Positions 1 through 41,169 of a DNA stretch of 41,169 bases are shown here, in pieces. The translations under genes and the position numbers were made by a program. The stretch's first letter is position 1, and each line of letters begins with the position of its first letter. Origin of the DNA: an uncultured Methanosarcinales archaeon. GTDB taxonomy: Archaea > Nanobdellota > Nanobdellia > Woesearchaeales > CAYMBN01. The stretch is from assembly GCA_964388715.1 (NCBI GenBank), contig CAYMBN010000012.1, forward strand, positions 1 to 41,169. Reading direction: 5' to 3'. Below the pieces are notes generated by a model. That model was not told the origin of the DNA and made no database searches. It saw only the letters and a list, made by a program, of their open reading frames with translations.

Positions 1-3
1 AGG

Positions 4-97
4 AAAAAATTTGCTCACGAGGAGAAATCGAACTTCGCATAAGCCCGATGTTAGTCTCAATCTTCTACCACACCACTCCCCACTAGACAAACACGGC
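4..97 (-). ncRNA. Candidate structured small RNA or 5' leader (unassigned)
   Basis: About 48% GC (43/90 over 11-100) in an AT-rich genome. On the minus strand 91-76 pairs with 24-10 using several G-U pairs, encloses two hairpins, and is followed by a T6 run. Confidence 0.35.
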
Positions 98-132
98 TAA
101 AATATATAAATAAAACTACTTCTATATAGTAT

Positions 133-2331
133 ATGATAAAAGGATTTAAGCCTAGATTATATCAGCAGACCATCTTTGCTACAGCTTCAACTAGAAATAC
201 ATTAGTTGTATTACCAACGGGATTAGGTAAGACCAAAATATTCTTAATGTTAACTATGCAAAGATTAAAACAATATCCTAATTCTAAGATATTATTTTTA
301 GGTCCAACTCGACCTTTGATTAAACAATATTATGATGTTTTTGTGAAGTTTACAAATATTCCAGAAGAAAAACTTACTATGTTTACAGGTCATATTAAAC
401 CAGAAAAAAGAGAAGAATTATGGAAAGAAAAACAAATTATTTTTAGTACACCACAAGGACTTGAAAATGACATTATATCTGGAAGAATTAATTTAGAAGA
501 AGTGTCTTTGCTTGGGTTTGATGAATGTCATAGGGCTGTTAAAGAATATAGTTATGTGTGGATTGCAAAACAATATCATAAAGGATCAAAGTATGAGAGA
601 ATTCTTGGATTAACTGCATCACCAGGACATGATTTGGAAACAATAAGTGAGGTCTGTAAAAATCTTTATATTGAAGAAATTGAATCAAGAATAGATACTG
701 ATCCAGATGTTAAACCATATGTTCAGGATATGAATATTGAATATGTAAAAGTGAATTTACCAGAATCATTTAAGTCAGTTAAAAAATATTTGGAAGCAGG
801 TTATAAATCAAAGTTAAAACAGATTCAACATTGGGGTTATGTTAAAAAAACACTCAATCCAACAAAAAAACAATTATTAATGTTACAAAGACAACTTCAT
901 TCTGAAATTGTACAGGGTAATAAAAGTTTAGAAATTTTAAAAAGTGTTTCACTTTTAGCAGAAGGAATTAAGGTTCAGCATGCATTAGAATTACTTGAAA
1001 CACAAGGGATAACAGCATTGAATGAATATATAGAAAAGTTAGTTTCAGAATCATATAAAACTAAAGTTAAAGCAACACAAAATTTAGTTAGAGACCTTAA
1101 TTTTAAATCTGCAAGAGCTTTAGTTCATAATATAAATGATGCAAATGTTGAACATCCTAAATTAAGTAAATTAAAACAGATTTTGAAAGAGGAAAAAGAA
1201 AAAAATCCTAATGTTAAGGTTATTATTTTTAATCAATATAGGGATTCTGCTGTTAAGATTTTAGAGGAAGTACAGGAAATTATACCTACAAAATTATTTG
1301 TTGGACAAGCAAAGAGAAAACAAACTGGTTTGACACAAAAAGAACAAATAAAAATGCTTGATGAATTTAGAGAAGGACAGTTTAATTGTTTAATATCTAC
1401 AAGTATTGGTGAAGAAGGTCTTGATATTCCACAAGTTGATTTAGTTATATTTTATGAATCAGTTCCAAGTGCAATTAGAACTGTACAAAGAAGGGGCCGT
1501 ACTGGTAGGCTTGCTGAGGGAAGAGTTATTACATTAGTTACACAAGGAACTAGAGATGAAGCGTATAGATGGACTGCACATCATAAAGAAAAAAGAATGA
1601 TAAGAACACTTAAACAATTAAAACAAAGATTTAAATCTGAAGTTAAGAGAGAAAAACCGTTAACAAGTTATATTAAAAAAGATGAAATAAAAGTATATGT
1701 TGATTATAGAGAAAAGGGTTCTGGTGTGATTAAAGAGTTAATTGAATTTAACAGTAATATTAAATTAGATAAACTTGAGGTTGCTGATTATATTGTTTCA
1801 AGCAGATGTGGAATTGAATATAAAACAACAAATGATTTTGTTGAATCAATTATTGATGGAAGATTATTGCAACAAGTAAAAGATCTTAAAAAATCATTTG
1901 AAAGACCTTTAATAATAATAGAAGGACAAGAAGATATTTATTCAATTAGAAAAATACACCCAAATGCAATAAGGGGTATGTTAGCTACTATCACAATAAG
2001 TTATGGTATCCCTGTTTTATACACAAAAAATTTTAAAGAAACAGCAGGATTAATTAATATTATTGCAAAACGTGAACAAACTGATAATACAACAGAATTC
2101 ACATTACACACAAAAAAACCTTTAACATTAAAAGAACAACAAGAGTATATTATAAGTGCATTACCTGGTGTAGGTATAACATTAGCAAAGCCGCTACTAA
2201 GAAAATTCAAATCAATAAAAAAAATAATAAATGCAAACCAAGATGAATTAAAACAAGTTGAACAAATAGGAGATAAAAAAGCAAAACATATCAAAGATGT
2301 TATTGATAAGGAATATTTAATACGTAACTGA
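133..2331 (+). CDS. hef: Hef: SF2 helicase fused to ERCC4/XPF nuclease and HhH
   Basis: LPTGLGKT, DECH, TAS, QRRGRTGR helicase motifs; C-terminal VDYRE...ADY...EYKT nuclease domain; LPGVG HhH. Confidence 0.95.
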   Translation: MIKGFKPRLYQQTIFATASTRNTLVVLPTGLGKTKIFLMLTMQRLKQYPNSKILFLGPTRPLIKQYYDVFVKFTNIPEEKLTMFTGHIKPEKREELWKEKQIIFSTPQGLENDIISGRINLEEVSLLGFDECHRAVKEYSYVWIAKQYHKGSKYERILGLTASPGHDLETISEVCKNLYIEEIESRIDTDPDVKPYVQDMNIEYVKVNLPESFKSVKKYLEAGYKSKLKQIQHWGYVKKTLNPTKKQLLMLQRQLHSEIVQGNKSLEILKSVSLLAEGIKVQHALELLETQGITALNEYIEKLVSESYKTKVKATQNLVRDLNFKSARALVHNINDANVEHPKLSKLKQILKEEKEKNPNVKVIIFNQYRDSAVKILEEVQEIIPTKLFVGQAKRKQTGLTQKEQIKMLDEFREGQFNCLISTSIGEEGLDIPQVDLVIFYESVPSAIRTVQRRGRTGRLAEGRVITLVTQGTRDEAYRWTAHHKEKRMIRTLKQLKQRFKSEVKREKPLTSYIKKDEIKVYVDYREKGSGVIKELIEFNSNIKLDKLEVADYIVSSRCGIEYKTTNDFVESIIDGRLLQQVKDLKKSFERPLIIIEGQEDIYSIRKIHPNAIRGMLATITISYGIPVLYTKNFKETAGLINIIAKREQTDNTTEFTLHTKKPLTLKEQQEYIISALPGVGITLAKPLLRKFKSIKKIINANQDELKQVEQIGDKKAKHIKDVIDKEYLIRN

Positions 2332-4050
2332 AAAATCATAATTTAAATCGTTGTTCTTAATACCCATATGTTTTTTCAACTGCTTTACATACTGCTTGAT
2401 CTTGCTATCAAAAGGTATCATCTTAAGTGACCTTTCAAAACATTCAAGTGATTTCAGATAATTTCTACGATGATTAGTATAAAATTTTCCTAAAGCATTG
2501 TAAATAATAGGATTATGAGGGTTATATTTAGTAGATTTAAGGAATGATTCCTCTGCCTTTTTTAATTCTCCTATATTTATATAATTCAAAGCTAAACTAT
2601 AATATAAAAAATATTCAGTTAAACCTATTTCCTGCGCTTTTTTTAATGTGACTATTGATTGATCATATTTTTTGTTATTATAATAAAATGCAGCAAGTAA
2701 GTGATATATTTCAGGGATCTCTGGAAAAGTCTTGATCATTTCTTGTATATCATCAAAGGAATATTGGTAACTATCTTTATTACTATTAAAAAAAGTTTCA
2801 ATTTTTTGTTTAAATCCTTTTATTGTATCAAAGTTATGTTCTTTTGTGTAATGAAACAATACTTGTTTTTGAAACCATTGCTCTTCAGTTAAGTAACCCT
2901 CTTCTTTGGCTTTGTTGAAAATCTGTGTACCTGGATAAATAACAAAAGGAGAAACAACAATTTCATGAGGTTTACATTCTTTAATTATATTAATAGATTC
3001 CTGTATTGTTTCTTCTGTCTCACCGGGGGAACCAACAATCAAGTAAAATCTCATGTGAAAACCATATTTCCTGGTCAACTTTGCTGCATTTCTTACCTGA
3101 TCCAGAGAAAAATATTTTTGTAACACTTTTAAGATCATAGTTGAACCTGATTCAATACCATAACTTATTCTATAACAACCTGCTTTTCTCATCCAGTAAA
3201 GTCTTTCATCATCAACAAAGTTAACTCTTGCATTACATGTCCATCTAATTTTATATTGTCTTTCAATTATACCTTTACATATTTTAATAACCCTTTGTTT
3301 ATTAACAGTAAAAGTATCATCCATAAATGATATTTCAGTTATCTTTCGTTTGTAAAACTCACCAATTTCATCAAGGACAGATTCTACAGAACGCTCTCTT
3401 AATTTTTGTCCCCACATTAAAGGTGTTGTGCAAAATAAACAGTTTCCTGGACAACCTCTTGTTGTTAAAAGAGAAAAGTTTAAACTATAAGGGTTATAAT
3501 AATATTTTATATAAGAAGGCATGCTACTTAAATTTTTGATCAGTTCAACTTTACCAGTATAAATTACATTTTCACCTTGCTTAAATGCAACTCCCTTAAC
3601 CTTTTTTGGATCTTCCTTATTTTTTATGGCTTGGATAAGTTCAGAAAAAGACCTTTCACCTTCACCAACAATAATAAAATCAATATAAGAGGAAGCTTCT
3701 AAGAGTGTTTTATAAATAAAGGTTGGCTCTGGACCACCCACAACAGTTATTATATCTTTTTGCATCAAAGTACTAAGATTTTTTATTATTTCACATAGTT
3801 TTAGAACAACAAATCGGTTTAAACAATGACATGATATACCCACAATATCTGGTGATTCTTTCTTGATTAATTCTTCTGTTTCCTTAGGAATATAATCTGA
3901 AATATTATAAAAGTTGATATTTTCACCATTTTCCTTAAGCAAGCCATACATATAAAGTAAACCCAATGGAGGATAATTTGTTTCAAAAGAATTAATAGAT
4001 GTATGTTCTTTTCCAGGCATAACTCCACCATACAACAACAAAATTTTCAT
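2317..4050 (-). CDS. B12-binding-domain radical SAM protein with C-terminal TPR repeats
   Basis: N-terminal PPLGLLY and VVGGPEPT cobalamin-domain motifs; RGCPGNCLFC (CxxxCxxC); DDTF; GIESG; TPR-like C-terminus. Confidence 0.9.
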   Translation of the reverse strand: MKILLLYGGVMPGKEHTSINSFETNYPPLGLLYMYGLLKENGENINFYNISDYIPKETEELIKKESPDIVGISCHCLNRFVVLKLCEIIKNLSTLMQKDIITVVGGPEPTFIYKTLLEASSYIDFIIVGEGERSFSELIQAIKNKEDPKKVKGVAFKQGENVIYTGKVELIKNLSSMPSYIKYYYNPYSLNFSLLTTRGCPGNCLFCTTPLMWGQKLRERSVESVLDEIGEFYKRKITEISFMDDTFTVNKQRVIKICKGIIERQYKIRWTCNARVNFVDDERLYWMRKAGCYRISYGIESGSTMILKVLQKYFSLDQVRNAAKLTRKYGFHMRFYLIVGSPGETEETIQESINIIKECKPHEIVVSPFVIYPGTQIFNKAKEEGYLTEEQWFQKQVLFHYTKEHNFDTIKGFKQKIETFFNSNKDSYQYSFDDIQEMIKTFPEIPEIYHLLAAFYYNNKKYDQSIVTLKKAQEIGLTEYFLYYSLALNYINIGELKKAEESFLKSTKYNPHNPIIYNALGKFYTNHRRNYLKSLECFERSLKMIPFDSKIKQYVKQLKKHMGIKNNDLNYDFSVTY

Positions 4051-4198
4051 AATGGCTATAAAATTAATTTATATTTAAATAATTTATTACATTATTTATT
4101 ATAAACCTTTTAGAAATTTTCAGAAATTTCTAAACCTTTTGAAAATCCTATCAGAATTCCCAAAAATTTATAAATAATAGACTGATTTCTATGATAAA

Positions 4199-4372
4199 AT
4201 GGCACGTAATAAAGTATCAATGCCCTCTGGTATGGGTGGACTTGTAAGATATTTTGATGAATATAAAAGTAAGATTGAATTTAAACCAGGTCATATTATT
4301 GTTTTATGTATAATTGTAATTATAATTATGATAATTCTACACAGTTATGGAACAGCTTGGTTTGGTTTATAG
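4199..4372 (+). CDS. secG: Preprotein translocase subunit Sec61beta (57 aa, not in the ORF track)
   Basis: Own translation: MARNKVSMPSGMGGLVRYFDEYKSKIEFKPGHIIVLCIIVIIIMIILHSYGTAWFGL*; GGLVRYFDE motif plus a C-terminal TM helix; TATA box at 4167-4174. Confidence 0.92.
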   Translation: MARNKVSMPSGMGGLVRYFDEYKSKIEFKPGHIIVLCIIVIIIMIILHSYGTAWFGL

Positions 4373-4381
4373 GTGAATAAC

Positions 4382-4714
4382 ATGATTCCAGGTATGAACC
4401 CAAGAAAAATGCAAAAAATGATGAAACGTATGGGTATTCAGCAACAAGAAATCGATGCTACTGAGGTAATTATTAAGTGTGAGGATAAAGATATTATCAT
4501 CACAAGCCCACAGGTTAGTAAAGTAAATATGATGGGTAAACAAACATACCAAATAGTTGGTGAGGAACATATAAAAGAAAAACAAGCTCAAATAAGCCCT
4601 GAAGACATCAAAACAGTAGCAGAACAAACTAATAAAAGCAAAGAACAAGCTGAAAATGCCCTTATTGAAGCAAAAGGAGACCTTGCAGCAGCCATTTTAA
4701 AACTCCAAGAATGA
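4382..4714 (+). CDS. nac: Nascent polypeptide-associated complex protein
   Basis: MNPRKMQKMMKRMGI N-terminus and UBA-like GDLAAAI C-terminus; start moved to ATG 4382, downstream of an AGGTGA SD. Confidence 0.93.
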   Translation: MIPGMNPRKMQKMMKRMGIQQQEIDATEVIIKCEDKDIIITSPQVSKVNMMGKQTYQIVGEEHIKEKQAQISPEDIKTVAEQTNKSKEQAENALIEAKGDLAAAILKLQE

Positions 4715-4759
4715 TTTTCTTTAGAAAAATTTTTAAATTCGTATGTACTATTATACAGT

Positions 4760-5245
4760 ATGGAAAAATTTCAGGAAGCTAAACTTAAAGCAAAGACCAA
4801 TATTGCAAATGCTGACCACATGCTCAATGTAACATATAAATTAGTTAGAGATACAAAATTATTATTAGCTGTAATGGATAACATATTTTTAGCACTTACA
4901 AATTCAATGGGGGCAATATTATATTATGATTATTTGTTTAAAAGAGTTCCATCATTTCAAGAAACTTTTGACTCAAAATTTAATCTTTTTAGAGCAAAAA
5001 GTATGATTAAACATAATATTCCAAATATTTACACCAAACTCATCCAGGACGTAAAAAATATAATATTACAACACAAAAAAAGTCCTGTTGAATTTATAAG
5101 AAAAGATCAAATTGTTATATGTTCAGAAAATTACCAAATGCAGGTGATTGATTTAAATAAGATCAAAGATTATATATATAAAACAAAGACTTTTGTACAA
5201 TTAATGGATAAAATTGTAAGTAAAAATGAACACATATTTAGATAA
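4760..5245 (+). CDS. Hypothetical helical protein, probable paralog of the next gene
   Basis: 161-aa ORF after a TATA-like box; N-terminal KAK..I..ADHML motif. Confidence 0.75.
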   Translation: MEKFQEAKLKAKTNIANADHMLNVTYKLVRDTKLLLAVMDNIFLALTNSMGAILYYDYLFKRVPSFQETFDSKFNLFRAKSMIKHNIPNIYTKLIQDVKNIILQHKKSPVEFIRKDQIVICSENYQMQVIDLNKIKDYIYKTKTFVQLMDKIVSKNEHIFR

Positions 5246-5669
5246 AGCAAAAAGCGAGTTAAAACGGGCAGATCATTTGATTTTTGTAAGCCTGAAATAC
5301 ACAAGAACAGTTGATGTAATTAGAAGTATAATTGAAAGATTAATCAACGCACTAGAACACATTATAGATCATTTAATTGAAAAAAATAAAGATAAAGTTG
5401 ATGAAATACCAGAACTTTCACCATTAAAATGTAAACTTTTAAAAGAAATATATCCAAATAATGAAAAAATAAATGAAGGAATTGCATTTTATTTACAACT
5501 AAGAAAAATAATCAGAGCAAAATATAAAGCTTATAGGGAATACAGAAGACATGTTAATATGAAAATAAACATAAATGATGAAGATCTTGAAATCAATATT
5601 GATAATATTAAAGAATATTTTGAAAAAACAAAAGAGTACATGAAAGAACTTGAGGGGGACAATGAATAA
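5226..5669 (+). CDS. Hypothetical helical protein, probable paralog of the previous gene
   Basis: 147-aa ORF overlapping the upstream gene; KAKSELKRADHLI motif. Confidence 0.75.
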   Translation: MNTYLDKAKSELKRADHLIFVSLKYTRTVDVIRSIIERLINALEHIIDHLIEKNKDKVDEIPELSPLKCKLLKEIYPNNEKINEGIAFYLQLRKIIRAKYKAYREYRRHVNMKININDEDLEINIDNIKEYFEKTKEYMKELEGDNE

Positions 5670-6072
5670 AAAATATAAAAATTATACAACAGAAACAAAT
5701 AGAATATTATATTGGATGTCATTATTGGTACTAACAATATCTAATTTTGTTATTTCAATCGTATTAATTCCTTTTTTACTCACAATTAATAATTATTTTT
5801 TATATATAATTATAATTTTATTAGGAATTATATTTGGTTCACTTTTTGAGCTTCTTATAGAAGATATTGAACATCTTAATAAAAAACACCATGCAATTGC
5901 ATTAATTTTTATTCCAGCAATAGCAATAATAAACATTTTTGTAACAGTAAATATAGCAAACAATATTAATCAATTCTTAAAGTTTAATATTATACATGAA
6001 CCAATAATAATTAGTGCTATTTATGTTATATCATTCTTAACACCATACATAATTGGAAGATTTAAATCTTAA
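5662..6072 (+). CDS. Hypothetical membrane protein (about 4 TM)
   Basis: Four hydrophobic segments; ATG 5662 preceded by GAGGGGG SD and overlapping the upstream stop. Confidence 0.75.
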   Translation: MNKKYKNYTTETNRILYWMSLLVLTISNFVISIVLIPFLLTINNYFLYIIIILLGIIFGSLFELLIEDIEHLNKKHHAIALIFIPAIAIINIFVTVNIANNINQFLKFNIIHEPIIISAIYVISFLTPYIIGRFKS

Positions 6073-6168
6073 CAAAATCTTTTAAAAACAAAGTTTTTAA
6101 ACCATTTAAAAAAAGAAAATCTTTTTCCAAAAGTTTATAAATAATATTATTCTCCAAGATGATAATAT

Positions 6169-6242
6169 GGCGGTTATGGTGTAGCCTGGCAGCACAGGGG
6201 ACTGTGGATCCCCTAGGGTGGGTTCAAATCCCACTAACCGCC
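6169..6242 (+). tRNA. tRNA-His (GTG), intronless, with encoded G-1
   Basis: Acceptor GCGGTTA/TAACCGC; anticodon stem GGGGA/TCCCC with loop CTGTGGA; T arm GTGGG-TTCAAAT-CCCAC; discriminator C; TATA box at 6134-6141. Confidence 0.96.
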
Positions 6243-6255
6243 CTTTTTAAAAAAA

Positions 6256-7164
6256 ATGAAACACGATCAAAACATAACACTGATTCTTGTATTAATCTTC
6301 TTAAGTGCACAAGTAGTAGGTTTATTAATTACAAAAGAATACATTGACAAAGAAAAATTAGTTGAAACAGGAGATGTTTCATTTCAGTCTTTACCATATA
6401 TTGAAAGACCACAAATTCAAGAATCAACATCATATATATGGATCACAACAGCTTTATTAATTGGAACAATTTTAATACTTCTCTTAATAAAATTTGGTTT
6501 AATAAAAATTTGGAAACTATGGTTTTTTCTAAGTGTTTTTGCATGTTTAACAGTAGCTTTTGCAGCATTCATGCCAAAACTAATGGCAGTGATCATAAGT
6601 TTCCTATTGACATGGGTTAAAGTATACAAACCAGAAGTTATAATTCACAATCTCACTGAAATATTTGTATATGGTGGGCTTGCTGCAATCTTTGTACCTA
6701 TTATTAATTTATCAGCCGCTTTTATTTTATTAATAATAATATCATTGTATGACATGTATGCTGTATGGAAAAGTAAACACATGGTAAAAATGGCAAAATT
6801 TCAAAGTAAAACAAATGTTTTTGCTGGATTATTAATCCCATACAACAAAGGAAAAGTAATTAGAAAAACTTCACAAAAAAAATCAAGACAAAAACAACAC
6901 TTAATAAAAATCAAAGTTAAAAATGCTGTTCTTGGAGGAGGTGATATTGGTTTTCCATTGATGTTTGCTGGCGTTGTTATGAAAAATTTAATATTAACAA
7001 ACCCAATATTAACTGCTTTCCTAAAAACACTAATTATTCCAATAACAACCTCTATTGCATTATATTTATTGTTAATATATGGTAAGAAAAATAAATTTTA
7101 TCCAGCAATGCCTTTTTTAACTATTGGTTGTTTAATTGGTTTCGCTATCATTAAACTGATTTAA
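6256..7164 (+). CDS. Presenilin/SPP-family (A22) intramembrane aspartyl protease
   Basis: Multi-TM; YD (SLYDMYAVW), LGGGD and PAMP (PAL-like) motifs. Confidence 0.92.
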   Translation: MKHDQNITLILVLIFLSAQVVGLLITKEYIDKEKLVETGDVSFQSLPYIERPQIQESTSYIWITTALLIGTILILLLIKFGLIKIWKLWFFLSVFACLTVAFAAFMPKLMAVIISFLLTWVKVYKPEVIIHNLTEIFVYGGLAAIFVPIINLSAAFILLIIISLYDMYAVWKSKHMVKMAKFQSKTNVFAGLLIPYNKGKVIRKTSQKKSRQKQHLIKIKVKNAVLGGGDIGFPLMFAGVVMKNLILTNPILTAFLKTLIIPITTSIALYLLLIYGKKNKFYPAMPFLTIGCLIGFAIIKLI

Positions 7165-8073
7165 TCCAACTTGTTCTTCTTCTCCTTTTTCTGTAGTTTC
7201 CTGTTCAAAAGAGGGTTTCTCTGTACTTTTAGTTTCATCTAATTCATGAGACTTAAATTCCTTTAAACCAGAAAACATTTGTTGTCTTGACTTAGCCGAA
7301 TATTCATCAGGAACAATTAACATTCCATCTTTAGCTGTAATAACTTGACAATTTGTTACACGTTGAACTTCTCTTGCTTCATAAATAGGATCAGCTTTCA
7401 ACATTTTATAACCAAAATGTGTTAATATTACAAGTTTAGGATTAACCTTTTTAATTATTTTAACAACATCATCAACATTCAAATTATATTCTGATTCAAT
7501 ACCTCTAGGAAAAGGAACATTCATAATAATTATATCAGAACCAAAATATTGTCTTACTACATCATCTGAGTAACCTGTATCTCCAGTATAACTTAAAATA
7601 AAGTGAGGAGTATAAAATTTAAATCCAAGTGCTGTTGAATCTTCATTATTTGTTTTCAATGCATGAATTTCTACATTCTCAACACCAACTTTTTGTCCTG
7701 GTTCCAATGCTATAACTCTTTCAACATAATTTTTATGTTTTGAAGTTAAAAAAGGATGAATTTTATCATTACCTTTTACTAATGATTCATTACATATTAA
7801 AACACCTTTTTTATCAAGACCTGAATGAGTCATTGTATTTACTTCAACATTAATATCATTACAATTAATAACTTCTGAATTACTTACAAGAACAGCTGTA
7901 TTTTCTCTTAAATTAATTTGATTTTCAATAGCACGTATTAAGGTTGCAGGACCAGGATCAATATGAAACTGAAAACCAGAAAGATTAAGAATTATCCCTG
8001 CTGATGCTCTTAATTGTTTAGCTACAACAAAATTATCCCCAGCTGTTCCCATAAAAAGTATTTTTGACCCCAT
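7132..8073 (-). CDS. Metallo-beta-lactamase-fold protein
   Basis: FMGTAG, IDPGP, YTGDT, LTHFG motifs; start moved to ATG 8073 behind a GGAGGT SD. The HxHxDH motif reads SNSEVINCND. Confidence 0.85.
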   Translation of the reverse strand: MGSKILFMGTAGDNFVVAKQLRASAGIILNLSGFQFHIDPGPATLIRAIENQINLRENTAVLVSNSEVINCNDINVEVNTMTHSGLDKKGVLICNESLVKGNDKIHPFLTSKHKNYVERVIALEPGQKVGVENVEIHALKTNNEDSTALGFKFYTPHFILSYTGDTGYSDDVVRQYFGSDIIIMNVPFPRGIESEYNLNVDDVVKIIKKVNPKLVILTHFGYKMLKADPIYEAREVQRVTNCQVITAKDGMLIVPDEYSAKSRQQMFSGLKEFKSHELDETKSTEKPSFEQETTEKGEEEQVGLNQFNDSETN

Positions 8074-8211
8074 AACCTCCTGTAAATATGCTAAATTAAT
8101 AAATTTTTCTATTATATAGTTGTTAAACAAAAGCCTCCTAAAACCCCTAAACTTTTAAACAGTTCATACTAAGTCGAAAACTTTTTAAAAATGACTCATT
8201 TTTTAACAATT

Positions 8212-8485
8212 TGGAAGGCTAGACCGGGTAGTTAGCCTCTACTTATAACCACAAACAGGCTTTATGGTGGGGTCAAAAACCAGGAAAAGGAGTTGTTATA
8301 TGTCAGAGGTCTTGGTTCTGACTATGAAACTCTGTCCTGTAGGACTAATATTTTTGGGAACCAGGTCAGATCAGGAATGAAGCAGCCTTAACCTTAAGTA
8401 TTGGTGCTTATTGGGTCGCGGAGTTGAGAATGAATCAAGGTCAACCTTTGATGTATATCAATTTCGATTCCTGGGAAGCCTTCCA
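8212..8485 (+). ncRNA. ffs: Signal recognition particle (7S) RNA
   Basis: Terminal pairing TGGAAGGCT/AGCCTTCCA; Alu-like domain with complementary loops AGCC/GGCT; helix 8 AGGTCAGATCA-GGAA-TGAAGCAGCCT at 8363-8388; upstream BRE/TATA. Confidence 0.92.
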
Positions 8486-8575
8486 CTTTATAATCTCAAA
8501 AAATAAACCACAACATTTAAATATTCAAAAAATTAATTGTATTCACGAGGAATGATACATTCATGGAGATAAAAA

Positions 8576-8911
8576 ATGAACATGGGCCATCATATTATTG
8601 TAAATCTTTTAAAATGCCCAGCTAAAGTTCTAGAAAAAGTTAATATTGTTCAAAAATTATTAAATGAAATTGTTTCTGAAGCAAGTTTAACAAAAGTAGG
8701 TGAAAGTTTTTACCAGTTTGAACCAAAAGGTGTTACCGGCATAATCCTTCTAGCCGAATCACATATAAGTATTCATACATGGCCAGAACATGAAAGTGCA
8801 GCAGTTGATATTTTTTGTTGTGGTGGAAAAGAATCAGCTAAAAAAGCTTATGAATTATTAGTTAAAAAATTTGAACCATCCAATGTAAAAAAACATGAAG
8901 TTTCTAGATAA
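8576..8911 (+). CDS. speD: S-adenosylmethionine decarboxylase proenzyme
   Basis: LAESHISIHTWPE self-cleavage motif; DIFCCG. Confidence 0.93.
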   Translation: MNMGHHIIVNLLKCPAKVLEKVNIVQKLLNEIVSEASLTKVGESFYQFEPKGVTGIILLAESHISIHTWPEHESAAVDIFCCGGKESAKKAYELLVKKFEPSNVKKHEVSR

Positions 8912-8970
8912 TTAAAATCATATTTCTTTAGAAAGTAATAAATAAGATTAACATTTATCTTAATATTAAT

Positions 8971-9357
8971 ATGTCACGTAAAACAAAGGGTATTAATGCA
9001 GAAAGAGAACTTATCCATATGTTCTGGAATAATCAATGGCCTAGTGTTAGAATCGCTGGCTCAGGATCCATGAAATACCCTTCTGCTGATATCTTAGCAA
9101 GTAATAAGGTAAGAAAACTAGCTATTGAATGTAAAACATCTAAAAATCAAAAAAAATACCTCACAAAAGATGAAATTGAGCAATTAAAGCTTTTTGCAGA
9201 CATATTTGGCGCTGAACCATGGTTAGCAGTTAAATTTAATAAACAACCATGGTATTTTCTAAATATTGAAGATCTTAAAACAACTAAAAAAGGATATTCT
9301 GTTAATTTGGACATTATTAAACTAAAAGGATTATTATTTGATGAATTAATTAAATAA
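8971..9357 (+). CDS. hjc: Holliday junction resolvase Hjc
   Basis: KGINAERELI, RIAGSG, DIL...IECK (PD-D/ExK) motifs. Confidence 0.95.
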   Translation: MSRKTKGINAERELIHMFWNNQWPSVRIAGSGSMKYPSADILASNKVRKLAIECKTSKNQKKYLTKDEIEQLKLFADIFGAEPWLAVKFNKQPWYFLNIEDLKTTKKGYSVNLDIIKLKGLLFDELIK

Positions 9358-9450
9358 GGACATTCTAAGGGTTATAACACAAAAAAAACATAATTTATCC
9401 TACATTAATCAAAATAAACAAATAATTCCGCTTTTTCTTAATAAAAAGGA

Positions 9451-9510
9451 CAAAAAATACTTAAAACTAATAAAAAAACACAAAAATTTATTAAAATAAC
9501 AAAAAAACAC
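9451..9510 (+). repeat. Two imperfect ~30-nt tandem copies made of phased A-tracts
   Basis: caaaaaatacttaaaactaataaaaaaaca followed by caaaaatttattaaaataacaaaaaaacac. Confidence 0.5.
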
Positions 9511-9580
9511 TATTTTTTCCATTTAAAAAATAGAAAATTTTATAAATTTTTCTAACCATAAATTAGATGGGGTAATCCAA

Positions 9581-10321
9581 TTGAAATTATCAAATAAGCT
9601 CATTGACAATGTAATAAGTGAAGTTGCAGGAGATGATGTAATACCACTTGTCCGTTCATTAAAAAATAAGAAGAATGTCTCAGAATTTAAACTAGCTGAT
9701 TCAATAAAACAAGAAATAAATATCACAAGAAATATGTTATATCGACTTTTCAACAGCAATCTTGTTTCATTCACAAGAAAAAAAGATAAAAAAAAGGGTT
9801 GGTATGTTTATTATTGGACATTCAATGTAAAACAGATTAGATATTTAATTGATAGCTTAAAGAAAAAAAGACTCGAAAAACTTAAAGAAAGATTAGTTAG
9901 AGAAAAAGAAAGCAATTTTTATGTTTGCCCACAAAAATGTATAAGACTTGACTTTGATCAAGCAATGAATTTTGAGTTTAAATGTCCTGAATGTGGTTCA
10001 CTTATTGAACAAGAAGATAATGAAGAAAAAATTTTACAAATTGAAAAACAAGTAATACAAATTGAAAAAGAAATAAAAAATAAACTAAAAATGGAAAAAA
10101 TCCAACCTTCTAAAAAAATTAAAAGTAAAAATATTAAAATTAAGAAAAAACAGTCTTTAAAAAAGAGTAAGAAAAAAACCTCTAAAAGAACCAAAAAAAG
10201 AAAGTTTAAAAAAATTAAAGGTTCATTGAAAAGAATTAAATCAAAAAAAGTAAAAAAAAATATTAAAAAAGTAAAACATAAAAAACATAGGACAAAAGTT
10301 AAAAAAAGAAAAAGCCGTTAA
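9581..10321 (+). CDS. tfe: Transcription factor E alpha subunit with Lys-rich C-terminal tail
   Basis: Winged helix (RNMLYRL, GWYVYYW); Zn ribbon CPQKC...FKCPECG; TTG start after GGGGT SD. Confidence 0.92.
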   Translation: MKLSNKLIDNVISEVAGDDVIPLVRSLKNKKNVSEFKLADSIKQEINITRNMLYRLFNSNLVSFTRKKDKKKGWYVYYWTFNVKQIRYLIDSLKKKRLEKLKERLVREKESNFYVCPQKCIRLDFDQAMNFEFKCPECGSLIEQEDNEEKILQIEKQVIQIEKEIKNKLKMEKIQPSKKIKSKNIKIKKKQSLKKSKKKTSKRTKKRKFKKIKGSLKRIKSKKVKKNIKKVKHKKHRTKVKKRKSR

Positions 10322-10324
10322 AAA

Positions 10325-11230
10325 TTAAAACATCCATTTATTTTTCTTCTTAAGTTCTTGTATAAATGAAAAAGGATTATATACCCCTAGTTCTGAAATT
10401 ATTCCAGTAATTAAATCAGCATCAACTTTTTCAAAAGCATAATTATGAATTTGTACACCTTTAGGAGGATTTTTCCATATTTCTTTTGGTATTCTCTCTT
10501 CAATCTCTTCTTCATAACCAAAAATTGTTTTGGGATCAAACTTCCATGAATCAGTACAAGTATAAACAGGAATATCATGTTTATTTGCCACTTCTGCAAA
10601 CAATTCAGAACCAATTTTATTAATTACTTTACCTGTTGAAGTTATTGCATCAGCACCAATCAACATCATATCTGCTTTCTTTAATGCATAACGTGCACCA
10701 GAATCAACAAAATGTACAACAGGTATTCCTACTGCAGCAAGTTCTTTTGCAGTAATCCTTCCTTGATACAATGGCCTTGTTTCAGTATTATGAACCTCAA
10801 AATGTTTTCCTTGTTCAGCTGCTTTTTTCAATATTGCAGTTACAGTTGATGAATGACAATGTGTAAATATAATCATCCCATTTGTTATTTTCTTAGCACC
10901 AACCAACGCAATCATTTTATTTGAATTTTGTAAATGATGTATCGCTTTTTCAATTCTCTGTTTAAGTTCATATTTTAATGAACTAACATTTGATGGTTTA
11001 AGTTTATAAAAAATAAAATTAAGTGTATTCCTTAAACAAGGTTCAGTTGGTCTTGCTTTTGAAATAATTTCCTTTGACACAAATAATTTTTTAAGAAATT
11101 GATTTATATTTTTTGTTTCAGTGTTATTTATAATATACTTAATAGCTATAGCTGAATTAAGTGCAACATTGTTTGCACCTTGTATTTTTAATCTTTTAAT
11201 ATCTCCAACAATCTTTTTGAATTTATCCAT
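10325..11230 (-). CDS. Ribose-1,5-bisphosphate isomerase (eIF-2B family)
   Basis: IQGA, RPTEP, THCHSSTV, ETRP, GADAI, NKIG motifs. Confidence 0.88.
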   Translation of the reverse strand: MDKFKKIVGDIKRLKIQGANNVALNSAIAIKYIINNTETKNINQFLKKLFVSKEIISKARPTEPCLRNTLNFIFYKLKPSNVSSLKYELKQRIEKAIHHLQNSNKMIALVGAKKITNGMIIFTHCHSSTVTAILKKAAEQGKHFEVHNTETRPLYQGRITAKELAAVGIPVVHFVDSGARYALKKADMMLIGADAITSTGKVINKIGSELFAEVANKHDIPVYTCTDSWKFDPKTIFGYEEEIEERIPKEIWKNPPKGVQIHNYAFEKVDADLITGIISELGVYNPFSFIQELKKKNKWMF

Positions 11231-11255
11231 TGTTCAAAAAAAAGAAATAAATTTG

Positions 11256-11459
11256 TTATCTTCTTTTTTTCCTTCTTTTACCAACAAGTCTTTCTATTTT
11301 TACTTCTTCCCTTACAATCTTATTGGCCATTTTTTCTATATGTTTTTCTATTCTCTCAATCCTTCGATCAAGTAAAACAAGAACTCTTAATGCATATACT
11401 ATAGCAGCCAATGTACCAACAATTATACTTAATGTGACCTCTTGTAACCCAAGTGCCAT
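11256..11459 (-). CDS. Small single-TM protein with basic C-terminal tail
   Basis: ATG 11459 behind AGGTGGG SD; TM segment, then a coiled-coil-like region ending in KRRKKRR. Confidence 0.75.
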   Translation of the reverse strand: MALGLQEVTLSIIVGTLAAIVYALRVLVLLDRRIERIEKHIEKMANKIVREEVKIERLVGKRRKKRR

Positions 11460-11541
11460 AATACCCACCTCTCTTTTGTTATATATTTTATTATATATAT
11501 TATAATAAATATAATTATAATATAAAAAGCTTTCGACTTAA

Positions 11542-13239
11542 TTAGCAACTACCAGCTGCTACACCACCTGTATCACTGCTTAATTCATTACCACAATTCT
11601 CTAAATCATTGTACCTGCATAAATTTTGTTTAACAGTTTCTGAATCAATACCACTAAACTGATATTTTCCATTTGCTATCCATGTTGGTGATGCACCAAT
11701 ACCCATAGAGTTTGCAACTTTAATATCTTCTCTTAGTAAATCTTTTCCTTCATCTTTACTAAAACATGCCTGCACTAATTCAATATTAACTTTTGTATCT
11801 CTAGCACAATCTTTCCAATCCTTTCCTCTAACACCTTTTGTTGCTCTACAATACATATAATCAAACCATTGTTCAGTACTATGTTCTTTCACACATAATT
11901 GGATTATATTTTCATCAACTTCATATTGTCCATGTAAACTACTAAAACCATCTCCTTCTTCACTAGCAATATAATGAACATCATAAGTTATTTTATCACC
12001 AAAATTATCAATAACACCATTTAAAGCTTCAATTGCTTTTCTTCCATAAGGACAATCACTCATAATAAATACTTCTAAATGATTTTCTTTTTCTTTCCTA
12101 CATAAAAGACTTTGTTTACAACCAATATCACTACAATCTGTCTGCCCATTATTATCATCATCAACACCATTATCACAAATCTCTGCACTAGGATCAAATG
12201 AAGAACCTACCATTAATTCATAATAATCACCTTTTTTTTGAAGATAACGAGCTATGTTTGAATATCCTTCCCCTTGTTTAACACTTTCTCCAAATAAAAG
12301 TGCAGGAAGAAATTTTAAGTTATTTTTTGAATATATTTCTTTTCCAGCTGTAGAACTATAATCTACTTCAACAACATCCATTCCAGGAAACATAGATTTT
12401 AATTGACTTATTAAACTAACAGTTTCACAATCTTTACATCTTTTATCATTAACTACAATCATTTCAACTTTTTTTGGTTCAGGTATTTCATTACATTGTT
12501 TTGGTTTTGCTTCAAAACTATTACATATTGCCCTTATAAAATCCATCTCAGTTCTTCCACCATTATAAGATTGATCATTAATAAAAATTGTTGGTGAACC
12601 TCTTGCACCCACTTCACCTGCTTTTTTAGCAGAAGCACTAAGTAATCCTTTTCCTTCATCTCCTTCAAAACAAGTTTTTATAGCACTAACATCAAGACCA
12701 TTTTGATTTGCGCAAGATTCCCAATTACCTGGTATAGCTCTTGCATTTGCATTTTGACAAACAACCATATCCATATATTTATCAGGATTATACTTTGCAG
12801 CACACAATTGAACAATATTACCTTGTGTTTCTGGCTCTCCATGAAGTGAATTAAATTGACCATTACCTAAATCAGTTGAAATAAATTCTAAATTAAAATC
12901 AATTAAATTACCAAACTTATCTAAAACTGGTTTAATTGCATCCTCAACCTGGGTACCATAAGGACATTGTGACATAACATAAAAATCAAGTTTAACTTGC
13001 TCATCTGAAACAGTTGCATCTCCAATAACAGCACCTGTTGGCATCTTAATAGAACTAAAACCTCCTGTAAAAATAGAAATTATCAACAATAAAAGTAAAA
13101 CTCCACTTATTACTTGCCACATATGTGTTTTTTTAATTTTCATTTTTGGTTTTTTTTCTTTAATCTTTTCTCCAAGATTAACATTTGGTATTGAATTTTC
13201 AACTTTTTGAATTTCATTAATATTTTTATTATTTTCCAT
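11542..13239 (-). CDS. Membrane-anchored tandem thioredoxin-fold (GILT/DsbA-like) protein
   Basis: N-terminal TM; two repeats of MSxCPYG...F.SLHG..E...N..QLC...SPT; central CKDC; Asp/Cys-rich linker; AGGTGA SD. Confidence 0.8.
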   Translation of the reverse strand: MENNKNINEIQKVENSIPNVNLGEKIKEKKPKMKIKKTHMWQVISGVLLLLLIISIFTGGFSSIKMPTGAVIGDATVSDEQVKLDFYVMSQCPYGTQVEDAIKPVLDKFGNLIDFNLEFISTDLGNGQFNSLHGEPETQGNIVQLCAAKYNPDKYMDMVVCQNANARAIPGNWESCANQNGLDVSAIKTCFEGDEGKGLLSASAKKAGEVGARGSPTIFINDQSYNGGRTEMDFIRAICNSFEAKPKQCNEIPEPKKVEMIVVNDKRCKDCETVSLISQLKSMFPGMDVVEVDYSSTAGKEIYSKNNLKFLPALLFGESVKQGEGYSNIARYLQKKGDYYELMVGSSFDPSAEICDNGVDDDNNGQTDCSDIGCKQSLLCRKEKENHLEVFIMSDCPYGRKAIEALNGVIDNFGDKITYDVHYIASEEGDGFSSLHGQYEVDENIIQLCVKEHSTEQWFDYMYCRATKGVRGKDWKDCARDTKVNIELVQACFSKDEGKDLLREDIKVANSMGIGASPTWIANGKYQFSGIDSETVKQNLCRYNDLENCGNELSSDTGGVAAGSC

Positions 13240-13458
13240 TAATATCACCTTTAAATTAAATTACCCCTTTTGCTAAGGGAAAGGTTGATAGTTTTTATAT
13301 TTTGTGGAAAAAGATTTTGATTATATTTAGTATTCAAATCTATTCTATTTATAAATCTTTCCATTTTTATAACTAATTGGTAGTAAATTAATATAAAAAC
13401 ATATAAACTCAAAAAGATATATTCAACACAACACTTCTAAACCATTGTAAAGCTAATA

Positions 13459-13479
13459 GTTCCACAGGAAATTAAGGGG
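13459..13479 (+). promoter_or_regulatory. ORB-like (Orc1/Cdc6-binding) element
   Basis: GTTCCACAGGAAATTAAGGGG matches the archaeal ORB pattern TTCCA-N-GAAA followed by a G-string. Confidence 0.75.
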
Positions 13480-13544
13480 TTCCAATATGACTTAAAACAC
13501 AAAAACACCTGAATTTAAGCCTTTAAACCCCTTTAAACCCCATA

Positions 13545-13565
13545 TTCCAAAAGAAACTTAAGGGG
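13545..13565 (+). promoter_or_regulatory. ORB-like element
   Basis: TTCCAAAAGAAACTTAAGGGG, same orientation as the 13459 box. Confidence 0.65.
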
Positions 13566-13681
13566 CACACTACCTCAAAAATATACATTGCTATGATTTT
13601 ATTTATAAATAGAAGTATTTAAATATAAGTATCATTTATAAAGTATTTATAAAGGTATTTAAATACCTCGGGGGGATTTAA

Positions 13682-14299
13682 ATGGCAAAAACCAAAAAAA
13701 AGCCTAAAGCTAAAACTAAAAAGAAAGTACAAGCAAAAGCTAGTGTAAAACCAAAGGTTGTAAATGATATTGAAGTTGTTAATATTGTAGTATCTACTTC
13801 TTTAAAACATGATATCCCATTAGAAAAAATGGCTGCAACTTTAAGTAATACAGAATATAATCCAGAACAATTTCCTGGTCTTGTAATTCGTATTAAAGAA
13901 CCAAAAACATCTGCATTGATCTTTAGTTCAGGTAATGTTGTATGTACAGGTGCTAAATCAATGGAAAAAGTAAGAGAAAGTATAAAGAAAATCATCAAAA
14001 GCCTAAAGAAAATTAACATTGACATTAAGATTGAACCTGAAATTAACATTCAAAACATTGTAGCAAGTGGAAGTATTGGTATGGATCTTAATTTGAATAC
14101 ATTAGCTATGAAATTACCTAATACAGAATACGAACCAGAACAATTTCCAGGTTTAGTTTACAAGTTAATTGAAGCAAAAGCAACATTCTTGTTGTTTAGT
14201 AATGGAAAAATTGTTTGTACAGGAACAAAAAGTGAAGACCAAGTACATAAAGCAATTGATATGTTAATAACAAATCTAAAAAAAGTAACAAAAAAGTAA
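13682..14299 (+). CDS. tbp: TATA-box-binding protein with Lys-rich N-terminal extension
   Basis: Two repeats NIV.S...EY.PEQFPGLV...L.FS.G..VCTG. Confidence 0.97.
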   Translation: MAKTKKKPKAKTKKKVQAKASVKPKVVNDIEVVNIVVSTSLKHDIPLEKMAATLSNTEYNPEQFPGLVIRIKEPKTSALIFSSGNVVCTGAKSMEKVRESIKKIIKSLKKINIDIKIEPEINIQNIVASGSIGMDLNLNTLAMKLPNTEYEPEQFPGLVYKLIEAKATFLLFSNGKIVCTGTKSEDQVHKAIDMLITNLKKVTKK

Positions 14300-14305
14300 G
14301 TTAAC

Positions 14306-16324
14306 ATGGATCCAACATTACATATCAACAAATTTAAGGAATTTTTTGAACAGAATTATTATGCACAATTAATAGAAACAGTTAGAAAAGGAGAAAATTT
14401 CATGCTTGTAGATTTTATGGAACTCATGAAATTTGATCCTGAACTTTCTAATGATTTATTAGAAATACCAGAAGAAACAATCAAAGCAGCAGATAGTTCT
14501 ATTTTATTATTTGATCTTCCAAAAAAAATAAGAAATTTTAGAATAAGGTTTAACAATCTTCCAGAAACACAAAAAATCATGATAAGAAATATTAGAAGCA
14601 AACATATTGGAAAATTACTTTTGATTGATGGTGTTGTTAGACAAAAATCAGATGTTAGACCAAAAGTAACAGCAGCAAGATTTGAATGTCCAGGTTGTGG
14701 AAATGTTATAACAATTCTACAACTTGATTCAAAATTTAGAGAACCTACTAGATGTGGTTGTGGTAGAAAAGGAAAATTTAGATTATTAAGCAAAGAACTG
14801 ATTGATGCACAAGGACTTGTTTTAGAAGAAGTACCAGAACAACTTGAAGGAGGAGAACAACCAAAAAGAATGAGTGTCTTTTTACAAGAAGATCTTGTAA
14901 GACCTATAACAGAGAAAAAAACAAACCCAGGAAGTAAAGTAATAATTGTTGGTACTGTCAAAGAAATTCCTATCATGTCAAGAGATGGTGGAAAACTAAC
15001 ACGATATGATTTAATCATCGAAGCAAATTATATTGAAGGTGTAGAAGAAGACTTTTTTGAGATTGAAATCAATAAAGATGAAATTGAACAAATAATTGAA
15101 CTTTCAAAGGATCCAAAAATATTTCAAAAATTGCTTAATTCTGTTGCTCCTTCTATTTTTGGTTATGATAGAGTTAAAGAAGCTTTATTATTACAATTAG
15201 TTGGAGGAACAAGAAAAGTAAGAAGTGATGGTATGATAACAAGAGGGGATATGCACGTTTTATTAATAGGAGACCCTGGAAGTGGTAAATCACAATTACT
15301 AAAAAGGGTTGCAAAGGTAGCACCAAAAGCACGTTATGTAAGCGGAAAAGGTGCTAGTGGGGCTGGTTTAACAGCTGCTGTTGTAAAAGATGAATTTTTA
15401 AAAGGATGGAGTCTTGAAGCAGGTGCACTTGTATTAGCTAATAAAGGTATTTGTTGTATAGATGAATTAGATAAAATGTCAACAGAAGATAGAAGTGCAA
15501 TGCACGAAGCATTAGAAGGTCAAACAGTAACAATTAGTAAAGCAAATATTCAAGCAACCCTCCGCGCAGAAACAACTGTATTAGCAGCTGCAAACCCAAA
15601 ATTTGGAAGGTTTGATCCTTATGATATATTAGCTAAACAAATCAATTTACCACCAGCATTAATCAACAGATTTGACCTTATATTTGCATTTAAAGATTTA
15701 CCAGAACCATCAAAAGATGAAAAAATGGCAGCACACATTCTTAATTTACATCAAACACCAGACTTTGCTGAACCTGAAATTGATACAAAAATACTAAAAA
15801 AATATATTGGTTATGCAAAACGAACTGTTAAACCAACTTTAACTGATGGTGCAATAGAAGAAATAAAAAAATATTATTTAGAAATGCGTGGTAAGGGTGG
15901 TGAAGAAAGTGGTGTTAAAGCTGTTCCAATATCAGCAAGACAACTTGAAGCATTAGTAAGAATGGCTGAATCAAATGCTAAATTAAGATTAAGTAATAAA
16001 GTTACAAAAAAAGATGCAAAAAAAGCAGTTGATTTATTACACCATTGTTTATCACAGATTGGTGTTGATCCAGAAACAGGTAAAATTGATATTGATAGAA
16101 TAATAAGTGGTGTAACAGCTTCACAAAGAAGTAAAATATTTGTTGTTAAAGAGATTATAATGGAACTTGAAAACAGACTAGGTAAAACAATTCCAATTGA
16201 AGATATAGTAAAAGAATGTTCAAATAAAGGTATTGAGGAAGACAAAATTGAAGAAGTTATTGAAAAATTAAAGCGATCAGGAGATTTATTTGAACCTAGG
16301 CGTGGATTCGTCAGCCGTATATAA
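14306..16324 (+). CDS. mcm: MCM replicative helicase
   Basis: C4 Zn finger, GDPGSGKSQ, IDELDKM, LINRFD, SARQLE; no intein. Confidence 0.97.
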   Translation: MDPTLHINKFKEFFEQNYYAQLIETVRKGENFMLVDFMELMKFDPELSNDLLEIPEETIKAADSSILLFDLPKKIRNFRIRFNNLPETQKIMIRNIRSKHIGKLLLIDGVVRQKSDVRPKVTAARFECPGCGNVITILQLDSKFREPTRCGCGRKGKFRLLSKELIDAQGLVLEEVPEQLEGGEQPKRMSVFLQEDLVRPITEKKTNPGSKVIIVGTVKEIPIMSRDGGKLTRYDLIIEANYIEGVEEDFFEIEINKDEIEQIIELSKDPKIFQKLLNSVAPSIFGYDRVKEALLLQLVGGTRKVRSDGMITRGDMHVLLIGDPGSGKSQLLKRVAKVAPKARYVSGKGASGAGLTAAVVKDEFLKGWSLEAGALVLANKGICCIDELDKMSTEDRSAMHEALEGQTVTISKANIQATLRAETTVLAAANPKFGRFDPYDILAKQINLPPALINRFDLIFAFKDLPEPSKDEKMAAHILNLHQTPDFAEPEIDTKILKKYIGYAKRTVKPTLTDGAIEEIKKYYLEMRGKGGEESGVKAVPISARQLEALVRMAESNAKLRLSNKVTKKDAKKAVDLLHHCLSQIGVDPETGKIDIDRIISGVTASQRSKIFVVKEIIMELENRLGKTIPIEDIVKECSNKGIEEDKIEEVIEKLKRSGDLFEPRRGFVSRI

Positions 16325-16327
16325 AAA

Positions 16328-16978
16328 ATGCCAGAAAATAAAACAATTAAAAGACAAGTTGCACATATTGTACAAATAAATGATATAATTAATGCACCTT
16401 ACACAAAACAGGAAGGTTGGCAACCAAATTATTTAACTATAAACAACAAAAAAGTATCAAGAGTTAATATAATTGGTACAATTGTTTCTATTCCAACAAC
16501 AGAACTCAACTTTAATTCTGCTGTGATTGATGATGGAACAAACAATATAACAATTAGAAGTTTTGAAAATAATAATCTTATGAAAGTTTTTAACACTGGA
16601 GAAATAATACAAATAATAGGTAAACCAAGAGAATACAACAATGAAAAATATATCATCCCTGAAATAATCACAAAAATTAATGATAATAAATGGATTTTAG
16701 TAAGGAAAAAAATCATTGAATTAAATAAACTAAAACAACCTAAAACAATAACACAACCTGAAGAAAAAATTAAAGTCACAGAAGAAAATATTGAAGAACC
16801 AATAAAAAATGAATTTGAAAATATACTTAATTTTATTGCACAAAATGATAAAGGAGATGGTGTAGATATAACAAACATAATTGAAAATATTAAGGATTCT
16901 GAAAAAATGATCAATCTTTTATTAAAAGAAGGAGAAATATTTGAAATTTCACCTGGTAAAGTCAAAGTTTTAACTTAA
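16328..16978 (+). CDS. RPA2-like OB-fold protein with C-terminal winged helix
   Basis: RVNIIG...IDDGT..I OB fold; LLKEGEIFEISPG C-terminus; 3 nt downstream of mcm. Confidence 0.82.
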   Translation: MPENKTIKRQVAHIVQINDIINAPYTKQEGWQPNYLTINNKKVSRVNIIGTIVSIPTTELNFNSAVIDDGTNNITIRSFENNNLMKVFNTGEIIQIIGKPREYNNEKYIIPEIITKINDNKWILVRKKIIELNKLKQPKTITQPEEKIKVTEENIEEPIKNEFENILNFIAQNDKGDGVDITNIIENIKDSEKMINLLLKEGEIFEISPGKVKVLT

Positions 16979-17814
16979 AAAAATAAAGGTGTTACAAAAA
17001 CTTCTAAGAATGCAGCAATAATTAATATAATAAGTGATATTATAATTAATTCAGATGAATCTAATATTACTTTTTCAAATTTCTTTGTTTTATAATCATG
17101 TCTTATAACAGCAATCGAAATTATACCACCCGCTAATCCACCAACAAAATATGCAGCAATTTCTGGTATACCATGTATAGAATACCTTAACAATCCTAAT
17201 GAAGCAGCTTGAAAATAATTAGCAACAGTTGGTGAAGAATATTTTGCCAAAACAGATTTTACAAAATTACCAGTTGCTGTTCCTATAACAGAAGCATTCC
17301 AAGTTAATATAAATATAGCACCTACACCATAAATAAAAGCAAATAACACACAAAAAGTTAATACTTTAATATTATTAAAAAGAATTGCAAAAAAGGTTTG
17401 GAATATTCTTATATTATGACCTGATACCCTATTATTAATACCCATAATAGTTGAGGTTTGTATATTAAACAAATTTTGTACTGTTACCTTTGGTAAAACA
17501 ACATACCAAAATGCAAATGCAACAGTCATACCTAAAAACAACATTATCAAAAAAAACAAAACCTTAGAATGTTCCTTTAATATTTTTTTTTCACTTTCCA
17601 ATTCAAGATCCTTTTTTTCTTCTAATTTAATTGTTGCATAAATTAAGGGAACACAAGCCATAACAGTTAAAAAAACCATTACTAAACTAGCATATTGTTG
17701 AAAAATCCATAAAGATAAAAATATTGCAACACTAGTATAAATTAAACCATAAAAAAACATTTCCCAAGGCTTCTTCTCTGCTTTAAAAGGATTTATTAAA
17801 GATTCTAACACCAT
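16975..17814 (-). CDS. SpoIIM/DUF95-family membrane protein
   Basis: ILFNN, HGIPEI, AAFLEVFVTP motifs; multi-TM. Confidence 0.88.
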   Translation of the reverse strand: MVLESLINPFKAEKKPWEMFFYGLIYTSVAIFLSLWIFQQYASLVMVFLTVMACVPLIYATIKLEEKKDLELESEKKILKEHSKVLFFLIMLFLGMTVAFAFWYVVLPKVTVQNLFNIQTSTIMGINNRVSGHNIRIFQTFFAILFNNIKVLTFCVLFAFIYGVGAIFILTWNASVIGTATGNFVKSVLAKYSSPTVANYFQAASLGLLRYSIHGIPEIAAYFVGGLAGGIISIAVIRHDYKTKKFEKVILDSSELIIISLIILIIAAFLEVFVTPLFF

Positions 17815-17915
17815 TTTTCAATAATTTATTAATCAATGGTATTTATAAATCTTTTGTGTAATTCCAAATAAAAAGCGAAGATTTTAAATATAAAACAGAG
17901 TTTTCAAAAAATAAC

Positions 17916-18323
17916 ATGGATTATAAAAAATTACTAAAAAAAGTAAGAAGTGAACTACCTGATGTTGTTTTAACTAAAGAAAGGTTTGAGATACCAAAAG
18001 TAAGGGGACACATACAAGGTAATAAAACAATTATATCAAATTTCTTTCAAATAGCAAATTTAATAGGAAGAGATGTTAATCATATGTTAAAATATTTATT
18101 TAAAGAACTTGCAGCATATGGTGAAACTAGAAACAATTTATTAATATTAGGAAGAAAAATTTCCGCTTCCAACATTAATGAAAAAATCAAAAAATATGTA
18201 AACGAATTTGTTTTATGTAATGAATGTGGAAAACCAGATACAAAACTTGAAAAACAAGGAAATGTTTCCATCATGAGATGCCTTGCATGTGGTGCAAGAA
18301 AACCTGTTAAAACTGTAATTTAA
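17916..18323 (+). CDS. eif2b: Translation initiation factor 2 beta subunit
   Basis: RFEIP, GNKTII.NF, CNECGKPDT...CLACGA. Confidence 0.95.
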   Translation: MDYKKLLKKVRSELPDVVLTKERFEIPKVRGHIQGNKTIISNFFQIANLIGRDVNHMLKYLFKELAAYGETRNNLLILGRKISASNINEKIKKYVNEFVLCNECGKPDTKLEKQGNVSIMRCLACGARKPVKTVI

Positions 18324-18329
18324 TTATAT

Positions 18330-21300
18330 TTAATTACCAAACCACTTAACTAAACCTTCCTGTTTCTCCTTTTCCTTACCAAACACTTCTTCAACTCTTG
18401 ATTTTATAAGGTTTAATGTTTGTTTAAGATAAACAGGACTATTAAATTCTTCAGCTAAATTAATACTAGGTTCAAGATATTTCACAATAGAACCTTTTGA
18501 AATAGTAAAAATAATTTTACCACCACAAGCAGTACATTTTCCTATCAAAGGTGGTCTTCTATACTTTTCATTACATTTCACACACCTAAATTGTTGCATT
18601 GAAAATTTTCTTAAATTTCCTTTAATATCCTTAATAAAATGTTTTTCAATTACTAATCTCGCAACGTCAGCAGTATCAACAGCCCTTATTTTTTGTGCAA
18701 TCTGCATTTGTCCTTGTAACTTTTCTTGCATTGAAGGTAAAATTTTGTAAGCAGAACAATTAACCCCCATATTAATATTAGAAACATTATGTGTAAAACC
18801 TATTTTTTCATATTGTTTTTCAGTATTTAATCTTTTATTTAATTGTTCAATTACAACATCTTTTGAACTAACATATTTTTTACATTTTTCATAAAATTCC
18901 AAATGATATTTCCACACAACATCTATACCATGTACTTGATCATCTACTTCTGTTGGAATTAATTTAGATGTTAAAACTAAAGGAGCATCCATAGTTCTAC
19001 CACCACGTTTATCTGGAAGAAACTGTCTTGAAAAATTAAGTAAAGCATCCATTAACATCATTACACAACATTCATCACCATCACAATCACGACGTAAACC
19101 TGCATGCCATAATGGATGTGCAAAACAACCTTGTGTTTCAGAAAACCCAATTATTCTTCCAATCAAACCAGCTGAAATATGTGGTGCCAACCCAATAACC
19201 AAATGACCAACCAAATCAGAAGGTTTTATTAAATTATAAAAAGGTTTCAACCCATATAAACTTACCAATAATTCATCAATAAACTTTGAAACGTTAAACA
19301 AAACCAAATCAGCAGGTTCATCAACTGTTTCTTTGTTACATGGTAAAATAAGATCTTGAGGTTTAAGTTCAACAACTTGATTTTTATTTACAAGTGGAGC
19401 ACCAGTTATATCATGTGTATAACCCAATTCATTTAATTTACCAACATTTGTTCCAATTTCCTCAGGTTTAAAATGAGTTATTGGTAATTCAGAAATATCA
19501 TATCTTGTTGTACCATCTTTATTTACATAAATTCCATGTTTTGCTCTAATTATTCCTTTTATTAAATTTTCAGGTATATGATCTTTATTAGAAGTTCCAC
19601 GAACACCTTTAATTAAATCAGGATAAGTTCTTATACCCATTTTTTTTAATGCTTTCTCAAAATAATGTTTGATATTAATATCCCTTGTCTTATAAGTATA
19701 AGCATTACCATGTTTTTTACATACCTTGTTTTCAATTTCACCACAAACAGAACAATAAAATAATTTTTTTGTTTTTTTATCACAAATTTCACAAATAGGA
19801 TAAATAGTATTTTTATTACAATGTGTACATTTGTACAAAGGAAAATCTCCTCTTATAACTCCTTGTTCCAAAGCACTCTGAAAACAACGTAATCTCCCAC
19901 CTTCTTTTCCAACAGGAAACAATACTTGTGGTGAACCAGTTAATTTTCTCATTTTTGCTTTTTCAGGTCTACCCATTCTAGCTCCTACAAAAACACCACA
20001 TTTATCTCTTATTTTTAAATTTGATAATAAATTAATCATTTCAAGAACATTATCTTTATCATCAACAATTTCTAAAAGCTTTTTCTTATTAAACTTATTT
20101 TCTAAACCGAGATTATACAAAAAAGCAATTGAATGATCTTTTTCAATAACAATAAATTCATTACTTGCCAAGATATGGGGTAAACCAATTAATTCAAAAA
20201 TCCTTTTTAATTTTACATTATAAGGAAAAATTACTTTCTTAATTTTTTCATCTTCTTTTTTGATATTAATCATTTCAATAGAATTAATTAAAGTTAATAA
20301 TTGATCTTTATTTATAGAATTCCAATAATATATATAATAAGGATGTAATGGTATATTAAGTTTTTTTGATAAGTTTATTGCATTACTTACTGATATTTTA
20401 TGATTTAAAGGATTTGATAAAATTTCCTCAATTTTTTCTTCTGGAATTTCTGTTAATTCTGATAATTTTATAATATCAATATTACCAAAATAATTAACAA
20501 TTGATTTTTCAAATTCCTGAATCCAATACTCTTGACAATAACCAGAAGGAATAAAAATATGTCCATTTTCAGAAAAATCACCATAATTAAATAAAATATC
20601 TCCTAAAAAAAGAATTTCTTCAACCTCACTAAAATATTCTTTAACATCTTTCAAAGTTTTTAATTTTACAACATTCCCATTTTTTAGTTTAACAATTGGA
20701 GGTTCTATTGAATCACAAGGAGTTATAGCTGCCGCTTTACCAGGCCTCTCAACTTTAAGTTGTGTCCCAGTAGCAATATATTTATTTAACAAAAACATAG
20801 TAACAGGATGAATAGATGCTGCACTAAATCCTGAAACCCTACAACGTCCATACCTTAATCTAAAACCACCATTTCTCATAGGATGTGTTAAAACAGGTCT
20901 ACCAGCAACTAAATCCTTCAAGTAAGTATAATTTGGAGTTAATTTTTTCTCAACTTTTCCTTTAGCTTTAACCCTTTTCTGAATCTCAAGAAATTCTTTC
21001 AAAAAATCCCAATTAAGACCCATTTCTTTTCCCCAAACACTCAAACGTTTCCATAACTTTGGTGCTTTCTGTGCAACACCTTCAGCAAAGACTAAACACA
21101 TACCTCCCCTTATAAAATCAGTTTCAACTCTTGGCAAATCCTTATAATTTGAAACCTCAATCCTTTCTGTAGGATCACCACTAATTTCAACAGGAAGGTA
21201 TTTTGCTAAAAATTTAATTTCCTCTTCACCAGGAAAATATTGTAAATTAGTAACCCTTTCATGATAATCAGTTACTTCTGAAAAAAATCTATTAATTTCT

Positions 21301-21857
21301 TCACTTGTTGGATCATATCTTGCATAACCCATTTTTATTCTTACATAATCAGCCAATATAACAGAGGTGGCAGCAGCAGTACCGCCTGCACCACGCACAG
21401 GTCCAGCATAACATACTGAAAAATATTCTTGTCCTGTTCTTGTTTTCTTGAGTTTTAATTCAATAAAACCTTCTAAAGGTGCTGATACAATTCCAATAGT
21501 TAAATACGCAAATCCGGTTCTTATAGCAATTTCCATTGCTTTTAATTTAGATTCAAATTTACAAAATTTTTCTTTAGCAACTTCTTCAGCAATGATAAAT
21601 GCAACTCTCCAATCTCCTATATCAAACTTTTTTTCTAATTCCTTAATCCTTTTTGGAATTCCCTTTCCTTTTAATTCTGGAGCAACTACACTTATTAATC
21701 CCTCAACTCTTTCAGCCATATCTCTTGCTAATGGGATATCAATATAATCTTCAGGATCATACCCTTTTTTTCTTGCTTTTGTAGCAACTTCATATGCTAA
21801 CTTAATCTTTTTATTAACATTTTCAAAATATTCACTCATTTCTTTACTTTCTTCCAT
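18330..21857 (-). CDS. polC: DNA polymerase D large subunit DP2
   Basis: YAGPVRGAGGT, GFRLRYGR, RMGRPEKAK, RRDCDGDE catalytic motif, C-terminal Zn finger and PIP-like QEGLVKWF. Confidence 0.97.
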   Translation of the reverse strand: MEESKEMSEYFENVNKKIKLAYEVATKARKKGYDPEDYIDIPLARDMAERVEGLISVVAPELKGKGIPKRIKELEKKFDIGDWRVAFIIAEEVAKEKFCKFESKLKAMEIAIRTGFAYLTIGIVSAPLEGFIELKLKKTRTGQEYFSVCYAGPVRGAGGTAAATSVILADYVRIKMGYARYDPTSEEINRFFSEVTDYHERVTNLQYFPGEEEIKFLAKYLPVEISGDPTERIEVSNYKDLPRVETDFIRGGMCLVFAEGVAQKAPKLWKRLSVWGKEMGLNWDFLKEFLEIQKRVKAKGKVEKKLTPNYTYLKDLVAGRPVLTHPMRNGGFRLRYGRCRVSGFSAASIHPVTMFLLNKYIATGTQLKVERPGKAAAITPCDSIEPPIVKLKNGNVVKLKTLKDVKEYFSEVEEILFLGDILFNYGDFSENGHIFIPSGYCQEYWIQEFEKSIVNYFGNIDIIKLSELTEIPEEKIEEILSNPLNHKISVSNAINLSKKLNIPLHPYYIYYWNSINKDQLLTLINSIEMINIKKEDEKIKKVIFPYNVKLKRIFELIGLPHILASNEFIVIEKDHSIAFLYNLGLENKFNKKKLLEIVDDKDNVLEMINLLSNLKIRDKCGVFVGARMGRPEKAKMRKLTGSPQVLFPVGKEGGRLRCFQSALEQGVIRGDFPLYKCTHCNKNTIYPICEICDKKTKKLFYCSVCGEIENKVCKKHGNAYTYKTRDINIKHYFEKALKKMGIRTYPDLIKGVRGTSNKDHIPENLIKGIIRAKHGIYVNKDGTTRYDISELPITHFKPEEIGTNVGKLNELGYTHDITGAPLVNKNQVVELKPQDLILPCNKETVDEPADLVLFNVSKFIDELLVSLYGLKPFYNLIKPSDLVGHLVIGLAPHISAGLIGRIIGFSETQGCFAHPLWHAGLRRDCDGDECCVMMLMDALLNFSRQFLPDKRGGRTMDAPLVLTSKLIPTEVDDQVHGIDVVWKYHLEFYEKCKKYVSSKDVVIEQLNKRLNTEKQYEKIGFTHNVSNINMGVNCSAYKILPSMQEKLQGQMQIAQKIRAVDTADVARLVIEKHFIKDIKGNLRKFSMQQFRCVKCNEKYRRPPLIGKCTACGGKIIFTISKGSIVKYLEPSINLAEEFNSPVYLKQTLNLIKSRVEEVFGKEKEKQEGLVKWFGN

Positions 21858-21858
21858 T

Positions 21859-23397
21859 TTAAAATTTAAGAATTTTCACCTCCCTTGTTTGTAAATTAAC
21901 AACAGGTACTCTTGCTGGTTGAGGATTATGTCCTAATTTTTCCTGAAAACCAGTTTTACTCTGCCAACAAGAACAACAAATTGTGGTTATATTTTTATAA
22001 TTAGATATTATTGAATAATGAATATGACCAGAAATAAAAAAATCAGGTATTTTATCAATAACCAAATTATCTTTTTCTTCATCAGGAATATACAAAGTTG
22101 AAGTATGACTTGGTGCTAAATGTCTTCTTTGTAACAAAAATTTCATTATCAAATCAGCTCTATTATAACCACCATTAAGTCTTATTGAATCAACATTAGC
22201 AACATAATAATCAAAAGAATATCCATGATATAATAATACATCAAAACCAGAAAAATCCTTTGAAGCATGTATATTTATTAATGAAGGATTACTAACAAAT
22301 GTGATATTAGATAATGATTTAAGTGAAGATGCAAAATCACCCATTACTGGTTGAGGTTCAGAAATTCTTACAGCATCATGATTTCCAGGACAAATAATAA
22401 TATGAATATTTTTTGGAATAAATGATAATAATCTTGCACATTCTTCATATTGTTTATAAATATCTTTAATTATTAATTCCTCTTCTTGTCCTGGATAAAT
22501 TCCTACACCATCAACAAGATCACCTGCTATAAATAAATATTTAATTTTAGATGCAATATTTTTTTGAATTTCACTTCCAGTTTCACCATTTATCCATTTT
22601 AAAAATTTATCAAATTTATCAGGTAAAAAATTAGTTGAACCAACATGTAAATCAGAAATAAATACAGCATAAACATCTTCCTTACACTTTTTTAATTCTC
22701 TATTCAAAGGAATTTCAGGCAATAAAATATTATTAACATAAATTATATTTTCTCCATTTACACCTACTACACCAATTATTTCATCAAGAACTAAATCTTT
22801 AGATAATTTAAAAAGTTCAGGTCTGTTTTTATTGATTAATATTTTTATCAAACCTGTTAAATCTTCTATAGTAATTATAAGATTACCATTCCTGGTTAAT
22901 TCTTTATTTTTAATAATTCCAATTAAACTTACATTTTCTCTTTCTGTTTTTTTTGATACTCTATTAATAGAAGTAACAGATTGTAATTCTTGCCTATTTC
23001 TTAAAATAGATTCAATAGCTTTATACCTTTTATTAAAATAACTCACAAAATGTTGAACATTTCTCAATTTAGATTTTTGTTTATAAGAAAATAAAACATT
23101 TACAGGTAAAATTACTTCTTCTTTTTTCTTTTTTTCTTTTTGAATATAATTAATAAATTTTTCATAAGTATCAATTTTTTTTCCTTTTTCAATAAAAGTT
23201 TTTATTTTTTCTAATTCTAACCAATTTACTTCTTGCTTATCATTCGCATTTAATGAATCTTTTGTTAATACTAATAAATTGTATTTCTTAAATTTAGAAA
23301 AATTATTTACTGACTCTAAACTTAATAAATTTAATAGTTCAGGACTTATTAAAATATTATTTTCCATAAATTGATATATTATTTCTTGTTTATTCAT
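21859..23397 (-). CDS. polB: DNA polymerase D small subunit DP1
   Basis: OB fold plus phosphoesterase motifs SDLHVGS, GDLVDGVGIYPGQ, PGNHD, HLAP, GHIH. Confidence 0.96.
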   Translation of the reverse strand: MNKQEIIYQFMENNILISPELLNLLSLESVNNFSKFKKYNLLVLTKDSLNANDKQEVNWLELEKIKTFIEKGKKIDTYEKFINYIQKEKKKKEEVILPVNVLFSYKQKSKLRNVQHFVSYFNKRYKAIESILRNRQELQSVTSINRVSKKTERENVSLIGIIKNKELTRNGNLIITIEDLTGLIKILINKNRPELFKLSKDLVLDEIIGVVGVNGENIIYVNNILLPEIPLNRELKKCKEDVYAVFISDLHVGSTNFLPDKFDKFLKWINGETGSEIQKNIASKIKYLFIAGDLVDGVGIYPGQEEELIIKDIYKQYEECARLLSFIPKNIHIIICPGNHDAVRISEPQPVMGDFASSLKSLSNITFVSNPSLINIHASKDFSGFDVLLYHGYSFDYYVANVDSIRLNGGYNRADLIMKFLLQRRHLAPSHTSTLYIPDEEKDNLVIDKIPDFFISGHIHYSIISNYKNITTICCSCWQSKTGFQEKLGHNPQPARVPVVNLQTREVKILKF

Positions 23398-23399
23398 TG

Positions 23400-24599
23400 T
23401 TAGAATAATGAGTCTGTTAATATTTTGAGAATTTTTGGTTCAAGTGATTTTGAAAGTGATAATGATATTTCCCTTGTTCTACCATATCTTCCTTTAGATA
23501 TAACTTTTGCATTTATCAAACCAATCATATCAAGTTCGCTAATAACATCACTAATTCTTCTTTGTGTTAATGGTCTTAATCCTGTTTTATCACACAATTC
23601 TTTATATAATTCATAAATTTCTCCTGTAAAAATAATATTTTTCCTTTTTGAGTAAAGTGTTATTATTGAATACAATGTTACTTGATGTTGTTTTGGTTGT
23701 GTTGCTACAATATCAACAATCCTATCACGCTCAATTTTATCTTCAGCATCATCAATATGAGTTATATTAATTGTTAATTTACCTTTTCTCTCTGCTAATT
23801 CTCCAGCAACCCTTAATAATTCCAATGCTCTCCTAGCATCACCATGATCACGAGCAGCATATGCAGCACATTTTTCAATAACTCCATTTTCAATCACATT
23901 TTTCTTAAAAGCCAATTTACTCCTTTGTTTTAAAATTGATTGAAGTTGTAAAGCATTATAAGGTGAAAAAACTAATTCTTCTTCACTTAAAGAAGATTTA
24001 ACTCTTGGATCAAGGTGATCTGTAAATAAAATATCATTAGAAATTCCTATTAATGTTAATTGTGAATTTTTCAATTCTGAATTAATTCTTGTCAAGTTAT
24101 AAAGAATTTCATCCCCTGTTTTTTTAACTAATTCATCAATTTCATCTAATACTAACATAATTAATTGTTTTTCACAATCAATTGTATTAAAAAATATTTT
24201 ATAAACTTCATCAGTAGGTAAACCAGTTGCAGGTATTTCTTTCCCAAGTTCTCTTGAAAGTTGAGCAATTAATCTATATTCAGTATCTGTAACTTTTTTT
24301 AATTTACAATTAATATAAAATATTTTAATTGGAATATTCTTCTCTTTAGCTATTTTTTCTAAATTAACTGAAGTATGTTTTATTGATAATGTTTTTCCAG
24401 TACCTGTTTTTCCATAAATAAACAAATTAGAAGGCTTTTCCAACCTTAACGCAGGTGCTAATATATTAGCAATTTGTTGTATTTGTTCATCTCTATGTTC
24501 AACCATTTCTGGTGTATAATTAGATTGTAATACTTTTTTTTCAACAAATAATGGTTCTTTATCAAGATAATTTTCAAAGAAATTAAATATTTTTGTCAT
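23400..24599 (-). CDS. cdc6: Orc1/Cdc6 replication initiator
   Basis: GKTGTGKT, LDEID, HGDARRALELLR, winged helix GRYGRT. Confidence 0.97.
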   Translation of the reverse strand: MTKIFNFFENYLDKEPLFVEKKVLQSNYTPEMVEHRDEQIQQIANILAPALRLEKPSNLFIYGKTGTGKTLSIKHTSVNLEKIAKEKNIPIKIFYINCKLKKVTDTEYRLIAQLSRELGKEIPATGLPTDEVYKIFFNTIDCEKQLIMLVLDEIDELVKKTGDEILYNLTRINSELKNSQLTLIGISNDILFTDHLDPRVKSSLSEEELVFSPYNALQLQSILKQRSKLAFKKNVIENGVIEKCAAYAARDHGDARRALELLRVAGELAERKGKLTINITHIDDAEDKIERDRIVDIVATQPKQHQVTLYSIITLYSKRKNIIFTGEIYELYKELCDKTGLRPLTQRRISDVISELDMIGLINAKVISKGRYGRTREISLSLSKSLEPKILKILTDSLF

Positions 24600-24620
24600 A
24601 TTCCAACACCTCTTACCTTA

Positions 24621-24790
24621 CCCCTTAATTTCAAGTAGAAGTAAAATCTACTCATATTTAAATATATTTAATCTTAAAAATATAAACTTAATTATAGGGT
24701 TTCAGCCCCTTATATTATATATTATATATTTTCTATATAGTAAATAAATAATAATAATAATAAAGATAATTTCCATAGGAAATCAAGGGC
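24621..24790. other. Candidate replication origin: inverted ORB pair flanking an AT-rich tract
   Basis: Minus-strand TTCTACTTGAAATTAAGGGG (24640-24621) and plus-strand TTCCATAGGAAATCAAGGGC (24771-24790), with a nearly pure A/T tract at 24710-24770, directly upstream of cdc6. Confidence 0.7.
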
Positions 24791-24878
24791 TCTGTCTATG
24801 TACAAAATTAGTTATCACTTTATAATAACAACACAACCGAAACATTTATATAATATTAATGTTTTTTAGTGATTAAAG

Positions 24879-25652
24879 ATGTTAATACAAAAAGATTTCC
24901 TAAATAAACTAAAAGACTTTGGTTTAAACACATATGAAAGTAAATTATGGACAGCTTTGCTAAGTAGAGGTGTTTCAACTGCAGGAGAACTCTCTGATAT
25001 TGCAAATGTACCTAGATCACGTTGTTATGACGTTCTTGAAAGCCTTGAAAAGAAAGGTTTTATTATAATGAAGGTAGGAAAACCAATTAAGTATATAGCA
25101 GTTCCACCTAGTGAAGTTATTGATAGAGTTAAGAAAAAAATCAAACAAGAGAGTGAAGAACAAGTAAATATTCTTAAAGAACTTGAAAAAAGTAAGATAT
25201 TAACAGAACTTAATATTTTACATGATCAAGGAGTTGAACTTGTAGAACCAACAGATTTAACAGGTTCATTAAGAGGAAGAGATAATTTGTACAATCACTT
25301 AAATATGATATTCAAAAATGCTAAAAAATCTATAAAAATAGTAACAACTTCTTCAGGTTTAAAAAGAAAAAAACAACATTTTCAAAAAGTCCTTAAAAAA
25401 GCATCAAATAATGGTATTAATATAAAAATAATTTCTTCTGTTGATGACAAAGATCTTAATCAAATAGCTGAAATTAAAAAAATTAATGATATTAATGCAA
25501 GATTTGTTATTGTTGATGATAAAGAATTAGTATTTATGTTACTACATGATAACGATGTTCATGAAAGTTATGATACAGGTATATGGGTAAACAGTAAATT
25601 CTTTGCACAAACACTTTCTCAAATGTTTGATAATAGTTGGAAAAACAAATAA
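24879..25652 (+). CDS. TrmB-family transcriptional regulator/chromatin protein
   Basis: FGLNTYESK...VPRSRCYDVLESLEKKGF HTH; PLD-like C-terminal domain (RFVIVDDKE). Confidence 0.9.
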   Translation: MLIQKDFLNKLKDFGLNTYESKLWTALLSRGVSTAGELSDIANVPRSRCYDVLESLEKKGFIIMKVGKPIKYIAVPPSEVIDRVKKKIKQESEEQVNILKELEKSKILTELNILHDQGVELVEPTDLTGSLRGRDNLYNHLNMIFKNAKKSIKIVTTSSGLKRKKQHFQKVLKKASNNGINIKIISSVDDKDLNQIAEIKKINDINARFVIVDDKELVFMLLHDNDVHESYDTGIWVNSKFFAQTLSQMFDNSWKNK

Positions 25653-25690
25653 AAAACTTTATTAACAACTACTACTTTTGAATAGTTTAT

Positions 25691-26362
25691 ATGAAAATTA
25701 AAGGAGCTTTAGATAAAATAAAAGAAATAACTATCAATAAGAATATTCTTTATTTTCCAGGATGTTACACCAGAACGTTCCTACCTGATATTATATATAA
25801 TTATAGAAAAATTTTAGATAAAATAGGAGTTAAATACTTAATGCTTGATGATTTAGAATTATGTTGTGGTTATCCAGCTTGGTCTGCTGGTTATTCAGAT
25901 GATTTTTACAATTTAATTACAAAAAACAAAAAAATATTCAAAAAACTTAACATTGGAAAAATTATTACTAATTGTCCAATATGTTTTAAAATTTTTAAAG
26001 AACAATACAATTTTAATGTTGATCATATTTCAAATATAATATTAAAAAATATTGAAAAATTAAATTATAAACAAAATAATGAAAAAATAATTTACCATAA
26101 TTGTAAACTTAAAACAAAAGATACAATCAAAATTCTAGAAAAAATAGGTTTTCAAATTAAATTATCATCTAATTGTTCTGGAATACATGGTGGTTTAAAA
26201 GAGAATAAACCTGAATTATCAAATAACATTGCAAAATTTATGTTAAATAATCTCAAAACAAGTAAAATTATTACAACTTGTGCCTCATGTTATGATCATC
26301 TGAAAAAAAATACAAGAGATATTAAAATTATTGAACTAAGTCAACTATTCAATGAAAATTGA
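25691..26362 (+). CDS. CCG-domain Fe-S protein (GlcF/GlpC C-terminal-like)
   Basis: YFPGC, ELCCG, TNCPIC; second repeat NCSG...TTCASC. Confidence 0.85.
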   Translation: MKIKGALDKIKEITINKNILYFPGCYTRTFLPDIIYNYRKILDKIGVKYLMLDDLELCCGYPAWSAGYSDDFYNLITKNKKIFKKLNIGKIITNCPICFKIFKEQYNFNVDHISNIILKNIEKLNYKQNNEKIIYHNCKLKTKDTIKILEKIGFQIKLSSNCSGIHGGLKENKPELSNNIAKFMLNNLKTSKIITTCASCYDHLKKNTRDIKIIELSQLFNEN

Positions 26363-27506
26363 AAAATTAATTGAAATATTTGGAAGGGATAATGTTTCTA
26401 CTGAAAAGTCTGATTTATTAGTATATTCAACAGATGCTTCAATGGAACAAGGTGAACCAATAGTTATTGTATGGGCTACAAATACAGAACAAATTAGAAA
26501 ATTAATGATTTACGCAAATAGAGTTAATTTAAATGTTGTTCCTAGAGGGTATGCAACTTCTTTAGCAGGAGGAACAATTCCACTTAAATCAATTGTTTTA
26601 GACTTAAGCAAATTAAATCATATTTCCAAAATTAATTTACTTGAAAAAACAGCCACTGTTGAACCAGCAGTAGTTTTAAGTGTTTTAAACAAAAAATTAG
26701 AAGAATTTAATTTACAATTTCCAATTATATCTCAATTACACACTGTATCAACAATTGGTGGTATAATTGCAACAAATAATATTGGTTTAAAACCAATCAA
26801 ATATGGTTCTATAAAAGATTGGATATCAGAAATTGAATTTATTGATGGAACAGGTAAACTTTATCAAACAAACAAAGTAAAAGATTTTATAGGAAGTGAA
26901 GGAACTTTATGTGTTATCACAAAAATAAAACTTAAATTAACAAAACCAATAGAAAAAACAACAGCCAACACATTTCAATTTACTGATATAAACAAATTGG
27001 TTGAAAAAATTAAACAATTAAAAACAGAACCCAACATAATTTCAATAGAATTTTTTGATAAATTATCAGCTAAATTACTTGGGTTAATACCTTTATATTA
27101 TCTTTATGTTACTTATGAAAGTGAAGAAGGAGACATTAAGAACACAAATTTTATTGATCAAAGAAGAAATCAATTAAACAAGATATTATCAGCACACTCT
27201 TATACACATATAGAAAAATTACAATTAAATACTAATGAATTACCTCACTTAATATTATCATTATACAAAAATAAAATTCCTTCTTATGGTAATATTGGTT
27301 ATGGTATTATTACATCAAGATTTAAAAAAATACAACTTAATTTAATACCAAAAATAATACAATTAGTAACAAGACTCAATGGAAAAATAATTGAAATTGG
27401 TTTAACAAAAAAACCTTATGTAAATGAAGAATTTAAACAAAAAATAAAAGAACTTAAAATAAAATATGATCCTTCAAATATATTAAATAGAGGAAAAATA
27501 ATATGA
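26352..27506 (+). CDS. FAD-binding oxidoreductase, GlcD/D-lactate dehydrogenase-like (divergent)
   Basis: YSTDAS, VPRGYATSLAGG, STIGGIIATN, FIGSEGTL, YDPSNILNRGKI. Confidence 0.85.
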   Translation: MKIEKLIEIFGRDNVSTEKSDLLVYSTDASMEQGEPIVIVWATNTEQIRKLMIYANRVNLNVVPRGYATSLAGGTIPLKSIVLDLSKLNHISKINLLEKTATVEPAVVLSVLNKKLEEFNLQFPIISQLHTVSTIGGIIATNNIGLKPIKYGSIKDWISEIEFIDGTGKLYQTNKVKDFIGSEGTLCVITKIKLKLTKPIEKTTANTFQFTDINKLVEKIKQLKTEPNIISIEFFDKLSAKLLGLIPLYYLYVTYESEEGDIKNTNFIDQRRNQLNKILSAHSYTHIEKLQLNTNELPHLILSLYKNKIPSYGNIGYGIITSRFKKIQLNLIPKIIQLVTRLNGKIIEIGLTKKPYVNEEFKQKIKELKIKYDPSNILNRGKII

Positions 27507-27829
27507 ACATTGAAAAATGTTATAACTGTGGATTATGTAAATCTGTTTGTCCTGTGTTTAAAGTTTTATTAAAAGAAACTGTTTCACCACGAGGAAAGTT
27601 AATACTTATTAAGAATGATTTAGTTAGTACAGCCTACTATTTATGTACTCTTTGTGGAAAATGTAAAGAAATTTGTCCTATTCAATGTGATATTCCAAGA
27701 GCAATAAGATTAATAAGAAACAAATTAATTGATAAAGGTATTGAAACAAAACCAAACAAAGAAATAATCAAAAATTTAAATCAATATGGTAATCCTTTTG
27801 AAAAAAAAGAAAAAAAGGATGTTAAGTAA
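27503..27829 (+). CDS. 2x[4Fe-4S] dicluster protein (GlcF N-terminal-like)
   Basis: CYNCGLCKSVCP, SPRGK, CTLCGKCKEICP, GNPF. Confidence 0.88.
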   Translation: MNIEKCYNCGLCKSVCPVFKVLLKETVSPRGKLILIKNDLVSTAYYLCTLCGKCKEICPIQCDIPRAIRLIRNKLIDKGIETKPNKEIIKNLNQYGNPFEKKEKKDVK

Positions 27830-28130
27830 CTTCTTCACGTAACTGAAAATTAAATAAATCCAAGTATTCTTCTGTTAAGTTAGGTGCTTGTTCTAACAAC
27901 ATTTCATATATATCTGCACTATAACAGTGAGCACATAAATTCATTGTTTTTCCACAGAACATACATTCTGTTCCTGTGATAAACTCATCATAATTAAATG
28001 AATCCACAATCATATTATTTAGTTTTGGATTTTTTTCTCTTAACCAATGTTTAACCTGTCGTGCTAAACATTCAGGACATATTGGGTTTGTTATGCCTTG
28101 TAGGCATACAGTACATGTGTTTTTATTCAT
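27822..28130 (-). CDS. Small Cys-rich putative metal-binding protein
   Basis: Four CxxC pairs (CTVC, CPEC, CMFC, CAHC); strong GAGGTGAGGG SD. Confidence 0.8.
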   Translation of the reverse strand: MNKNTCTVCLQGITNPICPECLARQVKHWLREKNPKLNNMIVDSFNYDEFITGTECMFCGKTMNLCAHCYSADIYEMLLEQAPNLTEEYLDLFNFQLREEVT

Positions 28131-28139
28131 TTTCCCTCA

Positions 28140-28329
28140 CCTCAAGGTTTTAATTTTTTGATTGGATTCAAACAACATTCCTTAGAACTCACACCACATT
28201 TGACATGAATTGTTTAGAAACAGTTGCAAGAACCCATCAATGATGATGTTCTTACCATGTCATAATGTGATATAGACACTTGTAGCTGAAATCAAAATTC
28301 ACACGTTTAATAATAGTCAAGTGTCTCAT
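28140..28329 (-). ncRNA. Candidate structured 5' leader / cis-regulatory RNA
   Basis: Perfect 9-bp stem (28326-28318 with 28282-28274); 13-bp bulged stem (28269-28256 with 28207-28195) enclosing two hairpins; minus-strand TATA box at 28359-28352. Confidence 0.55.
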
Positions 28330-28453
28330 TATTTAAGTTAAATATTTTAGTTATATAAATAATTTTCTATTAAAAATTTAAAAATAACGCAAAAATAACA
28401 TGTTTTTCTTATTTTAAAGAAGATTTATAAATGTTTAATGATTTTCTTATTTT

Positions 28454-29134
28454 ATGTATATAGACATTGTTTTTCCAAGTAATAATGAAGAAAAATTTAT
28501 TAAAAATGCAATTTTGTTAGGTTACAATGGATTAATTTTAACATATAAATTTAACAAAAAAAATGTTGAGTTATTTCATAAAGTAAAAAAAATTTACAAA
28601 TTAAATAATTTTAAAATAAAACTCTTCCTAGGATTAATGATTAATCCAAAGCAAATAAACAAAACAAAAAAAATAGCAGATATTATTGTAACAGAAGCAG
28701 ACATAAACAAAATTAATATTTCAAAAAACACTTTAATGTACAATTTTGAAAACATCACAATCAAAGACAAATTTAATCAAAAAACATCAGGATTAAACCA
28801 TATTTTATGCAAATCACTCAAAAAAAAGAACATTCCAATCATTTTTCCAATAACAACTTTCTTCAACTCAAAAAATCAACAAAAATTATTTGGAAAAATA
28901 CTCCAAAACATAAAACTCTGCAAAAAATATAAAAATATCATAATTTTAACTTCTTTTGCAAAACATCCAAAAGAAATGATTTCTCCACATGATTTAATTG
29001 CTTATGGAATAATTCTTGGCTTAACACCAACACAAGCAAAAAAATCTATTTTCAATATTCACAATCTAATTTTATTAAATAAAAAGAAAAAAACTGGTAA
29101 ATTGATTACAGAAGGTGTTGAACTCTTAGATTAA
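28454..29134 (+). CDS. rnp3: RNase P protein subunit Rpp30
   Basis: D.FNQKTSGLNHILCK, QNIKLCKKY, SFAKHPKEM.SP.DL, GVELL C-terminus. Confidence 0.82.
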   Translation: MYIDIVFPSNNEEKFIKNAILLGYNGLILTYKFNKKNVELFHKVKKIYKLNNFKIKLFLGLMINPKQINKTKKIADIIVTEADINKINISKNTLMYNFENITIKDKFNQKTSGLNHILCKSLKKKNIPIIFPITTFFNSKNQQKLFGKILQNIKLCKKYKNIIILTSFAKHPKEMISPHDLIAYGIILGLTPTQAKKSIFNIHNLILLNKKKKTGKLITEGVELLD

Positions 29135-29190
29135 TGCAAATATTTAAATATGTGTCCTGCATAAAAAACAGTAAAAAGAGGGTTTAATTA

Positions 29191-32100
29191 ATGAGAAAAG
29201 AGAGATGGTTTATAGTAATTTTAATTATTTTAGTTTCTATTAGTTTTGTAAGTGCAGATGGATGTGATTTTTCTATTAATAATGATAATGATAAATACAA
29301 CACAACTAATTGTAGTTTAAGTTCATTTTGGGAAGCAAATGATATAACCTTATATGATGGAACTCCTGTACCAAATGCAAAAATTTGTCCTAATGGTAAA
29401 GTTGGAGTAGAAGTTCAAGACATGGTTGGTTCTTGGAAAGAAAGTTTTACAATATATTGTGAATATATTAATATAACAAATAATGATATAACTCTTGTTG
29501 GACCAGTAACCACCATTTTTAGTGGTGGTGATGGAGGTACTGCAGGATATCACGCTTGTCCTGAAGGTTATGTTTTAACAGGGGGAAATTTTAGTGGTGG
29601 ATTTGGTGAAAAACCTATAGGAAGAACTTTGTTTAGATGTACTAAATTAACAGGTGTTGATGAAAATGGAAATCTTATATTAGATTATACAAACCAACAT
29701 GAAACACCTAGCCGTAGAGCTTGGGATTGTCACCATAGAGGTGACTGCCCTGATGGACCAGGATATGATTGTCCTAAAGGTAAAGTTGTTGTAGGAATCG
29801 GTTTTAATAATAAAGGTCATGTTATTTGTGCAAATGTTACCAAAATAAATGACACAGACTGCAATGACACAGACCCAACAATATATCCAGGTGCACTTGA
29901 AATATGTGATGCTAAACTTCATAATTGTGACAATATAAAAAGGGTTGAAGCAGGTGAACCTTATGGTCAAGTATTTGCAGAAGTATGTGAAGCAGATGAT
30001 AATAAACAAACATGTAACTTTTATAATCAATATATGTGGTATACTTCTTGGTTAGAAGGAGTAGAAGATACAAATCTTTGTTGTGGTGATGATAATGAAT
30101 CAGACCTAGGAACAATCCGTGATCAAGGAAGATTTCTTTGTTATGACAGACCAAGATGGAATTGGACACGTGCAGATCATCCTAATAATCAATACAAAAT
30201 AATTACAGTTGAGAAAGAAGGAGAAACATTTGATTTAGTATCAAATTCACAACAATGGTGGAAATGTGATGCAGAAGGTACTGCAGATCCTGCAAATTAT
30301 GAATTTGGTGAAGGAATTAGTTCACCAGGAACAGAAGATGAAGAAACAGATGAAGAACAATATATTCGTTTTATTGGTGGTGAAGAACAACAAACAACTT
30401 TTACATATGATTCTTCAGGAAATGGAATTGATAAAACCATTTTTATGAATAATCCTCTTGAATTTCTTCAAGCAATTATAGAAAGCCTAACAACAGGTGA
30501 TTTAGCAACACTACCTTTACCAGGAGAAGATACTTCAACAATAGATTCAACCACAACAGAAACAACCCCAATATCCTTACCTATTCAAACTCAAAAATCA
30601 CAATCCTTCTTATGTTATGAACTCAATGGAAAAAATCAAATTGCAGAATGTTGTTATGAAAGAACATGTAAAAATCCAGAAAAAGGTTTTGCAAGAGGAT
30701 CTTCTTTATACAGTGTTTTAGATTTTGATACAATTGAAGAAGACAATGCTTACGACTTTGTTTGGGTTGTTGGTCTTAAAGGAACTTATATGCAACACAG
30801 CTTTTCCTCTAACCACAATAACCCAATGCGCAGATTAAAATTCACAAACTGGTCACAATTCAAAAACTTAGAATTTGATTATTATGTATACAATTTCAGC
30901 AAAACCCTAAAACACATAAAAATCTTTGATAGTGGTACTGAAGTTTTTGATGGGAACATATTTGATTATTCAACAATTGGTGATACTCCTAACACTCCTC
31001 ATCACATAATAATTCCACTTGACTTTGAAAAAGATAATATTTCAAAAATTACAATTTATCATGAATTTGAAAAATACACAGAACCAACTTTAGTACTTGA
31101 TTCATTTATTTTAACAGGTGACAAACAAAATCAATATTGTTCAGCACAATATGTAAAATGGGTAGATGATACAGAATTTGATTCACAAGATGACCAAACC
31201 TTACTTCCTTACAAAACAGTTTGTGATGCCCAAATGTCTTATTATTGGACAGGAAAACAATGTTGTGGTGATGATCAAACATTATCAAAAAAAGAATATT
31301 ATGATCAAGATACACATGGTTGTTGGCAAGGTCAAATAGTTAGCAATGCAACAAGAGTAAATGATTCACTTAAAAAACAAGAATATGCAAACATATTATA
31401 TCACAACAACTTTTTCAAATCTTGCGCAGACTTTGATTCATCAGACACATTTACAACAACACCTAATGATTACTGTCAAGTTTATGGAGACTTCTTTTGT
31501 TCATACCAAAACATATGGAGCAATGAACCAAACAATAATATAATCTCAAAACAAAGAAATACACCAAAAAACCTAACAGATGTACAATCAGAAAAAGCCA
31601 ACAACTTTAATTTTGAAAATGATAAAGATTGTTGCCCAAGAACACATTGTTGGAACACAACACATTGTATTTCTTCAGAAACAGGTATTTTTGACAGGAC
31701 AAAAAAAGAATACCTTTCCATGGACTTTGGAACAGGAATAAATGATGATGAATTTGATTTATACGCTTGTTACAATGATAATGGAACAGGCATATGGCAA
31801 AAAGCATATAAAAGAGAAAAATACAATGATATCAACAATATTGCTTACAGTTTAAATAAAACACAATGTTGGGATGGAACCAAATTTATCAATGATTCTT
31901 ATTATACAGGTGATCATTATTGTCAAAATGGAACATGGACATCAAGAACAAAAGCCCTTGCATTAAAACTTTTATCAATAAAACAAACACATACTGACCA
32001 ACTTGATAATTATGTTTTATATTGTGATAAATATGACAAAACACTACCTCACTTTAATTATTTTATCCAAGGAACATCAGCTTTAAGATACATAAAAGGA

Positions 32101-32796
32101 CAAGAAATTTGTCAAGATGACATTTTTTGTGATTATCAATGTGGTGAAGCAGAAACATGTACAAACAATTTTTGTGTTTTAAAATACAATGATCGAGTTT
32201 ATGGTGACACAATTTTATTTGGTACATCATTAAACAGAGAAATCAATGTAACAGATTATCCCTTTTATGAATTATTTGATTACACTAACTGTAATGATGC
32301 ATTAACAACTTCCTCTTACAATAAATGCAACTCAAACAAAGATGCAAAAATACTTTGGTATAACTCAAAATCAAAAATCTCAATATACACACAAAACAAC
32401 ATCAACATAAATTCAGACTTTTCTTTACTTGATTACTTTTTAGAACATCCATTCAAAGCAATCCTTTACTTTATTAACAATTTTGAAGTATTTATAGGTG
32501 ATTTTGGTCAACCAATTGATTTTGGAGGTAATTTCACAAACTATAACAAAATATATCTCTCACAAAAAGATAATAAAATAATAAGAGGAATAGTCGAAAG
32601 AGAAACAAACACAGTAAACAGATTACTTATCAACTACACAGGATTCAACCAAGATATATGTGTAACAATTGATAAAATAGGACTAAACGAACTTAATTGT
32701 GAAACATATGAATCTTCTTCTTATGTTGGAACATTAAATAATGATTTAATTACTTATTATTGGCAAGATTTAACTTCCAAAACAAGAATCAAATAA
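29191..32796 (+). CDS. Large secreted Cys-rich protein with a MopE-like metal-binding motif
   Basis: Signal peptide ending VSA; DCNDTDPTIYPGALEICD; two CCGDD motifs; many N-x-S/T sequons. Confidence 0.85.
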   Translation: MRKERWFIVILIILVSISFVSADGCDFSINNDNDKYNTTNCSLSSFWEANDITLYDGTPVPNAKICPNGKVGVEVQDMVGSWKESFTIYCEYINITNNDITLVGPVTTIFSGGDGGTAGYHACPEGYVLTGGNFSGGFGEKPIGRTLFRCTKLTGVDENGNLILDYTNQHETPSRRAWDCHHRGDCPDGPGYDCPKGKVVVGIGFNNKGHVICANVTKINDTDCNDTDPTIYPGALEICDAKLHNCDNIKRVEAGEPYGQVFAEVCEADDNKQTCNFYNQYMWYTSWLEGVEDTNLCCGDDNESDLGTIRDQGRFLCYDRPRWNWTRADHPNNQYKIITVEKEGETFDLVSNSQQWWKCDAEGTADPANYEFGEGISSPGTEDEETDEEQYIRFIGGEEQQTTFTYDSSGNGIDKTIFMNNPLEFLQAIIESLTTGDLATLPLPGEDTSTIDSTTTETTPISLPIQTQKSQSFLCYELNGKNQIAECCYERTCKNPEKGFARGSSLYSVLDFDTIEEDNAYDFVWVVGLKGTYMQHSFSSNHNNPMRRLKFTNWSQFKNLEFDYYVYNFSKTLKHIKIFDSGTEVFDGNIFDYSTIGDTPNTPHHIIIPLDFEKDNISKITIYHEFEKYTEPTLVLDSFILTGDKQNQYCSAQYVKWVDDTEFDSQDDQTLLPYKTVCDAQMSYYWTGKQCCGDDQTLSKKEYYDQDTHGCWQGQIVSNATRVNDSLKKQEYANILYHNNFFKSCADFDSSDTFTTTPNDYCQVYGDFFCSYQNIWSNEPNNNIISKQRNTPKNLTDVQSEKANNFNFENDKDCCPRTHCWNTTHCISSETGIFDRTKKEYLSMDFGTGINDDEFDLYACYNDNGTGIWQKAYKREKYNDINNIAYSLNKTQCWDGTKFINDSYYTGDHYCQNGTWTSRTKALALKLLSIKQTHTDQLDNYVLYCDKYDKTLPHFNYFIQGTSALRYIKGQEICQDDIFCDYQCGEAETCTNNFCVLKYNDRVYGDTILFGTSLNREINVTDYPFYELFDYTNCNDALTTSSYNKCNSNKDAKILWYNSKSKISIYTQNNININSDFSLLDYFLEHPFKAILYFINNFEVFIGDFGQPIDFGGNFTNYNKIYLSQKDNKIIRGIVERETNTVNRLLINYTGFNQDICVTIDKIGLNELNCETYESSSYVGTLNNDLITYYWQDLTSKTRIK

Positions 32797-32839
32797 ATTT
32801 AAATATCAATAATTCTATTTAATCATAAAAAGAGGGAAA

Positions 32840-35623
32840 ATGAAGAAAAATTCACAAATAACCTTGTTTGTTATTATGGGAATAGTAATTTTGATTGTAT
32901 TTAGTTTCTTATTTTACTCAACAAAAACAATTGCAAAAATTAAACTTGAACACAAAATTGATCAAATAACTACAGATTTACTTCAAACAAGTGCACTCAA
33001 ATATTACATTACTTTATGCCTAGAAAAAACAGCTAAGCAAGGTGTTGATTTAATAACAAAACAAGGTGGAAGAATATTCCAAGATCAAGGAGGTTTATTT
33101 CCATACCCAGGTAACCATTCTTATGGCACTTCAATTTTACCTTTTGGAAATTCAGATGTTTATTATGGCATAACAGAATATCAAAAAACAACAAATCCAA
33201 TTTATGGTTATTACAGTAAACCACCTAATTATTTAGTTGGTGATGGCATTGACTTTTTTGGATTAAAAGATCTCCCTGCATTATGTGATCCAAATGGTCC
33301 TAATAAAATTGCACAATTTCCTAAAAAATATTATCCTTGTCAATCTTATAGCCCAAGATTTCCAATACAAAATCAGTTAAACAATTACATTGAAAACCAA
33401 ATAAAAGATTGTGTTAACATTTCTATATTTTCCAATGTGTATGGTTATGAAATCCACGCAGCAAACCCAGAATCAAACATAATATTTGGCGAAAATGATA
33501 TTATCACAGAACTTTATTATCCAATAAACATAAGTGTACAAGGTTTTGAACCAATCACAAAAATATTGGGATTCAAAAGCAAAATCAAACTAAGACTTAA
33601 AAAATTATATGAATTTGCAGAAAAAATAATTAACATTGATCAAAGTAATGTTTTGTTTGATATTGAAAAAAATCATTCCTTATTTGGAAACATCCCTGGT
33701 TTTAAAATTCAAAAACACAAAAATACATATCAATTTGACAGTATGATAACTGTTACAGATGAATTTTCTTTAATTGATGGCAAACCATTAACATTACAAT
33801 TTGGTATAAAAAATAGAGAACCAGCACTTGAATGGATACATGAAACACATCCAAGCCAAGAACTTGATTTCATTAAAAGAGAAAATGAAACAATTATAAT
33901 AAACCCACAAGCATATGATGCAGATGAAGAAACAGAATTTACTTTTGATTACACTGGTTGGATGGAAACATGGGATGAAGAATTAGACAAAACAACCTGC
34001 CTTGCAAACATCACTGATTGTAGACTCAACCCTTCAAAATATACCTCAGTTAACCACAACAAAAAACCTCATAACTGGACAAACTCATTTAATTTTATTA
34101 ATTCAAATCCAAACACCTCTTATAAAGTAAGAGATAATTGGAAAGATGTTGGTTTTCATAATCTCACTCTAAAAGTAACAGACAAAGCAGGACTCTCAGA
34201 CTGGCAAATAATCAAAATCTTAATAGCAGACATACCTATTGTAAACATTTTTAGCAACCACCCTTTCCCATCAATTAACAAAACATTTGTTTCTTTAGAA
34301 GATCCTTTTCATTTAGAAGCACAAGTACATGCTGTTTTTTCAAAAGTAGAAAATTATAATTGGACAATTGAAGACATTTCATTTATTAAAACAGAAAATA
34401 AACTAAAAATACCAGAAAATCCTAACATAGGAACAATAAAAAACCAACATTATTTCAAAAACCTTTCAACTAATAACATACTTTTAACTTTAAAATACAA
34501 CAACCTTCCTTATAAAGACAAATTTTATTATGACCTTTCTATAAAACAATGCTTCCCACACAGAAGTTCCACTCCCATTTATCCATACAACTCTCAACAA
34601 GACACTCAAAAATACTTTTTAGCAGACCACACTTGTTGTGCAGATGATTATACAATCAAAAACCCAACCTTCACTTGTTTTAAAGAAACAACTTATGGAG
34701 CTAATTATTCTTTTAACAACAATAAATACAAAATAACACACCTACCACCCAAACCATATCCTTCAATTCAATATCCAAATATAACCTCAACCCAAACACA
34801 TTTTAAAGCACAAAACGACCTATTTCAAAGAACTTTTGAAAGAAAATGTTCAGGCGAAAGAGGTAATATTTGTAATGGTACTGCAACAGAAAAAAGAATC
34901 ATTATTCAAGAATGTGAAGACATAACTACAGATGAAAGATGTTCAGGTCCTATTACAGGTATTTTAACCACAAAATCATCAAATGGTTGTGTTGATTATT
35001 CACCTGGTTACACATTTGAACACCAAAGTGGCCCTAACAATCCTTGTGATTACATCTTTAAGTGTGTTACACAAGGTGACAATGGTTACTTAACATTAGG
35101 TCAATATTACACCCAAGGATTTTGTGATAACAGTGGTAATTGTGACCATGCTGCTTTTGGTCAACAATGTAGAGGTACAGAAGAACATTTTTGTCAATCA
35201 GGCCAAGGAAATGGTTGTATGAACTTATGTTTTGACAATGTAGACAATGACAACAATGGTTGTCCAGACAGTCAAGATTTTAATTGTGGTGGCACAGAAA
35301 CAACCTGTGGTGACAATCAAGATAATGATTGTGACACTTTAACAGATTGTGATGACCCTGATTGCCAATTATTAACCTGTACAAATAGTAATTCTAACAA
35401 ATGTAACCCTGATTTTTACAATTCAAACACCAAATATTGTGTAACCTCTATAAATCATTGTGCTTATACAAACACTACAGGAACCTTTAATATAACAAAT
35501 AATTACAAAAAATGTGATCAAACCCTATCTTATTTCAAACAATGTAAAAATGGTATTTGGGACACAATTCAATCATGTGATAAAAACCAAGAATGNNNNN
35601 NNNNNGGTTGTATAACTACTTAA
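32840..35623 (+). CDS. Large exported protein with class III (pilin-like) signal peptide and Cys/Asp-rich C-terminus; 3' end spans an assembly gap
   Basis: MKKNS|QITLFVIMGIVIL N-terminus; Ig/PKD-like LTLKVTDKAGLSD; CFDNVDNDNNG and CGDNQDNDCD repeats; Ns at 35596-35605. Confidence 0.82.
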   Translation: MKKNSQITLFVIMGIVILIVFSFLFYSTKTIAKIKLEHKIDQITTDLLQTSALKYYITLCLEKTAKQGVDLITKQGGRIFQDQGGLFPYPGNHSYGTSILPFGNSDVYYGITEYQKTTNPIYGYYSKPPNYLVGDGIDFFGLKDLPALCDPNGPNKIAQFPKKYYPCQSYSPRFPIQNQLNNYIENQIKDCVNISIFSNVYGYEIHAANPESNIIFGENDIITELYYPINISVQGFEPITKILGFKSKIKLRLKKLYEFAEKIINIDQSNVLFDIEKNHSLFGNIPGFKIQKHKNTYQFDSMITVTDEFSLIDGKPLTLQFGIKNREPALEWIHETHPSQELDFIKRENETIIINPQAYDADEETEFTFDYTGWMETWDEELDKTTCLANITDCRLNPSKYTSVNHNKKPHNWTNSFNFINSNPNTSYKVRDNWKDVGFHNLTLKVTDKAGLSDWQIIKILIADIPIVNIFSNHPFPSINKTFVSLEDPFHLEAQVHAVFSKVENYNWTIEDISFIKTENKLKIPENPNIGTIKNQHYFKNLSTNNILLTLKYNNLPYKDKFYYDLSIKQCFPHRSSTPIYPYNSQQDTQKYFLADHTCCADDYTIKNPTFTCFKETTYGANYSFNNNKYKITHLPPKPYPSIQYPNITSTQTHFKAQNDLFQRTFERKCSGERGNICNGTATEKRIIIQECEDITTDERCSGPITGILTTKSSNGCVDYSPGYTFEHQSGPNNPCDYIFKCVTQGDNGYLTLGQYYTQGFCDNSGNCDHAAFGQQCRGTEEHFCQSGQGNGCMNLCFDNVDNDNNGCPDSQDFNCGGTETTCGDNQDNDCDTLTDCDDPDCQLLTCTNSNSNKCNPDFYNSNTKYCVTSINHCAYTNTTGTFNITNNYKKCDQTLSYFKQCKNGIWDTIQSCDKNQEXXXXGCITT
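35596..35605. other. Assembly gap (10 N)
   Basis: Run of n in the sequence. Confidence 0.99.
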
Positions 35624-35775
35624 TTTCCAAAACTTTTAAAAATTCTTCAAATTTTTAAACGGTTTAAAAATCAGAGATTTTCAAAACTTTTTCTCTCGAT
35701 AAAATACGAAAACTTTATAAATGGAAATACACTATTTTTTTATATATTTAATCAACTCAAAGTAATGAAAAAAAG

Positions 35776-38700
35776 ATGAATAAAAAGAGGGGATTTGTAG
35801 TAATCGTAAGTCTATTTTTTATAGTTTTAGCAGTTGTATCTTCAGATAATGAGCAAGGTTGTTGTATAAACCCCTATACTACAGCTGATATTTGTGGAAA
35901 TCAAATATCAATTGATTTGTGTTGTCCAACTGATGGTACTTACAACCAACTAGGTGGACCAGCTAACAAGGCCGATTGTGATGCAAATTTCTTTAAACCT
36001 AACAATAATTGCGCTGAAATAGACAATTGTACACAAGGTTGTTGTGATGGAGGTTCTTATGTTTGTGATTCTGGCACACTTAAATTAGATTGTGATATAG
36101 CAAATGCTGTATTTAGTGCTTTACCATCTTGTGAAACAATACCCAACTGTGAATCAGGATGTTGCTGCTCACCAGGCCAAGAACAATTAATATCAAGAAA
36201 ACAGTGTACAAACCAAAATGGAAACTTTTCACCATATGTAACAAAACAATCAGTATGTGATACTCTCTGTGAACAAACAAAACTATTTGCACAAAATATT
36301 GAATGTCAAGAAATTAATGGTCCAAATGTATATTGTGGAAATAACCTAACAAATTCCACCCACACATACTGTTGCGCAAAAGATAGTAGAGTAACACCTT
36401 CACAATTAGAATGTCAAATTAAAAGTTGTGCAATAAGTTTTACACTTAATGGTACAATTACTTCTTCAACAGACAATTCTCCTATCAATAATGCACAAGT
36501 AATAGTTGAAGGTCAAACAGAAACAAAATCAAACACAACAAATAACAATGGTTTTTACTTAATCTCAGACCTTTCAAATGGTATTTACACTGTAACAGCA
36601 TCTGCTCCAACATTTCAACAAAAACAACAGCAAATCACAATATCTAACTCAAACCAAATCTTAGACATATCACTAGACATTGCTGAAAACTGTACTAATT
36701 CTATTGATGATGATTCAGATGGTGCAAATGATATTTGTGACACTGATTGTGGTTTAGTTACAACCAATATAAATGATAATGAAAAACAAGATTCTGAAAA
36801 CACCACTGAATTATGTAATAATGGAAAAGATGATGACTGCAATGGTGTTACAGATTGCTTTGATCCAAACTGTCAACCTTTATTAATTTGCCAAGAACAA
36901 CAATGTCCTAACAATATAAAAGATCCTGGTGAAGATTGTGATGCAACATATGATACTTTTGGAAACAAAATAGGAGAAGGTGATGACACAGCATGTCCTG
37001 GCAGATGTTCTTCACAATGTAAATGCACACCTGAATGTGGTGATGGAAATTGTGATGAAGGTGAAACTTATCTTTCTTGTTCACAAGACTGTCCAACTCC
37101 TATTGATATAAAAATTTGTGGGAATGGTTTATTAGATTCAGAAAATAATGAAATATGTGATCCTACTGCAGACATCACAGCATGTAATTCAAACCAATAT
37201 TGTGTTGGACCAAACCTTCCACTTGAATGTACATGTATTTCATTATATGACTGTAATGACAACAACATAATCAATAATTATGAAGAATGTGAACCAGGCA
37301 GAATAGATTGTTCAGCAGGAAAAATATGTAAAGGTTGTCCTGGTAAATGTGTTAGTGATTGTTTAATTGAACCAGCTAAACCAGTATTAACTTTTATAAA
37401 CTTTTCATATGCAAACAACAATCCATATATTAAAATTCAATTTAATAATGATTGTACACCAATTAATTCATACATAATGAAATGTGTAGGTCCAAATGAA
37501 TCATGTATAAATTCAGAACATTTTGATCAACAATTTGGTCCAATAACAACAAATGAATACAATGATTTTTTAATTACAAACAACACCAATTATTGTTATA
37601 AGGTTAAATCTTTCTTTGAAGGAGGACACTCAAAAATATCAGATGAAAAATTATGTTTTGAATTAGGGGACAAGGAATGTTTAAAACAAAACACAGAAGA
37701 ATTTTGCATTGACAATATAAGATATGGTTGTAATGAATTTGGTAAACGTGATATTTTAGAAACATGTCAAGAAAGAGAAGTTTGTATGGAAAACATTGAT
37801 TCAACCACTTCATGCATTAAACAAGCTTATTGTTTAAATTGTAGCACACCATTAGGTTTATATTCTTCAACAAACAGCAAAGTAAATGATCCCAATGATG
37901 ATCGCTTTACAATAAGTTGTGAATTTACTCCTACTTGTTACCTTGATACAAGTTATTCTGTACCAGATTTGTATTATGAATGCCTAAACGTAAAATCATG
38001 TTATGATTACAACTCAAAAAAAGCATGTGAACAAAATAAATGTAGAATACAAAACTGTGTGTGGAATCCTTCATTTGACGAACTTGGAGCAGGAGTCTGT
38101 AGCACAACAATTGAGGAAGAACAACAATGCCACAAATGTAATGGAAATTTCAACAGTATATTTGGTGATTGTAATAAACAAACATGTGCATTATATGGTG
38201 AATGTTATTATAACAGTTTTACAAAAATATGTAAACACAAATCAGAAACAACTTGCACAGACTTTGATAGTATACAAGATTGTATTGGTCAAAGCCAAAT
38301 CAATGTAAACACTAACATAACTTGGGAAATTGATGAATCTACCCAATGTATAAATAATGGTGCTTGCCTTAAACCAAACAATACACACGGCTCAAATAAA
38401 ATCTTAACATTAAGTGATGATTACTTTAACTTTGGAAGATGTAAATATGTTAACAACAAATGTATAAAAGATGCAGATAATATTTTTTATTTAACAGGAA
38501 GAGCAAGAACTCAAAAAGTAGATGAATCAGATTGTTACAGTAAAGGAATAGAATGTTATACAGATTTTGAAACACCTAACACAACAATTATTTATACTTC
38601 ACCAATGGGAAAGGATTTATCATTAACAGTTAGTGTTAGAGATAATACTTATGATAATTCATATATAAAAACATATTACACAATCAAAAATTCAACAGAA

Positions 38701-41169
38701 TTATATCAATATCCTAATAAACTTGTTAAAAACAATAAAATTGAATTATCACTTAAACATTCTGATCAATATACATTATATTTTTATTCAAAAGATGATG
38801 CAGAAAATTATGAAGAAGTAAAAAGTATTTCCTTTTATGTTGATGCAGAACTTCCTCAAGTAAATCTCACAACCCTTATTATACCAAAAGAAATAACAGT
38901 TGCTCCAGGAATACCTTCTCAATGGTTAAGCAATTTAAACATAACACTTGATGTTTCTGATAATATGAATGGTCAAGTAGTATGCACAGGATTCCTTAAA
39001 TTAGATGGTACAATAATCCAAACATACCACAACATCACAAATGAAACAGGAAACAAATGGAACAAACTTTACCAAGACCTAAAAGATGGTTATTATGCAT
39101 ATACTTATGAATGTAAAGACAAAAGAGGAAATATTGCAAATAATACAATACCAATCACAATCAGCGAAGACAAAAATATTTATGATACACTTCCAAACAC
39201 AACATTAGATTATTCTGGTGATGTTCTCATTTCTGTTAAAACATTATCAAATGCAAAATGTAGATTTAGTGATTCTGATTTAAATTACCAAGATATGACT
39301 CCTTTCAGCCAAACAGGAGGTCTTGTACACAATTCAACAGAATATATTTATGATACAACAACATACAGAAAATATTATGTAAAATGTAATTTTACTGATA
39401 GAAACTTTATATCAGAAGATCAAATTAGATTCTTTGTTGATCTTATCCCACCAAAAGTTATCAGTAACAAAAACTTTGATGAATGGCATTTACTAGATCA
39501 ATATGAAACATTAAATGTAATCTTAAAATGTGTTGATGTAGCAATAACAGATGAAAACAATGTACATCATGAATTCAATGATTGTAAACTCCACTACCGG
39601 TCAGGAGATGAAGGTTCAATTAATTCTTATAACAAAAATAATGTTACAATAACCTTAACTGAAACAACAAACTTATACTATAAAGCAACAGATCAACACA
39701 ACATGGGCAAACTAGAAACAAAAACAGTTAAGATTGATAAAGAAGATCCAAAATTCACAATCAAGTTAACAGATGACATAAACCAAGAAACAGACTTACT
39801 TACAATCTGCCCAGGAGAAGACACTGCATTGTATCATGTTTACATTCAATCTACAAAACCACTTAATGATACAAACCCATTCCTCACATTAAGATTTTCC
39901 ACTCTTTATGAACAAACAAATATGTATAATTTCACAAGAATTAATTCAACATATTGGTCAAGCCGTCTTATTTTAAGAAGAAACGAATTTAATCAAACCT
40001 ATGCCAATGGTTCATTTGAAGTAAGAGCTGTTGATTATCATGGGAGGACAGGTAATCAAATTCTTAACGATCAAAAATATTTAGTTGACACAAAAAAACC
40101 AAGCATTCCAATAATCAATTATACTTTATTAGGTAACTTTCATAACAATATTTATTATTCTAACAAATCCAATATAATCATCTCTGGAACAACAGAAGAA
40201 TCAGATAACACAGTATCACTTTATGCAGGAAGATCATCAACAGAGTTCAAACAAAAATATCAACAAGACAACTCAAACCATTACACCTTTAACTTAAACC
40301 TTGAAAACAATGGTTTAACAAACATTGCAATAAATGCAAAAGACACAGCAGGAAATCCTTCTGATTTAACAGGTACAAAAGTATTTTATGATTCAACATT
40401 TCCAGAGTTAGCATACATTGATCCTTATGAAGAAGAAGTAATAAGCCTGGATACTAAAACACTTACAATTAAATTCAAAAAACTAAAAAAAGCATCAGAA
40501 ATCAACATGTCCAGCATTAAAATATTAATCAATGAACAACCTCAAACAATTGATTCTCTCACAGAAACAAGCGATGATAATTACAATTATTATGAAATTA
40601 ACATAAACCTTGTAACCTTTGATGAAAAACAATATAGTATTTCATTTGAAGTAATGGATTATGCACTAAACAAAATAAAAGAAAAATGGTTTTTCATAAA
40701 AAATAGAACAAAAGACCAAAAACCAATCCTACAAATATCCAATTCAGTATTCAAAGATTATATACATTTTATTAAGCAAACACCAACCAACAACCAACTC
40801 ACATTTAATTCAGTAGTCAACCTAACTAACATTTATTTAGGTACACAAGGTAGCTCAATAACGTATCAAAGTGATGATAACCAAACATTTTACTTTAACT
40901 TTTCATCAGAATTCGAAGAAAATGATTACATACTATATGTAAAAACCACTAATAATTTATGGCATTTCCATCTTAACTTTGATAATTCTTCACAAGATTT
41001 CACAATTGATCATATAAACGAATCAAAACAAGGTCAACAAATATTAATCAAAACCATCACCAATGAACCTTACGGTGGAAAAGCAGAAATAACTATACTC
41101 AACCAAAAATATTTAATGGATAAAGTAGACTCAAACCTTTATTATTATGACTGGAACATACCTAAAACA
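35776..41169 (+). CDS. Giant exported Cys-rich / Ig-like repeat protein, at least 1798 aa, truncated at the window end (not in the ORF track)
   Basis: ATG 35776 MNKKRGFVVIVSLFFIVLAVVSS; frame open at all points checked to the window end; GCC repeats, carboxypeptidase-regulatory-like domain, E.C.N..DDD..G..DC.D..C and CGDG/CGNG motifs, then Ig-like beta repeats. Confidence 0.88.
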   Translation, partial: MNKKRGFVVIVSLFFIVLAVVSSDNEQGCCINPYTTADICGNQISIDLCCPTDGTYNQLGGPANKADCDANFFKPNNNCAEIDNCTQGCCDGGSYVCDSGTLKLDCDIANAVFSALPSCETIPNCESGCCCSPGQEQLISRKQCTNQNGNFSPYVTKQSVCDTLCEQTKLFAQNIECQEINGPNVYCGNNLTNSTHTYCCAKDSRVTPSQLECQIKSCAISFTLNGTITSSTDNSPINNAQVIVEGQTETKSNTTNNNGFYLISDLSNGIYTVTASAPTFQQKQQQITISNSNQILDISLDIAENCTNSIDDDSDGANDICDTDCGLVTTNINDNEKQDSENTTELCNNGKDDDCNGVTDCFDPNCQPLLICQEQQCPNNIKDPGEDCDATYDTFGNKIGEGDDTACPGRCSSQCKCTPECGDGNCDEGETYLSCSQDCPTPIDIKICGNGLLDSENNEICDPTADITACNSNQYCVGPNLPLECTCISLYDCNDNNIINNYEECEPGRIDCSAGKICKGCPGKCVSDCLIEPAKPVLTFINFSYANNNPYIKIQFNNDCTPINSYIMKCVGPNESCINSEHFDQQFGPITTNEYNDFLITNNTNYCYKVKSFFEGGHSKISDEKLCFELGDKECLKQNTEEFCIDNIRYGCNEFGKRDILETCQEREVCMENIDSTTSCIKQAYCLNCSTPLGLYSSTNSKVNDPNDDRFTISCEFTPTCYLDTSYSVPDLYYECLNVKSCYDYNSKKACEQNKCRIQNCVWNPSFDELGAGVCSTTIEEEQQCHKCNGNFNSIFGDCNKQTCALYGECYYNSFTKICKHKSETTCTDFDSIQDCIGQSQINVNTNITWEIDESTQCINNGACLKPNNTHGSNKILTLSDDYFNFGRCKYVNNKCIKDADNIFYLTGRARTQKVDESDCYSKGIECYTDFETPNTTIIYTSPMGKDLSLTVSVRDNTYDNSYIKTYYTIKNSTELYQYPNKLVKNNKIELSLKHSDQYTLYFYSKDDAENYEEVKSISFYVDAELPQVNLTTLIIPKEITVAPGIPSQWLSNLNITLDVSDNMNGQVVCTGFLKLDGTIIQTYHNITNETGNKWNKLYQDLKDGYYAYTYECKDKRGNIANNTIPITISEDKNIYDTLPNTTLDYSGDVLISVKTLSNAKCRFSDSDLNYQDMTPFSQTGGLVHNSTEYIYDTTTYRKYYVKCNFTDRNFISEDQIRFFVDLIPPKVISNKNFDEWHLLDQYETLNVILKCVDVAITDENNVHHEFNDCKLHYRSGDEGSINSYNKNNVTITLTETTNLYYKATDQHNMGKLETKTVKIDKEDPKFTIKLTDDINQETDLLTICPGEDTALYHVYIQSTKPLNDTNPFLTLRFSTLYEQTNMYNFTRINSTYWSSRLILRRNEFNQTYANGSFEVRAVDYHGRTGNQILNDQKYLVDTKKPSIPIINYTLLGNFHNNIYYSNKSNIIISGTTEESDNTVSLYAGRSSTEFKQKYQQDNSNHYTFNLNLENNGLTNIAINAKDTAGNPSDLTGTKVFYDSTFPELAYIDPYEEEVISLDTKTLTIKFKKLKKASEINMSSIKILINEQPQTIDSLTETSDDNYNYYEININLVTFDEKQYSISFEVMDYALNKIKEKWFFIKNRTKDQKPILQISNSVFKDYIHFIKQTPTNNQLTFNSVVNLTNIYLGTQGSSITYQSDDNQTFYFNFSSEFEENDYILYVKTTNNLWHFHLNFDNSSQDFTIDHINESKQGQQILIKTITNEPYGGKAEITILNQKYLMDKVDSNLYYYDWNIPKT

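Follow-up and report, generated by a model that had tools for sequence, protein, structure and literature searches.

A conserved structured leader with a small upstream open reading frame and two mutually exclusive helices, a candidate ribosome-operated RNA switch, precedes the gene of a predicted double-zinc protein in a Woesearchaeales archaeon

The window analysed here is a stretch of 41,169 nucleotides (contig CAYMBN010000012.1, forward strand) from an uncultured A+T-rich archaeon placed by GTDB in the Woesearchaeales; an archaeal SRP RNA is also encoded in it (8212-8485). At the locus described below, a leader and the open reading frame (ORF) of a 102-aa protein, both on the minus strand, sit between divergent genes, with the gene of the RNase P protein p30 (Rpp30) on the plus strand. 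An additional short ORF is present in the leader, upstream of the main ORF (hereafter uORF). The genes and expression signals are the following:

28454-29134, plus strand: RNase P p30 (Rpp30) gene (Pfam E 1.8e-13)
28352..28359, minus strand: TATA box, TTTATATA, beginning 30 nt ahead of the uORF ATG
28252..28329, minus strand: unannotated uORF of 25 codons plus TAA, with a Trp codon at 28257-28255 and the stop codon at 28254-28252
28157-28144, minus strand: A-rich spacer before the Shine-Dalgarno sequence
28134..28143, minus strand: Shine-Dalgarno sequence of the main ORF, GAGGTGAGGG, ahead of the ATG at 28130
27822..28130, minus strand: main ORF, encoding the 102-aa protein with two Cys4 sites

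The leader has a G+C content of 0.33, against 0.16-0.25 in its flanks, and is single-copy in the 1.3-Mb genome. Its first 78 nt are an open frame that begins at the predicted transcript start. The public sequencing runs listed for the stretch comprise eight DNA runs of two studies. A preliminary description of the locus, made from the letters of the DNA, had reported a TATA box at 28359-28352, a predicted start near 28329 and a strong Shine-Dalgarno sequence before the coding sequence. The box is indeed present at this place, GAGGTGAGGG occupies 28143-28134, and the predicted start agrees with the promoter geometry of 37 out of 39 related loci, in which a TTTAWATA-like box is found 28-34 nt (median 31) ahead of the uORF ATG (scan range 15-45 nt before this ATG, ties being resolved towards 30). 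Leaderless transcripts of archaea have this spacing between TATA box and ATG. Furthermore, a box matching at least 7/8 positions precedes the uORF ATG in 55/96 loci versus the main ATG in 7/97, and a Shine-Dalgarno-like sequence is found before the main ATG in 67/97 loci. Transcription probably starts at about 28329, on the A of the uORF ATG, and the leader and the main ORF would be carried on one continuous transcript; the uORF is likely leaderless and translated.

The 102-aa protein matches no Pfam or NCBIfam family. Its invariant residues are C6, C9, N15, P16, C18, C21, W29, C56, C59, C66 and C69. An AlphaFold2 model built with 23 sequences is confident (pLDDT 83.7) and consists of two repeats of a zinc knuckle plus two helices. 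No solved structure matches this model (Foldseek against PDB, best E 1.6; VIA-align, best Z 4.3), and all clusters returned by the ESM Atlas are from Woesearchaeota and Nanobdellota and are labelled 'hypothetical protein'. The Rpp30 gene adjoins the homologue in 15 of 119 loci (redundant count). The possibility that the 102-aa protein is a divergent Rpp21 was considered and set aside, the Rpr2 and p29 genes being found elsewhere in the genome. The protein family is lineage-specific and, from its conserved residues and model, predicted to bind zinc at two sites.

When the leader sequence was searched against 60 genomes of its order at the nucleotide level, only short matches were returned (the best of 30 nt, E 7.7e-5), including one of 45 nt upstream of a homologue of the protein. 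Since this search was unproductive, the relatives of the leader were gathered via the protein. Homologues of the protein are encoded in 22/61 genomes of the order, the window's own included, and in 78/301 sampled genomes of the phylum, all of the same order or class; 16 protein clusters were matched in a collection of 5.8 billion proteins, the best at 52% identity. Homologue loci were found in genome contigs (44) and in metagenome contigs (59), with relatives in Woesearchaeota and Nanoarchaeia MAGs. In total, 119 upstream regions were extracted, of which 97 are non-redundant. Among these related loci, the leader was seen only before the same downstream protein family.

The preliminary description could not match the leader to a known riboswitch, and no Rfam family was found to match it either. 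At gathering thresholds, Rfam recovered only the SRP RNA and one tRNA in the whole window. A permissive scan of 27900-28600 left the minus-strand structure unmatched and gave four matches to snoRNA models (E 0.72-3.9), all far below thresholds. A plus-strand C/D box sRNA was rejected on these scores, i.e. snoMe28S-Am2634 with 20.8 bits (threshold 50) and SNORD31 with 14.3 bits (threshold 40), at E of about 1-4. The RNase P RNA, suggested as a candidate by the Rpp30 neighbour, is encoded on another contig of the genome (RF00373, contig C4, 70210-70519, 154 bits), and RF02357 has no match in the genome.

The minimum-energy fold of 28335-28131 on the minus strand (RNAfold) has an energy of -51.7 kcal/mol, versus -39.4 +/- 4.2 kcal/mol for 200 dinucleotide shuffles (z -2.94; two shuffles fold as well), and the fold of the plus strand is weaker (-41.9, z -2.45). 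This fold reproduces the stems and the three-way junction of the preliminary description, all of which lie at the minus-strand places given there, and the nonamer GTGTGA(A/G)TT occurs twice on this strand as reported. The junction is present, but a second fold exists that excludes it, and the two are built from the following elements:

28274..28326, minus strand: H1, a hairpin contained in the uORF; 28326-28318 pairs with 28282-28274, and an inner stem follows
28248..28269, minus strand: S1, the last five uORF codons, the stop codon and GAAC; 5' strand of helix H2
28223..28240, minus strand: S2, common strand with the 11-mer GGGTTCTTGCA; pairs with S1 (H2) or with S3 (H3)
28195..28207, minus strand: 3' strand of the outer helix of the H2 three-way junction; pairs with 28269-28256
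28180..28220, minus strand: apical domain of H3, in which the TTCTAA motif occurs twice (28220-28212 and 28188-28180)
28158..28176, minus strand: S3, 3' strand of the long hairpin H3 and alternative partner of S2

In the H2 fold, the three-way junction is formed by 28269-28256/28207-28195, by 28254-28248/28232-28226 and by a small hairpin (28225-28208), and the closing helix contains the last codons of the uORF and its stop codon. In the H3 fold, S2 is paired with S3 in a helix that contains a UU/UU internal mismatch. When S1 is blocked in silico, as it would be by a terminating ribosome, the predicted fold of the window goes from H2 to H3. The minimum-energy folds of the relatives show H2 in some loci and H3 in others, and the uORF stop codon of the relatives is always within H2. 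The genome contains GGGTTCTTGCA in exact form once more, on contig C5; this copy falls within an ORF of the other strand and was ascribed to chance.

The preliminary description had proposed comparing the regions upstream of homologues, and a comparable structure, with covariation, is present in them. RNAalifold returned no consensus structure on the MAFFT alignment A3, which is 61% paired, a value reached by 10/500 shuffles. With the covariance model R1, no more than 21 loci came back at E<=0.01, the window itself not being among them; the covariance-model alignment A4 (21 loci) is 71.7% paired (reached by 0/500 shuffles) and the covariation score is 0.207 versus 0.148 (reached by 2/500 shuffles). 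Such fixed-column counts are weak because Trp-type and Cys-type leaders pair in different registers, and duplex energies were therefore compared between each locus's own partner and the partners from other loci, with 5000 permutations. In a first set, 7 of the 47 selected loci were dropped (five near-duplicates and two of odd geometry). The energies for the own and for the other partners are, respectively, -23.4 and -14.9 kcal/mol for H2 (n=40), where the own partner is the best of its row in 21/40 loci, and -20.7 and -14.3 kcal/mol for H3 (n=40). With de-duplicated leaders, they are -22.7 and -13.8 kcal/mol for H2 (n=52) and -20.0 and -13.6 kcal/mol for H3 (n=47, five loci with too short a 3' window being left out). 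For H1, they are -15.9 and -8.7 kcal/mol (n=52). None of the 5000 permutations reached the observed value in any of these five tests, counts which overstate independence, as the related loci share ancestry. Four control pairings, including S1 with the Shine-Dalgarno sequence, the 5' end with the S2 window and the 5' end with the S3 window, gave no difference between own and other partners.

The same helices are apparent in the 10 closest leaders, in which 92.6% of the cells are paired for H2 and 90.9% for H1 and H3 together, versus 19-48% with slid partners; for H1, the value is 92.9%, and three pairs have changed on both sides. For H1 and H3 together, both-side changes are found in four pairs, and H2 hardly varies in this group. 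One sequence taken alone is only mildly unusual, but the conservation of the helices together with their co-variation is strong evidence against chance.

An uORF is a recurrent feature of these leaders. Indeed, (i) 76/92 loci have an ORF that opens with ATG, spans 20 codons or more and stops 60-230 nt ahead of the main ATG, versus 46.2 +/- 5.0 in dinucleotide shuffles (maximum 61 in 200), (ii) by a looser rule, a TATA-positioned uORF is present in 79/96 loci, and in 62 of these the uORF end forms a strong duplex with the following 46 nt, and (iii) in the 10 closest leaders, the uORFs have 24, 25, 27 or 28 codons and run from an invariant ATG to an invariant TGG-stop, and the distance from this stop to the main ATG is 99-163 nt, not in multiples of 3. 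The GGTAA that recurs upstream of the homologues corresponds to the Trp codon and the stop, and TAA, TAG and TGA are all used at one aligned position across the relatives. Another uORF of the window, which overlaps the first and runs to the TTCTAA motif, was rejected after inspection by eye, its frame not being kept in the relatives; translational bypassing from the Trp codon was likewise rejected by eye, no matching in-frame landing codon being found before the main ATG in the window.

The peptide itself is under weak constraint. Among the single changes counted in 10 close pairs, 17 are synonymous and 28 non-synonymous; 11.5 synonymous changes are expected at random, and the synonymous excess is slight overall. 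The differences are distributed 13/28/27 over the three codon positions, whose mean entropies are 1.65, 1.63 and 1.85. Pairing of the RNA with the conserved S2 can explain much of the apparent peptide conservation, terminal Trp/Cys codon included; pairing with the TTGCAA of S2 would demand a terminal TG(G/C/T) codon.

Taken together, the element represents a new family of conserved cis-regulatory leaders. We propose, with a probability of roughly 55%, that it acts as a ribosome-operated RNA switch for the mRNA of the 102-aa zinc protein; this reading is drawn from the position of the uORF at the transcript start, the exclusive folds and the location of the stop codon in the H2 helix. Transcription would start at about 28329, directly on the AUG of the leaderless 25-codon uORF. 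When the uORF is not translated, the ground state would be H1 plus H2, with S1 paired with S2. A ribosome at the uORF stop would melt H2 and cover S1, and S2, thereby freed, would pair with S3 to form the long hairpin H3. The switch would thus report translation of the leader, or a pause of the ribosome at the leader end. What the loci themselves show is an ORF, a promoter at a fixed distance from it, and two helices that exclude each other and co-evolve; the translation of the uORF, the direction of the effect and the nature of the signal are the parts that we infer. Since the peptide is weakly constrained and the terminal codon is one that pairing would demand, the signal would be the act of translation rather than the peptide product or a specific amino acid. 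A further detail counts against the switch: in the relatives, the G of the start codon sits at the edge of H1.

The readout to the main gene would most likely be an altered access to the Shine-Dalgarno sequence and, less likely, an altered fate of the transcript. The predicted unpaired fraction of the Shine-Dalgarno sequence and AUG is 0.46 with H2 enforced versus 0.56 with S1 blocked (family mean, n=40); with S1 blocked, exposure goes up in 25 and down in 4 of the 40 loci (p 1.8e-5 by Wilcoxon test, the sequences being related). For the window itself, no change in access is predicted (0.64 versus 0.65). The complementarity of S3 to the Shine-Dalgarno sequence (-9.2 versus -8.1, 8/5000) is no stronger than that of the S1 x S3 control (10/5000). 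A T run of at least 5 is present in the leader of 12/40 relatives, versus 3.9 +/- 1.8 expected from shuffles; oligo-U termination as the output was rejected, as the window has no such run between the uORF stop and the main ATG.

The preliminary description had proposed a riboswitch-like or protein-binding RNA. A conserved structured 5' leader of a gene for a four-CxxC protein is what was found, but its anatomy is that of an uORF with competing helices, and nothing pointing to a metal or metabolite aptamer or to an RNA-protein pair was encountered. An element of this kind, acting through a ligand or through autoregulation by the zinc protein and containing the open frame only by accident, is unlikely. 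The 11-mer GGGTTCTTGCA is invariant in the 10 closest leaders, whose proteins are only about 42-52% identical, which would favour such an element, but this invariance is expected anyway because S2 must pair with two partners. The motif TTCTRA is enriched in the apical part of H3 (21/40 loci versus 1.8 +/- 1.4 in shuffles; two copies in the window), and it is conceivable that the zinc protein binds this conserved motif; however, no conserved multi-stem pocket was found, the apical domain being highly variable in length and sequence, nor any Rfam match. The weak amino-acid constraint on the uORF and the constant association of the leader, present once in the genome, with one protein family would also suit such an element. 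An incidental frame is at odds with a promoter that puts the transcript start on the ATG, with the enrichment of ORFs over shuffles, with uORF lengths that vary by whole codons and with a stop codon that is always inside H2.

The conserved reading frame and the leaderless start could also belong to a two-gene operon, in which the uORF encodes a functional micro-protein co-produced with the zinc protein, the role of the hairpins being limited to adjusting the proportion of the two products or stabilising the mRNA. Within subfamilies, a C-terminus K-P-x-M-W/C is kept, with synonymous variation at Lys (AAA 10, AAG 5) and Pro (CCA 13, CCC 3, CCG 2), and one close pair differs by six synonymous changes and one non-synonymous change. 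Between subfamilies, however, the peptides differ widely (with endings such as ..PTA, ..AN and ..KLM), the synonymous excess is slight when all pairs are considered, and the most conserved codons are those that pair with S2. Simple co-expression, moreover, needs no competing and co-evolving helices, and we consider this arrangement improbable.

It is very unlikely that the leader is an amino-acid-sensing attenuator, in which the terminal Cys/Trp codon would gauge charged tRNA for a Cys-rich protein. The last sense codon is TGG (15), TGC (17) or TGT (8) in all of 40 selected loci, but these loci were chosen for Cys/Trp ends, and the uORFs of other subfamilies end in other residues. An uORF with such an end is present in 45/92 loci, versus 2.8 +/- 1.9 in shuffles, four of the 40 uORFs end in Cys-Cys, and the main protein has eight invariant Cys and one invariant Trp. 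Against this, there is one regulatory codon and not a run, the TG(G/C/T)-stop is already required by the pairing with S2, the main gene is not biosynthetic, and a T run of at least 5 is limited to the 12/40 loci mentioned above and absent from the window. Finally, an independent small non-coding RNA gene, with a zinc-protein gene under its own promoter, would account for a stable fold in a G+C-rich island of an A+T-rich genome and for the divergent RNase P protein gene, but is scarcely credible given that the RNase P RNA lies elsewhere and no Rfam family matches, that no T run of at least 5 separates the structure from the main ORF of the window, that a TATA-like box precedes the main ATG in only 7/97 loci whereas a Shine-Dalgarno-like sequence, which requires a leader, does so in 67/97, and that the element is always accompanied by the same downstream gene.

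Ribosome-read leader ORFs with competing helices are a textbook form of bacterial control, and the closest analogues of the proposed switch are all bacterial or phage systems. The leaders of the bacterial resistance genes ermC/ermB, cat and cmlA are under translation attenuation. The present leader resembles these in having a short leader ORF upstream whose end pairs with a segment able to pair with a third one, and a main gene with its own Shine-Dalgarno sequence; a leader ribosome decides the fold in these systems and is proposed to do so here. The arrangement that characterises translation attenuation, i.e. a segment of the leader ORF with an exclusive alternative pairing downstream, is found here, as H2 and H3 share S2. 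In contrast to these systems, the leader is archaeal, the uORF is predicted to be leaderless rather than led by a Shine-Dalgarno sequence, no inducer is known, the target is a small zinc protein, and the predicted ground-state sequestration of the Shine-Dalgarno sequence is not seen in the window and is modest in the relatives. Ribosome stalling at the erm uORF is treated in PMC5499644.

As for transcription attenuation, trpL, hisL and thrL are enterobacterial leader-peptide attenuators (Rfam Trp_leader and similar). They share with the present leader an ORF and mutually exclusive helices read, or here presumably read, by a translating ribosome. The leader ORF is present in the window, but a run of regulatory codons and a terminator hairpin with a U tract are not, the target does not belong to amino-acid biosynthesis, and no Rfam leader family matches.

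In tnaC-type control, a ribosome held at the leader stop codon blocks a termination factor. The likeness lies in a leader of 24-28 codons, a critical stop-codon region and a long untranslated spacer before the main gene; the difference is that the peptide is here poorly conserved between subfamilies, and nothing pointing to stalling, a ligand or factor-dependent termination was encountered. For archaea, the counterpart of the termination factor is FttA, which a review names (PMC12548453). The same review deals with translational coupling by RNA unfolding in MS2 coat-lysis and E. coli rpmI-rplT, where, as proposed here, upstream translation remodels RNA tens of nt away and affects downstream initiation led by a Shine-Dalgarno sequence. 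The present case differs in that a 25-codon uORF lies 121 nt from the main start and that two co-evolving helices are swapped, instead of a ribosome-binding-site hairpin being melted. Translational coupling in archaea is described there as little studied (PMC12548453), and uORFs of Haloferax have been detected by ribosome profiling, according to PMC7261190. In a full-text literature search, no comparable archaeal leader came up, nor any work linking Woesearchaeota to riboswitches.

More tentatively, the leader, whose family is widespread in the class to which Woesearchaeota belong, might be the first archaeal translation-attenuation system, in which co-transcriptional ribosome loading on the leaderless uORF, or pausing at the Trp/Cys-stop, toggles the helices and sets the expression of the zinc protein, which may itself act on the translation apparatus; this extended version is possible but doubtful. 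If the proposed switch is true, DPANN archaea with tiny genomes would control a downstream gene led by a Shine-Dalgarno sequence through a leaderless mini-gene that is translated while it is being transcribed. The leader would then represent a testable and well-populated RNA family of about 80 loci, and would provide the first functional handle on a lineage-specific double-zinc family that is present in about a quarter of the sampled phylum genomes (78/301). Furthermore, the uORF is a concrete unannotated small ORF for annotation pipelines.

The apical part of H3, the alternative long hairpin in which the shared strand S2 pairs with S3, carries a repeated motif in the leader of the window:

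28180-28220, minus strand: two copies of the TTCTAA/TTCTGA motif

Of 40 leaders, 21 have this motif in the apical part of H3, whereas about 2 would be expected to. It is frequently placed inside loops or beside them, and runs of T often lie ahead of it. It could be a contact for a protein or for the ribosome.

In one subfamily (L057, L059, L063, L067, L107, L108 and L152), the uORF, i.e. the short open reading frame upstream of the zinc-protein gene, has no stop after the Trp codon. Here, (i) this uORF has 8 extra codons and crosses a small hairpin, (ii) it ends in ..AN-stop, immediately ahead of S2, and (iii) S1, the strand formed by the end of the uORF and its stop, is strongly similar to S3. 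Outside the order, the leaders of some homologues from other orders of the same class (L170, L172, L174, L175 and L178) are far shorter or different, and therefore the zinc-protein family is not universally preceded by the leader. In these homologues, small ORFs end 35-48 nt or about 145 nt upstream of the main ATG, and duplexes of the H2 type (S1 paired with S2) are weak. The uORF and H2 are retained in L176, which also lies outside the order.

On the plus strand opposite the leader (28229-28320), ATGATGA and CTGA boxes occur about 50 nt apart. A C/D box snoRNA was rejected at this position, model matches being at chance level (20.8 bits, for a threshold of 50), and the boxes are regarded as a side effect of the hairpins on the minus strand.

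The RNA genes and the neighbouring protein-coding genes of the window are the following:

6170-6242, plus strand: tRNA gene
8212-8485, plus strand: archaeal SRP RNA (153 bits)
25691-27829, plus strand: three genes in the same orientation, which carry CCG, FAD_binding_4 and 4Fe-4S dicluster domains
28454-29134, plus strand: RNase P p30 (Rpp30) gene, divergent neighbour of the zinc-protein gene
29191-32796, plus strand: 1201-aa Cys-rich ORF

Together, the three co-oriented genes look like a cluster of the glycolate or lactate oxidase type. The last of these genes is convergent with the zinc-protein gene, and the 3' ends of the two overlap by 8 nt (27822-27829). In 15 of 119 related loci (redundant loci counted), the zinc-protein gene has an Rpp30 homologue as its neighbour, mostly divergent and at times in the same orientation; RNase P RNA, Rpp21 and Rpp29 are encoded on other contigs of the genome. 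Furthermore, the 1201-aa ORF has a hydrophobic segment at its N-terminus, and Pfam recognises in it a putative metal-binding motif of the MopE type (E 1.3e-8).
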